In this document: one piece after another, positions 1 through 64,000 of the stretch | How positions within the stretch are numbered: position 1 is the first letter of the stretch | Layout of the letters: each line of letters starts with the position of its first letter | Assembly (NCBI GenBank): GCA_900768545.1 | Contig: CAAGDD010000004.1 | Span: 17,250-81,249, forward strand | Reading direction: 5' to 3' | DNA length: 64,000 nt | Source: Clostridia bacterium | GTDB lineage: Bacteria > Bacillota > Clostridia > Christensenellales > UBA1242 | Position numbers and translations under genes: made by a program | Notes under the pieces: generated by a model | Database searches by the model: none | What the model saw: only the letters and a program-made list of their open reading frames with translations | Told to the model about the DNA's origin: nothing

Positions 1-227
1 CGAAAAAGAGCACTCCATTTGCTGCACAAACATGTGTTGAAACAGCAGCAAAGGTTGCACTTGACAGCGGAATGAAATCAGTTGAAGTTTATGTTAAAGG
101 ACCAGGAAATGGCAGAGAAAGCGCTATTCGTTGCCTCTCTACACTTGGCTTCAATGTAACACTTATTAAGGATGTATCTCCAATCGCGCACAACGGTTGC
201 AGACCTCCAAAAAGAAGAAGAGTTTAA
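1..227 (+). CDS. rpsK: 30S ribosomal protein S11, C-terminal part (5' end cut by window edge)
   Basis: Frame from nt 3 reads [45 protein letters not shown]...[10 protein letters not shown], stop TAA 225-227. It is followed by rpsD-rpoA-rplQ. Confidence 0.9.
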
Positions 228-242
228 AAGGAGAAATAAAAA

Positions 243-863
243 ATGGCAAGAACTATTGAACCTGATTGCCGTCAATGTAGAAGAGAAGGACGTAAACTTT
301 TTCTTAAAGGTGAAAGATGCACAAGCAAAAAGTGTGCTATGGAAAGAAGACCGGTTATCCCTGGACAACATGGTGCTTCAAGAAAAAGAGTAACTGAATA
401 CGGACTCCAACTTCGTGAAAAACAAAAAGTTAAGAGAATGTACGGCATATTAGAAAAACAATTTAGAAAATATTATGAAGATGCTGTTAAAGCGAAAGGC
501 GTTACCGGTGAAAATATGTTGTCTTTGATTGAAAGACGTCTTGACAATGTAATTTATCGTATGGGAATTGGCGCTTCAAGAGCTGAGTGTCGTCAAATTG
601 TAAACCATGGACACATTTGTGTTAATGGAAAAAGAGTAAACATTGCTTCTTACAGAGTTAAAGTTGGCGATGTAATTACCATCAAAGATAACAAGCAAGA
701 ACTTGATATGTTTAAAGACCTCAAGGGTATGAAGATTGTTATGCCTAAATGGTTGGAATTCAATACTGAAAACTTGACAGGAAAAGTTGTTGCTCTTCCT
801 ACAAGAGAAGATATTGATACAGATATCAAGGAACAACTTATTGTTGAGTTGTATTCGAGATAA
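243..863 (+). CDS. rpsD: 30S ribosomal protein S4
   Basis: MARTIEPDCRQCRREGRKLFLKGERC... is the S4 N-terminal zinc-ribbon-like motif, with an S4 RNA-binding domain. A GGAG sits upstream and the operon context fits. Confidence 0.95.
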   Translation: MARTIEPDCRQCRREGRKLFLKGERCTSKKCAMERRPVIPGQHGASRKRVTEYGLQLREKQKVKRMYGILEKQFRKYYEDAVKAKGVTGENMLSLIERRLDNVIYRMGIGASRAECRQIVNHGHICVNGKRVNIASYRVKVGDVITIKDNKQELDMFKDLKGMKIVMPKWLEFNTENLTGKVVALPTREDIDTDIKEQLIVELYSR

Positions 864-881
864 TATAAGGGGGAATGTATT

Positions 882-1835
882 ATGATAGAAATGGAAAAGC
901 CAAGAATCACTTGTGAAGAAACTGATGGCGGAAATTTTGCTAGATTTGTTGTAGAACCACTTGAAAAAGGTTATGGAATCACTCTTGGAAACTGCATGAG
1001 AAGAACTCTTCTTTCATCACTTCCAGGTTCTGCACCAATCGCTTTTAGAATCGCTGGTGTTGCTCACGAATTTTCAACAATCCGTGGGGTTACTGAAGAT
1101 GTTGTTGATATCGTTTTAAACTTGAAAGGTTTGGCTGTTAAATGTACAAACGACGACAGAAACTTTATTACTTATCTTCGTATTAGAAAAAACACTCCTG
1201 GCGAAGTTACTGCAAGAGATTTTGAAGCAAATGACCAAGTTGAAATCTTGAATCCAGATATGCATATTTGCACAATGGACGAAGGAGCGGTTTTTGATCT
1301 TGACCTTATGATCGGAAACGGTCGTGGATACGTTCCTGCAGAAGATAACAAAGCTAAATACGATAATATTGATTTTATCGCTATGGATAGCATTTTCTCT
1401 CCTGTAAAAAGAGTAAACTTCAATGTAGAACCAACTCGTGTTGGTCAAAGCATTGATTTTGACAAATTGACTTTGGAAGTTACCACAAATGGCACAACTT
1501 CAGCAAGAGAAATTGTCAGCCTTGCAGGCAAAATTATCAATGAACATGTAAATTTGTTTATCGAACTTTGTGCTCAAATTGGCGATATGTCAATTTTGGT
1601 TTCAAAAGAAGAAGACAAACAAGTGAAACTTATGGAACTTCCTATCGAAGAAATGGATCTTTCTGTTCGTTCTTACAACTGCTTGAAGAGAGCAGGAATC
1701 AACAATATTCAAGACCTTCTTAAAAAATCTAAGAGCGATATGTTTAAAGTTCGTAATCTTGGAGCTAAGTCGGTTGAAGAAGTTATCCAAAAACTTGAAA
1801 ATTATGGTTTCAATCTTCGCAAAGACGAAGAATAA
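882..1835 (+). CDS. rpoA: DNA-directed RNA polymerase subunit alpha
   Basis: 317 aa. The N-terminal dimerisation domain and the C-terminal domain motif LSVRSYNCLKRAGI are present. Position between rpsD and rplQ fits. Confidence 0.95.
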   Translation: MIEMEKPRITCEETDGGNFARFVVEPLEKGYGITLGNCMRRTLLSSLPGSAPIAFRIAGVAHEFSTIRGVTEDVVDIVLNLKGLAVKCTNDDRNFITYLRIRKNTPGEVTARDFEANDQVEILNPDMHICTMDEGAVFDLDLMIGNGRGYVPAEDNKAKYDNIDFIAMDSIFSPVKRVNFNVEPTRVGQSIDFDKLTLEVTTNGTTSAREIVSLAGKIINEHVNLFIELCAQIGDMSILVSKEEDKQVKLMELPIEEMDLSVRSYNCLKRAGINNIQDLLKKSKSDMFKVRNLGAKSVEEVIQKLENYGFNLRKDEE

Positions 1836-1893
1836 AACATAATTCGTTAATTTTAAAAAATAATCGGGCACTTGCCCAAAAAGGAGCAAATAT

Positions 1894-2403
1894 ATGGCTA
1901 ACGAAAAATTAGGCAGACCTTCAAAAGAAAGAGATGCAATGCTTCGCGGACTTGTTTCAAGCCTTCTTTGGAACGGCAAAGTTGAAACAACTTTGGCAAA
2001 AGCGAAGTCAACAGCTAGACAAGCAGAAAAGATTCTTACTCTCGCTATCAACTCTTATGAAGACACTTTGAAAGTTGAAAAAGAAGTTAAAGGCGCTGAC
2101 GGAAAGAAAGTTAAGACCACAGTTTTGAATGATGGTCCAAAAAAACTTGCTGCCAGAAAAGCAATTATGGCTTATGTTTATGATTTGCAAGAACAAAGAA
2201 AGCCAAAAGAATCAATCACAGCTTACAAAGCGCGCGTTGAAGGTATCAATCACCCTATCGTAGAAAAGATTTTCAATGTATATGCACCAAAATATGCTGA
2301 ACGCGCTAAACAAGTAGGTCAAGGCGGCGGATATACAAGAATTTCAAAATTGGGACTTCGTCGTGGTGACGCATCTCAAATGGCTATCGTTGAATTGATT
2401 TAA
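1894..2403 (+). CDS. rplQ: 50S ribosomal protein L17 (long form, about 50 aa internal insertion)
   Basis: N-terminus KLGRPSKERDAMLRGLV and C-terminus GGGYTRISKLGLRRGDASQMAIVELI are typical of L17. Its 169 aa compare with about 120 in Bacillus. Confidence 0.9.
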   Translation: MANEKLGRPSKERDAMLRGLVSSLLWNGKVETTLAKAKSTARQAEKILTLAINSYEDTLKVEKEVKGADGKKVKTTVLNDGPKKLAARKAIMAYVYDLQEQRKPKESITAYKARVEGINHPIVEKIFNVYAPKYAERAKQVGQGGGYTRISKLGLRRGDASQMAIVELI

Positions 2404-2437
2404 GTTTATCTTTATTAAAAAAATTCTCTATTTTTGT

Positions 2438-2465
2438 AGGGGATTTTTTTATTTTTCCCCTTTTG
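2438..2465 (+). terminator. Weak intrinsic terminator after rplQ
   Basis: AGGGGA / TCCCCT stem with a U-rich loop, followed by TTTT. Confidence 0.35.
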
Positions 2466-2497
2466 TCACAATTATTTGAGTTTACATAAATAAAAAT

Positions 2498-3346
2498 ATG
2501 ATTGAAAAAAAAGAAAATATAAATCTGGCGCAATATTCAACAATGAAAACTGGCGGCATAGGCAAAATTGTGTATTTCCCAAAAACTCATTTGGAAGTTT
2601 TGCAGATTTTGAAGTCTTATGGCGAAGAGAATTGCTTTGTTTTGGGAAATGGCAGCAATGTGCTTTTCCCAGATAAAAACTTTAATAAAATTTTGATTTC
2701 GTTAAAACATTTTAACAAATTTAAAGTTTGTGATAGTGTTGTGATTGTCGGCGCGGGACAAAATTTGTTTAAATTAAACAATCTTTTGTGTCAAAACAAA
2801 TTGAGTGGACTTGAATGGAGTTTTGGCATTCCTGGAACGATCGGCGGACTTGTCTATATGAATGGCGGCAGTTTCGGCAGTGAAATTTGCCAATATGTCA
2901 AAGAAATTTTGGTGGTTGAAGACCAAAAACTTAAATGCATTAAACGTGAAGATATAAATTTTGAATATCGAAGTTCAAATTTAAAAAAAGCCATAATTTT
3001 GCAAATTAAACTTTGTTTGACAAAGTCTAACAAAGAAACGATATTGAAAAATATGACAAATTTTTATAATATCAAAAAAGAAAAACAACCCTGTGATCTT
3101 CCGTCACTTGGGAGTGTTTTTAAAATCAATTTTGACAAAGAAATTGTTTATCCCGCAAAATTGATTGACAATTTGGGGCTCAAAGGTGTTAAAATAGGGG
3201 GAGCAGAGATTTCTCAAAAGCACGCAGGTTTTATTGTCAACTCAAACCACGCGACAAGCAAAGATGTTTTGGATCTTGTCGAGTTAGTCGAGCAAAAAGC
3301 AAAAGAAAATGGCGTGACTTTAAAAAGGGAAATTATCGTTTTGTAG
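2498..3346 (+). CDS. murB: UDP-N-acetylenolpyruvoylglucosamine reductase
   Basis: 282 aa. LAQYSTMKTGG near the N-terminus and the FAD-binding/MurB C-terminal pattern (GGAEISQKHAGFIVN) are present. Confidence 0.85.
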   Translation: MIEKKENINLAQYSTMKTGGIGKIVYFPKTHLEVLQILKSYGEENCFVLGNGSNVLFPDKNFNKILISLKHFNKFKVCDSVVIVGAGQNLFKLNNLLCQNKLSGLEWSFGIPGTIGGLVYMNGGSFGSEICQYVKEILVVEDQKLKCIKREDINFEYRSSNLKKAIILQIKLCLTKSNKETILKNMTNFYNIKKEKQPCDLPSLGSVFKINFDKEIVYPAKLIDNLGLKGVKIGGAEISQKHAGFIVNSNHATSKDVLDLVELVEQKAKENGVTLKREIIVL

Positions 3347-3353
3347 GAGTATT

Positions 3354-3794
3354 ATGAAAGCAGTAATTCAAGTGGTTAAATCGGCAGAGTTGTCGGTCGA
3401 AAACAAACTTATTTCAAAAATTGGACAAGGTCTTGTTGTGTTCTTTTGTGTAGAAAAAGATGATAATGAAGAAAAAGTCGCATTTTTTTCAAAAAAAATC
3501 GCAAATTTGCGCCTTTTTTCTGATAAAAATGGAAAAACTAATCTTTCAGTGCAAGATGTTGGCGGCGAAATTTTGTGTGTTTCACAATTCACTTTGGCGG
3601 GTGATTGTCAGCACGGAAATCGTCCAAGCTTTTCTTCTGCCGAAGAGCCAGTGCGCGCAAACAAACTTTATGAAATGTTGTGTGAAGATGTGAAAAACAC
3701 TTATTCTCTTCCAGTCAAAAAAGGTGTTTTTGGCGCTGAAATGATAATTTCGCAAGTCAATGATGGACCTTTTACTGTTCTTTTGCAAAAATAA
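3354..3794 (+). CDS. dtd: D-aminoacyl-tRNA deacylase
   Basis: 146 aa with MKAVIQVV..., SQFTL and NGPFTV motifs characteristic of Dtd. Confidence 0.85.
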   Translation: MKAVIQVVKSAELSVENKLISKIGQGLVVFFCVEKDDNEEKVAFFSKKIANLRLFSDKNGKTNLSVQDVGGEILCVSQFTLAGDCQHGNRPSFSSAEEPVRANKLYEMLCEDVKNTYSLPVKKGVFGAEMIISQVNDGPFTVLLQK

Positions 3795-3868
3795 AAATTT
3801 ATTTTAAAAGTTGTGTTTGCACTTGTAAAATTTGATTAAAACTGCTAAAATATACACAAGGAGTTTTT

Positions 3869-4633
3869 ATGCTTTTATACGGAGATTATCATACACATAC
3901 GATATATTCGCGACATAACCATGGCAAAGGCACTGTTCTTGAAAATGCTTCTGTCGCCGCGGATAAAGGTTTGAAGCAAATTGCTATCACAGACCATGGC
4001 TTCAATCATGAGTTTTACGGCATTAAACGAAAAAACATTCCTCAACTTCAAGAGGATATCTTAAACGCAAAAGAAATCACCGGCGTTGATATTTTGCTGG
4101 GGGTTGAGTCAAATATTATTTCTCTTGACGGCGATATCGACATCAAAGAAGAAGATTATGACTTTTTGGATATTTTGCTTATGGGCTATCATCGAATGGT
4201 TCACACAAAAACTTTCAAAGACAAAATTTTGCTTAACTGGGCAAACGCTTTTGACAAGGCTTTTCGTCCTAGCAAAGAACGCATAAATCGAAACACAACC
4301 GCTTTTTTGAAAACTTTGGACAAATATCCAATTGATGTTATCACACATCTTAATTATGGTTTTCAAACTGACACAATTGCGATTGCAAAAATGGCAAAAC
4401 AAAAGGGTGTCTATATCGAACTTAACGGCAAGCGCATAAACTTCACTGAAGAAGAAATTGAAATTATGACTGCCGAAGGAGTGAAATTTATTGTTGATAG
4501 TGACGCACACAGACCAGAAAAGGTCGGCGAAGTCAACAACGGGATGAACATTATTTACAAATACAACATTCCACTTTCGCAAGTGGCAAACATTGACAAA
4601 TTGCCAAAATTTCACAAGAAAAGAGGGATTTAA
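3869..4633 (+). CDS. PHP-domain metal-dependent phosphoesterase
   Basis: GDYHTHTIYS and ITDHG motifs (PHP His clusters), plus DSDAH near the C-terminus. Confidence 0.7.
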   Translation: MLLYGDYHTHTIYSRHNHGKGTVLENASVAADKGLKQIAITDHGFNHEFYGIKRKNIPQLQEDILNAKEITGVDILLGVESNIISLDGDIDIKEEDYDFLDILLMGYHRMVHTKTFKDKILLNWANAFDKAFRPSKERINRNTTAFLKTLDKYPIDVITHLNYGFQTDTIAIAKMAKQKGVYIELNGKRINFTEEEIEIMTAEGVKFIVDSDAHRPEKVGEVNNGMNIIYKYNIPLSQVANIDKLPKFHKKRGI

Positions 4634-5598
4634 TGAGTTTTTCAAGAGCATCAAAACAAGAAATATTGCAAGCAGAAATTGAGGACGACAGCTGTGCTCT
4701 TTCTTTTTTGTCGGGCCTGATTCATTCTTGTGGCGAAATTTCAAAGAAAAACAACAAAATTTCTATCAAAATCATTTCTGATGTTGAAGAACTTTTTTCT
4801 TATGTCGAAAAGATTGTTAAAAAACTTTATGGCGATGAAGTTGAACCAGAACTTTCTGAAAATTACAACATAAACAAAAACGCTTTTTATGAAATTTCTT
4901 TTGATATTGAAAAATTTAGACAACTTTTGCTTGATGTTGGCGTGATTGATTTTAATGAAGACGGCTTGTCTTTCAATTTTGATATTGACAAAAATTTGTT
5001 GTATGAAGATGACCAACGCCGCGCTTTTATCAAGGGAGCGTATATTGGTGCTAGCACTTCAAGCATCAAACTTTCTGCTGACAAGGCTCAAAGTTGTGGT
5101 TCGGGCTATCACATGGAATTTGTTTCATCTCGCCACCAATTTTTGATTGATTTGTCAAGCATTTTGGCTGAATACAACATTATTGGAAAAATTTTTGAGC
5201 GCCGAAACGCCTACGTCTTTTACATAAAAGATGTAAACACAATTCAAGATATGCTTGCTCTTGTTGGGGCAAACAAGGCGGTCATGGACTTGTCAAACGA
5301 GATTATCACGAGAGAACTTCGAAACAAGGTCAATCGTCAAGTGAATTGTATTAACGCAAACATAAACAAAACTGTTGAAGCCAGCTTAAAACAAGTTGCT
5401 GCGATCAACACGATCATAAACACAGTCGGGCTTGAAAGCTTGCCGGAAGATTTGCAAGAAGTGGCAGTTTTGCGCCTTGCAAATCAAGAAGAAAGTCTTG
5501 ACGAACTTTTAAAACTCTCGACTATCAAACTTACTCGCTCGGGACTTAATCATAGATTTAGAAAACTTATAAAAATTGCAAACACTTTGGAGGAATAA
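4633..5598 (+). CDS. whiA: DNA-binding protein WhiA
   Basis: 321 aa with a degenerate LAGLIDADG-like core (FLSGLIHSCGEI, FIKGAYIGASTSS) and a C-terminal HTH (LTRSGLNHRFRKL). Its start overlaps the upstream stop. Confidence 0.85.
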   Translation: MSFSRASKQEILQAEIEDDSCALSFLSGLIHSCGEISKKNNKISIKIISDVEELFSYVEKIVKKLYGDEVEPELSENYNINKNAFYEISFDIEKFRQLLLDVGVIDFNEDGLSFNFDIDKNLLYEDDQRRAFIKGAYIGASTSSIKLSADKAQSCGSGYHMEFVSSRHQFLIDLSSILAEYNIIGKIFERRNAYVFYIKDVNTIQDMLALVGANKAVMDLSNEIITRELRNKVNRQVNCINANINKTVEASLKQVAAINTIINTVGLESLPEDLQEVAVLRLANQEESLDELLKLSTIKLTRSGLNHRFRKLIKIANTLEE

Positions 5599-8500
5599 TG
5601 GGAGAATTTGTTCATTTGCATGTGCATACCGAATATTCACTTTTGGACGGAATTGCTAGAATAAAAAAACTTGTAGAAATTGAAAAAGAGCGTGGTTCGC
5701 GTGCAGTGGCAATCACTGACCATGGAAACATGTATGGAACTTTGCAATTTTATGAAGAATGTATCAAAGCGGGCATCAAGCCAATTTTGGGCTGCGAATT
5801 TTATATCTGCCATGATCACAACAAAAAGCAAGGAAAAGATGACATAGGTCATATTATTTTGCTCGCAAAAAACGATGTTGGATATCACAATCTTTTAAAA
5901 TTAAACGAAATTGCTTTCTGTGAAGGTTTTTATTACAAACCAAGAATCGATTATGAAGTGCTTGCACAGCATTGTGAAGGTGTTATTTGTCTTTCTGCGT
6001 GCCTTGCTGGACATATTCCAACACTTATCTTGCAAAGACGCTATGACGAGGCAGAAGCCTTAATTTTGCGCCTTAACGAGATGTTTAGAAAAGAAGATTT
6101 TTATCTTGAAATTCAAAATCACGGCATTCCAGAGCAAAAAATCGTAAATCAGTTTTTAGCTCAAATGTCAAAAAAACACAATATCAAAATGGTTGCAACA
6201 AACGACGCGCATTATCTTTATAAAGAAGACGCTGAAATGCAAGACGTTTTGATGTGCGTTCAAATGGGAAAGTTTCTTGACGACCCAGACAGAATGAAAT
6301 TTTCGACAAACGAGTTTTATATCAAAACTTATGACGAAATGAAAGAGGCGATGGCGGGCTATGAAGAAGCGCTTGATACCACACTCGAAATCGCCGACAA
6401 GTGCGATGTAACTATCAAAACAAAATCTTTGGGCGAAATTGCCACTGTTGACGGGAAATACAAACTTCCACCATCAAAAAACTATATTCCAGTTTACAAA
6501 ACAATCACGGGCGAAGAACCTTATGACTTTTTAAGAAGAATCTCTTTTGAAGGACTCCATAAAAAATATAAAGTTGTCACTCAAGAACTTTTGGATCGTC
6601 TTGAAATGGAACTTGAAGTCATCAAAAGCCAAGGCTTTGTCGAATATTTCTTGATCGTATGGGATTATATCAATTACGCCACCGAAGTCGGCATTCCTGT
6701 CGGCCCGGGTCGTGGAAGCGGTGCGGGGAGTTTGGTCGCTTATTGCTCTGGGATCACAAAAGTTGATCCTATGAAGTATAATTTGTTCTTTGAAAGATTT
6801 ATCAATAAAGAAAGAGTTTCGATGCCCGACTTCGACGTCGATTTTTGTATGGATCGTCGTGGAGAAGTTATCGAATATGTAAAACGCCGTTATGGTGCTG
6901 ACCACGTTGCAAGAATTGTAACTTTCGGGTTTATGCAAGCCAAAAACGCGATTCGAGATGTTGCCAGAGTTTTGAAAGTGCCAAACGCAGACGTCGTTAA
7001 ACTTACAAAACTTATTCCAAACAAAGTGCCAGACGAACTTAAAAAACCACCAGTTTTGAAATATTATTTCGGCACAACAGGAAAGCCTGAAAACGAAAAA
7101 TTTATCATTCCAGAACTTCGCGAACTTTATGAAAATGACGATATGATTAGAAAGATCGCTGACATGGCGATCAAACTTGAATGCGTGCCAAGAAACGTAT
7201 CTCAACACGCGTGTGGTGTTTTGATTGCACCAGAACCTGTTGTTGACTTCGTTCCAGTAGCGAGTGTCGATGGTGAGCGTGTAACTCAATATAATATGAT
7301 CGAACTTGAACACATGGGGCTTTTGAAAATGGACTTCTTGGGACTTCGAACCTTGACTGATATTAAAAAAGCCTGCGATTATATTTTGGAAAATCATGGC
7401 GTAAAAATCGACTTTTACAATATGGAATATGATGATCAAAATGTTTATGATCTCATTTCACGCGGCGAAACTGACGCGGTGTTCCAACTTGAAAGTGCAG
7501 GAATGAAAAAGTTTATGAAGGACTTAAAGCCTTCTTGTCTTGACGACATTGTCGCTGGAGTTTCGCTTTATCGTCCGGGTCCTATGGACTTTATTCCAAC
7601 TTTCGTTAAAAACAAACAAGACCCTTCTCAAGTCGTTTATGATGACCCATGTCTAGAACCTATTTTGGACGTTACCTATGGCTGTATCGTTTATCAAGAA
7701 CAAGTTATGAAGATCGTTCAAGTTATGGGCGGATATAGTTTGGGACAAGCCGACAATATTCGTCGTATCATGGGCAAAAAACAAGTCGATAAGATTGAAA
7801 AAGAAAAAGAAAAGTTTGTAAATGGCTGGGAAGATCCAACTGGTCGTGCGAGCATTCCTGGGGCTGTTAAACTTGGTCACAAGAAAGAAATCGCTGAAAA
7901 AATCTTCAATCAAATGAAGGAATTTGCAAAATACGCCTTCAACAAATCGCACGCAGCAGCATATTCTTATGTAACATATCAAACCGCTTATTTGAAGTGT
8001 TATTATGAAACCGAGTTTATCACCGCGATCTTAAACAATCGTATTACAAACGCCGATGATATCAAAAAATATGTGTCGTTTGCCACAGGTGAAGGCATTA
8101 ATGTTTTGCCACCAGATGTAAACAAAAGTTTCTCTGAATTTCATGTTGAAGGAAAGAGCATTCGTTTCGGTCTTGGCGGCTTGAAACATGTCGGCACAGC
8201 AGTTACTGACAACATTGTTAAAGAAAGACAAGAAAACGGCGAATTTAAGTCGTTTGAAGACTTTATTTCAAGAGCAGTAAATATCGGCGTGCAAAAGAAG
8301 GCGATAGAGTGTCTTATTTTGAGCGGTGCGTTTGATGATTTTGGAAAAACTCGTTCTCAATATATGGCTGTTTATGAAAAAGTTTTCGAAAGAGCTGCAA
8401 AAGAGAAAAAGAGCAGCCAACTTGGTCAATATTCGTTCTTTGGCGATATGCAAGTTGAAGATACAGTTGATTATCCAGATATTAAAGAGTTTAACAAAAA

Positions 8501-9194
8501 AACAAAACTCAAATATGAACGCGAAATCATTGGCGTTTATATGTCGGGACACCCTTTGCAAGATTATGTGAAAAAATTTGATCATTACAATTTGTCGTCG
8601 GATATGCTCACAGCGTTCAAACCTTCAAACGAAGAAGAAGAGAATATTGACGAATATAATGTTGAAGATTCGACCGAATCATCTCTTCAAGACGGACAAA
8701 ATTTTGTCTGCGGAGGAATTATCACCGAAGTGAACAAAAAGCGTAACAAAAACGGAAAAGATATTTGTTATGTCAAACTTGAAGACTTGAAAGGCGTTTT
8801 GGAAGTAACATTTTTCAGCAATGCTTATGGCCGTAATCGTGACCTTTTGGTCGAAGACAATTTGGTGACAATCAAAGGTCGAATTAGCGTTCGTGACGGA
8901 ATGGGCGCGTCAGCTGTCGGCGAAAACGTTTTTTTGTGGAAAGAAGATGACGAAGAAGACGGCGCAAAGCCAAAGCCAAAAGAAAGATTGTGTTTGAGAT
9001 TCGACACGAAAAATCCAGATGTGTATAGCAAGGTTAAAAATTCGATTGCTTCATATCCGGGCGAAACACAAGTTATTATCAAGTGCACAAGTTCAAACAA
9101 AAGTTTTGTTTATCAACAACAAGTTCGAATCAACAATTATTTGTTAAACGAATTGAGCGGAATTATTGGAAATGAAAACATTGTTGTTCAATAA
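5598..9194 (+). CDS. dnaE: DNA polymerase III subunit alpha (DnaE type)
   Basis: 1198 aa. N-terminal PHP domain (FVHLHVHTEYSLLDG), palm motif PDFDVDF, and an OB fold near the C-terminus. Confidence 0.95.
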   Translation: MGEFVHLHVHTEYSLLDGIARIKKLVEIEKERGSRAVAITDHGNMYGTLQFYEECIKAGIKPILGCEFYICHDHNKKQGKDDIGHIILLAKNDVGYHNLLKLNEIAFCEGFYYKPRIDYEVLAQHCEGVICLSACLAGHIPTLILQRRYDEAEALILRLNEMFRKEDFYLEIQNHGIPEQKIVNQFLAQMSKKHNIKMVATNDAHYLYKEDAEMQDVLMCVQMGKFLDDPDRMKFSTNEFYIKTYDEMKEAMAGYEEALDTTLEIADKCDVTIKTKSLGEIATVDGKYKLPPSKNYIPVYKTITGEEPYDFLRRISFEGLHKKYKVVTQELLDRLEMELEVIKSQGFVEYFLIVWDYINYATEVGIPVGPGRGSGAGSLVAYCSGITKVDPMKYNLFFERFINKERVSMPDFDVDFCMDRRGEVIEYVKRRYGADHVARIVTFGFMQAKNAIRDVARVLKVPNADVVKLTKLIPNKVPDELKKPPVLKYYFGTTGKPENEKFIIPELRELYENDDMIRKIADMAIKLECVPRNVSQHACGVLIAPEPVVDFVPVASVDGERVTQYNMIELEHMGLLKMDFLGLRTLTDIKKACDYILENHGVKIDFYNMEYDDQNVYDLISRGETDAVFQLESAGMKKFMKDLKPSCLDDIVAGVSLYRPGPMDFIPTFVKNKQDPSQVVYDDPCLEPILDVTYGCIVYQEQVMKIVQVMGGYSLGQADNIRRIMGKKQVDKIEKEKEKFVNGWEDPTGRASIPGAVKLGHKKEIAEKIFNQMKEFAKYAFNKSHAAAYSYVTYQTAYLKCYYETEFITAILNNRITNADDIKKYVSFATGEGINVLPPDVNKSFSEFHVEGKSIRFGLGGLKHVGTAVTDNIVKERQENGEFKSFEDFISRAVNIGVQKKAIECLILSGAFDDFGKTRSQYMAVYEKVFERAAKEKKSSQLGQYSFFGDMQVEDTVDYPDIKEFNKKTKLKYEREIIGVYMSGHPLQDYVKKFDHYNLSSDMLTAFKPSNEEEENIDEYNVEDSTESSLQDGQNFVCGGIITEVNKKRNKNGKDICYVKLEDLKGVLEVTFFSNAYGRNRDLLVEDNLVTIKGRISVRDGMGASAVGENVFLWKEDDEEDGAKPKPKERLCLRFDTKNPDVYSKVKNSIASYPGETQVIIKCTSSNKSFVYQQQVRINNYLLNELSGIIGNENIVVQ

Positions 9195-9204
9195 AGGAGA
9201 AAAT

Positions 9205-10098
9205 ATGAAAGTTTTGGTTTTATCTAGCGGCGGCGACGCCCCAGGAATGAACAAGTTTGTTTGTCAACTTTATAAATCATTTAAGAGCGACCTTTATTTT
9301 GCTTATGCGGGCTTTTCGGGCTTGATTGACGGGCAGATATTTGCATTTAAAGATGTTTATTCAAAAGATATTGAAGACAAGGCGGGCAGTGTAATTCACT
9401 CGTCGCGTTGCCCAGAATTTAAACAAAAAAAATATTTTGCCAAAGCACTTGAAAACGCAAAACAATTTGATGTTGTCGTTATCATGGGCGGAAATGGCTC
9501 GGAACGCGGCGCAAATGAATTGTTTGAAAATGGCGTCAACACGATTTTTGTTCCGGGAACAATTGACAACGATGTTGATGACAGTTTTTATAGCATCGGC
9601 TTTTCGACTGCGGTCAAAGAAGGTGTTTATGCAATCGAAAACACAATGCCAAGCATTGAAACAATGGGCAATGTGTGCTTGTTTGAAGTTATGGGCAGAG
9701 AGTGTGACAAAATCGCACTTGTAGTGGCAAAACAAACAAATGCTGATTATGTTATAAATAACAAAAAGTCACTTGATTTTGACAAGATTGAAAAAATCAT
9801 TTTGGCAAAAAATTTGAAAAATGAAAGTGCTTGCATTGTCGTTAGAGAAAACATTATGCCAGTCGATGAGATAGCAAAAAAGATAAATGAAGATCTCAAT
9901 TTAAACATTGCAAAATATCATATCGTTGGCAGAACTCAACGCGGCGGAAAGCCGACAAGTGAAGAACTTTTAATGGCAAAAAGATTTGCAGATTTGACAG
10001 CAAAATGTATAAAAGAAAACCACTTTGGCGTGAGAATTTTGGCTGATGAAAATAAAAATGTTTTTTCAAAAAGTTTTAAAAACAAAAAACAAAATTAA
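9205..10098 (+). CDS. pfkA: ATP-dependent 6-phosphofructokinase
   Basis: MKVLVLSSGGDAPGMN and PGTIDND motifs. The ATG at 9205 is preceded by AAGGAGA. The dnaE-pfkA order is as in Bacillus. Confidence 0.85.
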   Translation: MKVLVLSSGGDAPGMNKFVCQLYKSFKSDLYFAYAGFSGLIDGQIFAFKDVYSKDIEDKAGSVIHSSRCPEFKQKKYFAKALENAKQFDVVVIMGGNGSERGANELFENGVNTIFVPGTIDNDVDDSFYSIGFSTAVKEGVYAIENTMPSIETMGNVCLFEVMGRECDKIALVVAKQTNADYVINNKKSLDFDKIEKIILAKNLKNESACIVVRENIMPVDEIAKKINEDLNLNIAKYHIVGRTQRGGKPTSEELLMAKRFADLTAKCIKENHFGVRILADENKNVFSKSFKNKKQN

Positions 10099-10111
10099 AT
10101 AAAAAATCTAA

Positions 10112-10147
10112 AAAACAGCAAAAAAATCAAAAATTTTGCTGTTTTTT
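10112..10147. terminator. Bidirectional intrinsic terminator between convergent genes
   Basis: AAAAAACAGCAAAA ... TTTTGCTGTTTTTT hairpin flanked by A and T runs. Confidence 0.7.
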
Positions 10148-10169
10148 ATTAAAAAATGATGTTTTTTAT

Positions 10170-10877
10170 TTATTTTTTAAACAAAATGTTTATATAAGTT
10201 TCTTTTATAAACGAAAAAAAGTTTTGATTTGTTTTGTCGTTTTCGATAAGTTTTGACAAAAGATTTGTTGTGTTTTGAAGATAGTTTTCAATATTTTCAA
10301 ACTTTGATTTGTCAAAATAAGTTTCAAAATTTGTCTTTGTTTTTATGTGACAAGAAAAGACATCGTTGCACATTGATTTTGCTTTTTTCTCATCGATTAT
10401 ATTTGTGTCAAGGCTGACAGAAATGTTGAAAAGTTTTTTAAAAATTTCAAATTTTTCTTGCAAGCATTCTGTCAAAATCTTTTTCTCGTCAGCAGAAAAA
10501 CTGCCATCATATTTTTGTTTTTCAAATTCGATTTTCAAAAGTTTGCAGTTTTCATATTGCGTCAAATTTGTTTTCACTTTTTCGCCGTCGGCTTTGTTTT
10601 CAAAAGCATCAGCCAAAAGATAAAATTTGTTGTCTTTTTCAAAAATCACGCCTGCTTTTCCATTTGCTTTCAATTCACTTTGCATAGATGTCAAATCGCT
10701 TTTGTCTTCGCTTTCGAAAACTGACAAAACAAAAATGGTTTGTTTGTCGATTGTAACAATGGTCGTGTTAAACGCGTCGGCAGCAATTAAAAAGTTTGAA
10801 AACAAATATCCGCACGAAATACAAGATAAAACGATCACAACAAACAAAGTGGCGCTAAAGAGTGAAAACTTTTTCAT
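10170..10877 (-). CDS. Hypothetical membrane-anchored protein (N-terminal TM; possible SPOR-like segment)
   Basis: 235 aa with an N-terminal hydrophobic helix. No confident family assignment from sequence alone. Confidence 0.5.
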   Translation of the reverse strand: MKKFSLFSATLFVVIVLSCISCGYLFSNFLIAADAFNTTIVTIDKQTIFVLSVFESEDKSDLTSMQSELKANGKAGVIFEKDNKFYLLADAFENKADGEKVKTNLTQYENCKLLKIEFEKQKYDGSFSADEKKILTECLQEKFEIFKKLFNISVSLDTNIIDEKKAKSMCNDVFSCHIKTKTNFETYFDKSKFENIENYLQNTTNLLSKLIENDKTNQNFFSFIKETYINILFKK

Positions 10878-10970
10878 ATAACAATTATATTAAATTTTTT
10901 TTGCAATATGCTTTCATTATGTTTTTAAAAATTTGTTATTTTTGTTATAATACACATAAACGAGGGAGAA

Positions 10971-11810
10971 ATGTTAAATTTATTTAGAAAACCTATCAAA
11001 GTTGGCTTGGCGTTTGGCGGTGGCGGCGCGCGTGGCCTTTCGCATATCGGCGTTATCAAAGCCTTTGAAGAATATGGGCTCAAATTTGATTATGTTGCGG
11101 GCACAAGTGTCGGCAGTTTGATTGGTGCGGCTTATGCCAAAGGAATGACATCGCAAGAGATGTATGATCGCGCGAAAAAACTCAAAGTCAAAGATATCAA
11201 AACAAACAAAATATTTTTTATGCCATCAAAAACAGACGGGCTTCAAAGTTTGGCTGTCGAACTTTTTGGCGACATTGATATTCAAGAACTTCCAACACCT
11301 TTTTCAGCGGTTGCGGTTGACCTTAAAAGCACAAAAGAAGTTTGCATAAGTCACGGAAATTTGGCAAAGGCTTTGGCGGGCAGTTGTTGTGTTCCGGGAA
11401 TTTTCCAACCAGTTGAATTTGGTGATAGACTTTTGTGCGACGGTGGGCTTCAAAACACAATTCCAGCAAATGTCCCAAGATATTTCGGTTGCGATTATGT
11501 TGTGTCAGTTGATTGCAATAGCACCCGAACTTATGGCACTGACAGTTCAAAAGTTTTGGACGTTTTGGGTTGTTCGATCCGCATTTTGATGAAAAGTAAC
11601 GCGATTAAGGGATATATTTATAGCGATGTTATGATCGCCACAAACAACAAAAAATTCAAATCGACCAAACTTGACGGACTTGATGAAATGGTCGAAACTG
11701 GCTACAAAAACGCCATTGATATGATGCCAGAAATTATGAAAATATTTGGCAGAAAAATGCCAAAGAAAAACTTTAAAGATTTTGACAAAGGAGAAATCGA
11801 TTTTATTTAA
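10971..11810 (+). CDS. Patatin-like phospholipase
   Basis: GLAFGGGGARG oxyanion motif, GTSVGS nucleophile elbow (GxSxG) and a downstream DGG. Confidence 0.85.
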   Translation: MLNLFRKPIKVGLAFGGGGARGLSHIGVIKAFEEYGLKFDYVAGTSVGSLIGAAYAKGMTSQEMYDRAKKLKVKDIKTNKIFFMPSKTDGLQSLAVELFGDIDIQELPTPFSAVAVDLKSTKEVCISHGNLAKALAGSCCVPGIFQPVEFGDRLLCDGGLQNTIPANVPRYFGCDYVVSVDCNSTRTYGTDSSKVLDVLGCSIRILMKSNAIKGYIYSDVMIATNNKKFKSTKLDGLDEMVETGYKNAIDMMPEIMKIFGRKMPKKNFKDFDKGEIDFI

Positions 11811-12926
11811 GTGAAAGAAAAATTGATGAAAAAACTTAAAAATTTTTCAAAAATTGACATTTTTAAGTCAATTTTTCTCTTTTTTACTGTTGCAATGATA
11901 ATTTTGATTATGCTAAACACTCAAATTTTTGAGTTTTGGTATAATGGTTTTTCAAGTTTAAAGTCGTGTGGACTGAAAGTTTATTATTTAGATGTTGGTC
12001 AAGCGACTTCATCTTTGGTAGTGTTTGAAAACGGGCAAACGATGCTTATTGACACCGGCAGCCGCGATAGCGAAAAACAATTTTTAGATGATTTAAATCT
12101 TATTTTGTGGAAAAACAAACTTTCAAAAATCGACTATCTTGTTTTGACACACTCTGACGAAGACCATGTTGGCGGAGTGGTCGGGCTTTTGAAAAAATAT
12201 CAAGTTGACAAAATTTATCGACCAAAGATTTTAGCGATGAGCCCACTTGAAATCGAAACAGAAAATACATATTATCTTGCCACAACAAACGTTTATGCTC
12301 AAACGATAACAAGCGCTTACACCGAGCCAAATTGTGATGTTGAGTTTATCGAAAATTCTTTGTTTTCGATCGGTGAGGCTGATGTTCGATTTTATGCATG
12401 CGACGAAGATTATTACAATGATGTAAACTCATATTGCCCATTTATCACAATCAAAAATGACGGCTACACTTTTATGTTTACGGGTGACGCGACACAGACA
12501 CGAGAAAACGAACTTTTAAATTATCTTCAAACGAGTGGTGAATATTTGCATGTTGATTTTTTAAATGTTGCACATCACGGCTCAAAATACAATTCGACCG
12601 CTGCGTTTTTAAACAAAATCTCACCAAATTTTGCTTTCATTTCGGCGGGCGATCAAAAGCACCCAAGCAGCGAAACTATTGAACGCTTGAAAGACGCTTT
12701 TGTTGAAAATATTTATGTATCAAAACAAGTCGGCACTTGCGCAGTCGGCACAAAAGATGACGGCTTTGTGGTTTGCACAACTTCAAAACAATTTGATCTT
12801 CCACTTGTTTGTGTGCTTTTGGCTTGCGTTTGCTTCGCTGTGTTGAATTTTGACGAAAGGTTATATAAAAAACATAAAAATCGAAGTAATTTTTTAAAAT
12901 ATAGTTTAATATATAAAAATGTGTAG
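11811..12926 (+). CDS. ComEC/Rec2-like metallo-beta-lactamase-fold membrane protein
   Basis: N-terminal TM, LDVGQA...LIDTG and LVLTHSDEDHVGG motifs as in the ComEC C-terminal MBL domain. Start may be the GTG at 11811 or the ATG at 11826. Confidence 0.6.
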   Translation: MKEKLMKKLKNFSKIDIFKSIFLFFTVAMIILIMLNTQIFEFWYNGFSSLKSCGLKVYYLDVGQATSSLVVFENGQTMLIDTGSRDSEKQFLDDLNLILWKNKLSKIDYLVLTHSDEDHVGGVVGLLKKYQVDKIYRPKILAMSPLEIETENTYYLATTNVYAQTITSAYTEPNCDVEFIENSLFSIGEADVRFYACDEDYYNDVNSYCPFITIKNDGYTFMFTGDATQTRENELLNYLQTSGEYLHVDFLNVAHHGSKYNSTAAFLNKISPNFAFISAGDQKHPSSETIERLKDAFVENIYVSKQVGTCAVGTKDDGFVVCTTSKQFDLPLVCVLLACVCFAVLNFDERLYKKHKNRSNFLKYSLIYKNV

Positions 12927-12968
12927 CAAAAAGTTTGTATAAATCTAAATTTATGATAAAATAACAAT

Positions 12969-13445
12969 ATGAGAAATATAAATTTCAACAAAATCATCAT
13001 AGTTTCTTTGTGTGACAGACTTACAAAATCAGTAGGGAAAAAACTGTCGCAAAGTTTAGATATGATGTATTGTGACGCCAAAGATTTGGTCGAATATGAA
13101 CTTATCGACAAAAACACTTTGAAAAAATTTTCGTCAAAAGAATATTTTGACAATGCGGAGCGCGGCGTTTTCAAGCACATAAGTTCTTTTGAAAATGTTG
13201 TTGTGACGTTAAATTTTGATTATTTGTCGCACAATGTTGACCTTTTGAAAGAAGAAAGTTTGATTGTGTTTTTAAAACTTTCAAAAACATATATAAAAGA
13301 ACACGCAAATGTTTTAAATTCTATCTCTTATGACAACAGAACTGCCGAACTTGAAAATCTTTCAAATTTGACTGTGACGCTCAAAAAAACAGAAACAGAT
13401 TTTGTTGTCAACAAGATTATTGAAGAAATTGGGAGAATCGTATGA
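12969..13445 (+). CDS. Shikimate-kinase-like protein with degenerate P-loop
   Basis: 158 aa, collinear with AroK, but Walker A GxxGxGKS is replaced by SLCDRLTKS. Its stop overlaps the tkt start (ATGA). Confidence 0.45.
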   Translation: MRNINFNKIIIVSLCDRLTKSVGKKLSQSLDMMYCDAKDLVEYELIDKNTLKKFSSKEYFDNAERGVFKHISSFENVVVTLNFDYLSHNVDLLKEESLIVFLKLSKTYIKEHANVLNSISYDNRTAELENLSNLTVTLKKTETDFVVNKIIEEIGRIV

Positions 13446-15415
13446 ATATTACTCAAAAATCAATAAATTATTTAAAAGCCCTTTCGGCAGAAACAATTAC
13501 AAATGCCAAATCTGGTCATCTGGGAATTTCTTTGGGTGCATCTTCAATTTTGTTTGCACTTTTTAAAGACCATTACAATTTTGATGTGAGTGACACTGAC
13601 TTTTTAAATCGTGACCGACTTGTTATGTCTGCGGGGCACGCAAGCGCACTTTATTACAGCCTTCTTTCAATGTTTGGCTTCAATGTTAGTTTGAAAGATT
13701 TGAAAGAATTTAGAAAATTTGGCTCAATCACTCCGGGTCACCCAGAATATCACGTGACCGAAGGTGTTGAAGTTTCGACTGGACCACTCGGGCAAGGTGT
13801 GGCAAACGCTGTTGGAATGGCGATTGCGGAAGCGGTTATGGAAGAGCGTTTCAACACTGTCGGTTTTGATATTATAAACAATTACACCTATTGTTTTGTT
13901 GGTGACGGCTGTTTGATGGAAGGTGTTGCAAACGAAGCGGTTAGCCTTGCTGGAAATTTGAAATTAAACAAACTCATTTTGCTTTATGACAGCAACGATG
14001 TTACAATCGACGGCTCTTTGGCTTTGGCAAATCGTGAAAACACAGCCAGAAAGTTTAGAGCAATGGGATGGAATGTTATTCATGTTGAGAGAGGAAACAA
14101 CTATTCAAGTTGCACAAGAGCGATTGCCCGTGCAAAGAAGAGTGACAAACCTACAATTATCATTTTTGACACAACAATCGGCATCGGCACTCAAAAAGAA
14201 GGCACTTCGGCGGTGCACGCAATGATTTTGTCGAATGAAGAACTCCAAGCGTTTAAAGAAAAACTCAATGTAAAAGAGAGTTTTTATATTCCAAGCGACG
14301 TGAGAGAACTTTGTATGGCTTCGACTCGCCGTGGAAAACTCAATCACGAAAAGTGGAATCAAAATTTGGCGATGTATTCAAGCACTCACCCAGAACTTTA
14401 CAAAGCATTTACAGCATTTTTTGACAGAAAGAAAATCAATTTTGAAAGAATCTTAAAAAATATTGCAAAATATGACACGATGAGCACTCGAAAAATCAAC
14501 CATGCAGCACTCAACGAACTTGCTTATCAATGTCCACAACTTCTTGGCGGAACAGCCGATGTTGGCCCTTCGACTATGTCAACTATCGACAATGCAGGAA
14601 ATTTCTCGGCGGGCTATCGTCGCGGCAAAAACTTGCATTATGGTGTGCGTGAACACGCAATGAGCGCGATTTCAAACGGAATTGCTCTTTATGACGACTT
14701 TATCACTTTTGACTCGACTTTCTTGGCATTTTCAAATTATGCGATTCCTGCGATTCGAATGAGAGCAATGATGAAACTTCCTGTTATGTCGTTTTACACT
14801 CACGACTCTTTGGCGGTCGGTCAAGACGGCCCAACACATCAACCTATCGAACAACTTACAATGCTTCGCTCGATTGTTGGAAACACTGTGTTTAGACCTT
14901 GCGATTATAAAGAACTTGTTGCGGGCTACAATTTCTGCATCAAAAATTATTTGCCAGTTTGTTTTGCACTCACAAGACAAAATATTCAGCATGTCGAAAA
15001 CACTTCGTATGAAGGAGCACTGTTTGGCGGATATTTGCTTGAAGACACATCTTCAAAGCCTGAAATCATTTTGGTCGCAAGCGGGTCAGAAGTTCCACTT
15101 GCATCAAGCGTGGCGAAAGAACTTCGAAAGAAATATGAAGTCAATGTTGTTTCAATGCCTTCGCTTGAAGTTTTTGAAAAACAATCACCAGCTTATCGAA
15201 ACAAAATCATAAACAAAGACGCAAAACTTGTGCTTGCGATTGAAGCAAGCAATGACACCAAATGGCTCAAAGTTTTGGGCTCAAATGCGTGCGTTTTTGG
15301 CGTTGACAAATATATGGGCAGCGGCGACGGCGAAGAAATTATGCAAAAGGCTGGATTTAATACAAAAAATTTGGTTAAGTTTGTAGAAAACAAACTAAAA
15401 GACAAAAACAGATAA
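13442..15415 (+). CDS. tkt: Transketolase
   Basis: 657 aa with the SGHLG thiamine-diphosphate motif, GDGCLMEG, and the C-terminal transketolase domains. Confidence 0.95.
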   Translation: MNITQKSINYLKALSAETITNAKSGHLGISLGASSILFALFKDHYNFDVSDTDFLNRDRLVMSAGHASALYYSLLSMFGFNVSLKDLKEFRKFGSITPGHPEYHVTEGVEVSTGPLGQGVANAVGMAIAEAVMEERFNTVGFDIINNYTYCFVGDGCLMEGVANEAVSLAGNLKLNKLILLYDSNDVTIDGSLALANRENTARKFRAMGWNVIHVERGNNYSSCTRAIARAKKSDKPTIIIFDTTIGIGTQKEGTSAVHAMILSNEELQAFKEKLNVKESFYIPSDVRELCMASTRRGKLNHEKWNQNLAMYSSTHPELYKAFTAFFDRKKINFERILKNIAKYDTMSTRKINHAALNELAYQCPQLLGGTADVGPSTMSTIDNAGNFSAGYRRGKNLHYGVREHAMSAISNGIALYDDFITFDSTFLAFSNYAIPAIRMRAMMKLPVMSFYTHDSLAVGQDGPTHQPIEQLTMLRSIVGNTVFRPCDYKELVAGYNFCIKNYLPVCFALTRQNIQHVENTSYEGALFGGYLLEDTSSKPEIILVASGSEVPLASSVAKELRKKYEVNVVSMPSLEVFEKQSPAYRNKIINKDAKLVLAIEASNDTKWLKVLGSNACVFGVDKYMGSGDGEEIMQKAGFNTKNLVKFVENKLKDKNR

Positions 15416-15491
15416 GAATTGTCAAATTTTGACAATTTTTTTTATTCATCAATTCTGCCATATAAAATATAATTTATATGTGGAGCAGAAT

Positions 15492-16439
15492 ATGTTTAAA
15501 AGAAAAAGTATAGTTTTAAGTGATGTTGAAAACAAAACAAATCAAAAAGCGGTTTTGTCGATGGAAGAAGACGATTTGGGGATAAAAGGCAGTGTTCGAC
15601 TTTACAACTTTTCAGCAGAGCCAAACGGAGTTTGTTCGCTTGGATTTTTTATAAACAATCAAATCATAAAGGCTGGTCTTACAAAAAAGTCGAGTATGCT
15701 TTATGACTTTTTTCTCGACCAAAAAGAAATTCCTTCGCAGTTTTCTTGCGCGGTCGTAAATTTTCAAAACGCGGTTGCGACGCCGATTTTGTATGGCGCT
15801 AGTGACGGCAAAGATGATGAGATTTATGGCGAAATAATTTCTCAAATGACGCAAGATAGTTCGCGTCAAAATGTTGAAAAGGTGCTCGATAATTACGGCG
15901 TCGATTATGACGAACAAGAAAAACAACAAATCGAAAAAGATATCGATGACGCAATCTGCGAACAGTGCAAAAATTGTGAAAATTGCGTTTACAAAAAATA
16001 TTTTTATGAAAATCAACAGCTACAAAAAGTCGAAACGGCAGCTGTAACAAAACTTGAAGAAGTTGAAGACGAAGAAAAGCAAGAAGATAGCAAAATAGTT
16101 GGCTTTGTCGAAAAACTTAAGCCACAAATTGACAAATTGTTTGAAACAAATCCTGCCGAAGAAAATTTGCAAAGTTTGATTCCATCTTCAAAATGGGTAA
16201 AAATCGAATATGAAGATGACGGCGATTTTTATGTTTTCGGTCTTTTGTATGATGAAGACGGTGACATAAAATATGTGTGCTATGGAGTGCCAGCGGTGTT
16301 TGAAGAAGAACCGCCAAAAGAACTCTCGGGCTATCCAATTTGGCTTCCGCTTGACAAACAAAATGACAAAGGGTTTGGCTATTGGTTGACATATCAAGAC
16401 GCCATCACAGGTGAGCCGATAAAAGCGATTTTGCAATAG
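15492..16439 (+). CDS. Hypothetical protein with CxxCxxCxxC motif and acidic linker
   Basis: The ATG at 15492 follows GGAGCAG. Contains CEQCKNCENC and a C-terminal region YVFGLLYDEDGDIKYVCYGVP. No family recognised. Confidence 0.5.
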   Translation: MFKRKSIVLSDVENKTNQKAVLSMEEDDLGIKGSVRLYNFSAEPNGVCSLGFFINNQIIKAGLTKKSSMLYDFFLDQKEIPSQFSCAVVNFQNAVATPILYGASDGKDDEIYGEIISQMTQDSSRQNVEKVLDNYGVDYDEQEKQQIEKDIDDAICEQCKNCENCVYKKYFYENQQLQKVETAAVTKLEEVEDEEKQEDSKIVGFVEKLKPQIDKLFETNPAEENLQSLIPSSKWVKIEYEDDGDFYVFGLLYDEDGDIKYVCYGVPAVFEEEPPKELSGYPIWLPLDKQNDKGFGYWLTYQDAITGEPIKAILQ

Positions 16440-16448
16440 GAGTTTTTT

Positions 16449-17390
16449 ATGATTGTTGTTTGTTGGGTTGTGGTGGGGCTTTTGAGCCTTGTTATGCTCG
16501 CACTTTTATATTATCTTGTGGTCGGAAAAATCTTTTTCAATATTGCGTTTTCGCAAAAGACTTTGAAAAAGCGTGCCAAAAAGAAAAACCTTGACGAACT
16601 TTTGAAAAAATACAAAATAGACCTGTGTTGGTGGCAAAAACAAAAGACTCAAAGGATAGAAATAACAAGTTTTGACCAAGCAAAACTTGTCGGGCAATAT
16701 CTTGACAATCATTCAAACAAAACGGCTTTGATCGTGCATGGTTATGGTCAGTTTTATAAAGAAATGGCACCATTTGCAAAGATGTTTTTTGACAAAAATT
16801 TCAATATTTTGGCTGTCGAAAGTCGCGGTCATGGGCAGAGCGGCGGCGATGTCGGCTTCGGCTTTTTTGACGGAAAAGATGTTTGTCTGTGGGCAAAGTT
16901 TTTGAAAGAAAAACACTCAGATGATAAAGTTGTTTTGTTTGGAATTTCAATGGGCGCAACGGCGGTTTGTGCGGCAAGTGGTGAAGATTTGCCAAACAAT
17001 GTGGTTGCGATTGTCGAAGATAGCGGCTATGCAAATGCCAAAGAAGAGATAAGTTTCAATCTAAAAAAGTTTGGAATTTTTAAAAATTTGATGACAAAAC
17101 ATTTGTTGAGTTTTTCAAAACGCGTTTGTCAATTTGATCTTGAAAAAGCAGATGTTTGCGATGCGGTCAAAAAGACCAAAGTGCCGATTTTGTTTGTTCA
17201 CGGCACAGCAGATGAAATTGTGCCAGTCGAAAATGCTCAAAAACTTTACAATGCCACCGACAACGGCTTTCGAGAAATTTATTTGGTCGAAGGTGCTATG
17301 CATGTGATGTCTTATGCACAAGAAGGTGTTTTGTATGAGAAAAAAATATGCGACTTTTTAAAAAGTCGCACACGCCTTTACAAAGACTAA
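16449..17390 (+). CDS. Alpha/beta hydrolase, membrane anchored
   Basis: N-terminal TM, HGYG, nucleophile elbow GISMGA, and HG/D late in the sequence. Confidence 0.75.
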   Translation: MIVVCWVVVGLLSLVMLALLYYLVVGKIFFNIAFSQKTLKKRAKKKNLDELLKKYKIDLCWWQKQKTQRIEITSFDQAKLVGQYLDNHSNKTALIVHGYGQFYKEMAPFAKMFFDKNFNILAVESRGHGQSGGDVGFGFFDGKDVCLWAKFLKEKHSDDKVVLFGISMGATAVCAASGEDLPNNVVAIVEDSGYANAKEEISFNLKKFGIFKNLMTKHLLSFSKRVCQFDLEKADVCDAVKKTKVPILFVHGTADEIVPVENAQKLYNATDNGFREIYLVEGAMHVMSYAQEGVLYEKKICDFLKSRTRLYKD

Positions 17391-17392
17391 TT

Positions 17393-17590
17393 TCAATTTG
17401 TTGAATTTTGCGAAATGGCCGTTTCCAAATCGGATACTCTCTTTGCTAGTGCTTTGATATCTGCACTTCCAACACTTTTTTCAAGGTCGCTTGTGAATTC
17501 TGACACCAAAAATTGTAAGTTTTCCGACAAAATTTCGTTTATTTTTCTCTCAACAATCTGTTCAATTTCATTTTTAAATTCTTCGCTCAT
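17393..17590 (-). CDS. Small hypothetical coiled-coil protein (65 aa)
   Basis: Good AAAGGAGA SD 8 nt before the ATG. No recognisable family. Confidence 0.45.
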   Translation of the reverse strand: MSEEFKNEIEQIVERKINEILSENLQFLVSEFTSDLEKSVGSADIKALAKRVSDLETAISQNSTN

Positions 17591-17653
17591 AAAAAATCTC
17601 CTTTGCGACTATTTTAAAAGACTGCAAGGGAGATTTTCAAGTTTTTATGACAA

Positions 17654-18286
17654 TTATTTTGATTTTTTGCGTTTTATAAACAAGATTGCAAACACAATTC
17701 CAAGCACCGCCATGATCACCGTGAAGCAAGTGATTATCAGCGGATTTATGCCGTTTGCCGAGATTGTTGTGGTCTTTATGTAACCATACATCACTTGATT
17801 TTCATAGACAAAACAAATCGCCGTGTATTCGGCTTTTTTGTTGTAGCCTTCATACATAAAAATTGGTGTGTTTTTTGAAAGTGTAATTTCGCTTTCGACC
17901 ATTTCGGCGTCATTTTTGACAAAAACTTTGGCATCTTGACTGACTTTGCCGTTGTGGTTTGGGGTGGCAACAATTTGACTTTGTTTTTTGGTCACAAGTT
18001 CGCCAAAAACATATCCGTCAATGTTGTTGTAATTCAAAACTTTAAAAAACTCATTTTCGCCGTCAGCATAAATTTTTGGGGCGTCACCATCAAATTCGAT
18101 TTCAAGTTCGGTCTTGTTTGTCACTTTTTGAAGTTTTGTCGATGAAAACGAACAGTCTTGATAGATATATAAATAGTTTGCTGTAACGACATAAATATGG
18201 TCGCTGTTGTCGGCATAACAAGGGGTCGCAGTTGGCAAAAACAGCACAAAAGCAAAACATAAAACAAAAATTAAGATTTTTTTCAT
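17654..18286 (-). CDS. Hypothetical secreted protein with C-terminal TM anchor (SH3-like repeats possible)
   Basis: Signal peptide MKKILIFVLCFAFVLF, a C-terminal hydrophobic helix, then KRKKSK. Confidence 0.5.
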   Translation of the reverse strand: MKKILIFVLCFAFVLFLPTATPCYADNSDHIYVVTANYLYIYQDCSFSSTKLQKVTNKTELEIEFDGDAPKIYADGENEFFKVLNYNNIDGYVFGELVTKKQSQIVATPNHNGKVSQDAKVFVKNDAEMVESEITLSKNTPIFMYEGYNKKAEYTAICFVYENQVMYGYIKTTTISANGINPLIITCFTVIMAVLGIVFAILFIKRKKSK

Positions 18287-18369
18287 ATCAAAATGATAAT
18301 AAAAAACAAAAAAAAAGTCAAAGAAAATTGTTTTAAATCTTTGACTTTTTATTTTTCGTTTGTAAAAAA

Positions 18370-20181
18370 TTAAATATTTTCTGCCAAAAACATATTTTGA
18401 AATTTTTCGTTTCGCTTGAAAAGTTCATCAAAAGTGCCACTATCAATGATTTGTCCGTTGTCCAAGAAGAAAATTTTGTCAACATTTTTGATTGTTGAAA
18501 GGCGGTGGGCAACAATCACGATTGTGCTTTGACCTTTCAATCCGTCGATGCTCTTTTTGACTTCTTCTTGTGCAAAGTTGTCGAGCGAAGATGTGCTTTC
18601 GTCAAAAATCAAAATAGGTGATTTTCGAAGCATTGCTCTCGCGATCGCAAGTCTTTGTTTTTGCCCGCCCGAAAGTTTGATTCCACTTTCGCCGACCTTT
18701 GTGTCAACACCTTTCGCAAGTGAATTTACAAATTCGGTCAAATATGCTTTTTGGATCGCTTCGTCGAGTTCTTCATCTGTCGCGTCTTCTTTTGCCAAAA
18801 GCAAGTTTTCTTTGATCGTCATGTCGAAGATGTAAGGAAATTGATTTACAAGTGAAATTGTGCTGCGAAGTGAATTTTTTGTCAAGTCGTTGATGTTTAC
18901 TCCGTCGATCAAAACTTCACCACTTTCGACTTCAAACATTTTTGACATAAGGTTCAAAATGGTCGATTTTCCGCTTCCAGACTTTCCGACAAAGGCAACT
19001 GTTTTGTTTGGCTCAATTTCGAAAGACAAATCGTCAAAAACTTTGTTTTGTGAAACAATTTGGCGTTCTGGCTTTTGTCCTTTCTTGCGCTTTTTGCCGG
19101 CTTGTTTTTCTTCGGTGCCGTATTCATAAAATGTGTAGCCGACATGTTTAAATTCAACTTTTCCAACAACATTTTCGAGATCGATGTTGCCAAATTTTTC
19201 TGTTACAAATTCTTCTTCATCAAAGAGCGAACTCATACGTTCGGTCGAAACACGGATATCAACGATTTTGTTTGCCATTTCACCAAATCCCCAAATGACG
19301 ACTCTTGCGCTTTCACGATTCGAATAGATGATCATATAAGCCGAAAGTGTCAAAACGCCGGGATCAGCATTCATCACAAATACACACACGATAAGCAAAA
19401 CAATTCCCAAAATTTCGACCAACAAATTTCTTGTTGACCACATTGTCATATCTGTTGTGTCATCTTTGAAAACCGCTTTTTGATAGGTCGCATACTTTTC
19501 TTTTGAAACAATGTTGAGTTGTTTTTCTAGTCCCAAAGATTTGATGTCTTTTTCACTGTGAATAATCTCTGTTGTGAGCGAACTCAAATCGTCGTGAGCT
19601 TTGTGCTTGATATGACGATTTTTGCGTTTTGCTTTGAGTCTAAAATATTCGATAATCAATCCAACAATCATTGTTGCGATCATAATGAGTGCAACATAAA
19701 TGTTTAAAGTTGAGATATAAACAAGCATAATGAGTGACGAAACAACATCTGAAAGAATGTCAACCATATCAGACGAACTATACACAATTCTCTCTGGGTC
19801 GGATACGATTCTTTGAACAAACGTGCCGGTGTCGTGATCGTTGTAAGTCTTTGAGTTGAGTTTAAACGCTTGTTGCGACATATCATAGTTGATTGCCGAC
19901 ATAATCTTGATCGAATAGGTGTTGTAAATCAGGCCCGAACTATACCACATAATTCTTCTCACGATCAAACAAACCAAAATGTAAACAAAGGTGATGATCG
20001 CTTCGTTTAATTGATTGTTTGTGATTTGTTCGACACTTCTTGCCAACAAGATTGTTGAGAAAATGTTGCAAACAGCGGCGACAGCATACACCAAAATGTA
20101 ACTCAAAACTGCTAACCAATATCTTTTGAAATATTTGGCGATATTCAATTTGTTTTTCTGTTTTTTGTTAATATTTTTCAT
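18370..20181 (-). CDS. ABC exporter, fused permease/ATPase half-transporter (MsbA/BmrA-like)
   Basis: 603 aa with six predicted N-terminal TM helices, Walker A GKSGSGKST, signature LSGGQKQR and Walker B ILIFDE. Confidence 0.9.
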   Translation of the reverse strand: MKNINKKQKNKLNIAKYFKRYWLAVLSYILVYAVAAVCNIFSTILLARSVEQITNNQLNEAIITFVYILVCLIVRRIMWYSSGLIYNTYSIKIMSAINYDMSQQAFKLNSKTYNDHDTGTFVQRIVSDPERIVYSSSDMVDILSDVVSSLIMLVYISTLNIYVALIMIATMIVGLIIEYFRLKAKRKNRHIKHKAHDDLSSLTTEIIHSEKDIKSLGLEKQLNIVSKEKYATYQKAVFKDDTTDMTMWSTRNLLVEILGIVLLIVCVFVMNADPGVLTLSAYMIIYSNRESARVVIWGFGEMANKIVDIRVSTERMSSLFDEEEFVTEKFGNIDLENVVGKVEFKHVGYTFYEYGTEEKQAGKKRKKGQKPERQIVSQNKVFDDLSFEIEPNKTVAFVGKSGSGKSTILNLMSKMFEVESGEVLIDGVNINDLTKNSLRSTISLVNQFPYIFDMTIKENLLLAKEDATDEELDEAIQKAYLTEFVNSLAKGVDTKVGESGIKLSGGQKQRLAIARAMLRKSPILIFDESTSSLDNFAQEEVKKSIDGLKGQSTIVIVAHRLSTIKNVDKIFFLDNGQIIDSGTFDELFKRNEKFQNMFLAENI

Positions 20182-20221
20182 AAAAACCTCCTAAAAATTT
20201 TCTTTGCTGATTTTGAAGGCT

Positions 20222-20259
20222 AAAAAAAACCTTCATAATTTTGACTTTACGAAGGTTTT
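20222..20259 (-). terminator. Candidate attenuator hairpin in the ABC-exporter leader
   Basis: The minus-strand RNA reads AAAACCTTC-16 nt-GAAGGTTTT followed by more U. A downstream CCTTCA could pair alternatively with TGAAGG. Confidence 0.35.
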
Positions 20260-20313
20260 TGTGAGTAAAATATATATAAAAAATTATATAGACAAAAGAT
20301 AGCCTTTCGAAAG

Positions 20314-20361
20314 TCTAGTTATTAAATTGAGTTTGTTGTAAGCGATAGTTTTTTTGGTCAT
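20314..20361 (-). CDS. Candidate 15-aa leader peptide MTKKTIALQQTQFNN
   Basis: AAAAGGAGGG SD lies 9 nt before the ATG, with its own promoter upstream. Too short for the ORF track. Confidence 0.4.
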
Positions 20362-20394
20362 TTCGAAAGACCCTCCTTTTGTTAAGATATCAAA

Positions 20395-20423
20395 ATGATA
20401 AAACATAATTTTTCGTTTGTCAA
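20395..20423 (-). promoter_or_regulatory. Sigma-A-type promoter for leader and ABC exporter
   Basis: Minus strand TTGACA - 17 nt - TATCAT. Confidence 0.55.
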
Positions 20424-20638
20424 GAAAAATTTTAAAAATTTCAACAAATTTTAATTATTTTGTTAATTTTTGCTTGTTTTTTGTGTTTTTTTGCCCATTT
20501 TTCGGCATTTTTGTAATTATTTTTTAATATTAAATTTATTTTTAAATTGTTTTTAATAATATTTTTTTAATAATTTTGATGAATTTAAAAATTATTATTT
20601 TGATTTTTTTTACAATTTTTATTTATTTTTTTCTTATT

Positions 20639-20980
20639 TTATGAGCGATAATCATAAGCGATTTTGTTTTTCTTTTCACCAAGCAAATTTAAAATAAATC
20701 CGTTTTCGACCTTGCACCACCAATGCGGATCTTGCTTTGGCAAATCTTTCAAAATTTCAGCGTTTGACTTTTGCCCGTCTTCGATCGTTTTGATATCTCC
20801 AACATAAATAGGAATGTAAATATCTTCTTCGTTGGGCGAATATTTGTAAGAAAAAACAACCATAAATTCGTTATCCCGAATTTCTGGATCGGTCAGCATT
20901 CCAATCATTCCCTTGTGGACATGCTTTTTTGCATACTCTTCTTTTTCAACCAATACTTCAACCAAATCACAATATTTCAT
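20639..20980 (-). CDS. Hypothetical protein, paralog 1 (diverged N-terminal half, shared C-terminal module)
   Basis: 113 aa. The C-terminal 40 aa NAEILKDLPKQDPHWWCKVENGFILNLLGEKKNKIAYDY are identical to the neighbour. The N-terminus loosely resembles small DUF4926-like domains. Confidence 0.6.
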   Translation of the reverse strand: MKYCDLVEVLVEKEEYAKKHVHKGMIGMLTDPEIRDNEFMVVFSYKYSPNEEDIYIPIYVGDIKTIEDGQKSNAEILKDLPKQDPHWWCKVENGFILNLLGEKKNKIAYDYRS

Positions 20981-20991
20981 TTTGCTCCCCT

Positions 20992-21378
20992 TTAAGAACT
21001 GTAATCATAAGCGATTTTGTTTTTCTTTTCGCCAAGCAAGTTTAAAATAAATCCGTTTTCGACCTTGCACCACCAGTGTGGATCTTGCTTTGGCAAATCT
21101 TTCAAAATTTCAGCGTTTGACAAATTGCTTTCTTGGACAACTTCAAGGTCGGCGATATCCACTGGCAAGATTACATCTTCTTTCAATTCGTTTAGGTGAG
21201 TTTCAAACCATTTTGCATCATTTTTGTGCACTTCAAAGTTTTCATCAATAAAATCAACAAGAAAACAATTCTCGCGGATTTCGGCAGAGATTATTCTGCC
21301 AATATTTGACGCAAAAACATTTTGTTTTTTGTATTCGTTTTTGTTGTTTAAAAGTTTTACTTTGTCTAAATATTTCAT
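20992..21378 (-). CDS. Hypothetical protein, paralog 2 (diverged N-terminal half, shared C-terminal module)
   Basis: 128 aa with the same C-terminal module as 20639-20980. Confidence 0.6.
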   Translation of the reverse strand: MKYLDKVKLLNNKNEYKKQNVFASNIGRIISAEIRENCFLVDFIDENFEVHKNDAKWFETHLNELKEDVILPVDIADLEVVQESNLSNAEILKDLPKQDPHWWCKVENGFILNLLGEKKNKIAYDYSS

Positions 21379-21509
21379 TTCAAAATCAATTTTATCACAA
21401 TTATTTTAAAAACACTATTAAAAATATAAAAAAGTCATATCAAAACAATTAAAACGAGAAAACAAATTTTTGTGCGGCAAACTTTTTATGACAAAAAAGT
21501 GATAAGTGG

Positions 21510-22226
21510 GTGGGAGGGATAATAAAATATTTTAAGGAGTATTTTGTGTTTTTGGTGTTGAAGAAAAAGTGGGTTGTGGCGATTTTGTGTGCGATTGTTT
21601 TGATTTGTGGAATTGGAACTTTTTATTCTGTGAGATCGGCGACGGCGCAACCGCGATTTCAAAAGGTTGTTGTTTTAGACGCGGGGCACGGCGGCAAAGA
21701 CGGCGGCGCGGTGGGAAAATTGACTGATGAGAGTCAACTAAATTTGAAATATTGCCTTGTTTTGAAAGAAAAGTTTGAACAATTCGGTTTCAAGGTTGTT
21801 CTAACTCGAAAAAATATGGAAGGGTTATATTCGCCATTTGCAACAAACAAAAAGAAAAGCGAAATGGAAAAGCGCAAGCAAATTATTGAAAGCGCAAACC
21901 CTGATTTGGTGATAAGTGTGCACATGAACAGTTTTCCGTCTTCGAAAGCTCGCGGCGCACAAGTGTTTTATGGACAAGGCAACGAAAGTGGACGAGCCTT
22001 GGCTCAAAGTGTTGGGCAAAGTCTTTCTGGCGAAATTGAATATGCAAAACAGACCGCAAAAGTGGGTGATTATTTCGTTTTGAATTGCACAAACTATCCT
22101 AGTATCTTGGTGGAGTGCGGATTTATTTCAAACCCTGATGAAGAATTGCTTTTGATAAGCGAAGATTATCAAAACAAATTTTGTTATGCTCTTGTTTGTG
22201 GCGTTTTAAAATATTTTAAGTTTTAG
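21510..22226 (+). CDS. cwlD: N-acetylmuramoyl-L-alanine amidase, CwlD-like
   Basis: N-terminal TM, LDAGHGGKDGGAVG, and SVHMNSF...GAQVFY amidase_3 motifs. The size is typical of CwlD. Start may instead be the GTG at 21546, after AAGGAG. Confidence 0.65.
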   Translation: MGGIIKYFKEYFVFLVLKKKWVVAILCAIVLICGIGTFYSVRSATAQPRFQKVVVLDAGHGGKDGGAVGKLTDESQLNLKYCLVLKEKFEQFGFKVVLTRKNMEGLYSPFATNKKKSEMEKRKQIIESANPDLVISVHMNSFPSSKARGAQVFYGQGNESGRALAQSVGQSLSGEIEYAKQTAKVGDYFVLNCTNYPSILVECGFISNPDEELLLISEDYQNKFCYALVCGVLKYFKF

Positions 22227-22347
22227 AGCAAAAATTTCACTTAAAAACATAAAATTTTGTTAAAACTTTTTAAATAATTTTGTGAAAATGTTTGACTAAT
22301 CAACTTGCGCTTTGATATAATCAAATTGAAATATCAAGAGAGGACTT

Positions 22348-23649
22348 ATGATAGAAATATTTAGAATTGCAAATTATGTTTTTTACGCGCTGCTCGGCTT
22401 GTCGGTGTTGTTGCTGATTCCAAAAATTGTTTTCCATTTTATGGGAATGGGCAAGGCGAAAAAATTTCCAAAAGCCCAAAAAGATCATCGTTATGCGATT
22501 TTGATTGCTGCTCGAAATGAGTCAAAAGTCATTGGACAACTTCTCGATTGCATCAAAAATCAAGACTACAATCAAGACTTGTTGCACACCTACGTTATTG
22601 TTGAAAGTTTAGATGATCCTACTTGTGAGATTTGTAAAAAATATAAAAATGTTGAAGTCTTTTTAAGACAACATCTTGAAAGAAAAGGAAAGGGTTATGC
22701 CTTGGATGAATGCTTTTCAAAGATTTTGGCAGAAAACACAAAAGAAGACGAAAAATATGAAGCATTTTTCATTATTGATGCCGACAATATTTTGAAGAAA
22801 AACTTTATTACTGAGATGAACAAATGTTTTGACGCTGGCTTTCAGGTGGCTTGCGGTTATCGAAACAACAAAGACTGGAACGGAACTTGGGTTTCAAATT
22901 GCAGCGGACTTTTATTTACAGATTTCTCAACTTTCAAAGCAAAAGGCAAAGCAAAGGTTGGGCTCAATGTTCAGGCGACAGGAACAGGTTTCTATGTTTC
23001 AAGAGAAATGATTGAAAATTTCCAAGGTTGGAAGTTTAACACATTGACCGAAGATTTTGAATTTTATCTTTACACAGTTTTGACAAATTGCCGTTCGACT
23101 TACAATCACGACGCGATTTTCTATGATGAACAACCAACAAAACTCAAAGTTTCGTGGCGCCAAAGACTTCGCTGGTGCAAAGGTTTCTTCCAAGCGGGAA
23201 AAATTTACAACAAACAAATGTTAAAATCAGCGTTTAAGCGAAACCACAACGGAATTAAACGCGCCTACGACAATTTTGAAGCTTCAACTTCGGTTGTTCC
23301 ACTTGCAGTGTCGATCCTCACAGTTTTGGTATATGGACTTTTCAATTTGGTGCTCGGCATCGTCGGCGCTTGTATGAAAGATCCACTTTGGTATTGGCCA
23401 ATAATTGCGTGCGCTGGCACAGCGGTCGGCTTCTATGTTTTGATGGTTTTATACACAGCATTTATGTTTATCGTTGACAGAGATAGAATTGATATCAAAC
23501 CCCACAAAGCATTGATCGCGTGTCTTACAAATCCATTTTTTATGTGTCTTTACATTCCAATCGTTATTCAAGCACTGTTTACAAAAGATGTTCAATGGAA
23601 ACCTATCGAACACACAATTTTGGTCAGTGAAGACCAGATAAAACAATAA
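22348..23649 (+). CDS. Membrane-integrated family 2 glycosyltransferase (processive type)
   Basis: ARNES, IIDADN (DxD), TEDFEF (TED) and QRLRW (QxxRW) motifs, with N- and C-terminal TM helices. Confidence 0.8.
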   Translation: MIEIFRIANYVFYALLGLSVLLLIPKIVFHFMGMGKAKKFPKAQKDHRYAILIAARNESKVIGQLLDCIKNQDYNQDLLHTYVIVESLDDPTCEICKKYKNVEVFLRQHLERKGKGYALDECFSKILAENTKEDEKYEAFFIIDADNILKKNFITEMNKCFDAGFQVACGYRNNKDWNGTWVSNCSGLLFTDFSTFKAKGKAKVGLNVQATGTGFYVSREMIENFQGWKFNTLTEDFEFYLYTVLTNCRSTYNHDAIFYDEQPTKLKVSWRQRLRWCKGFFQAGKIYNKQMLKSAFKRNHNGIKRAYDNFEASTSVVPLAVSILTVLVYGLFNLVLGIVGACMKDPLWYWPIIACAGTAVGFYVLMVLYTAFMFIVDRDRIDIKPHKALIACLTNPFFMCLYIPIVIQALFTKDVQWKPIEHTILVSEDQIKQ

Positions 23650-23671
23650 AAGAGCGTCAGCTCTTTTTTTT
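23648..23671 (+). terminator. Intrinsic terminator after the GT2 gene
   Basis: AAAGAGC-GTCA-GCTCTTT followed by a T run. Confidence 0.7.
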
Positions 23672-24038
23672 GTTAAGGTGTTGTAGAGTAAGTTTTGTAG
23701 AGTAATATTGTTGGGGGAATTTAAGTGAGTTTTGTTGCGCCGATTTGAAATGTGGGGTGCAAAATTTAACTTTTTTAAAAATGGCGAAAATATTAAAAAT
23801 ATTTGTATTTTCACTTTTTTAGCTTTTTTTTTGCAAAAAATTCACTTTTTTTTGAGTTTTTTATGTGTTTTTTGATATTTTTAAATATTTAAACAAATTA
23901 TTTTTCTATATTTTGATATTTTTTAATAAAAAACTTTTTAAAAATTTTTTGACAAAATAACAACATTTTTGACAAAACTCGGCAGAAAATTGTTAAAAGA
24001 AAATTGTGTTTTCATTTTAAAATCTTTATGAGGTTTTT

Positions 24039-26327
24039 ATGAAAATAAACAAATATCTTAAATTTTTTTTAAATTTGGCAATCTATTTTTTGGTGTTTTA
24101 TCTTTTGTTTAATGCAAGCATCAATATGGTGATTTTTCCATTTGCGTTTGGAATGTTGTTTGCGCTCGCTTGGGCAAATCAAAAAGTTTGGCTCTTGGTG
24201 CCAGCATACATAGGGGCGGGCGTTTTGTATGCTCCAACTTTGGAGCAAGCAATCTGTCTTTTGGCAGTTTCGTTTTGTTTGTTGGTGCCATATTTTATCC
24301 ACGTTTTGTGCAAAAAGAATATGCGAAAGTGGGAGTTTTTTGCTTACGCAAGCATCAGCCAAACTGCGCAAATTGTGTTTGCGATTTTTGCAGACAAACC
24401 AATTTGGCTTGAATTTGTTGCGCTCGTGATTGGACTTTTGTTTATGTTTGCGTGCATCACTGTTTTTGAAGCGGTGATTATTCGTGGGTTTTCAAACAAG
24501 CTTACAAATCTAGAAATTGTTTCACTTTTTGTTATTATCGGTGCGTTTTGTGCGGCTTTAAGTGTTTTGAACATTCAAAATTTCTCACTTTTAAAACTCT
24601 TTGTTGCATTTATTTTGTTGATTTTTGCCTTCTGTTCAACGCCACTTTTGACGCTTCTAGTTGCGTCGGTCGCGGGGATTGGCTCGCTCGTGGCGACAAA
24701 CAATCCGCTTTTTGTCGCACCATTTATTTTGTGGGCGTTGTCTATGCTTTTGTTTAAAAAACGCCACAAAATTTTTATGGTTATTTCGTTTTTGTGTGTC
24801 GAAGTTGTGATTGGATTTTATTTCAAACTTTATTACACTTTTGGTTGGGTTGAAGCGCTGCCTGCGCTAATAGCAAGTTTGGTGTTTTTGTGCATTCCAA
24901 ACAAACTCACGAGCGAAATTGCGGTTATTTTTAACTTGTCAAAAGACCGTTTGGCGATGAAAAATATTGTAAATCGAAATCGCGAAATTTTGCACAAACG
25001 GCTTGGAAATCTGGCGGAAGTTTTTTATGATATGAATGTGATTTATCGAAAAATGCTTAAAACAACGATGTCTCTTGACGATGTTAAGTCGATTTTGGAG
25101 CAAGAAATTTGTGAAAAAATCTGCTCGTTCTGTCCAGAGAGAAATCATTGTCATCGCACCTTTGCCGAAAACACAAAACAGGTTTTTGACCAACTTATTA
25201 CTATCTGTTTTGAGCGCGGAAAGGCAACACTTTTGGATATTCCGTCTTATTTGACTTCGCGTTGCAAGCAGACGACTGCGATTTTGGGCAGTGTCAACAC
25301 ATTGACTTTGCAATACAAAAAATATCTCACAATGTCGAGCGATGTTGACACGAGCAAGGTGATTATCGCTGAGCAACTTCTTGGAGTTTCAAAAGTGGTA
25401 GGGAAACTTTCGAAAGAAGTTGAAGAAAATGTTTCGTTTGACACCGTGCGAGAAAACAAAATTTTGGACGAGTTGACTTATTACAACATTATCTGCATTG
25501 ATGCCGTTGTTTTTCAAAAAGATGTTTGGCAGATGATGACTTCGGTCGTTGTGCGAAACGACGACGCTCAAAAACCACGAATTGCCGAAGTGGTCAGCAA
25601 AGTTTGTGGGCAAAAAATGGCTGTGTATGAAAATTATGCTAGTTCGCGCCCGGGTTATAGCGTGATAAATTTGAGAACTGCGCCAAAATATGATTGTGTG
25701 TTTGGCGTCGCACAAAAAACAAAAAATGGCTCAAAGGTCAGTGGTGACACTTACAGCATAATTAGACTCGACGGCGACAAGATTTTGTTTGCAATAAATG
25801 ACGGAATGGGCAGCGGCGATAAGGCCGAACGGGCGAGTGAACTTTCAATCAGTTTGGTCGAGAACTTTTACAAGGCAGGCTTTGACAACGACATAATTTT
25901 GTCAACAGTCAACAAACTTTTAAATTTGCACAAAGAAGAAATTTTTTCGGCACTTGATATTTGTATTGTTGATGAGAAAAATGGCTTGGCTGATTTTATT
26001 AAAATGGCGTCGCCAAAGTCATATATTTTGAGCGAAGAAAAATGTGAAGAAGTTTGCACAGGTGCGCTTCCAATCGGCATTGTTGACAACATCGAACCGC
26101 TCGTCAAAAAGAATGTTATCGATGCAAAAGATTTTGTGATAATGTTGAGCGACGGTATTGCCGATAGCTTCAAAGATGACCAAGAATTTGTTGATTGTTT
26201 GAAGTCGATCAAGACAAAAAATCCACAAGAAATTGCTGACCAAATTTTGGAAAGAGCGCTCGCTTGCAACAACGGATATGCGGTCGATGATATGACTGTC
26301 TTGGTTGTAAAAATATTAAATTTTTAA
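24039..26327 (+). CDS. spoIIE: Stage II sporulation protein E (PP2C phosphatase)
   Basis: 762 aa with about 10 N-terminal TM helices and a C-terminal PP2C domain (GDTYS..., INDGMGSGDKA, DDMTVLV). Confidence 0.9.
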   Translation: MKINKYLKFFLNLAIYFLVFYLLFNASINMVIFPFAFGMLFALAWANQKVWLLVPAYIGAGVLYAPTLEQAICLLAVSFCLLVPYFIHVLCKKNMRKWEFFAYASISQTAQIVFAIFADKPIWLEFVALVIGLLFMFACITVFEAVIIRGFSNKLTNLEIVSLFVIIGAFCAALSVLNIQNFSLLKLFVAFILLIFAFCSTPLLTLLVASVAGIGSLVATNNPLFVAPFILWALSMLLFKKRHKIFMVISFLCVEVVIGFYFKLYYTFGWVEALPALIASLVFLCIPNKLTSEIAVIFNLSKDRLAMKNIVNRNREILHKRLGNLAEVFYDMNVIYRKMLKTTMSLDDVKSILEQEICEKICSFCPERNHCHRTFAENTKQVFDQLITICFERGKATLLDIPSYLTSRCKQTTAILGSVNTLTLQYKKYLTMSSDVDTSKVIIAEQLLGVSKVVGKLSKEVEENVSFDTVRENKILDELTYYNIICIDAVVFQKDVWQMMTSVVVRNDDAQKPRIAEVVSKVCGQKMAVYENYASSRPGYSVINLRTAPKYDCVFGVAQKTKNGSKVSGDTYSIIRLDGDKILFAINDGMGSGDKAERASELSISLVENFYKAGFDNDIILSTVNKLLNLHKEEIFSALDICIVDEKNGLADFIKMASPKSYILSEEKCEEVCTGALPIGIVDNIEPLVKKNVIDAKDFVIMLSDGIADSFKDDQEFVDCLKSIKTKNPQEIADQILERALACNNGYAVDDMTVLVVKILNF

Positions 26328-26470
26328 AAAATGTTAAAAATTTGTCCAAAATATCAAAAAAAATCACAAAAATTATTAATTTTTTGCTAAAAGTATTGTC
26401 TTTTTGAAAATATTTCTGTATAATTACACTTGTTGAAATTACAAAATATTTTTTAAAAAGGGTGTTGATT

Positions 26471-27808
26471 ATGGAAAAAATTTTGGATTTTATTAAGAAA
26501 AACAAACTTATTCGTGCAGGCGAAGTTGTGGGCGTTGGCGTAAGCGGCGGCATTGATTCGATGTGTTTGTTGCACTTTTTAAACGAACATAAAAACCAAC
26601 TTGACATCGATGTTGTGGCTATTCATATCAATCACGGGATTAGAGAAGAGAGCGACAACGAAGCAAGTTTTGTTTTGCAAAAGTGTCGTGAAATGGGTAT
26701 AAGAGTTTACAAATTTACCATTGACAGCCCAAAGATAGCAAAAGAAAAAAGAATCAGTCTTGAAACAGCAGCGCGCGAAGGTCGCTATGGTGTTTTTGAT
26801 GCTTTGGTTAGAAAAGATATAGTTGACAAGATTGCTCTTGCGCATCATCAAATGGATCAAGCCGAAACAATCTTGATGCACATTTTTAGAGGTTGTGGTG
26901 TTTCTGGCGCAAAGGGAATGGAACCTATTAGAGATGGAATTTATATCCGTCCAATGCTCAATGTTTCAAAAGACGAGATCAAAGAATATGCAATGACAAA
27001 TTCGATTGATTATGTTGTTGATTCAAGCAATGTTGACAATTCTTATGCGCGCAACTATGTTAGAAATGTTGTTATGAAAGACATTTTGAAAAAATGGCCA
27101 AACGCGGTCGAAGCGATCAACAATTTTGCAAACGCAGTTTCGGAAGATGACGAATACATCAAAAAATCTATTGACACAAACTCACTTTTGGTCGATGAGA
27201 AAATTGTTCAAATGCCTTGCAGTTATTTCCATGGCAGCAGTGCAATTTACAGCAGAATGGTGTTTAAAGCACTTTCTCTTATTGGCGTAACAAAAGATAT
27301 TGAAAGAAAGCATATCGAAATGATCAAAGACTTGGCGACAAATCTTGACAATGGTAAAAAAATTAGATTGCCTTATGATATTACAGTAAGCAAAGAATAT
27401 GATTTTCTCACTTTTGAAAACAATTATGTTGAAAAACCAGAACTTTCACGCCCACTTAAATGTGAAGAATTTGATGCGATCAAGTTTGGCACAGTTTCAA
27501 TCAAACGTGTAAAAACCGAAGGTTTGATCGAGCCAAATGCACTTTATTTTGACTATCGAAAAGTTCCAAAAAATGCTCGTTGGAGATATCGTGAAGACGG
27601 CGACATTTTCGAAAAATTTGGCGGCGGAACAAAGAAGCTTAAATCAGTTTTGATTGACAAAAAGATCCCTGTTCGTCTTCGTGATTATATTCCTGTTTTG
27701 GCTGACGGAAACGAAGTTTATGTTATTGCTGGTGTTGAAATCAGTGACAAGGTGAAAGTTGATAGTGATGTTCCAACATGCTACAAACTCACAGTTGAAA
27801 AGAAATAA
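26471..27808 (+). CDS. tilS: tRNA(Ile)-lysidine synthase
   Basis: PP-loop GVGVSGGIDS with the TilS substrate-binding and C-terminal domains. An alternative GTG start lies at 26462. Confidence 0.85.
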   Translation: MEKILDFIKKNKLIRAGEVVGVGVSGGIDSMCLLHFLNEHKNQLDIDVVAIHINHGIREESDNEASFVLQKCREMGIRVYKFTIDSPKIAKEKRISLETAAREGRYGVFDALVRKDIVDKIALAHHQMDQAETILMHIFRGCGVSGAKGMEPIRDGIYIRPMLNVSKDEIKEYAMTNSIDYVVDSSNVDNSYARNYVRNVVMKDILKKWPNAVEAINNFANAVSEDDEYIKKSIDTNSLLVDEKIVQMPCSYFHGSSAIYSRMVFKALSLIGVTKDIERKHIEMIKDLATNLDNGKKIRLPYDITVSKEYDFLTFENNYVEKPELSRPLKCEEFDAIKFGTVSIKRVKTEGLIEPNALYFDYRKVPKNARWRYREDGDIFEKFGGGTKKLKSVLIDKKIPVRLRDYIPVLADGNEVYVIAGVEISDKVKVDSDVPTCYKLTVEKK

Positions 27809-27835
27809 CAAAAATAAAAAATATCAAAACTATAT

Positions 27836-27876
27836 GAAAAAAGCATTAAAAAATTAAATTCTTAATGCTTTTTTGT
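27836..27876. terminator. Bidirectional terminator between convergent genes
   Basis: AAAAAGCATTAA ... TTAATGCTTTTTT. Confidence 0.7.
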
Positions 27877-27904
27877 TGTTTTTAACGCTTTTTTTATTAT
27901 TTTT

Positions 27905-28897
27905 TTAAATTTGAGTAAGTTTTTCGAGTGTGATGCTGAAAACATTTTTCAATGCTTCTCTTGTGAAAAGACGGTATTTTTGGCAGCCGCTTTCAAACAT
28001 AATATAAACTTTGTCGTTTGCGATTGTAATCTCTTCACTCATGCAAGGAGCACTGGTTGTCTTTTGAAGATTTGATTCTTGTAGAGTGTAGTGCTCGATT
28101 TCGACGCCGTCAATTTCGATTGTGTCAGAAGCTCCTGACAAAACATTTTCATAAACATAAAGTTTTGAGTTTGGCAAAGAATAAGATGTTGACAAGATGA
28201 TGTTGTTTGAAGTGATGACCATTCCTTGAACGAGCGATCCGCTTGACAATGCGCAGTTTGCTGTTGTGCTAGCGACGCCGTTGCTTTGACTGTTGTCGAT
28301 ATCAAAACGCAAATGCAAAGCTTTCAAGTCGTTTCCTTTTTCCGATTTGATATGGTGAGAATCTGGGGTGTCATATTTTCCGTCTTTATGAAATTCTCCA
28401 ACCCAAAGATAATTTCCATCAACTGTCACAAAGTCGGCTCCATTTTTTGGATCAAAACTTGCTTCGATCGCGATTGAACTTCCGTTTTCAACATTTTCAA
28501 TTTCAGAAAATGCAAAAACATTCACTTTTTTGTCGCCAACGACCCAAACTTTAACTCCGTTTGTGGCAATTCCGCCAGCGTGTCCAACATAATCTTTTTC
28601 GCCGTCTTTTAATGTGAAATATTTTGTTGTTTGATTTGTTTCGCCGTCAACAACATAAATGCGTGATGCTGTGCCGTTCTTCATATATCCGCAAGTCAAA
28701 AATTGATTTGTCGCATCGTTGTAGCAAAGTCCCTGTGGGGTGAAGCCATCACTCAAACCTGCAATTTCAAATTCTTTTGTTGCGATTGGATAAAATTGTT
28801 TGTAACTATCACCAAAATACCAAGACAAAAGAAAAATGGTGATCACTGCCAAAATGCTTGCAAAAACTATGGTAGTTATTTTTTTTGCTTTACTCAT
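27905..28897 (-). CDS. Hypothetical membrane-anchored extracytoplasmic protein (beta-rich)
   Basis: MSKAKKITTIVFASILAVITIFLL signal anchor follows GGAGG. No family confidently recognised. Confidence 0.5.
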   Translation of the reverse strand: MSKAKKITTIVFASILAVITIFLLSWYFGDSYKQFYPIATKEFEIAGLSDGFTPQGLCYNDATNQFLTCGYMKNGTASRIYVVDGETNQTTKYFTLKDGEKDYVGHAGGIATNGVKVWVVGDKKVNVFAFSEIENVENGSSIAIEASFDPKNGADFVTVDGNYLWVGEFHKDGKYDTPDSHHIKSEKGNDLKALHLRFDIDNSQSNGVASTTANCALSSGSLVQGMVITSNNIILSTSYSLPNSKLYVYENVLSGASDTIEIDGVEIEHYTLQESNLQKTTSAPCMSEEITIANDKVYIMFESGCQKYRLFTREALKNVFSITLEKLTQI

Positions 28898-29140
28898 AAA
28901 ACCTCCATGTTTAGAGTTTAGCATTAAATTTGATTTTGGTCAAACAAAAACAAAGTTTTTCTGTTAAAATTTAAAATGTTTTAAAATCAGTTTGAAATTT
29001 CTTCTTTAATTGTTATAATAGCAATATAATAACAATGTATTAGTATTCAACGATGTGCAAAATTACTTAAAAAATTTTAACTATTTTCTTGATTTATTTT
29101 TTGCACTGGTGTATAATGTTTGTAAGTGTGGAGGTTTTTT

Positions 29141-29989
29141 ATGAAAATAGCTATTACTGCTGAAAGTACAATAGATTTGCCAAAAGAATTATTGGAAAAA
29201 TACGATATCAAAACTGTTCCTTTTATGGTTTTGCTTGGAGACAAAGATTTTAAAGATGGAGAAATTACTTCAAAAGAAATTTTCGAATTTGTAGAAAAAA
29301 ACAAAGTTTTGCCAAAAACTTCGGCTGTAAATTCGGAACAATACCACGAATTTTGGACTGAAATTTTGAAGTCTTATGATGCTATCGTTCATGTTACATT
29401 GTCAAGTGAAATGAGCAGTGCTTGGTCGCACGCTGTTGAAACTGCAAGTGAAATGAAAAATGTTTATGTTGTTGATTCAAAATCGCTTTCGACAGGAATT
29501 GCTCTTTTGGCTATCAATGGAAGAAAATATGCCGATCAAGGAATGGAGCCTGCGGATATCGCGAAAAAGCTTGAAGAAAGAGTGCCTTCTGTTCAAGCAA
29601 GTTTTGTTTTGAAAGAATTGAAATATCTTTACAAAGGCGGCAGATGCTCGGCACTTGCTTACTTTGGGGCAAACTTGTTTCAACTTCGTCCACAAATCAT
29701 TGTTAAAGACGGAAAAATGGGAGCTTACAAAAAGTATCGCGGAAATATGGACAAAGTTGTTTCAGCTTATTGTCGTGACACTTTGGCAGAGTTTAACAAT
29801 CCTGATTTGAGCGTGGCTTTTATAACATACACAACAGCCACAGATCAAATGGTCGAAAATGCAAGAGTTGCTTTGAAAGAAAAAGGTTTTAAAGAAATTT
29901 ATGCAACAACAGCTGGAGGCACAATTTCAAGCCATTGCGGAGAAAACACTCTTGGAATTTTGTATATGAATGACGGAGATAAAAATTAG
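29141..29989 (+). CDS. DegV family fatty-acid-binding protein
   Basis: MKIAITAESTIDLP... with the TSAVN and YLYKGGR patterns typical of DegV. GGAGG lies upstream of the ATG at 29141. Confidence 0.85.
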   Translation: MKIAITAESTIDLPKELLEKYDIKTVPFMVLLGDKDFKDGEITSKEIFEFVEKNKVLPKTSAVNSEQYHEFWTEILKSYDAIVHVTLSSEMSSAWSHAVETASEMKNVYVVDSKSLSTGIALLAINGRKYADQGMEPADIAKKLEERVPSVQASFVLKELKYLYKGGRCSALAYFGANLFQLRPQIIVKDGKMGAYKKYRGNMDKVVSAYCRDTLAEFNNPDLSVAFITYTTATDQMVENARVALKEKGFKEIYATTAGGTISSHCGENTLGILYMNDGDKN

Positions 29990-30017
29990 TCGTGCGTTTG
30001 CATGACTTTTTTTATGC
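29990..30017 (+). terminator. Intrinsic terminator after degV-family gene
   Basis: GTCGTGC-GTT-TGCATGAC hairpin (one G-U pair) followed by TTTTTTT. Confidence 0.65.
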
Positions 30018-30021
30018 GGTG

Positions 30022-37426: not shown

Positions 37427-37763
37427 AAGAGGAGAGATATATTTTGCCGACCTTAGTCCTGTTGTTGGGAGTGAGCAAGGTGGAATTCGCCCTGTTTTAA
37501 TCATTCAAAACGATGTTGGAAACAAATATTCGCCGACAGTGATAGTGTCGGCGATAACAAGCCAACTTTCAAAAGCAAAACTCCCGACTCATATCGAACT
37601 TTCGTCAGCACTTTATCATCTTCCAAAAAATTCGGTTGTTTTGTTGGAGCAAATTCGCACGCTCGACAAACGTCGTCTTAAAGAAAAAATCACTTGCGTT
37701 GACGACACAAAAATGCGAGAAATCAATCGAGCAATCTTAATTTCGCTGGGGTTTGTCAATTAA
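37410..37763 (+). CDS. mazF: Endoribonuclease toxin MazF/EndoA (PemK family)
   Basis: [30 protein letters not shown]...KLPTHIEL...[10 protein letters not shown] is near-collinear with B. subtilis NdoA. Confidence 0.9.
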
Positions 37764-37849
37764 ATTTGCTAAAATTTAAAGCAAAGACTTTACATTTTCA
37801 AAAATATGTGATAAAATATCGTGAAAATAAATTTTAGGAGAATAAAATT

Positions 37850-38053
37850 ATGATGATCGAACCACCTATTGATGAACTTGCAAAAAGGACTGACAACAAC
37901 AAATATGTTCTTTCTGTTATCGCCGCAAAAAGAGCAAAAGAAATCGAAATTGTCCGCAGACAAGAACTTGAAACTGCCGACAAAAAATCAATCAGCATCG
38001 CTCTTGACGAAATTTATGAAGGAAAAGTTGTTCCAAGCGAAAGATTTGAATAG
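37850..38053 (+). CDS. rpoZ: DNA-directed RNA polymerase subunit omega
   Basis: 67 aa with NKYVLSVIAAKRAKEI, the typical omega core. It lies upstream of priA as in Bacillus. Confidence 0.8.
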   Translation: MMIEPPIDELAKRTDNNKYVLSVIAAKRAKEIEIVRRQELETADKKSISIALDEIYEGKVVPSERFE

Positions 38054-38087
38054 ATTTTTGATTGATATATTAAACAAAATATGTTAT

Positions 38088-38121
38088 AATTTCACTGTTT
38101 AAAAGCAGTGAAATTTTTTTT
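38088..38121 (+). terminator. Intrinsic terminator after rpoZ
   Basis: AATTTCACTG-tttaaaag-CAGTGAAATT followed by a T run. Confidence 0.7.
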
Positions 38122-38148
38122 ATTAAAATTTTGACAAAGGAGAATGAT

Positions 38149-40320
38149 TTGTTCGCAAAAGTTATTATCGACCAAGATGCAAAAGCACTCGATAAAGATT
38201 TTGAATATTCTGTGCCAGAAGATATGCAAGTTTGCGTTGGCGAAAGGGTGATTGTGCCTTTCGGCAGCAGATATTTGCAAGGCTTTATTGTGGGTTTGAG
38301 CGACAAATGTTCTTATGACGCTGACAAGGTCAAACCTATCACTCGGAAAATTGAAAACTTCCCTGTTATAAAAAAAGAGATGCTTGAGCTTATGTTTTAT
38401 ATGGCTGACAAATTGCATCTCAAACTTGCAAGTTGCCTTCGTTTGTTTTTGCCAAGTGAAATGCGAACTGACAAAATTAAAGAACTTGTTATTCGATATG
38501 TAAAACTCTCAAACAATCTTATTTTGCCTTCAAAACGCGCAAAAAAGCAATATGAAATTATTTCTTATCTTCAAGATAACGGCGAACAAAAATTTTCGGA
38601 GATGTCAAATATGTTTGGCTATGCTCCACTTTCAGCGCTTGTGAAAAATGGAAGCATTGAAGTTTTCGAAAAACAACAAAATCGTGCGCCAGTTTTTGAT
38701 GAAATCAAGAGTGAGAAAAGAGTTCTGACTCCACTTCAACAACGTGCTGTTGACACAATTTGTGAAAACAAGACTTATCTTTTGCACGGTGTGACAGGAA
38801 GCGGAAAGACCGAAGTTTATATGAATTTGATTGAACGCCAACTTTCAAAAGGAAAGACAGCGATTATGCTTGTGCCAGAAATTTCACTTACCCCACAAGT
38901 TTTGGCAAATTTCAAAGCTCGATTTGGCGAAAAGGTTGCGCTTATTCACAGCGGACTTTCGGCGGGCGAACGTTTTGACGAGTGGCGAAGATTGTTCTTT
39001 GGCGAAGCCCGCGTGGTCGTTGGAGCACGTTCGGCGATTTTCTGTCCACTTGAAAATTTGGGGATAATCATTATTGATGAAGAGCACGAACAAAGTTATG
39101 TCAGTGAGAGCAATCCGCGTTATGACACGCACATGATTGCGGAGTTTAGACGAAAATACAACGACTGCACTCTTGTTTTGGGCAGTGCGACCCCTTCGAT
39201 TGATAGTTATGCAAAGGCTCTTGACGGCGAATATCAACTTGTCGAAATGCCAGTGCGCGTCAACGGAATGGAAATGCCAAAGATTATGGTTGTTGATATG
39301 CTTTTGGAAATGCGACAAGGAAACAATCAAATTTTTTCGATCCCACTTTATTATGAACTTAAAAATGTGATAGAACAAAAAAAACAAGCGATGATTTTTA
39401 TCAATCGCCGAGGCTTTTCTTCTTTTCAAAGATGTCGTCAGTGCGGATATGTCGCAAAATGTTCGGATTGCGATGTTTCGCTTGTTTATCATGTTTATGA
39501 AAACAAACTCAAATGTCACTATTGCGGAAAGCGTTATCACGCACTTGATGTTTGCCCTAGTTGCGGCAGCACTGATATCAAACAAGGCGCGATCGGCACA
39601 GAGAGAGTTGTTGAAGAGTTGCACAAACTTTTCCCTGATGTAAAAATTTTGAGAATGGACAATGACACCACTTCAAAGAAAAATGGACATCGCCAAATTT
39701 TGAATGAATTTAGAAATTCGAAGCCTGCCATTTTGGTCGGCACTCAAATGATCGCAAAAGGTCATGATTTTGAAGATGTTTTGCTTGTGGGGATTGTTGA
39801 TGCTGACCAAAGTTTGTATCAAAGCGATTATCGTTCGATCGAACGCACTTTCCAACTTATCACACAGGTTGCGGGGCGTGCTGGGCGAAGCAGCCAACAA
39901 GGAAAGGTCATTTTGCAGACTTACAGCCCAAAACATTATGTTTATCGATTTGCGACCAATTATGATTATAAAGGCTTTTTCAAAAAAGAAGCAAATTTGA
40001 GAAAAGTGACAAACTTTCCACCTTATGCTCGCATTGTGAGAATTTTGTTTACACACGAAAACGAAAACATTGTGGCAAATGAGTGCAAGTTGTGTTATAA
40101 TAAGGTCAAAGAGATAAAGGAAAAATACAAAGAAGATTTTGTTTATCTTGATGTTATGAAAGCACCTCTAAACAAGATCAAAGGAAAATATCGTTATCAA
40201 ATAATGATGCGTTTCAAACTTGACAAAGCAGACGAGATCGAAAAATTGGTTTATGAAACTATTGATCCAAAATGCAAAAGTTCTGTCTTTTTTGAAATAA
40301 ATCCAAACAATTTAAGTTAG
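38149..40320 (+). CDS. priA: Primosomal protein N' (replication restart helicase PriA)
   Basis: Walker A GVTGSGKTEVY, DEEH, and a Cys-rich zinc insert (CRQCGY...CSDC...CHYCG...CPSCGS). Likely TTG start at 38149, 6 nt after AAGGAG, giving (M)FAKVIID. The ORF track begins at 38131. Confidence 0.9.
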   Translation: MFAKVIIDQDAKALDKDFEYSVPEDMQVCVGERVIVPFGSRYLQGFIVGLSDKCSYDADKVKPITRKIENFPVIKKEMLELMFYMADKLHLKLASCLRLFLPSEMRTDKIKELVIRYVKLSNNLILPSKRAKKQYEIISYLQDNGEQKFSEMSNMFGYAPLSALVKNGSIEVFEKQQNRAPVFDEIKSEKRVLTPLQQRAVDTICENKTYLLHGVTGSGKTEVYMNLIERQLSKGKTAIMLVPEISLTPQVLANFKARFGEKVALIHSGLSAGERFDEWRRLFFGEARVVVGARSAIFCPLENLGIIIIDEEHEQSYVSESNPRYDTHMIAEFRRKYNDCTLVLGSATPSIDSYAKALDGEYQLVEMPVRVNGMEMPKIMVVDMLLEMRQGNNQIFSIPLYYELKNVIEQKKQAMIFINRRGFSSFQRCRQCGYVAKCSDCDVSLVYHVYENKLKCHYCGKRYHALDVCPSCGSTDIKQGAIGTERVVEELHKLFPDVKILRMDNDTTSKKNGHRQILNEFRNSKPAILVGTQMIAKGHDFEDVLLVGIVDADQSLYQSDYRSIERTFQLITQVAGRAGRSSQQGKVILQTYSPKHYVYRFATNYDYKGFFKKEANLRKVTNFPPYARIVRILFTHENENIVANECKLCYNKVKEIKEKYKEDFVYLDVMKAPLNKIKGKYRYQIMMRFKLDKADEIEKLVYETIDPKCKSSVFFEINPNNLS

Positions 40321-40345
40321 TGCCGTCGGCACAAAGGAGAATATT

Positions 40346-40822
40346 ATGGCAACACGAAAAATTGTGGTTTTAGGAAATGAAACTTTGAGAAAAACATCAA
40401 AACCAGTCATTGATTTTGGCGAAGATTTATCAAAGCTTTTAGATGATATGAAAGATACCATGCTTCAAAGACACGGCGTGGGCATTGCTGCCGTTCAGGT
40501 GGGAGTGTTAAGACGCGCGATCGTGATTGAACTCGACGAAGGCGAGTATCTCGAAATCATCAATCCCGAAATTTTGAAGACAAAAGGAAAGGTAACATCA
40601 AGTGAAGGCTGTTTGAGCATTCCAAACTTTTATTGTGATGTGCCAAGACCAAGATATGTCAAAATCAAGGCTCAAAATCGAAAAGGCGAATTTTTTGAAT
40701 TTGAAGCCCAAGATTATATCGCGCGTTGTGTTTGCCACGAAATTGACCACTTGAATGGTGTTTTGTTTGTTGATTTGACAGACGAAGGAAGAGAGTATAA
40801 AGCCGAAAAAGGAGTTAAGTAA
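40346..40822 (+). CDS. def: Peptide deformylase
   Basis: GVGIAAVQVG, EGCLS and HEIDHLNG motifs. Confidence 0.95.
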   Translation: MATRKIVVLGNETLRKTSKPVIDFGEDLSKLLDDMKDTMLQRHGVGIAAVQVGVLRRAIVIELDEGEYLEIINPEILKTKGKVTSSEGCLSIPNFYCDVPRPRYVKIKAQNRKGEFFEFEAQDYIARCVCHEIDHLNGVLFVDLTDEGREYKAEKGVK

Positions 40823-41736
40823 TGAAAATTTTGTTTTTTGGAACTCCAAGATTTGCAGAAATAATCTTGCAAGGACTTTTAGACGACGGTCGCGAAGTTG
40901 TGGGAGTTGTGTGTCAAAATGACAAGCCAGCAGGACGCGGGAACAAAATGGTTTCACCACATATTGTCGAACTTGCAAAACAAAACAATTTGCCAGTTTA
41001 TCAATTTGAAAAATTGAAAGATCATATCGAAGATTTCAAAAATATTGATTATGATTTGGCGGTGACTGCGTCTTATGGAAAAATTTTGCCAGAAGCATTT
41101 TTAAATATCAAGCCATGTATAAATGTGCACCCATCAATGTTGCCAAAATATCGTGGCGCAACGCCAATTCAATCGGCACTTTTAAATGGTGACACTCAAA
41201 CTGGTGTGACTATTATGAAGACCGAAGTGGGAATGGACGACGGCGACATTTTTGTTCAACAAACTGTCGATATTTTGCCAGAAGATGATTATATTTTACT
41301 GCTTGACAAGTTGGCACAAGTTGGACTTTCGCTTTTGAAAGAAACTCTCGACAAAATCGAAAATCACACTCAAGTGAGAACAAAACAAGACGACAGCCGT
41401 GCCACTTTTGTAAAACTTATTCAAAAAGAAGACGCTCTTTTAGATTTTTCATGCCCGGTGCAAAGTTTGGTCAACAAAGTGCGCGCGTTTTGTGAAAATC
41501 CTGTTGCATTTTTCAATCTTGGCGACGACCGCATAAAGGTTTATAAAGCAAAAGTTTTTAACAATAGCACAAATTTTGAAATTGGACAAGTTTTGGAAGA
41601 CAAAAAACATTTTCTTGTTCAAGCCAAAGATGGTGTTTTTGAAATTTTGATATGTCAAGCGAGCGGCGGCAAAAAAATGGATGCAAGATCGTTTTTGAAT
41701 GGGTTTAGATTCAAAACAAGGCAGGTGACAAGATGA
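40822..41736 (+). CDS. fmt: Methionyl-tRNA formyltransferase
   Basis: MKILFFGTP..., HPSMLPKYRG and the C-terminal Fmt domain. Confidence 0.9.
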   Translation: MKILFFGTPRFAEIILQGLLDDGREVVGVVCQNDKPAGRGNKMVSPHIVELAKQNNLPVYQFEKLKDHIEDFKNIDYDLAVTASYGKILPEAFLNIKPCINVHPSMLPKYRGATPIQSALLNGDTQTGVTIMKTEVGMDDGDIFVQQTVDILPEDDYILLLDKLAQVGLSLLKETLDKIENHTQVRTKQDDSRATFVKLIQKEDALLDFSCPVQSLVNKVRAFCENPVAFFNLGDDRIKVYKAKVFNNSTNFEIGQVLEDKKHFLVQAKDGVFEILICQASGGKKMDARSFLNGFRFKTRQVTR

Positions 41737-42758
41737 TTTTAGATTTAAGTTTTCAAGAATTGTCACAATATGTAAAAAGTCTCAATGAGCCTGCATTTCG
41801 CGCAAAACAATTGTATGAAGGCTTGATGCTCGGCAAAAGTTTGAACGAAATTTCAAATCTTCCAAAAGGTTTTAAAGAAAAAATTGAAAAAAATTATCCA
41901 AAATACGAAGTTGTGGCGCACCTTGTGAGCAAAGACGAAACTCAAAAGGTTGCACTCAAATTTGAAGACGGAAGCATTATTGAAAGCGTGCTTTTGAAAT
42001 ATAAATATGGCTACACTGTGTGCGTTTCGACTCAGGTTGGCTGTCGAATGGGCTGCAAGTTTTGCGCTTCGACCTTAAATGGCTTGAAAAGAAATCTCTC
42101 TGCTGGCGAAATTTTGACACAAGTTTTGTTTTTCAATCACCTTTTGGGAGCAACTTTGAAAGAGAGAAAAGTGACAAATATCGTGCTTATGGGTTGCGGC
42201 GAGCCACTTGACAATTATGACAATGTGACAAAGTTTTTAAGACTTGTTTCTGCCGAAGAAGGACTTAATATCAGCCAAAGAAACATATCTCTTTCGACTT
42301 GCGGAATTGTGCCCAACATTTACAAACTTGCTGACGACAACTTTAATGTGACTTTGACCATTTCGCTTCACGCACCAAATGACGAACTTCGAAAGACCAT
42401 TATGCCAATCGCAAATGCATATAAGATCGAAGAAATTTTGAAAGCGTGCGATTATTATTTTAACAAAACTGGCAGACGAATTGCGTTTGAATATTCACTT
42501 ATCAGTGGCGTGAACGACACTGACGAGATGATTGATCAGTTGGGACATCTTTTGAAGGGACGTCCTTGCATTGTAAATTTGATTCCGCTCAACTCTGTAA
42601 AAGAAAAAAAACTTATTGGTGCGACACGAAAGCGAGGGTATGTTATTGTTGGAAAACTTGAAAAGTTTGGCATAACTGCGACCGTTCGACGCACAATGGG
42701 CGAAGATATTGAAGGAGCGTGCGGTCAACTTCGAAATCGTGTGGGAGGAGCAAAGTGA
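41733..42758 (+). CDS. rlmN: 23S rRNA/tRNA (adenine-C2)-methyltransferase RlmN (radical SAM)
   Basis: FRAKQLYE N-terminus, CRMGCKFC radical-SAM cluster and the GACGQL C-terminus. Confidence 0.9.
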   Translation: MILDLSFQELSQYVKSLNEPAFRAKQLYEGLMLGKSLNEISNLPKGFKEKIEKNYPKYEVVAHLVSKDETQKVALKFEDGSIIESVLLKYKYGYTVCVSTQVGCRMGCKFCASTLNGLKRNLSAGEILTQVLFFNHLLGATLKERKVTNIVLMGCGEPLDNYDNVTKFLRLVSAEEGLNISQRNISLSTCGIVPNIYKLADDNFNVTLTISLHAPNDELRKTIMPIANAYKIEEILKACDYYFNKTGRRIAFEYSLISGVNDTDEMIDQLGHLLKGRPCIVNLIPLNSVKEKKLIGATRKRGYVIVGKLEKFGITATVRRTMGEDIEGACGQLRNRVGGAK

Positions 42759-43603
42759 GAAAGTGCCTAGTTTTAAAAAAGCAAGCGGATCAATTTTCTG
42801 TCGAACTTGAAAACGGTGAAGTTTTGATATGCTGTGCAAGAAAAAACTTAAAAAAAGACGGCATTTTTGTTGGCGACCGAGTTTTTTTGGACGATGACAA
42901 CACGATTTTCAAAATTGACAAACGAAAAAACTTGTTGGTGCGTCCACCAATGGCAAATTTGGACAAGATGTTTATTGTTGTCGCACCAGTGCCAAAGCCT
43001 GATTTTTATACAGTTGACAAACTTTTGTTGTTTTGCAAATTGTCAAACATAAAGCCAATCGTGTGCATAAACAAAAGCGATTTAAACATTGAAGAATGTC
43101 AAAAAATCGAAAATTTGTATAAAGATTTGGCAAAGACTTTTGTGTTTTCAAGTTTGGATCAAAGCGTCGATGTTTTGCTTGATGAGATTGATGGAATTTG
43201 TGTTTTGGCGGGGCAAAGTGCTGTTGGAAAGTCGTCGATTATCAACGCACTGAAAAAAGAACTTGTTTCAAAAGTTGACACTTTTAGCAAAAAGATTGAA
43301 AGGGGAAAACAGACCACTCGAACTGTTCAAATCTTCAAATTTGGCGAAAACAAATATCTTGCGGACACTGCTGGATTTTCAAAACTTGACGAGCGACTTT
43401 TGGATTTGAAAGAAAGCGAAATCAAAGACTATTATGACGACTTTTTAAAGTTTGCTTATGAGTGCAAATATAAATCTTGTTTGCACACGACCGACAAAGA
43501 TTGCGGGATTTGCAAGGCTGTTAAAGCGGGAAAAATTTCAAAGATAAGATATGAAAATTACAAAAAAATGTATGAAATTGTGAAAAATATTAAAAAATTT
43601 TGA
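42755..43603 (+). CDS. rsgA: Ribosome small-subunit biogenesis GTPase RsgA
   Basis: The GTG at 42755 follows GGGAGGAG and overlaps the rlmN stop (GTGA). NKSDL, GQSAVGKSS and C-terminal Cys/His zinc motif CLHT..DC..C. Confidence 0.85.
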   Translation: MRKCLVLKKQADQFSVELENGEVLICCARKNLKKDGIFVGDRVFLDDDNTIFKIDKRKNLLVRPPMANLDKMFIVVAPVPKPDFYTVDKLLLFCKLSNIKPIVCINKSDLNIEECQKIENLYKDLAKTFVFSSLDQSVDVLLDEIDGICVLAGQSAVGKSSIINALKKELVSKVDTFSKKIERGKQTTRTVQIFKFGENKYLADTAGFSKLDERLLDLKESEIKDYYDDFLKFAYECKYKSCLHTTDKDCGICKAVKAGKISKIRYENYKKMYEIVKNIKKF

Positions 43604-43648
43604 TTTTTTTATGAATTTTTGTTAAAATTTTATCAAAATGGAGCGTTT

Positions 43649-44317
43649 ATGAAAAGAAATGTTGATGTGGCAGTTTCGACTGACCCTATTGAGGATTTTC
43701 AAAATATGATTGATTATGCAAAAAAAATGCAAGGCGTTGCTGACTTTTTGCATTGCGACATTATGAACAAAAATTTTGTTCAAAAAGATACTTATGATTA
43801 CTATCTTGTGGCAAATATAAATCGAAATTCTTTGATTATGCTTGATGTTCATCTGATGGTCGATGAGCCAAGTGGCGATGTGCCAAAATATATCGAAGCG
43901 GGCGCAAACATCGTCACTGTTCATTATGAAGCATTTGAAGACAAAGAAGAACTTGCCGATACAATCAATTTTATCAAACAAAATCACACTTTGGCGGGGT
44001 TGGCACTCAAACCTGCGACACCTTTTAAAGATATCCGCTCTTTTGCTTACAACTGCGATGTTATTTTGGTTATGGGTGTTGAGCCGGGCGCAAGCGGACA
44101 AGAACTTATCGAAGCGATGTTTGACAAGGTCAAAGAAATCGACAATTTTAGAAAAGAAAACAATCTTCATTTCAAGATTGAATTTGACGGCGGCGTTAAT
44201 CCACAAAACGCTCAAAAACTTATTGACGCTGGCGTTGATATTTTGGTCAGTGGCTCTTATGTTTTCAAAAGTGAAGATCGCGCAAATGCTGTCAAAATTT
44301 TGAAGGGTGAAGAATAA
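43649..44317 (+). CDS. rpe: Ribulose-phosphate 3-epimerase (divergent)
   Basis: HCDIM, LDVHLMV, MGVEPG and EFDGGV motifs align with Rpe metal and catalytic positions. Synteny after rsgA fits. Confidence 0.7.
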   Translation: MKRNVDVAVSTDPIEDFQNMIDYAKKMQGVADFLHCDIMNKNFVQKDTYDYYLVANINRNSLIMLDVHLMVDEPSGDVPKYIEAGANIVTVHYEAFEDKEELADTINFIKQNHTLAGLALKPATPFKDIRSFAYNCDVILVMGVEPGASGQELIEAMFDKVKEIDNFRKENNLHFKIEFDGGVNPQNAQKLIDAGVDILVSGSYVFKSEDRANAVKILKGEE

Positions 44318-44337
44318 ATTCTACAAAAAGGATAAAT

Positions 44338-44994
44338 ATGATCAAGACGATTATTTTTGATTTTGATGACACTTTATATTTTGGAGATGTTTGGCAAGAC
44401 CTTCCACAATTTTGGCTTTCGGCTTTTGAAACGCTGTTCAAGAGCAAAGAGAAAGCGCAAAAGGTGTTTGACAAATACAAAATTGACTCGACCGTTTCGC
44501 ATGCTTATGTTGTGCAATGCTTGCAAAAAGAACATGTTTCAAACTTGAAATTGAAAAAATATCTTAGCGACAACTTTTATTTTCACTCCGGCGGGTGTTT
44601 GAAAGTTAAGACAATCGACAGCGATGTTTTGAAACACTTGGCGGAAAAATGCAATTTATATATTGTTTCAATTTCAAGCGAAAAATATTTGGATTATTAC
44701 ACAAGACTTTATAAAATAAATCAAAAACACTTCAAAAAAATGTGCTCGGTGGATATTTTTGCAAGGGACAAAACAAAAACCCCACTTTATAAACGCATTT
44801 TGAAAGAAGAAAAAGTTTTGCCAGAAGAAGTTTTGGTGATTGGAAACAACGCTCGCACAGATTTAGAGCCTGCTCAAAAACTTGGAATGAAAACTTTTCT
44901 TTTTGAAAGATCTTTTGAAAAACTTTATGACTTTTTGTCAAAACAAAATGTTTTGGAAAATTCGAAAATTGAAGAAAATGAAAGAGAAAAATAA
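44338..44994 (+). CDS. HAD-superfamily hydrolase
   Basis: IIFDFDDTL motif I and a late GNNARTD motif. Confidence 0.7.
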   Translation: MIKTIIFDFDDTLYFGDVWQDLPQFWLSAFETLFKSKEKAQKVFDKYKIDSTVSHAYVVQCLQKEHVSNLKLKKYLSDNFYFHSGGCLKVKTIDSDVLKHLAEKCNLYIVSISSEKYLDYYTRLYKINQKHFKKMCSVDIFARDKTKTPLYKRILKEEKVLPEEVLVIGNNARTDLEPAQKLGMKTFLFERSFEKLYDFLSKQNVLENSKIEENEREK

Positions 44995-45187
44995 AAACAA
45001 ACGAAAGGCTTTGCTTAAATTGCATAGTCTTTTTTTGATTTGTTTGCAGTTTTTTATAAAATTGTTGTTATCAAAATGATGGCTATTATTTTTAAAACAA
45101 TATAAAAATATGTTTAAGAAGTGTATTTTTAAGATTTCCAAAAGTGCGGGCTGTGACAGACCATTTAAAATTGTTTGATTTCGACGT

Positions 45188-45216
45188 TTGACAAGTTTGA
45201 AAATATGTTATATAAT
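45188..45216 (+). promoter_or_regulatory. Consensus sigma-A promoter of the ABC-F leader
   Basis: TTGACA - 17 nt - TATAAT, both hexamers perfect. Confidence 0.7.
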
Positions 45217-45222
45217 CAAAAT

Positions 45223-45252
45223 ATGAGGTATCATTCTGTCATCATGTACTAA
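45223..45252 (+). CDS. Candidate 9-codon leader ORF MRYHSVIMY
   Basis: The ATG begins 7 nt after the -10 box, so it may be leaderless. It is followed by a terminator-like hairpin before the ABC-F gene. Confidence 0.3.
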   Translation: MRYHSVIMY

Positions 45253-45265
45253 AAACGCTGGGATA

Positions 45266-45294
45266 GTGTTGTGCGTGTCACAACATAGTTTTTT
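45266..45294 (+). terminator. Candidate attenuator/terminator in the ABC-F leader
   Basis: TGTTGTG-cgtgt-CACAACA then TAGTTTTTT, 27 nt upstream of the ABC-F start. Confidence 0.45.
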
Positions 45295-45321
45295 GCAGCA
45301 ATATATTTTTGGAGAACAGAT

Positions 45322-46968
45322 ATGATTATTTTAGATGTAAACAAAGTGTCCAAAAATTTTGGATTTGGACAGCTTTTTGAAAATATTTCTTTTTCGCTAA
45401 ATGAAGGCGAAACAATTTCAGTTGTTGGACCAAACGGGTGCGGCAAGTCAACACTTTTGAAGTTGATCGCCGGCATTGAGCGTCTTGACAGTGGAACAAT
45501 AAATATAAAAAAAGATGCGAAGGTCGCTTATTTGGATCAGACCAGTTCGAGCATCAAAGATGATAGAAAAGTTTATGAGATATTAAAAGACGCTTTTTCA
45601 AATTTAAATCAAATGGAAGAGCGACTGAGTTTTTTGCAGTCAAAATTAAACGAAAATTTGAGTGAAGACGAATATAATCAAACTTTGCAAAGATATTGCA
45701 GTTTGCTTGAAAAGTTTTCTCTTGAAGGCGGCTATGATATTGATGTAAACATCAGCGTGGTCGCGCAGGGATTGAAAATTGGCAAAGATTTGCTTGAAAA
45801 ACCTTACACAAATTTGTCGGGCGGTGAAAAAACTCTCGTGTCGTTGGCAAGAGAACTTTTGCGAAAGCCAGACTTGTTTTTGCTTGATGAACCGACAAAC
45901 CATTTGGATATTGAGCGAATCGAGTGGCTTGAAAATTATATAAAATCATTCAAGGGTGCGGCGGTCATTGTTTCACACGATAGATATTTTTTGGACAGAA
46001 TGTCAAACAAGATTTTGTCGCTTGATGGAAACAAGCCAAAAATTTATGCGACCAATTATTCGGGATATTTGAAAGAGCGAGAGCGCGATTTTGAAGCGCA
46101 AATGGCTGAATACAAAGACCAGCAAGAAGTGATGAAAAGGCTTGAAACACAGATCAAATATTTTGCCGAAAGGGGAATGGCGACAAATAGTTCGTCTTTG
46201 TGTGACCGAGCACATTCTTTGCAGACCCAACTTGACCGAATGAAGAAAAATGCAGTTGAAAAGCCTAGACGGGCGAAAAAACTTGATGTTGATTTTGACA
46301 GACTTCGAAAGTCGAGTAAGCGCGTGATCGAAGCGAAAGACCTTTCGGTTAGTGTGCCAAACGGAAAAACAATTTTGGACAAAATTAATTTGCATATATG
46401 TGCAGGTGAAAGGGTGACGATTATCGGCGCAAACGGAAGCGGCAAATCGACTTTTTTGAAGACTGTGATGAATGTTCAAGATTTGCCGATTAGCGGCGAA
46501 CTTTTTGTTGGTCCGAGCGTCAAAATTGGATATCTTCCACAGATTATCGAGTTTGAAAATGAAGACCAAAAACTTTTGGATTGTTTTAGAGAAGAAACGT
46601 GCGTGCACGAAGAAACCGCGCGAAAGATTTTGGCAAACTTCCAATTTTATAAAGATGATGTCGACAAAAAAGTCAAAAATTTGTCTGGTGGCGAAAAAAT
46701 AAGGGTGAAACTTGCGCTTTTGTTGCAACAAAAAATAAATACGCTCATCTTTGACGAGCCGACAAACCATATTGATATTCCAACCAAAGAAGTGCTCGAA
46801 GATGCACTTGAAAAGTTTGATGGAACGCTGATATTTGTCAGTCACGACAGATATTTTATAAACAAGTTTGCAGACCGAACAATTGAGTTTGAAAATGGTC
46901 ACGCGACTTCATATTTGGGCGGCTATGATTATTATAAAGCCGAAAAAACAAAAAAGAAGAATGTTTAG
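45322..46968 (+). CDS. ABC-F family ATPase (two ABC domains, no TM domain)
   Basis: 548 aa with two Walker A motifs (GPNGCGKST, GANGSGKST), two signatures (LSGGEK x2) and a charged inter-domain linker. Confidence 0.9.
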   Translation: MIILDVNKVSKNFGFGQLFENISFSLNEGETISVVGPNGCGKSTLLKLIAGIERLDSGTINIKKDAKVAYLDQTSSSIKDDRKVYEILKDAFSNLNQMEERLSFLQSKLNENLSEDEYNQTLQRYCSLLEKFSLEGGYDIDVNISVVAQGLKIGKDLLEKPYTNLSGGEKTLVSLARELLRKPDLFLLDEPTNHLDIERIEWLENYIKSFKGAAVIVSHDRYFLDRMSNKILSLDGNKPKIYATNYSGYLKERERDFEAQMAEYKDQQEVMKRLETQIKYFAERGMATNSSSLCDRAHSLQTQLDRMKKNAVEKPRRAKKLDVDFDRLRKSSKRVIEAKDLSVSVPNGKTILDKINLHICAGERVTIIGANGSGKSTFLKTVMNVQDLPISGELFVGPSVKIGYLPQIIEFENEDQKLLDCFREETCVHEETARKILANFQFYKDDVDKKVKNLSGGEKIRVKLALLLQQKINTLIFDEPTNHIDIPTKEVLEDALEKFDGTLIFVSHDRYFINKFADRTIEFENGHATSYLGGYDYYKAEKTKKKNV

Positions 46969-47088
46969 TCAACAATTTTTGAAACAAATACAAAAAGGAA
47001 CATTTCATTGTTTCCTTTTTTATTGTATAAGTTTTAAAACTATCAATCTTTATTTGCTCCAAATAGCAAAATATGATAACATTGAATT

Positions 47089-49032
47089 ATGAAAAGATGT
47101 CTTGAAAGGCTGAAAACGAAAATAATTGTTGTTTCAGCAATATTAATCTTGCTTTTGTCATGTTTTACAACCATAATGAATCATGATATTGTTTTTGCTA
47201 ACCCGACATTTAATGTAATGGCACTTAACACGCTAAGTATTGATGAAATTGCTAGTCAAGAGAAATATAATAGTTGCGATTATGATATCGTGACCCCAAA
47301 TCTTGACCAAGGAAGCACCAATATTTGCTGGGCTTATGCAACTGCAAGTGCGTCCGAGACATCAGTTTTAAAAGATAAGTTGGACAATAACACAAAAGAC
47401 ACTCTGCGTTTTTCTCCAAAACAAATTGCATATAGAACACACAATAGAGACTCCGACCCACTTGGAAACACTACTGGCGTTTATTCAAATGATAAATGGA
47501 ATGTAACAGGAAGTTCGTATAACACATTTTTGATGTTGTCACAATGGTGTGCACCTGTAAATGGAAGCGTTTCTGCAAAATCTGACGCCTATGAAAACAA
47601 TCTATATCGGCTATTAGACGCCGAACAAATTGACTTGTACTCAACTGGGTCATACAGAATAGCAGAAATAAAAAAAGCAATTGTAAAATATGGCGCAATA
47701 ACCGGGTCATATTATAACGCTCGAGAAGTAAGTTACTACAACACAAAAGGTGAAACTCGTGATGGAATTTCTCATGCAATGACTATAGTTGGGTGGGACG
47801 ATACAATTCCAGCAAGCAATTTCCAGCCAAAAACCGCTAGCCAAAATGGTGGTTGGATAATTAAAAACAGTTATAACTCTCTTCCTTACTTTTACCTCTC
47901 TTATGATAGTGCAGTTGGTAACACTTGCGGGTTTAAATATGCAAACAGGTCGGAATTTGATTTTAACTATTTTTACGACAATGTCATAGACGCACCGATG
48001 CGAAGTGAGGACAATTCAAAATGCGTTGCAAATGTGTTTATGGCAAAGAAAAGCGATAACACTCATAACGAATATGTGAAAGCGGTTAATGTGGCAACTT
48101 ATGGATATAACTTAACCTGCAAAGTTCAAGTTTACACCAACTTAACTGACCCCAAAAACCCGGAAAGCGGAACATTGTCTGCCAGCGGTGAGCGAGTTTT
48201 GGATTATGGCGGGTATCACACGATTATGCTAAATAATTTGGCAAAAATTGATAACGGCACATACTACTCTGTTGTTGTAAACATCAGTAGCAATAGTGGC
48301 AAAAGTGCGTATATTCTATACTCACTTAATTCAAGTGAAAACACACATTTCAAATCTTCTTATGGTTGGAATAGCATAGGTTATGCTGGAAGAATAAAAG
48401 CATATACAGTTTTGCAAGAAAATGAAGGAATTGAACAAAAGGTTGACATTTCTTCTGTTCAACATAGCAACGTTTCCCCTATTTCTTTTACCGGTCAAGA
48501 AGTTTGTCCAAAGGTAAATTTAACCCTAAATTCACAAATTTTAATTGAGAATATAGATTTTACCATCTCTTACAAAAACAACATAAATGTTGGCATCGCT
48601 AAAATTACAATAACTGGAATGGGAAATTACACTGGAAGTTTAATTTTAGAGTTTGAAATTTTGCCGATTGATGTGCCAATAAAACCCCCTAGTGAAATGA
48701 AAATTCCTAGCAATGCAACAACCTTGTCTGATATCAGTTTGCCTACTGGTTGGCAATGGGAAGATTCAAATTTGTTTGTGGATAATTTAATGAGTGCAAC
48801 TGCAATCTATGTGGGCGAAAACAAGGATAATTACAAAAGAACTACAATGGTAATAACTTTACAAAAAGAAGAATTCGTTAATCCAACTCCTGATGATCCG
48901 AATAATAATCTGAAGCAAAGCCGTTCTGACAATATTCAAACAATAATAATTTCAGTTATTATAGGGGTGGCTTTTATATTAACCTTTTCTCTGCTTGTCA
49001 CAAAAACAAGGAAAAAGAAAAAAATAATTTAA
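47089..49032 (+). CDS. Cell-surface papain-like (C1 family) cysteine peptidase with C-terminal TM anchor
   Basis: Signal peptide. Catalytic QGSTNICWAYA (Cys), HAMTIVGWDD (His) and WIIKNSYN (Asn). A YKNNINVGIAKITITGMGNYTG Ig/MBG-like repeat, a C-terminal TM helix, then RKKKK. Confidence 0.8.
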   Translation: MKRCLERLKTKIIVVSAILILLLSCFTTIMNHDIVFANPTFNVMALNTLSIDEIASQEKYNSCDYDIVTPNLDQGSTNICWAYATASASETSVLKDKLDNNTKDTLRFSPKQIAYRTHNRDSDPLGNTTGVYSNDKWNVTGSSYNTFLMLSQWCAPVNGSVSAKSDAYENNLYRLLDAEQIDLYSTGSYRIAEIKKAIVKYGAITGSYYNAREVSYYNTKGETRDGISHAMTIVGWDDTIPASNFQPKTASQNGGWIIKNSYNSLPYFYLSYDSAVGNTCGFKYANRSEFDFNYFYDNVIDAPMRSEDNSKCVANVFMAKKSDNTHNEYVKAVNVATYGYNLTCKVQVYTNLTDPKNPESGTLSASGERVLDYGGYHTIMLNNLAKIDNGTYYSVVVNISSNSGKSAYILYSLNSSENTHFKSSYGWNSIGYAGRIKAYTVLQENEGIEQKVDISSVQHSNVSPISFTGQEVCPKVNLTLNSQILIENIDFTISYKNNINVGIAKITITGMGNYTGSLILEFEILPIDVPIKPPSEMKIPSNATTLSDISLPTGWQWEDSNLFVDNLMSATAIYVGENKDNYKRTTMVITLQKEEFVNPTPDDPNNNLKQSRSDNIQTIIISVIIGVAFILTFSLLVTKTRKKKKII

Positions 49033-49329
49033 CACATTAGATTAATTGAGAGACTTGCCTTAATTATTTTTTTGACAAGCATTCATGATATTGAATGAAT
49101 AATTTTAATGAAAAATAAAGGAAATTTACATTGCCTCTATTTTTTGTTCTGCTAGTTTCAAAAGCGCTAGTCTTTAGTTCTTCTTTTTATTTTTGATTTA
49201 TATTTTGATTGATAAGTTCAACAAATTTTGTCAAAAGCAAATTTTGCTTTTTGATATCTATTCGTGAAATTTATTAGATTAAAAAAAACACTGTCTGCCT
49301 ATTTTATAAAGGTTCGACAATGTCTCTAT

Positions 49330-49404
49330 TGGTAGTCCTAAGGGGAATCGAACCCCTGATTCCGCCGTGAGAGGGCGGCGTCTTAACCGCTTGACCATAG
49401 GACC
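49330..49404 (-). tRNA. tRNA-Glu (anticodon CUC), CCA encoded
   Basis: The reverse complement GGTCCTATGGTCAAGCGGTTAAGACGCCGCCCTCTCACGGCGGAATCAGGGGTTCGATTCCCCTTAGGACTACCA folds as a cloverleaf. Anticodon stem CCGCC/GGCGG with loop CTCTCAC, T arm AGGGG-TTCGATT-CCCCT. Confidence 0.9.
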
Positions 49405-49647
49405 ATATTTTTTATAAGTGGTGCGCATATGTGATATTGTGTTTTTTTTAGAAAGTTTTTCACCAAATCGTCACTCGCAAACAATAATATCATTTTTTTT
49501 TGAAAAAAGCAATAAATTTTTAAAAATTGATTAGTTTATTTAAAAATATGATATTTTTGACCATATTTATTTAAAAAATTTTAATGATTTGCTTGTTTAT
49601 TTTTAAAAATTGTGTTATTATTTCACAATAAAAGGAACTCGGAAAAA

Positions 49648-50079
49648 ATGAAGCTTAAAAAGGCAGTCAACAAATTTTACAACAAAGTAAAATTGATTAT
49701 TTATAAAAACATTTTTGAAAGAATTTACGACAAAGAAGAAGTGATTTCGACTTCTGAATATTTCTGTCTTGAATGTATTTATTTGATGGGAAATCCTACG
49801 ATTACACAATTTGCTGATTTTATGGAAATTTCTGCTCCAAATGCGACTTACAGAGTAAAACAACTTATCAAAAAAGGTTTTATCACAAAAGAACGCTCGG
49901 CGCATGACGGAAGAGAATATTGTCTTATTCCTACTCAAAAGTTTTTTGATTTTTATGAAAACAAAGATGATTATGTTTTGATCAACAAAATGAAAGAAAA
50001 TTTTACCAAAAAAGAATGCAAGAAGATTGACAAAATTATGAAGATTTTGACCGAACAAATCGAGCCAGAAAGTGTATAA
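49648..50079 (+). CDS. MarR-family transcriptional regulator
   Basis: Winged-helix pattern ITQFADFMEISAPNATYRVKQLIKKGFITKERSAHDGREY. The ATG at 49648 follows AAGGA. Confidence 0.7.
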   Translation: MKLKKAVNKFYNKVKLIIYKNIFERIYDKEEVISTSEYFCLECIYLMGNPTITQFADFMEISAPNATYRVKQLIKKGFITKERSAHDGREYCLIPTQKFFDFYENKDDYVLINKMKENFTKKECKKIDKIMKILTEQIEPESV

Positions 50080-50112
50080 AAAAAATTCTAATTTATTGCT
50101 TAGGAGAACTTG

Positions 50113-50925
50113 ATGATCGACAGAGATGGCATTGAAAGACCAGACAGATTTGACCAACACATGCGACCTATTTCTCATGACAAAAGAAAGGTCAAGTTTG
50201 ACGAAAATTATAGTTTTAGACCACGCAACATTTTCTTTAGAATGTGGGCGGTCTTTTTTCGTGCCTTTGTTATCTGTGTGTTGAATCCTATTTTTTATTT
50301 TAAATATGGAATGAAAGTATATGGAAAGCAAAACATTAAAAAACTTCGCAAAAAAGGCTTTATCATCACTTGCAATCACGTTTTTATTTTTGACGACCTT
50401 GGCATTGGAGTAAATGTTTTCCCTTTTAGAAAAATTTACTTCGGGGCGCTTGATCGAAGTGTTAAAAGGCCTTGCGTTGGATTTTATTTGCGTTCGCTTG
50501 GCGGAATTCCTATTCCAAGAGAAAGTTTGTCTGGAATGAAAAAGTTTAACGAAGATGTTGGATATCTTTTGAAGAAAAACAAACCTGTTTTGATTGATCC
50601 GGAAGGTTCACTTTGGCCATATTATCGTGACATTCGTCCTTTCAAACGCGGAGCATTTTCACTCGCAGTGAAAAACGATGTGCCAGTTTTGCCAATGGTG
50701 GTTACTTTTAAAAGAAAAAGAAAGCGCAATGGCGAACTCAAACGCAGAAAAAACGGAAGTTATGTTTACAAAGTTTTCTACACTGCTTGTGAACCTATTT
50801 ATGCAGATAAATCGATTGAAGATGAAAGATCTCGAATTGAAGACTTGCTCAAAAAGACTTATGATGTGACTGAAAAAACAGCAAGAGAATTTTATGAAAG
50901 TCAAGATTGCGGATTTGACAACTAG
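50113..50925 (+). CDS. Lysophospholipid (1-acylglycerol-3-phosphate-type) acyltransferase
   Basis: NHVFIFDD (NHxxxxD) and PEGS motifs of the PlsC family. It follows the MarR gene. Confidence 0.7.
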   Translation: MIDRDGIERPDRFDQHMRPISHDKRKVKFDENYSFRPRNIFFRMWAVFFRAFVICVLNPIFYFKYGMKVYGKQNIKKLRKKGFIITCNHVFIFDDLGIGVNVFPFRKIYFGALDRSVKRPCVGFYLRSLGGIPIPRESLSGMKKFNEDVGYLLKKNKPVLIDPEGSLWPYYRDIRPFKRGAFSLAVKNDVPVLPMVVTFKRKRKRNGELKRRKNGSYVYKVFYTACEPIYADKSIEDERSRIEDLLKKTYDVTEKTAREFYESQDCGFDN

Positions 50926-51054
50926 GGGCGAAAAGCCATCGCGAAGCGATGAGCCTTGAAGCGAAAAAAATGAAGTCGAAAGACCTCATTTTTTTTGTTG
51001 CTTCAAGGCCATTATAATTTTGCGCTTCCCACAAAATTATAAGCTTTTCGCCCC
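50925..51054 (+). repeat. GC-rich cloverleaf-like intergenic element, copy C
   Basis: Perfect 12-bp closing stem GGGGCGAAAAGC/GCTTTTCGCCCC. H1 CATCGC-gaa-GCGATG. H2 GCCTTGAAGC.../...GCTTCAAGGC with an inner AAAAAAATGA/TCATTTTTTT helix and a GTC-gaaa-GAC tip. H3 TTATAATTTTG/CAAAATTATAA. Confidence 0.75.
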
Positions 51055-51058
51055 ATTA

Positions 51059-51730
51059 TCAAAACTTCAAAATAACATAAAACAAAATTGAAACAAATTG
51101 TAAAATGCTTCCAAAAAGCACAAATAAGTGAAATATGCTATGAATGTATCTTACTTTTCTGCCAAAACAGAAAAACACCGCACCGACCGTGTAAGATATT
51201 CCGCCCGAAAGTAGCCACCAAAAGCCAGTCATACTCAAATATTGGGTGAGTGGAACAAACGCAATAATGATGCACCAGCCAAGCAAAATATACAAAACAA
51301 GTGAAGCGTTTTTCCATTTATACATATTAACCGCATTAAGCGTTATGCCCAAAATCGAAAGTCCCCAAACGATCGAAAAAATTGTGTATCCCCAAACAGG
51401 TGCGTTTGAAAGCGTGATAAGACAAAACGGAGTGTAAGTGCCAGCGATCAACAAAAATATTGCACAATGATCCAAAATTCGAAAGACCTTTTTGGCGCGA
51501 ACAGGACGCAAAAAGTGATAAATCGCACTCATTGTGTAGGCGATAATCATGCAAAAACCATAGATATACATGCTCAAGATTCCGACCCAGTCGCAATAAA
51601 GATGAGCAAACACAACACCCAAGACCAAAAAGATGACACCAAAGCCGCCACCGACGATGTGAGTTACGGCATTGAAAATTTCTTCTCCACGAGTGAAACC
51701 TGGCAAGGCACTGTCATAAGTCTTTTTCAT
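51059..51730 (-). CDS. Hemolysin III / PAQR family membrane protein
   Basis: 223 aa with seven TM helices, the EEIFNAVTH N-terminal motif and the HxxxH-like SIFHLFV tail. Confidence 0.8.
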   Translation of the reverse strand: MKKTYDSALPGFTRGEEIFNAVTHIVGGGFGVIFLVLGVVFAHLYCDWVGILSMYIYGFCMIIAYTMSAIYHFLRPVRAKKVFRILDHCAIFLLIAGTYTPFCLITLSNAPVWGYTIFSIVWGLSILGITLNAVNMYKWKNASLVLYILLGWCIIIAFVPLTQYLSMTGFWWLLSGGISYTVGAVFFCFGRKVRYIHSIFHLFVLFGSILQFVSILFYVILKF

Positions 51731-51783
51731 ATTTCGCTCCTTTTGTGTTTTAATTATAAACTTTTCGATTTAAAAAGTAAAGC

Positions 51784-51811
51784 AAAATACTTAAAAAATT
51801 TTAAGTATTTT
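51784..51811. repeat. Perfect 13-bp inverted repeat in a divergent promoter region
   Basis: AAAATACTTAAAA-aa-TTTTAAGTATTTT. Confidence 0.6.
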
Positions 51812-51960
51812 TTTGTAATATTTATTCTTGCCCAAAATCAAACAAAATAAAATTTTGCACATATATTTATATGAAAATAACAAAAAATTGTTTAAATTTG
51901 AATGAAATTATTGACTTTTGTCGCAAAAATGATTATTATGTTTTTTATAAGGAGAAGCTT

Positions 51961-52503
51961 ATGGAAGAAAAAATTGAAAATGTTGAAAACAAAGAAGAAG
52001 CAGTTGTTGCCACAAGATCAAGAAGAAAACTCAAAAAGAGCAAAATCCCATATTGGGTTTTGTCAAACTTTGCGGGCGTTGTTGTTGGAATTGTAGCCCT
52101 TTTGGTTATGCAATTCACAGGCGGATTTGCAGGTCTTATCACTTTGGCAAGCGTTATCGCTATCACTGGAGCAGTTTGCGTAATGTGCACACCTTTTGTT
52201 GCAAAATCTTATTATAAAGATGTTGAAGCGATGTCTTATCCAGATGTTGCAGTTGTTTTGAATGGTGACAATTTCGAAATCGTAACTGACAAAATCGAAG
52301 TTGTAGCATTTGACCAAATCGAAAAAATTGTTGGAAATCCAGCAAGAAAGTTCACAAGCAATGGTTTTTACACAACAACTACTACATATTCTTATGGCGA
52401 TTTGACAATCAAACTCAAAGACAAAAGAAAAATCAAACTTTCAAACATCGAAAACATCGTTTCAGTTGCCGAAAAAATGTGCGCATTGGCTGGTTTGAGA
52501 TAA
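51961..52503 (+). CDS. Hypothetical two-TM membrane protein
   Basis: The ATG at 51961 follows AAGGAGA. A promoter TTGACT-17-TATTAT lies at 51911-51939. No family recognised. Confidence 0.5.
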   Translation: MEEKIENVENKEEAVVATRSRRKLKKSKIPYWVLSNFAGVVVGIVALLVMQFTGGFAGLITLASVIAITGAVCVMCTPFVAKSYYKDVEAMSYPDVAVVLNGDNFEIVTDKIEVVAFDQIEKIVGNPARKFTSNGFYTTTTTYSYGDLTIKLKDKRKIKLSNIENIVSVAEKMCALAGLR

Positions 52504-52510
52504 TTAAAAC

Positions 52511-52541
52511 AAAAATGACTCGTTTGGGTCATTTTTTTTGT
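52511..52541 (+). terminator. Intrinsic terminator
   Basis: AAAATGAC-tcgtttgg-GTCATTTT followed by a T run. Confidence 0.6.
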
Positions 52542-52585
52542 TTTGTTTGGTTTGTTTTAAAACGATTTTGTGCTATAATAAAACT

Positions 52586-53167
52586 ATGAACATAACAAGT
52601 GCAAAATATATCACAAGTGTGGTTGAAGAAAAAAATATTTTAAAAGACGATATGGTTGAGTTCGCTTTTGTTGGCAGAAGCAATGTCGGCAAGTCGTCAC
52701 TTATAAACAGTTTGACAAATCAAAAGAATTTGGCGAAAACTTCTTCCACGCCGGGACTCACAAAAATGATAAATTATTTTCTTGTAAACGACCGTTTTCG
52801 CATTGTTGATTTGCCGGGTTATGGCTATGCCAAAACAGGACAAAAACATATTGCAAATTGGGCGGGGCTTATGGAAACTTATTTGACTTCGTCGCCAAAC
52901 TTGAAGACGGTGTTTGTTTTGGTTGATTGTCGTCACGAGCCAAGCGATCTTGACAAGATGATGCTAGACTTTTTAAATTCTTATCAAATTCCATATATCG
53001 TTGTTGCAACAAAAGTTGACAAACTTGCAAAATCAAAAGTGCCACAAGCGTGCACAAAGATCGCCAAAGTTTTGGGCGTGCGAAAAGAACTTGTTTTGCC
53101 TTATTCGTCAGAAAACGGCACAGGAAGAGAAAAGCTTTTGCAGTATCTTGAAAATGTTTTAGATTAA
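52586..53167 (+). CDS. engB: Ribosome biogenesis GTP-binding protein EngB/YsxC
   Basis: FVGRSNVGKSSLINSL (G1), DLPGYG (G3) and ATKVDK (G4). Confidence 0.85.
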   Translation: MNITSAKYITSVVEEKNILKDDMVEFAFVGRSNVGKSSLINSLTNQKNLAKTSSTPGLTKMINYFLVNDRFRIVDLPGYGYAKTGQKHIANWAGLMETYLTSSPNLKTVFVLVDCRHEPSDLDKMMLDFLNSYQIPYIVVATKVDKLAKSKVPQACTKIAKVLGVRKELVLPYSSENGTGREKLLQYLENVLD

Positions 53168-53187
53168 AACGATTTGAATGGTTTAAT

Positions 53188-53226
53188 AAAAAAGAACTTT
53201 GCTTTGAATTGCAAGTTCTTTTTTTT
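53188..53226. terminator. Bidirectional terminator
   Basis: AAAAAAGAACTTTGC-tttgaatt-GCAAGTTCTTTTTT. Confidence 0.7.
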
Positions 53227-53232
53227 GTAAAT

Positions 53233-53880
53233 TTATTTTTCGCGAGATTGATTGAGTTTTTGGGCCTGTTTTGTAAGTTCGATGTTGAGATTGTCTTCAA
53301 GCTCGTCATTCAAACAAAACATTCCTTTTTTGTCGGCAAAAATTTCAACTTTTTTGAGTGCGTCTTCTTTTGCATAATACATATTTGCAATCAAAATTTT
53401 GTATCTTTTGCCTTTTTTGTAAAACAAGTCGTCAACAACTCCGCCAGGCAATAATTTGTTTAAAACATCAGTCATTTCTTTTAAAGAAAATATTGACAAA
53501 ACTGTGCCTTTGAAGCATTCAGCGTATTCTTGTGGAAAGTCGATAGCTTTGTCATAAACGATAGGCAACAGTGGCTTTTCTTTGAGTTTTTCTTGAAGTT
53601 CAAATTCGACGTCTTTTCGATTTGAAACAATTTTGTTTCCGCTTGAGCAAACTTTAACAAAAACATCTTTGTCTTCTTTCAAATTTTCCATTCCAATGTG
53701 CAAAATCATTTTGTTAAGGCGAAAACCTACAAAAGTTCCAGAAAGTTCCCACTCTTTCCCTTCTTTTCTTTGACAATTCAAAACGATTTTTTCGATTTCG
53801 TAAAGGTCAAATTTCCCCAAAAGGGTGTTTGCATAAAGTTCTTTAAATTGTCCGTTTGTTTCGAGATAATATCCTTTCAT
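53233..53880 (-). CDS. Hypothetical protein (215 aa), paralogous N-terminal region to 53891-54253
   Basis: AGGAG SD. Shares ...IEK.V..C...W.L.G......SN.(R/K)DV.. spacing with the upstream gene. No known family recognised. Confidence 0.5.
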   Translation of the reverse strand: MKGYYLETNGQFKELYANTLLGKFDLYEIEKIVLNCQRKEGKEWELSGTFVGFRLNKMILHIGMENLKEDKDVFVKVCSSGNKIVSNRKDVEFELQEKLKEKPLLPIVYDKAIDFPQEYAECFKGTVLSIFSLKEMTDVLNKLLPGGVVDDLFYKKGKRYKILIANMYYAKEDALKKVEIFADKKGMFCLNDELEDNLNIELTKQAQKLNQSREK

Positions 53881-53890
53881 CGGGGTGCTC

Positions 53891-54253
53891 CTATCTGCTT
53901 CTTGATTGATCTTTTTGCATCTTTTGCATTTTTGTCAACGCTTTGTTTAAAACTTCTTTAACATCTCTGTTGTTTGACAAAATCTTTCCGTCAAATTCGA
54001 TCATTTCAACTTGTTTGTGTGTGTCATAAATCGCTGCATCAACAACAAGCCATTTGTGACCAAATTCTTGTGTGTAATATGTTCCGCAAAGTTTCCAAGG
54101 CTTTATTGCAAGTTTGTCACAGCCGATATTTAAACACTTGTAAACAGTCTTTTCGATGCCTGCAAGTGAAAAGTTTTTGAGTGCCGAATCTTTGAAAACC
54201 TTTTGGAAAGTTTCTTCGTCGCAAATTGGCAAATAAATATATTTGTTTTCCAT
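53891..54253 (-). CDS. Hypothetical protein (120 aa)
   Basis: The ATG at 54253 follows AAGGAGA. A minus-strand promoter TTGAAA-17-TATTAT lies upstream. Confidence 0.5.
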   Translation of the reverse strand: MENKYIYLPICDEETFQKVFKDSALKNFSLAGIEKTVYKCLNIGCDKLAIKPWKLCGTYYTQEFGHKWLVVDAAIYDTHKQVEMIEFDGKILSNNRDVKEVLNKALTKMQKMQKDQSRSR

Positions 54254-54361
54254 AAAATATCTCCTTTTTCTTATACATATATAATAACATAATTTTTTCG
54301 CGATTTCAAGACCCAATTTTAAAAATAAAAGACCTTGTCAAAAGTGGTGAAAAAACAGCAT

Positions 54362-54397
54362 AAAAAAGGAACAATGCAAATTAAAACAGTGTTCCTT
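54362..54397 (-). terminator. Intrinsic terminator after ASCH gene
   Basis: AAGGAACA ... TGTTCCTT with flanking A/T runs. Confidence 0.6.
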
Positions 54398-54422
54398 AAA
54401 AAATCAAATTTGCGGTCAAAAT

Positions 54423-54764
54423 TTACATAATTTTGAGTTTGATCGCCAAAACTTTGTATTTTTGTTCAAGCTCTGGTGGATAAAAAGAGTGATAGACTTC
54501 TTCAATTTCTTTTCGTGATTTGTTTTCAAATCCAAGTTGTGCGACTGGCAAAAACAAAAGCATATTTGCAAACGAATTGAAATGCAACAAATCTTCAACA
54601 AAAGTGTGAATGCAGTCATCTTCGTCCCCGTTGCGACAAAAAACAATGCTGTCGCCGATGTTTAATTTTTGACGCTTTTCGTCGTTAAGTCTGATTTCAT
54701 ATATTTTTTGACCGCTTTTCATTTTGTCAAAATATTCGTCTTTGAGATTCATTTGAAATTGCAT
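54423..54764 (-). CDS. ASCH-domain (PUA-like fold) protein
   Basis: LKDEYFDKMKSGQKIYEIRLNDEKRQKLNIGDSIVF matches the ASCH N-terminal pattern. The start among three nearby ATGs is uncertain. Confidence 0.6.
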   Translation of the reverse strand: MQFQMNLKDEYFDKMKSGQKIYEIRLNDEKRQKLNIGDSIVFCRNGDEDDCIHTFVEDLLHFNSFANMLLFLPVAQLGFENKSRKEIEEVYHSFYPPELEQKYKVLAIKLKIM

Positions 54765-54911
54765 ATTTTTCTTCCTTAAAAACAAGATAACACATTTTTG
54801 ACAGACTTTGCAAACAAATTAAAAAAGTTTGTGCAAGATGTGAAAATTGTTTGCCTAAATAGGCGTAATTTTGTTATAATTTAATCGTAAATATAAAGGA
54901 GATTTTTAAGT

Positions 54912-57560
54912 ATGAAAAAATATGTTTACTTGTTTAAAGAAGCTGACGGCAAAAACAAAGCGCTTTTCGGCGGGAAGGGAGCAAACCTTGCTGAAATGAC
55001 AAAAATTGGCTTGCCAGTTCCACAAGGTTTTTCAATCACAACTGAGGCCTGCACAAAATATTATGAAGACGGCAAAAGAATCAATGAAGACATTGAAAAA
55101 CAAATCAACGAAAAACTTGCTCAAATCGAAAAAATCACAGGGAAGAAATTTGGCGATCCAACAAACCCATTGCTTGTTTCAGTTCGTTCTGGCGCAAGAG
55201 TGTCAATGCCTGGAATGATGGACACTATCTTAAACCTTGGTCTTAATGACGAAGTTGTTGTAGGTCTTGCAAAACTTACAAACAATGAAAGATTTGCTTA
55301 TGACTCATATCGTCGTTTTATCCAAATGTTCAGCGATGTTGTTATGCAACAAGACAAATCAAAATATGAAAGAATTTTGGACGAAATCAAAGAAAAGAAA
55401 GGTGTTAAATTTGACAAAGACCTTACTGCTGACGATTTGAAAGAAATTGTTAAACTCTTCAAAAAATTGTATAAAGAAGCACAAAAGGTTGAATTCCCAC
55501 AAGAACCTAAAACTCAACTTATCGAAGCGGTTAAAGCCGTATTCCGTTCTTGGGACAACGAAAGAGCCAACGTTTATAGAAGAATGCACGACATTCCATA
55601 CAACTGGGGCACAGCCGTAAATGTTCAATCAATGGTATTTGGAAATATGGGCGAAGACAGCGGCACAGGCGTTGCTTTCACAAGAAACCCATCTACTGGT
55701 GACAACGCTTTGTATGGCGAATATTTGATGAACGCACAAGGCGAAGACGTTGTTGCGGGAATTAGAACTCCACAACCTATTGCACAACTTGAAAAACAAA
55801 ACCCAGAAGTTTATGCTCAATTTGTGGCAATCGCAAAAAAACTTGAAAATCACTATAAAGATATGCAAGATATGGAATTTACCATTGAAAAAGGCAAACT
55901 CTATATGCTTCAAACAAGAAACGGCAAACGCACAGCCAAGGCTGCTTTGAAAATTGCTGTTGACCTTGTAAAAGAAGGAATGATTGACGAAAAGACCGCT
56001 CTTTTGATGATCGATCCAAAACAACTCGATGCTTTGTTGCACCCAACTTTTGACGAAAAAGCATTGAAAAAAGCAGAAGTTATCGGCGAAGCACTCCCAG
56101 CATCTCCTGGCGCTGCTTGCGGAAAAATCTGCTTCACTGCTGAAAAAGCAAAAGAAGAAGGCGGAAAGAAAGGCAAAGTTGTTCTTGTTAGACTTGAAAC
56201 ATCTCCTGAAGATATTGAAGGAATGGCTGCTTCTCAAGGCGTTTTGACTTGCAGAGGTGGAATGACATCTCACGCAGCCGTAGTTGCTCGTGGAATGGGA
56301 ACTTGCTGCGTTGCAGGTTGCTCGGCAATCAAATTTGCAGATGACGGAAAATCTTTCACTCTTGGTGGAAAAACTTATAAAGAAGGAGATGTTATCTCTT
56401 TCGACGGTTCAACCGGAAAAATTTATGATGGCGAAGTAGCCACAGTTGATGCAAAAATCTCTGGCGAATTTGCTACTATTATGGAATGGGCTGACAAATA
56501 TAGAGATTTGTCAATTAGAACAAACGCAGACAATCCTCGTGATACTGCTGTTGCTTTCTCATTCGGCGCAGAAGGTGTTGGACTTTGCAGAACAGAACAC
56601 ATGTTCTTTGAAGCAGACAGAATTCCTGCAGTTAGAGAAATGATCGTTTCAACAACTGTTGAAGAAAGAAAGAAAGCTCTCAAAAAATTGCTCCCAATGC
56701 AACAAAAAGACTTCAAGGGCATCTTCAAGGCTATGAAGGGTCGTCCTGTTACAATTCGTTTCTTGGATCCACCACTTCACGAATTCTTGCCACATGAAGA
56801 CGCTGATATCAAAGATTTGGCAAAAGAAATGGGCTTGACTTTCAAACATCTTAAAGCAACTGTTGAAAGTTTGCACGAATTCAACCCAATGATGGGTCAC
56901 AGAGGTCTTAGACTTGCTGTTACTTATCCAGAAATCGCTGAAATGCAAACAGAAGCTGTTATCAAAGCCGCTTTGGAAGTTAGAAAAGAAGAAGGATTTG
57001 ACGTTGTTCCTGAAATTATGATCCCACTTACTTGCGATAGCGTTGAATTTAAATATGTTAAAGATATCGTTACAGCGACAGCTGACAAGATTTTAGCTGA
57101 TCACAACGCTGATATGAAATACAAAGTCGGCACAATGATCGAAATACCACGTGCTGCTATCACTGCTGACCAAATTGCTAAATATGCTGAATTCTTCTCA
57201 TTTGGAACAAACGATTTGACTCAAATGACTTATGGTTTCTCTCGTGATGATGCTGGAAAATTCTTGGACGTTTATTATCAAAAGAAAATTTTTGAAAGCG
57301 ATCCATTTGCTCGTCTTGACCAAAACGGCGTTGGTAAACTTGTAAGAATTGCTGCCGAACTTGGAAGAAGCACAAGACCAAACATCAAACTTGGAATCTG
57401 TGGCGAACATGGTGGCGATCCATCATCTGTAGAATTCTGCCATAGAGTAGGACTCAATTATGTTTCTTGCTCTCCATACAGAGTTCCTATCGCAAGACTT
57501 GCTGCAGCTCAAGCTGCTATCAAATATCCAAGAAAAAAGAAAGGTTGGTTTCATAAATAA
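54912..57560 (+). CDS. ppdK: Pyruvate, phosphate dikinase
   Basis: 882 aa with FGGKGANLAEM, the phospho-His motif GGMTSHAAVVARG and a C-terminal PEP-utilising TIM barrel with GICGE. Confidence 0.95.
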   Translation: MKKYVYLFKEADGKNKALFGGKGANLAEMTKIGLPVPQGFSITTEACTKYYEDGKRINEDIEKQINEKLAQIEKITGKKFGDPTNPLLVSVRSGARVSMPGMMDTILNLGLNDEVVVGLAKLTNNERFAYDSYRRFIQMFSDVVMQQDKSKYERILDEIKEKKGVKFDKDLTADDLKEIVKLFKKLYKEAQKVEFPQEPKTQLIEAVKAVFRSWDNERANVYRRMHDIPYNWGTAVNVQSMVFGNMGEDSGTGVAFTRNPSTGDNALYGEYLMNAQGEDVVAGIRTPQPIAQLEKQNPEVYAQFVAIAKKLENHYKDMQDMEFTIEKGKLYMLQTRNGKRTAKAALKIAVDLVKEGMIDEKTALLMIDPKQLDALLHPTFDEKALKKAEVIGEALPASPGAACGKICFTAEKAKEEGGKKGKVVLVRLETSPEDIEGMAASQGVLTCRGGMTSHAAVVARGMGTCCVAGCSAIKFADDGKSFTLGGKTYKEGDVISFDGSTGKIYDGEVATVDAKISGEFATIMEWADKYRDLSIRTNADNPRDTAVAFSFGAEGVGLCRTEHMFFEADRIPAVREMIVSTTVEERKKALKKLLPMQQKDFKGIFKAMKGRPVTIRFLDPPLHEFLPHEDADIKDLAKEMGLTFKHLKATVESLHEFNPMMGHRGLRLAVTYPEIAEMQTEAVIKAALEVRKEEGFDVVPEIMIPLTCDSVEFKYVKDIVTATADKILADHNADMKYKVGTMIEIPRAAITADQIAKYAEFFSFGTNDLTQMTYGFSRDDAGKFLDVYYQKKIFESDPFARLDQNGVGKLVRIAAELGRSTRPNIKLGICGEHGGDPSSVEFCHRVGLNYVSCSPYRVPIARLAAAQAAIKYPRKKKGWFHK

Positions 57561-57577
57561 ATCACAAACTTTTTAAA

Positions 57578-57604
57578 AGGTGCACTTTGGTGCATCTTTT
57601 TTTT
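57578..57604 (+). terminator. Intrinsic terminator after ppdK
   Basis: AGGTGCAC-tttg-GTGCATCT followed by a T run. Confidence 0.7.
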
Positions 57605-57707
57605 GTCTTTTTAAGGCGTGGGGTGAAGTTTGAAAAAAAAGTGTAATGAAAAAAATGAGAGAGAAATATGAGAAGTGAAAAAGTGGCGGAAATGGTCAAA
57701 AATGAGC

Positions 57708-57841
57708 GGGCGACGGAAAAGCAAATCGAAAGATTTGCTTTTTTGTTGCAAAAGGCGACAAGGTGCTGGAGTTTTTGTGAGCCGTTTTACGCCTTTTGCA
57801 ACGCTGCCGCGCCGCAGGCTTTGCCGCGGCAGCCGTCGCCC
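57708..57841 (-). repeat. GC-rich cloverleaf-like intergenic element, copy D
   Basis: Closing stem GGGCGACGG/CCGTCGCCC. Plus-strand hairpins are AAAAGCAAATC-gaaa-GATTTGCTTTT, GTTGCAAAAGGCG...CGCCTTTTGCAAC and GCTGCCGCG...CGCGGCAGC. Confidence 0.7.
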
Positions 57842-57893
57842 CGTCCGCACAGCACACTCCAATATCGCATCGCCCACGCACTCACTCAATTTT

Positions 57894-58118
57894 TTATTCC
57901 AACACAACATTTCCGCACATAACATCAAAATAAGAAAAAGTTTGAAGTTTGTCATCGGCAGTCTTGATTGTGAAAACACTTGGATACACATCTTTAATAG
58001 TTGCGGTCAAGTTTTCAATTCGTTTTCGTCCACGATTTATTTTCATTTGAATGTCTTGCCCTTTGAGCATAGTTATTTTCGATTTAATTTCGTCCAAGCC
58101 ATATATAATTTTTCTCAT
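57894..58118 (-). CDS. veg: Veg family protein
   Basis: 74 aa. LDEIKSKITMLKGQDIQMKINRGRKRIENLTATIKDVYPSVFTI is collinear with B. subtilis Veg. An AAGGAGA SD is present. Confidence 0.8.
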   Translation of the reverse strand: MRKIIYGLDEIKSKITMLKGQDIQMKINRGRKRIENLTATIKDVYPSVFTIKTADDKLQTFSYFDVMCGNVVLE

Positions 58119-58233
58119 AAAAATCTCCTTAACCCGATTTTTCCCAAAAATAAAAAACTTAAACAAAAGTGTTCTAACTTCGATTTTGTGCAAGTATATT
58201 ATAATGTTTAAAAGTTTTGAAATTGGAGGGGTT

Positions 58234-59748
58234 ATGTCTTTTGAAACAAACAAATTTAGTGTGGTGAAGAAAAAGCGTCTTGCAAAATCTTCGTTTTCAG
58301 TTGAATGCAATGTTCAAACAGAAGTCGAGATCGACAAGATTTTGTCAGTTTGCCACAACGCAACAGCGGACACTGCCGAAATTTTAAACGGCGAAGTGAA
58401 TTACACAGGAACAATCGAATTGTGCATTTTATATTGCACAGCAGACGGCGAAGTTGGAACAATCAATTCGACTTGCCCATTTGCGTCAAAATTTACAGAT
58501 TCTGCAATCACTGTGGGCGACAAAGTTGGCATTGATGTGACTGTTGAAGATTATTCGATAGACAATATTTCTGCCACAAACATTAAAATCGCATGTATGC
58601 TCGAACAATCTGGCGTTTTGATTTCGACTTGTGAAACACAAAAAGCCACAAGCGGCGATGAAAATATGTGCATAAAAGAAGATGAAATGCTTGTAAACAC
58701 TTTGGTCGGTGAAGCAAAAGAAACTTTCAATGTTGAAAGCACAATTTCAATCAAAGAACCTGTCAAAAAAGTTTTGTCTTCACAAAGTCAAGTTGCTTTA
58801 AAAAGTGTTGAAAGTGGTGTAAATTTTGTGTCAGTTTCTGGTGAAGTGATCACAAGAATTTTGTATTTGACCGAAAAAGACCGTTTTGAAACCGCTTACA
58901 CAAGTGAAAATTTCAAAGAAGAAATTGAACTTGAAGGCGTAACTCGCGACGCGATCAGTGACGCAAAAGCGTGCATTCGAAACAGTATGGTTCAATGCCA
59001 ACTCGATCAAAACGACAAAGGAATGACAATAAAATATACAATTCCAGTCGAAGTGAGAGTTGTGTCATATCTTGAAAAGAAAGAAACCATTGTCAAAGAT
59101 CTTTACAGCACGACAAATGATTTGGAAGTTACAACGGGTTCGTTTGATATGACTTGGCAAAAACAAAGCGACTTTTTCGAAACAAAAATTGATGGCACTT
59201 TGACCCTTGATGAAGATAAGCCAAGAGTTGACAAGGTTATGTTTGTCGGAGGAACAAATTTGACTATTACAAACGCGTATATCAAAAATGAAGAAGTTAC
59301 GGTCGAAGGTGTTGCAAAAACAAATGTTGTGTATCTTAATGATGAAACAAATTCGCTTCATAGTGTGACAATGGAAGTTCCATTTGTGGTTAGTGACAAA
59401 GCAAATATCACTTGTGACGCGGCTCAAGTCGAAGTTAGAGCGACAATTTATGATGTAGATGTCGTTGTTAAAAAGGGCAGAGAATTTTATTTTGACGCAA
59501 AACTCAAAATTCAAACAAGTTATGATTGTGATGAAGTTGGTGCGGTTATTTCAAATGTTGAAGTGGCGTCACAACTTCCAGAAAAAGATTGTGCAATAGA
59601 ACTTTTCCTTGCTCCACAAGGTGAAACATCTTGGGATGTAGCAAAAAATGCAAAGGTCAAAGAAGAACAAATTTTGCTTCAAAACCCAGAACTTGTTTTC
59701 CCACTCGAACAAGATGCAAACATCATCATTTATTATCAAAAACAATAA
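58234..59748 (+). CDS. SPOCS/DUF3794-like repeat protein (sporulation-associated family)
   Basis: The ATG at 58234 follows GGAGGGG. 504 aa of repeated beta-rich modules. The assignment rests on pattern similarity only. Confidence 0.45.
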   Translation: MSFETNKFSVVKKKRLAKSSFSVECNVQTEVEIDKILSVCHNATADTAEILNGEVNYTGTIELCILYCTADGEVGTINSTCPFASKFTDSAITVGDKVGIDVTVEDYSIDNISATNIKIACMLEQSGVLISTCETQKATSGDENMCIKEDEMLVNTLVGEAKETFNVESTISIKEPVKKVLSSQSQVALKSVESGVNFVSVSGEVITRILYLTEKDRFETAYTSENFKEEIELEGVTRDAISDAKACIRNSMVQCQLDQNDKGMTIKYTIPVEVRVVSYLEKKETIVKDLYSTTNDLEVTTGSFDMTWQKQSDFFETKIDGTLTLDEDKPRVDKVMFVGGTNLTITNAYIKNEEVTVEGVAKTNVVYLNDETNSLHSVTMEVPFVVSDKANITCDAAQVEVRATIYDVDVVVKKGREFYFDAKLKIQTSYDCDEVGAVISNVEVASQLPEKDCAIELFLAPQGETSWDVAKNAKVKEEQILLQNPELVFPLEQDANIIIYYQKQ

Positions 59749-59810
59749 TCTAAAATAAAATTACAAATTTTGAAAACAACAAAAACACCTCAAAATTTCA
59801 AAAAAAATAC

Positions 59811-59839
59811 AAAAAATCGCATTTTTTTGCGATTTTTTT
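59811..59839 (+). terminator. Intrinsic terminator
   Basis: AAAAATCGCA-ttttt-TGCGATTTTT. Confidence 0.65.
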
Positions 59840-59876
59840 ATTATTTTGCGTCAAAAATTGATTTAGAAGGTGAGAA

Positions 59877-60398
59877 ATGAAATATTTAATTGCTGTTTTT
59901 GGAGTGATCGCTGTTGTGTGTGGAATATGTTTTTGCAGACAAAAACCTGCTGTTGAAAATGATTTTGTTCGCATTCATGTGACTGCAAATTCGACAAGTG
60001 CGAGCGATGAGAATATAAAATATTTGGTCAAAGATGCTGTTGTTGAATTTTTGATTCCGTATCTTGCCGACGCTCAAAACAAGCAAGAAGCACAAAAAAT
60101 TATCGAAGAAAATTTGCCACAAATTGAAAATTTAGTTTGTCAAACATTGAAAAATCAAAATGTTTTTTATGGTTGCCGTGTGTCGATTGAAAGCGAAAAT
60201 CTGCCAACTCGCGCCTATGGTGATTTGGTGCTCGAAGAAGGTGTTTATGATTGTTTAAAAATTGATCTCGGTCAAGCCAAAGGTGATAATTGGTGGTGTG
60301 TGGTCTTCCCTGCTGTTTGTTTTGTTTCGTCAAAAAATCCGCAAAACTATGAGTATATTTCAAAAATTTGGGACATTATAAATAAAGAAAAACGTTAG
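59877..60398 (+). CDS. spoIIR: Stage II sporulation protein R
   Basis: Signal anchor, FVRIHVTANSTSASDENIKYLVKDAV and the later NWWCVVFP motif typical of SpoIIR. Confidence 0.85.
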   Translation: MKYLIAVFGVIAVVCGICFCRQKPAVENDFVRIHVTANSTSASDENIKYLVKDAVVEFLIPYLADAQNKQEAQKIIEENLPQIENLVCQTLKNQNVFYGCRVSIESENLPTRAYGDLVLEEGVYDCLKIDLGQAKGDNWWCVVFPAVCFVSSKNPQNYEYISKIWDIINKEKR

Positions 60399-60406
60399 GA
60401 GGAATT

Positions 60407-61087
60407 ATGAAAAAACGATTTTTAGCCGTTGCTTTTGCCGTTGTGTTTGCGGTCTTGGCAATTGGCACAACCGCAATTTGTGTCACTACATATTTGCCGT
60501 CGAGCGTCGAAGTAGCTCTTGCGGCACTCACAAAAACTCAAACACGAACTGTTCAAACAAAACTTAAACGCTGGGGATATTACAATGGCACGATTGACGG
60601 AATTTATGGAAATCAAACACGCCAAGCGGTCAAGAGTTTTCAAAAGAAAAATCGTTTGACTGTTGACGGAATTGTCGGCAAAAAGACAGCGGCTGCTTTG
60701 GGAATGACTTTAAATAGCGACGACACGTCGACATCAAACAATGACCTTTATCTTTTGGCAAAGTGCGTCTATGCTGAAGCACGTGGCGAAAGTTACACTG
60801 GTCAAGTTGCTGTGGCGGCCGTGATTTTAAATAGAGTAAAAAGCCCAGATTTTCCAAACACAGTTGCGGGCGTAATTTATCAACCTTGGGCGTTTACTGC
60901 GGTCAATGACGGGCAGATAAATCTTGAGCCAAATAAAACAGCATACAATGCAGCGCGTGATGCGATGAATGGTTGGGATCCTACTTATGGCTCGCTTTAT
61001 TATTACAATGCAAGAACTGCAACAAGCAAGTGGATTTACAACAAAAAGACAGTTGTCACAATCGGCAACCATGTCTTTGCTGTCTAG
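60407..61087 (+). CDS. sleB: Spore cortex-lytic enzyme SleB
   Basis: PG_binding_1 repeat (LKRWGYYNGTIDGIYGNQTRQAVKSFQ) plus a Hydrolase_2 domain (YAEARGESYTGQVAVAAVILNR...YQPWAFT). Confidence 0.85.
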   Translation: MKKRFLAVAFAVVFAVLAIGTTAICVTTYLPSSVEVALAALTKTQTRTVQTKLKRWGYYNGTIDGIYGNQTRQAVKSFQKKNRLTVDGIVGKKTAAALGMTLNSDDTSTSNNDLYLLAKCVYAEARGESYTGQVAVAAVILNRVKSPDFPNTVAGVIYQPWAFTAVNDGQINLEPNKTAYNAARDAMNGWDPTYGSLYYYNARTATSKWIYNKKTVVTIGNHVFAV

Positions 61088-61096
61088 GAGGTAATT

Positions 61097-62719
61097 ATGG
61101 CAGAAAATAAAAAACAACAAAAAATCACTCAAAAACAAGAAAAAAACTTAAAAAAAGATAATTTTTCATTAAGGAATGCTCCAAAAAGTGAAAATAAAAG
61201 TGAAAACAACAATAAAAATAATGCAAAAAAATCGGGCACTAAAATAGAAAACAAACCAAATCTTGATGACAAAAAACAAGATTTGAAAGTTTTAAATGAC
61301 AAAAATTTAAACTCAAAACCTTCTCAAACTGAAAAATCGAGCGACTCAAAGTTTTCGCCAAAACATAACAAAAAAAGATTTGGTGGAAAGAATGTTGCTA
61401 TGCTTGGGCTTGCTATTTCAACGGCAGTTTTGGGTGTTATGACGACAGGTTTTGCTATTGGATATGGTGTTGTTCAGTCGCAAGCAAACAATTATTCGAC
61501 CCAACTTGAAAATGTTTACAAGAAAAATTATTACGAGCTTGTTGACAATGTCAACAGCGCGGATATGAAGCTTTCAAAATTGTTGGTCGCAAACAACAAA
61601 GATTATTCATCGAAAATGCTGTCTCAACTTTCTCAAACTGCGAAGGAAATGCAAAACAATGTTGCGACTTTGCCACTTTCAAGCGACGCGATTGTGCAAA
61701 GTGTGAGATTTATAAATCAAATGTCGGGCTACACCGAAGTGCTTGATGAGAAGTTGTCAAAAGGCGGAGTTTTGACCCAACAGGATCTTGAAACTTTGGC
61801 GGATATGCACGACGCGTTGACAGATATGAAGCGATATCTTAATCAAATGTCGCTCAATATGATGAATGGATACAGCATTTTGCAGTCGAGTTCGGTGCAA
61901 GATGGTGACTATGACAGTTTTACAATCGAGTTTGCTCAAATTCGATCGGAAGACGCTGATTTTCCAACGATGATTTATGACGGACCGTTTTCAGATTCGG
62001 TCGTGAATCAAAAAATCAAAGGGCTGTCTGGCAACACGATTTCAAAAGACGAAGCTTATCAAAAAATTGACAAAATTTTCAAAAATGTCGCAAACATAAA
62101 ATTTGCAGGTGAAACAGAAGGGCGATTCGCGGCTTACAATTTCTTAATGCAAAACACTGACGGCAAAAAGATGTTTATTGAAGTGTCGAAGGTTGGTGGC
62201 AATATTTTGACCGTAAGTGGGAATATAGATAGCGGCGCCAAAAATATCGATTATGACCATGCTGAAAAAATCGCACTTGATTTTGTGAAAGAAAACGGAA
62301 TCGAAAACGCAAAAGTTGTTTGGCATGAAGAACTTGACAGTCAAATTTATCTCAACATTGCTCCAACTCAAGACGGCGTGATTTTGTATCCTGACCTTGT
62401 CAAAGTGAAAGTTGATATGACCGACGCAAATGTGATTGGATATGACTCAATTCCTTATTGGACAAATCATACAAGCCGCACGCTGGGCGCGGTGACACAA
62501 ACAATTGATCAAGCGCGAGCAAAAATTTTGCCAGAATTTGAAATAAAAAATCAAAGACTTGTGCTTTCTCCACTTGACTACAATCGTGAAGTTTTGTGCT
62601 ATGAATTTGAATGTGTTAAAGACGGCGCAACATATTATTTCTATATAAATGCAAACACTGATGTTGTTGAAAATATCTTGAAAGTTGTGCACACAAACGA
62701 TTCTAGCAAACTGATGTAA
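61097..62719 (+). CDS. ypeB: Germination protein YpeB with K/N-rich N-terminal extension
   Basis: TM helix, YpeB N-domain (QLENVYKKNYYELVDNV) and C-terminal PepSY-like repeats. Immediately follows sleB. Confidence 0.8.
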   Translation: MAENKKQQKITQKQEKNLKKDNFSLRNAPKSENKSENNNKNNAKKSGTKIENKPNLDDKKQDLKVLNDKNLNSKPSQTEKSSDSKFSPKHNKKRFGGKNVAMLGLAISTAVLGVMTTGFAIGYGVVQSQANNYSTQLENVYKKNYYELVDNVNSADMKLSKLLVANNKDYSSKMLSQLSQTAKEMQNNVATLPLSSDAIVQSVRFINQMSGYTEVLDEKLSKGGVLTQQDLETLADMHDALTDMKRYLNQMSLNMMNGYSILQSSSVQDGDYDSFTIEFAQIRSEDADFPTMIYDGPFSDSVVNQKIKGLSGNTISKDEAYQKIDKIFKNVANIKFAGETEGRFAAYNFLMQNTDGKKMFIEVSKVGGNILTVSGNIDSGAKNIDYDHAEKIALDFVKENGIENAKVVWHEELDSQIYLNIAPTQDGVILYPDLVKVKVDMTDANVIGYDSIPYWTNHTSRTLGAVTQTIDQARAKILPEFEIKNQRLVLSPLDYNREVLCYEFECVKDGATYYFYINANTDVVENILKVVHTNDSSKLM

Positions 62720-62773
62720 AATCCCAAAAACACTTGATAAAATTAAAGATAAAATCATAAAATCAAATTTAAT

Positions 62774-62830
62774 AAAATAATAAAAAAAATAAAAAATAAT
62801 AAAAAAAATAAAAAATAATAAAAAAACGAT
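62774..62830. repeat. A-rich tandem repeat (about 19-nt unit, about 3 copies)
   Basis: AAAAAATAATAAAAAAAAT repeated in the spacer between convergent 3' ends. Confidence 0.6.
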
Positions 62831-63012
62831 AAAAATATCAAAAATTTATCAAAAAAAACTTTAAAAAATTTTAAATTTATATAAAAATAATATAATTATG
62901 AAAATGAATTCTCTCAAAAATGATGTGCTAAATCAACAATATTTACATGAAAAAATTTATATTTAAAGTAAAAAAATGGCGTTTTAAATTTAAAAATTTC
63001 AAAAAAAGCAAA

Positions 63013-63042
63013 CAAAAAAACACCCGATTTGGGTGTTTTTTA
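63013..63042. terminator. Bidirectional terminator (serves spoVG)
   Basis: AAAAAACACCC-gattt-GGGTGTTTTTT. Confidence 0.7.
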
Positions 63043-63050
63043 TTTTATTG

Positions 63051-63338
63051 TTATTGAGCATCTGCGTTGTTAGCGAGAGCTTTTTCATATTCAGCAACGA
63101 TTCTGTTTTTAAGCATTTCTCTAACTTCGGTTTTGATTGGATGAACAATATCTTTGAAATCGCCTTCGTTTGTTTTTCTGCTAGGCATTGAAAGAAAATA
63201 TCCATCTTTTCCGTTGATGACTTTGATGTCGTGAACTACGAGTTCATCATCGATTGTGATTGAAGCTACTGCTTTGAGTTTGTCGTTGTTGTTGCTGTTT
63301 ACGATTCTAACTCTTACATCTGTAATTTTCAAGTCCAT
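63051..63338 (-). CDS. spoVG: Septation/sporulation regulator SpoVG
   Basis: MDLKITDVRVRIV...LKAVASITIDDELVVHDIKVINGKDGYFLSMPSRK is the canonical SpoVG sequence. Confidence 0.95.
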   Translation of the reverse strand: MDLKITDVRVRIVNSNNNDKLKAVASITIDDELVVHDIKVINGKDGYFLSMPSRKTNEGDFKDIVHPIKTEVREMLKNRIVAEYEKALANNADAQ

Positions 63339-63459
63339 TTACCTTCCTTTTTTAGATTAACCTTCTTGTTGGTCAAAATAATTATAGCATATTGTCAAAA
63401 ATTCACAAAATATTTTTTCGTCTTTGTCAAATATTTTTTCGATAACATATATCAAAAAT

Positions 63460-64000
63460 ATGAAATATTATCTTTTGGGAATAGGTGGAGTTTCGATGTC
63501 GGCGCTTGCAATTTTGCTGAAAAATTTTGGACATGAAGTGGGCGGATATGACGAAAAAAGTTCTCATGTGACAAAGTCGCTCCAAGATGGTGGCATTGAT
63601 GTCGATTTTTGTTTGAACAAAGACAAAATGAACTGTGCTGATATTATTGTTTTTTCGTCGGCTTTCAAAACAGGAAATCCAATTTTTGATTATGCAAAAT
63701 CTTTGAATAAGAAAGTTTTTTGTCGCGGAAAATTGCTGGGTGAAATATCAAATCGTTATGAAAAAACGATAGCGGTCGCGGGAGCGCACGGAAAGACTAC
63801 TGTCACTTCGATGATTTTTGAAGTGTTAAAATGTGCTAGAAAAAATCCAACGTTGCACCTTGGCGGATTTCGTCGAGAAAACAACAAAAATTATTATATT
63901 GGTGACAGTGAATATTTTGTGACCGAAGCGTGCGAGTATTGCGACAATTTTTTATATCTTTATCCTTATTTGAGTGTCGTGACAAATGTTGAAAAAGAGC
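63460..64000 (+). CDS. murC: UDP-N-acetylmuramate--L-alanine ligase, N-terminal part (3' end cut by window edge)
   Basis: YYLLGIGGVSMSALAILL (Rossmann-type N-domain) and GAHGKTT ATP-binding motif. Confidence 0.85.
   Translation, partial: MKYYLLGIGGVSMSALAILLKNFGHEVGGYDEKSSHVTKSLQDGGIDVDFCLNKDKMNCADIIVFSSAFKTGNPIFDYAKSLNKKVFCRGKLLGEISNRYEKTIAVAGAHGKTTVTSMIFEVLKCARKNPTLHLGGFRRENNKNYYIGDSEYFVTEACEYCDNFLYLYPYLSVVTNVEKE

Follow-up and report, generated by a model that had tools for sequence, protein, structure and literature searches.

The window, the whole 64,000-nucleotide stretch of DNA analysed here, contains a compound palindrome (element C) in the gap between a convergent acyltransferase and hlyIII gene pair. 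The first G of element C is the final base of the acyltransferase TAG codon (50923–50925), and the element occupies 130 of the 133 nucleotides before the HlyIII stop at 51059, as the original prediction had it. Its parts, none of which is assigned to a strand, are:

50925..51054, no strand: element C, compound palindrome (fold, descriptor match; source of covariance model R1)
50925..50936, no strand: 5' arm of the closing stem P1, GGGGCGAAAAGC, a terminus common to elements A and B
50937..50951, no strand: hairpin H1, CATCGC-GAA-GCGATG, with a C(GAA)G triloop
50953..51009, no strand: hairpin H2, the long middle arm, with outer stem GCCTTGAAGC/GCTTCAAGGC
50964..50996, no strand: inner H2, A7-TGAAGTC-GAAA-GACCTCA-T8, a bidirectional intrinsic-terminator-like hairpin
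51012..51042, no strand: hairpin H3, TTATAATTTTG...CAAAATTATAA
51043..51054, no strand: 3' arm of P1, GCTTTTCGCCCC, which pairs with GGGGCGAAAAGC

The perfect 12-bp closing stem around three hairpins had been described from the letters alone, and the positions given for H1, H2 and H3 proved exact. Predicted minimum free energies are -66.5 kcal/mol for the + strand (z -10.4) and -73.5 kcal/mol for the - strand (z -12.1), and -46.9 with DNA parameters (z -12.2). The element had also been called visibly GC-rich, which holds only modestly for C itself (0.43 vs 0.36 for the window); elements A, B and E reach 0.53–0.56. The statement that no U run follows is correct for the C closing stem, but an A7-hairpin-T8 unit lies within H2 and a T6 run lies directly after element D.

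Element C is one of five copies in the window (A, B, D, C and E, as originally proposed), which are also its five strongest local folds. The other four copies and the signals beside them are:

29988..30014, + strand: canonical intrinsic terminator of degV (hairpin plus T7), directly 5' of A
30022..30151, no strand: element A, closing stem GG(G)CGAAAAAC/GTTTTTCGCC(C), three hairpins (model E 1.6e-3)
31463..31579, no strand: element B, closing stem GGGGCGAAAAG/CTTTTCGCCCC, three hairpins (model E 7e-6)
36973..37081, no strand: element D, closing stem GTGCCAAGAAATT/AATTTCTTGGCAC, three hairpins (descriptor match)
37082..37087, + strand: T6 run directly 3' of the D closing stem
57575..57610, + strand: ppdK intrinsic terminator of canonical form, an 11-bp hairpin with a T run, about 100 nt 5' of E
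57708..57841, no strand: element E, closing stem GGGCGACGG/CCGTCGCCC, three hairpins (model E 2.3e-3)

Element A is flanked by the degV terminator and a conserved 38-aa ORF. B lies in the interval from the GGGtGRT stop codon to the yjzC start (both genes on the - strand), D directly after the acpS stop (36958), and E between ppdK and a sipL-like gene. A length polymorphism beside B was considered as an element insertion and rejected, since what is repeated there, in tandem, is the 3' end of the GGGtGRT gene. The elements are approximately 110–135 nt long and consist of four helices joined by 0–3 unpaired junction bases. [quoted passage not shown] Elements A, B and C have the termini GGGGCGAAAA...TTTTCGCC around unrelated interiors, the E terminus GGGCGACGG is related to that of A, B and C, and the D terminus is unrelated. 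The claim that architecture is preserved while sequence is not was well founded: the family is defined by its architecture and can be recovered with a covariance model. It had further been stated that every copy begins with its short GC-rich hairpin in the sense of the gene upstream; this fails for E when it is read in the ppdK sense.

A structural scan with a descriptor that specifies a perfect closing stem plus a multiloop returned exactly 5 matches in the window, compared with 0 in 30 block-wise dinucleotide shuffles. Many assemblies made independently in different studies also have these elements at identical sites, and both results refute chance or an artefact of assembly as an explanation; palindromes can confuse assemblers, and nothing more speaks for that reading, to which we assign a negligible probability. 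The same scan of about 200 kb of sister-species DNA gave no such element. Covariance model R1, built from C alone, recovered family members beyond C at full length, namely B, A, E, the sister-species orthologue of C (L050) and one element of Ca. Neochristensenella, and it had no match in loci that lack elements. The original prediction had not recognised a named RNA family, and Rfam, searched with both strands of the whole window, returned none either at the gathering score or at E <= 10, and a chance miRNA-precursor match inside B scored 26 bits vs a gathering score of 66.

Extension of the window by 10 kb on each side (about 84 kb in total) revealed no further copies. Interior 10-mers are not common to the copies, and the interiors are not repeated within the 84 kb above chance level; siblings with a matching interior may lie in other parts of the genome. 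Plasmid, phage and viral-contig searches produced no match to the elements, literature string searches with the termini retrieved vector and rRNA-primer sequences only, and a metagenome scan with the acyltransferase profile found just 9 distant loci, none with an element. A terminal-pattern scan of 185,579 genomes identified 46 loci, most of which represent another object, short GTAG-tagged palindromes in pairs or arrays; L014 is the only true analogue among them. attC sites, retron ncRNAs, small ribozymes, tRNA-like elements and invertons were rejected on anatomy.

All five elements are situated at gene 3' ends, which speaks for functional structured RNAs. On such a reading they would be 3'-UTR or intercistronic four-way junctions (a block to 3'-5' exonucleases or RNases, a branched terminator or an insulator) or small RNAs, with helices kept by RNA selection. 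The case of C and D, which provide the only terminator-like signal at their own sites, agrees with this. Elements A and E argue against it, as a complete intrinsic terminator already serves the upstream gene in front of each, and both would be transcribed by read-through only. The related assertion that the element is "not a simple terminator" is only half right. A, B and E lack a U run, but C wraps a bidirectional terminator-like hairpin, inner H2, within its other stems. Because the T6 run abuts its closing stem, D reads together with that run as a branched acpS terminator, and the D closing stem matches the stem of a simple terminator at the same site in L086 at 9/13 positions. In D, a terminator seems to have been remodelled, its stem carrying three hairpins at the apex.

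A comparison of the C site across species provides further evidence in favor of an RNA function. A MAFFT alignment of the orthologues is structurally meaningless for H1 and H3, so per-segment identities and a model-fitted alignment were used. Between C and L050, identity is 0.83 for P1 (0.52 in shuffles) and 0.42, the shuffle level, for the unrelated H1 hairpins; the outer H2 stem GCCTTGAAGC/GCTTCAAGGC is not kept, and inner H2 is kept (identity 0.79) but flipped to the reverse-complement orientation. The architecture has thus been retained even though H1 and outer H2 are randomised, as selection on an RNA fold would predict. In the model-fitted alignment, 95.5% of cells are paired and both sides change in 46 of 53 pairs, a pattern that also favors RNA selection. 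Between species, P1 and inner H2 are at least as conserved as coding DNA, which implies a constraint on the sequence or a site that is recognised and is a point against the DNA-level reading set out below. The corresponding gap of L053 contains a simple bidirectional terminator only, and in strain L047 an A-to-G change lengthens the H3 stem of C.

The pairing itself points in the other direction. G-U pairs make up about 2% of helix pairs vs 11.8% in shuffles, so that nearly all pairing is Watson-Crick; the two strands fold about equally well, DNA parameters give the same folds, and in the model-fitted alignment 143 cells have both-side changes vs 7 with one-side changes. No loop or junction nucleotides are conserved among the elements, which, like the empty Rfam search, is at odds with an RNA family. 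Of the 41 loops, 23 are triloops, 12 of them GNA closed by C:G, a motif that we assign to the hyperstable class typified by d(GCGAAGC). On the strand read there are 12 GNA loops but just 2 of the complementary kind, and GAA and GAAA loops predominate on the gene-sense strand; this bias counts toward the RNA reading, as it could also reflect GNRA-like or GNA loops in RNA. Segregating sites amount to 3.2% in stems, 7.5% in loops and 0.9% in flanking intergenic DNA. The lower polymorphism of stems relative to loops (p = 0.04) agrees with selection on helices, but the elements as a whole are more polymorphic than their flanks and seem to be under no stronger constraint than the adjacent DNA.

Changes among related genomes are harder to reconcile with RNA selection. 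We observe symmetric two-arm changes, matched indels and loop flips; two strains of 99% identity, L094 and L096, for example, have AAA and TTT, respectively, in one loop, symmetric extensions of apex and base in both arms distinguish L014 from L094 at the recF site, and the reversal of inner H2 between C and L050 is of the same kind. Template switching produces such patterns (PMC8794818), and these changes would be signatures of template switching during replication; loop flips and matched two-arm indels are hard to obtain by selecting point mutations. Of the two readings offered in the original prediction, a transcribed 3'-UTR structure and a structured mobile repeat, the latter comes nearer, in that the elements form an architecture-defined family, and the former is weakened as a general explanation by the terminators in front of A and E, by the scarcity of G-U pairs and the folding of both strands, and by the symmetric changes and loop flips. 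We therefore consider a functional RNA an unlikely account of the family.

Elements A, B and D were present in every conspecific contig examined (8–10 per site), as were C and E, such that copies are fixed, with no insertion (presence/absence) polymorphism among 2–11 conspecific sequences per site. A, B and D are missing from the orthologous sites of four relatives (80–89% TtcA identity), which have plain terminators instead: A is missing in L084, L086, L088 and L089, and the L084 gap orthologous to B holds a plain terminator. This distribution suggests that A, B and D are a lineage-specific gain, and the absence of elements from close relatives that have the same genes is a further difficulty for an RNA function. 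It also bears on the proposal that the elements are sites of chromosome architecture, where cruciform extrusion or the binding of gyrase, HU or a junction protein absorbs supercoiling at gene ends, as proposed for BIMEs. Positions at gene 3' ends, some of them between convergent genes, a near-perfect four-way junction geometry and the conserved P1 sequence would suit such a role. Since close relatives manage without the elements, just five copies occur in 84 kb, all inside 28 kb, and their polymorphism exceeds that of the flanks, we regard this explanation as very improbable.

A second lineage, Ca. Neochristensenella, contains similar elements that are denser and nested. All 20 of 20 long perfect hairpins in its loci are intergenic, the elements are bordered by A and T runs, and intergenic DNA makes up 34% of one locus. 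One element bears the A/B/C terminal motif, paralogues have hairpin modules in common, and contigs break at elements. Together with the gain of A at a site that is empty in four relatives, these last three features would be expected of a non-autonomous REP/REPIN- or MITE-like unit whose ends GGGGCGAAAAG/CTTTTCGCCCC are recognised in single-stranded, folded form by an enzyme encoded elsewhere (a RAYT/IS200-type HUH transposase, a junction-specific recombinase or a resolvase), with interiors that differ through many subfamilies or shuffled cargo hairpins. Inverted termini of 10–12 nt are common to A, B and C and related in E and L050, and GNA triloops suit the recognition of single-stranded hairpins. 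The same palindrome core, as GTAG-GGGCGAAAAATTTTTCGCCC-CTAC, forms REP-like units in many phyla, where the palindromes carry GTAG/CTAC, and GTAG-tagged REPs are linked to RAYTs (PMC3733652).

Several observations weigh against mobilisation by an enzyme. No transposase, recombinase or cognate RAYT (IS200/IS605-type Y1 HUH transposase) is encoded among the 62 window ORFs or in any flank obtained. There is no recurrent neighbour protein at the cross-phylum palindromes, around which the RAYT search clustered only spurious ORFs that run through the repeats. No direct repeats that could be target-site duplications abut any of the five copies. The GTAG/CGTC tag (PMC3733652) is absent, the bases before GGGCG being GTGG (A), CTTG (B), CTAG (C) and GAGC (E). 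The fixed copies, the interiors that are unrepeated within 84 kb and the lack of the shared terminus in D likewise do not fit. We thus view a dedicated mobilising enzyme as improbable, at a level similar to that of the RNA reading.

The explanation we favor, at about an even chance of being correct, is that the elements are DNA-level compound palindromes, a lineage-specific intergenic repeat family whose arms are maintained by hairpin-templated replication errors. Single-stranded, each would form a near-perfect four-way junction of closing stem and three hairpins. The elements lodge in or beside intrinsic terminators at gene 3' ends, where self-folding arms would leave gene expression undisturbed. 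Template switching, or quasi-palindrome correction, would keep the arms complementary and remodel them in place of RNA selection, and in this way architecture, termini and terminator cores could persist while arm sequences turn over. Where transcribed, the elements would add only termination, insulation or 3'-end protection, like E. coli REP/BIME. Their shared termini may point to a sequence-specific step in the making of new copies, and any unoccupied GGGGCGAAAA-loop-TTTTCGCCCC hairpins would be candidate target or precursor sites. Template switching leaves unexplained the regular stem-plus-three-hairpin plan and the 10-nt terminus that A has in common with B and C.

A bolder form of this proposal, which we hold to be rather doubtful, is that the elements are shape-defined bacterial selfish DNA: self-similar, nesting four-way-junction palindromes that colonise terminator hairpins and spread via single-stranded DNA, either by template switching alone or with an enzyme that reads the junction and the GGGGCGAAAAG terminus, as a bacterial counterpart of mitochondrial GC clusters. 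If the interpretation as DNA palindromes is right, some gut Clostridia harbor a repeat family that is invisible to sequence-based repeat finders, since conservation is limited to the fold and about 10 terminal bases. Such elements would inflate intergenic DNA, break assemblies, spawn spurious ORFs and remodel terminators, and they would offer a natural setting in which to test whether template switching generates perfect hairpins and preserves them. They also bear on the use of covariation as evidence for functional RNA, as its statistics are excellent here, yet the elements behave like DNA palindromes. That GTAG-tagged palindromes from many phyla have this terminus as well may be a sign of a recognition system with a wide distribution.

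Comparison with known systems places the elements between several groups. Their relation to intrinsic terminators is evident in D, which has a closing stem plus T6 where relatives have a plain terminator, and in the A7-hairpin-T8 of C. An intrinsic terminator is a single short hairpin, whereas D has three extra hairpins in its apex and the terminator of C is wrapped in more stems.

Integron attC sites are another case in which a folded single strand defines a site, with conserved termini, a variable interior and a similar length range. They differ in being single bulged hairpins with RYYYAAC/GTTRRRY core sites beside gene cassettes; the elements have no attC features, given their GGGGCGAAAAG/CTTTTCGCCCC termini, four-way structure and housekeeping neighbours.

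Linear replicon ends that prime replication, such as the AAV ITR (the T/Y-shaped palindromes of parvoviruses) and the multi-palindrome telomeres of Streptomyces, are similar in anatomy. They too have a GC-rich stem around small hairpins, inner arms that flip and flop, and GNA-type loops that stabilise single-stranded folds. The elements described here are instead internal, chromosomal and multi-copy, with four-way and not three-way junctions.

MITEs (Correia/NEMIS, ERIC, RUP, BOX) are likewise about 100–150 bp long, intergenic and lineage-specific, with terminal inverted repeats and strong predicted folds. Copies of a MITE are alike in sequence, usually have target-site duplications and match IS ends, none of which is seen in the window; nor do MITEs share the regular plan of a stem with three hairpins.

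REP/BIME and REPIN elements with their RAYTs (E. coli, Pseudomonas; PMC3733652, PMC2817692) are extragenic, GC-rich and palindromic, occupy gene 3' ends and convergent gaps, and probably act or propagate in single-stranded, folded form. Our elements have a terminal core, GGGCGAAA...TTTCGCCC, that is identical to the core of the GTAG-tagged palindromes in many phyla. REPs differ as 20–40-bp single imperfect hairpins with a GTAG/CGTC tag, conserved in sequence and present in hundreds of copies, in contrast to four-arm elements of 109–134 nt with unrelated interiors, five copies in about 84 kb and no RAYT seen.

The palindromic GC clusters, double-hairpin elements and repetitive hairpin-forming elements of mitochondria (yeast, Allomyces, sponges; PMC4478555, PMC2800124) are GC-rich palindromic intergenic modules in AT-richer genomes. 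They diversify fast, merge, nest and shuffle, and have no transposase of their own. They differ in being organellar, mostly single or double hairpins of 30–60 nt that form sequence families, and neither a four-way-junction architecture nor an association with terminators has been described for them. Yeast mitochondrial GC clusters merge and shuffle (PMC4478555), a behavior paralleled by the nested, modular elements of Neochristensenella, although the host is bacterial and the parallel is an analogy, not homology. In sum, the family resembles a functional RNA gene less than it does REP elements and mitochondrial GC clusters, of which it would be a bacterial relative that has so far gone undescribed.

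The five intergenic elements of the window (A-E), each a closing stem around three hairpins, form a family with a common architecture and genomic position that is lineage-specific in its presence, fixed within the species and DNA-like in its pairing statistics. A sliding-fold scan placed all of them among its five top-ranked loci, listed here with the acpS gene:

30022-30151, element A
31463-31579, element B
36608-36958 (+), acpS (ACPS domain), the real gene at this position according to conspecific annotations
36973-37081, element D
50925-51054, element C
57708-57841, element E

A structural descriptor (a perfectly paired closing stem, 7-8 bp or longer, arms 50-220 nt apart, well-paired multiloop inside) matched exactly A-E in the window, with three branches in 5/5 even with two permitted, and gave no match on 30 block-wise dinucleotide shuffles. 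Element C has the anatomy described in the original prediction: GGGGCGAAAAGC (50925-50936) and GCTTTTCGCCCC (51043-51054) form a perfect stem around three hairpins (H1-H3), and the acyltransferase stop codon contributes its last base as the first G of the element. Only 0-2 unpaired junction bases separate the hairpins. That description overlooked an A7-hairpin-T8 terminator-like hairpin within H2 (50964-50996), the only terminator at this site of convergent genes; C reaches to within 4 nt of the stop of the opposing HlyIII gene. Fold z-scores of C are far beyond chance with RNA parameters (-10.4 on the + strand, -12.1 on the - strand) and reach -12.2 with DNA parameters. The termini GGGGCGAAAA...TTTTCGCC are indeed common to A, B and C, which have nothing else in common; E starts with GGGCGACGG, and the closing stem of D is unrelated to these termini. 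The GC-rich hairpin was proposed to lead in all five elements, but E does not follow this order.

A covariance model built from the window copy of C and one conspecific copy matched, at full length, the C orthologue of a sister species (E-value 1e-9), B (7e-6), an element from the Ca. Neochristensenella lineage (1e-3), A (1.6e-3) and element E (2.3e-3). It did not recover D and had no match on five element-free loci from relatives. In the alignment, 95.5% of cells pair versus 44-50% with partners slid, both sides change in 46/53 pairs, and one-side versus both-side cells number 7 versus 143; since this alignment was produced by fitting to the model and has paralogues mixed in it, these values speak to shared architecture, not function.

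The window is housekeeping chromosome of a sporulating Clostridia gut bacterium (ribosomal operon genes, dnaE, T-box-tyrS, spoIIR, sipL) that is common in human-gut assemblies and has MAGs named Ca. Caccovivens among its relatives. Each of the five elements is situated at the 3' end of a gene. A comes after the terminator of degV, which is complete (29988-30007 plus T7), and before a conserved 38-aa ORF, B sits in the gap separating the GGGtGRT gene from yjzC, D is 3' of the acpS stop with T6 directly after it, and E is ~100 nt past the terminator of ppdK, likewise complete (57575-57600 plus T run).

Several neighbouring features deserve mention. The 38-aa ORF (30188-30304, +; MKKRKNKKQFESKNDPLGSYTGTALVGDEMPVQDADDL), unannotated between degV and a ttcA-like gene, is kept in four related species (core DPLGxYTG...QDADDL) and is thus likely a real small protein gene. 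The T-box leader 5' of tyrS (33430-33645, +) scores 83.2 bits, just below the Rfam gathering score of 93, and is therefore missed by a default scan. Directly downstream of D lies a mazE-like/mazF (PemK) toxin-antitoxin pair (37178-37763, +), whose promoter/operator region (~37120-37175) is conserved across species, whereas D is not. A 92-aa frame running into D (36785-37063, +), chosen by a longest-ORF heuristic, was discarded in favour of acpS. Spurious ORFs of 40-126 aa also run through E (57611-57991, -) and C (50849-51034, -; strain L047 2829-2951), and a public assembly has one of them annotated as a gene. Such elements give rise to false protein predictions.

Within the species, every one of the 8-10 conspecific contigs per site carries the element at sites A, B and D, with scattered SNPs only; C was found in 4/4 and E in 1/1 of those retrieved, and none of these contigs shows insertion polymorphism of A-E. 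Segregating sites amount to 3.2% in stems, 7.5% in loops and 0.9% in flanking intergenic DNA, or ~4.1%, ~9.8% and ~2.1% with E set aside, its long flank coming from two sequences only. Stems are less variable than loops (p = 0.04), and the elements are more polymorphic than their flanks, so sequence constraint on them is not stronger than on their surroundings. Separately, the GGGtGRT-yjzC gap measures 221, 372 or 528 nt by strain (window 31580-31650; L066-L073 about 2470-3000). Element insertion was rejected as the cause, since a ~151-nt unit is repeated there in tandem, in 1-3 copies, and takes in the final (3') part of the GGGtGRT coding sequence together with a hairpin, CCAAACTGC...GCGGTTTGG, adjoining B.

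Neither the window nor the 10 kb past either edge (~84 kb of source-genome DNA) encodes a transposase, RAYT or recombinase. We consider it unlikely that an enzyme mobilised these sequences as REP/MITE-like elements recognised via their terminus, a reading kept alive in part by the terminus of A, which is the same as in B and C.

Sites A, B and D are without an element in four relatives, whose TtcA is 80-89% identical. There, site A passes straight from a terminator to the small ORF, site B has a plain terminator, and site D a simple terminator hairpin plus T run. One such site-D stem (GTGCTAAGTAAAG..., L086) resembles the closing stem of D (GTGCCAAGAAATT...) at 9/13 positions, which is suggestive of D having arisen from a terminator by exchange of the apex for three hairpins. 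Site C occurs in three states across the window and relatives, being a 26-nt bidirectional terminator only where the acyltransferase is 66% identical and a full four-way element in the sister species (79%). Between the latter and the window, conservation of the closing stem (identity 0.83) and of the terminator inside H2 (0.79) equals or exceeds that of adjacent coding DNA (0.70). H1 and the outer part of H2 are no more alike than shuffles (0.42-0.46), with H3 borderline; the inner H2 hairpin is in reverse-complement orientation.

The phenomenon is amplified in Neochristensenella. One locus (L094) is 34% intergenic and carries 20 perfect hairpins with 8-28-bp stems, 20/20 of them intergenic, and a 201-nt element (5897-6097, -197 kcal/mol) whose middle arm encloses a second, nested four-way junction. 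A 155-nt element elsewhere (L095 3662-3816) is closed by a 38-bp stem, with A and T runs on its flanks, and paralogues have hairpin modules in common. A 2,118-bp block of L094 (8116-10233), comprising ABC transporter genes and one gene of the TetR family, is missing from L096, and one of its breakpoints falls within a further long hairpin.

Several features point to DNA as the folding molecule. G-U makes up ~2% of pairs versus 11.8% in shuffles, and the two strands fold about equally strongly. Triloops account for 23/41 hairpin loops, 12 of these 23 being GNA closed by C:G, which we take to be the hyperstable single-stranded DNA mini-hairpin class, e.g. d(GCGAAGC). At the orthologous recF site, L014 and L094, whose recF proteins are 87% identical, have the inner closing stem in common, and every hairpin is altered or lengthened symmetrically on both arms (for example, GGCAGGCG-GTA-CGCCTGCC versus GGTCAGGCGGGGG-TTT-CCCCCGCCTGACC). 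Between 99%-identical strains, a hairpin with a 28-bp stem has its 3-nt loop flipped, AAA versus TTT (L094 7880-7938, L096 4009-4067). Template switching in replication can create and maintain perfect hairpins, and its signatures are multibase compensatory change, stem extension and loop inversion (PMC8794818). That the elements are functional RNAs seems improbable to us.

The reading with most support, to which we give about an even chance, is that they are lineage-specific compound DNA palindromes lodged in terminator hairpins or in the inert stretch immediately behind these, with hairpin-templated replication errors, putatively by template switching, remodelling the arms while keeping them perfect. 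They may be tolerated because self-folding arms leave the terminator closing stem functional; when transcribed, they could add only to termination or 3'-end protection. This palindrome reading accounts neither for the three-hairpin regularity nor for the terminus of A, and both points leave the RNA and mobilised-element alternatives in contention. One speculation regarding the regularity is that a fully paired four-way junction, unlike a three-way junction, requires no unpaired linkers.

Searches of A-E against Rfam (gathering score and E <= 10) and against plasmid, phage and viral collections gave no match, and a literature search for the terminal strings found nothing relevant. When a single genome of each species was scanned for these termini, correctly spaced, 46 loci in many phyla were returned, most of which we rejected as family members after folding revealed a different object: short palindromes, GTAG-GGGCGAAA(A/G)AT(T/C)TTTCGCCC-CTAC, in inverted pairs or arrays and also 16-nt tandem repeats (for example, L005 149-280, L008 1881-2002, L035 7040-7160 and L015 425-542). 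Their hosts include Bacteroidota, Cyanobacteria, Desulfobacterota, Chloroflexota and Planctomycetota, and no recurrent gene was found beside them. The sole true analogue came from Ca. Neochristensenella gallicola (L014), with 2 stem-plus-three-hairpin elements in a 2.1-kb contig, the outer stem of one being GGGGCGAAAAGGG.

The short palindromes look like a very widely distributed class of GTAG-tagged REP, repeats of the same kind having been catalogued (PMC3733652); the core they have in common with the window's closing stem is a lead, not membership. Elements A-E fall within 'palindromic intergenic repeats', yet the defining tests of REP, MITE, attC and any Rfam family set them apart from each. 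The Neochristensenella elements behave similarly to mitochondrial GC clusters, which merge and shuffle (PMC4478555).
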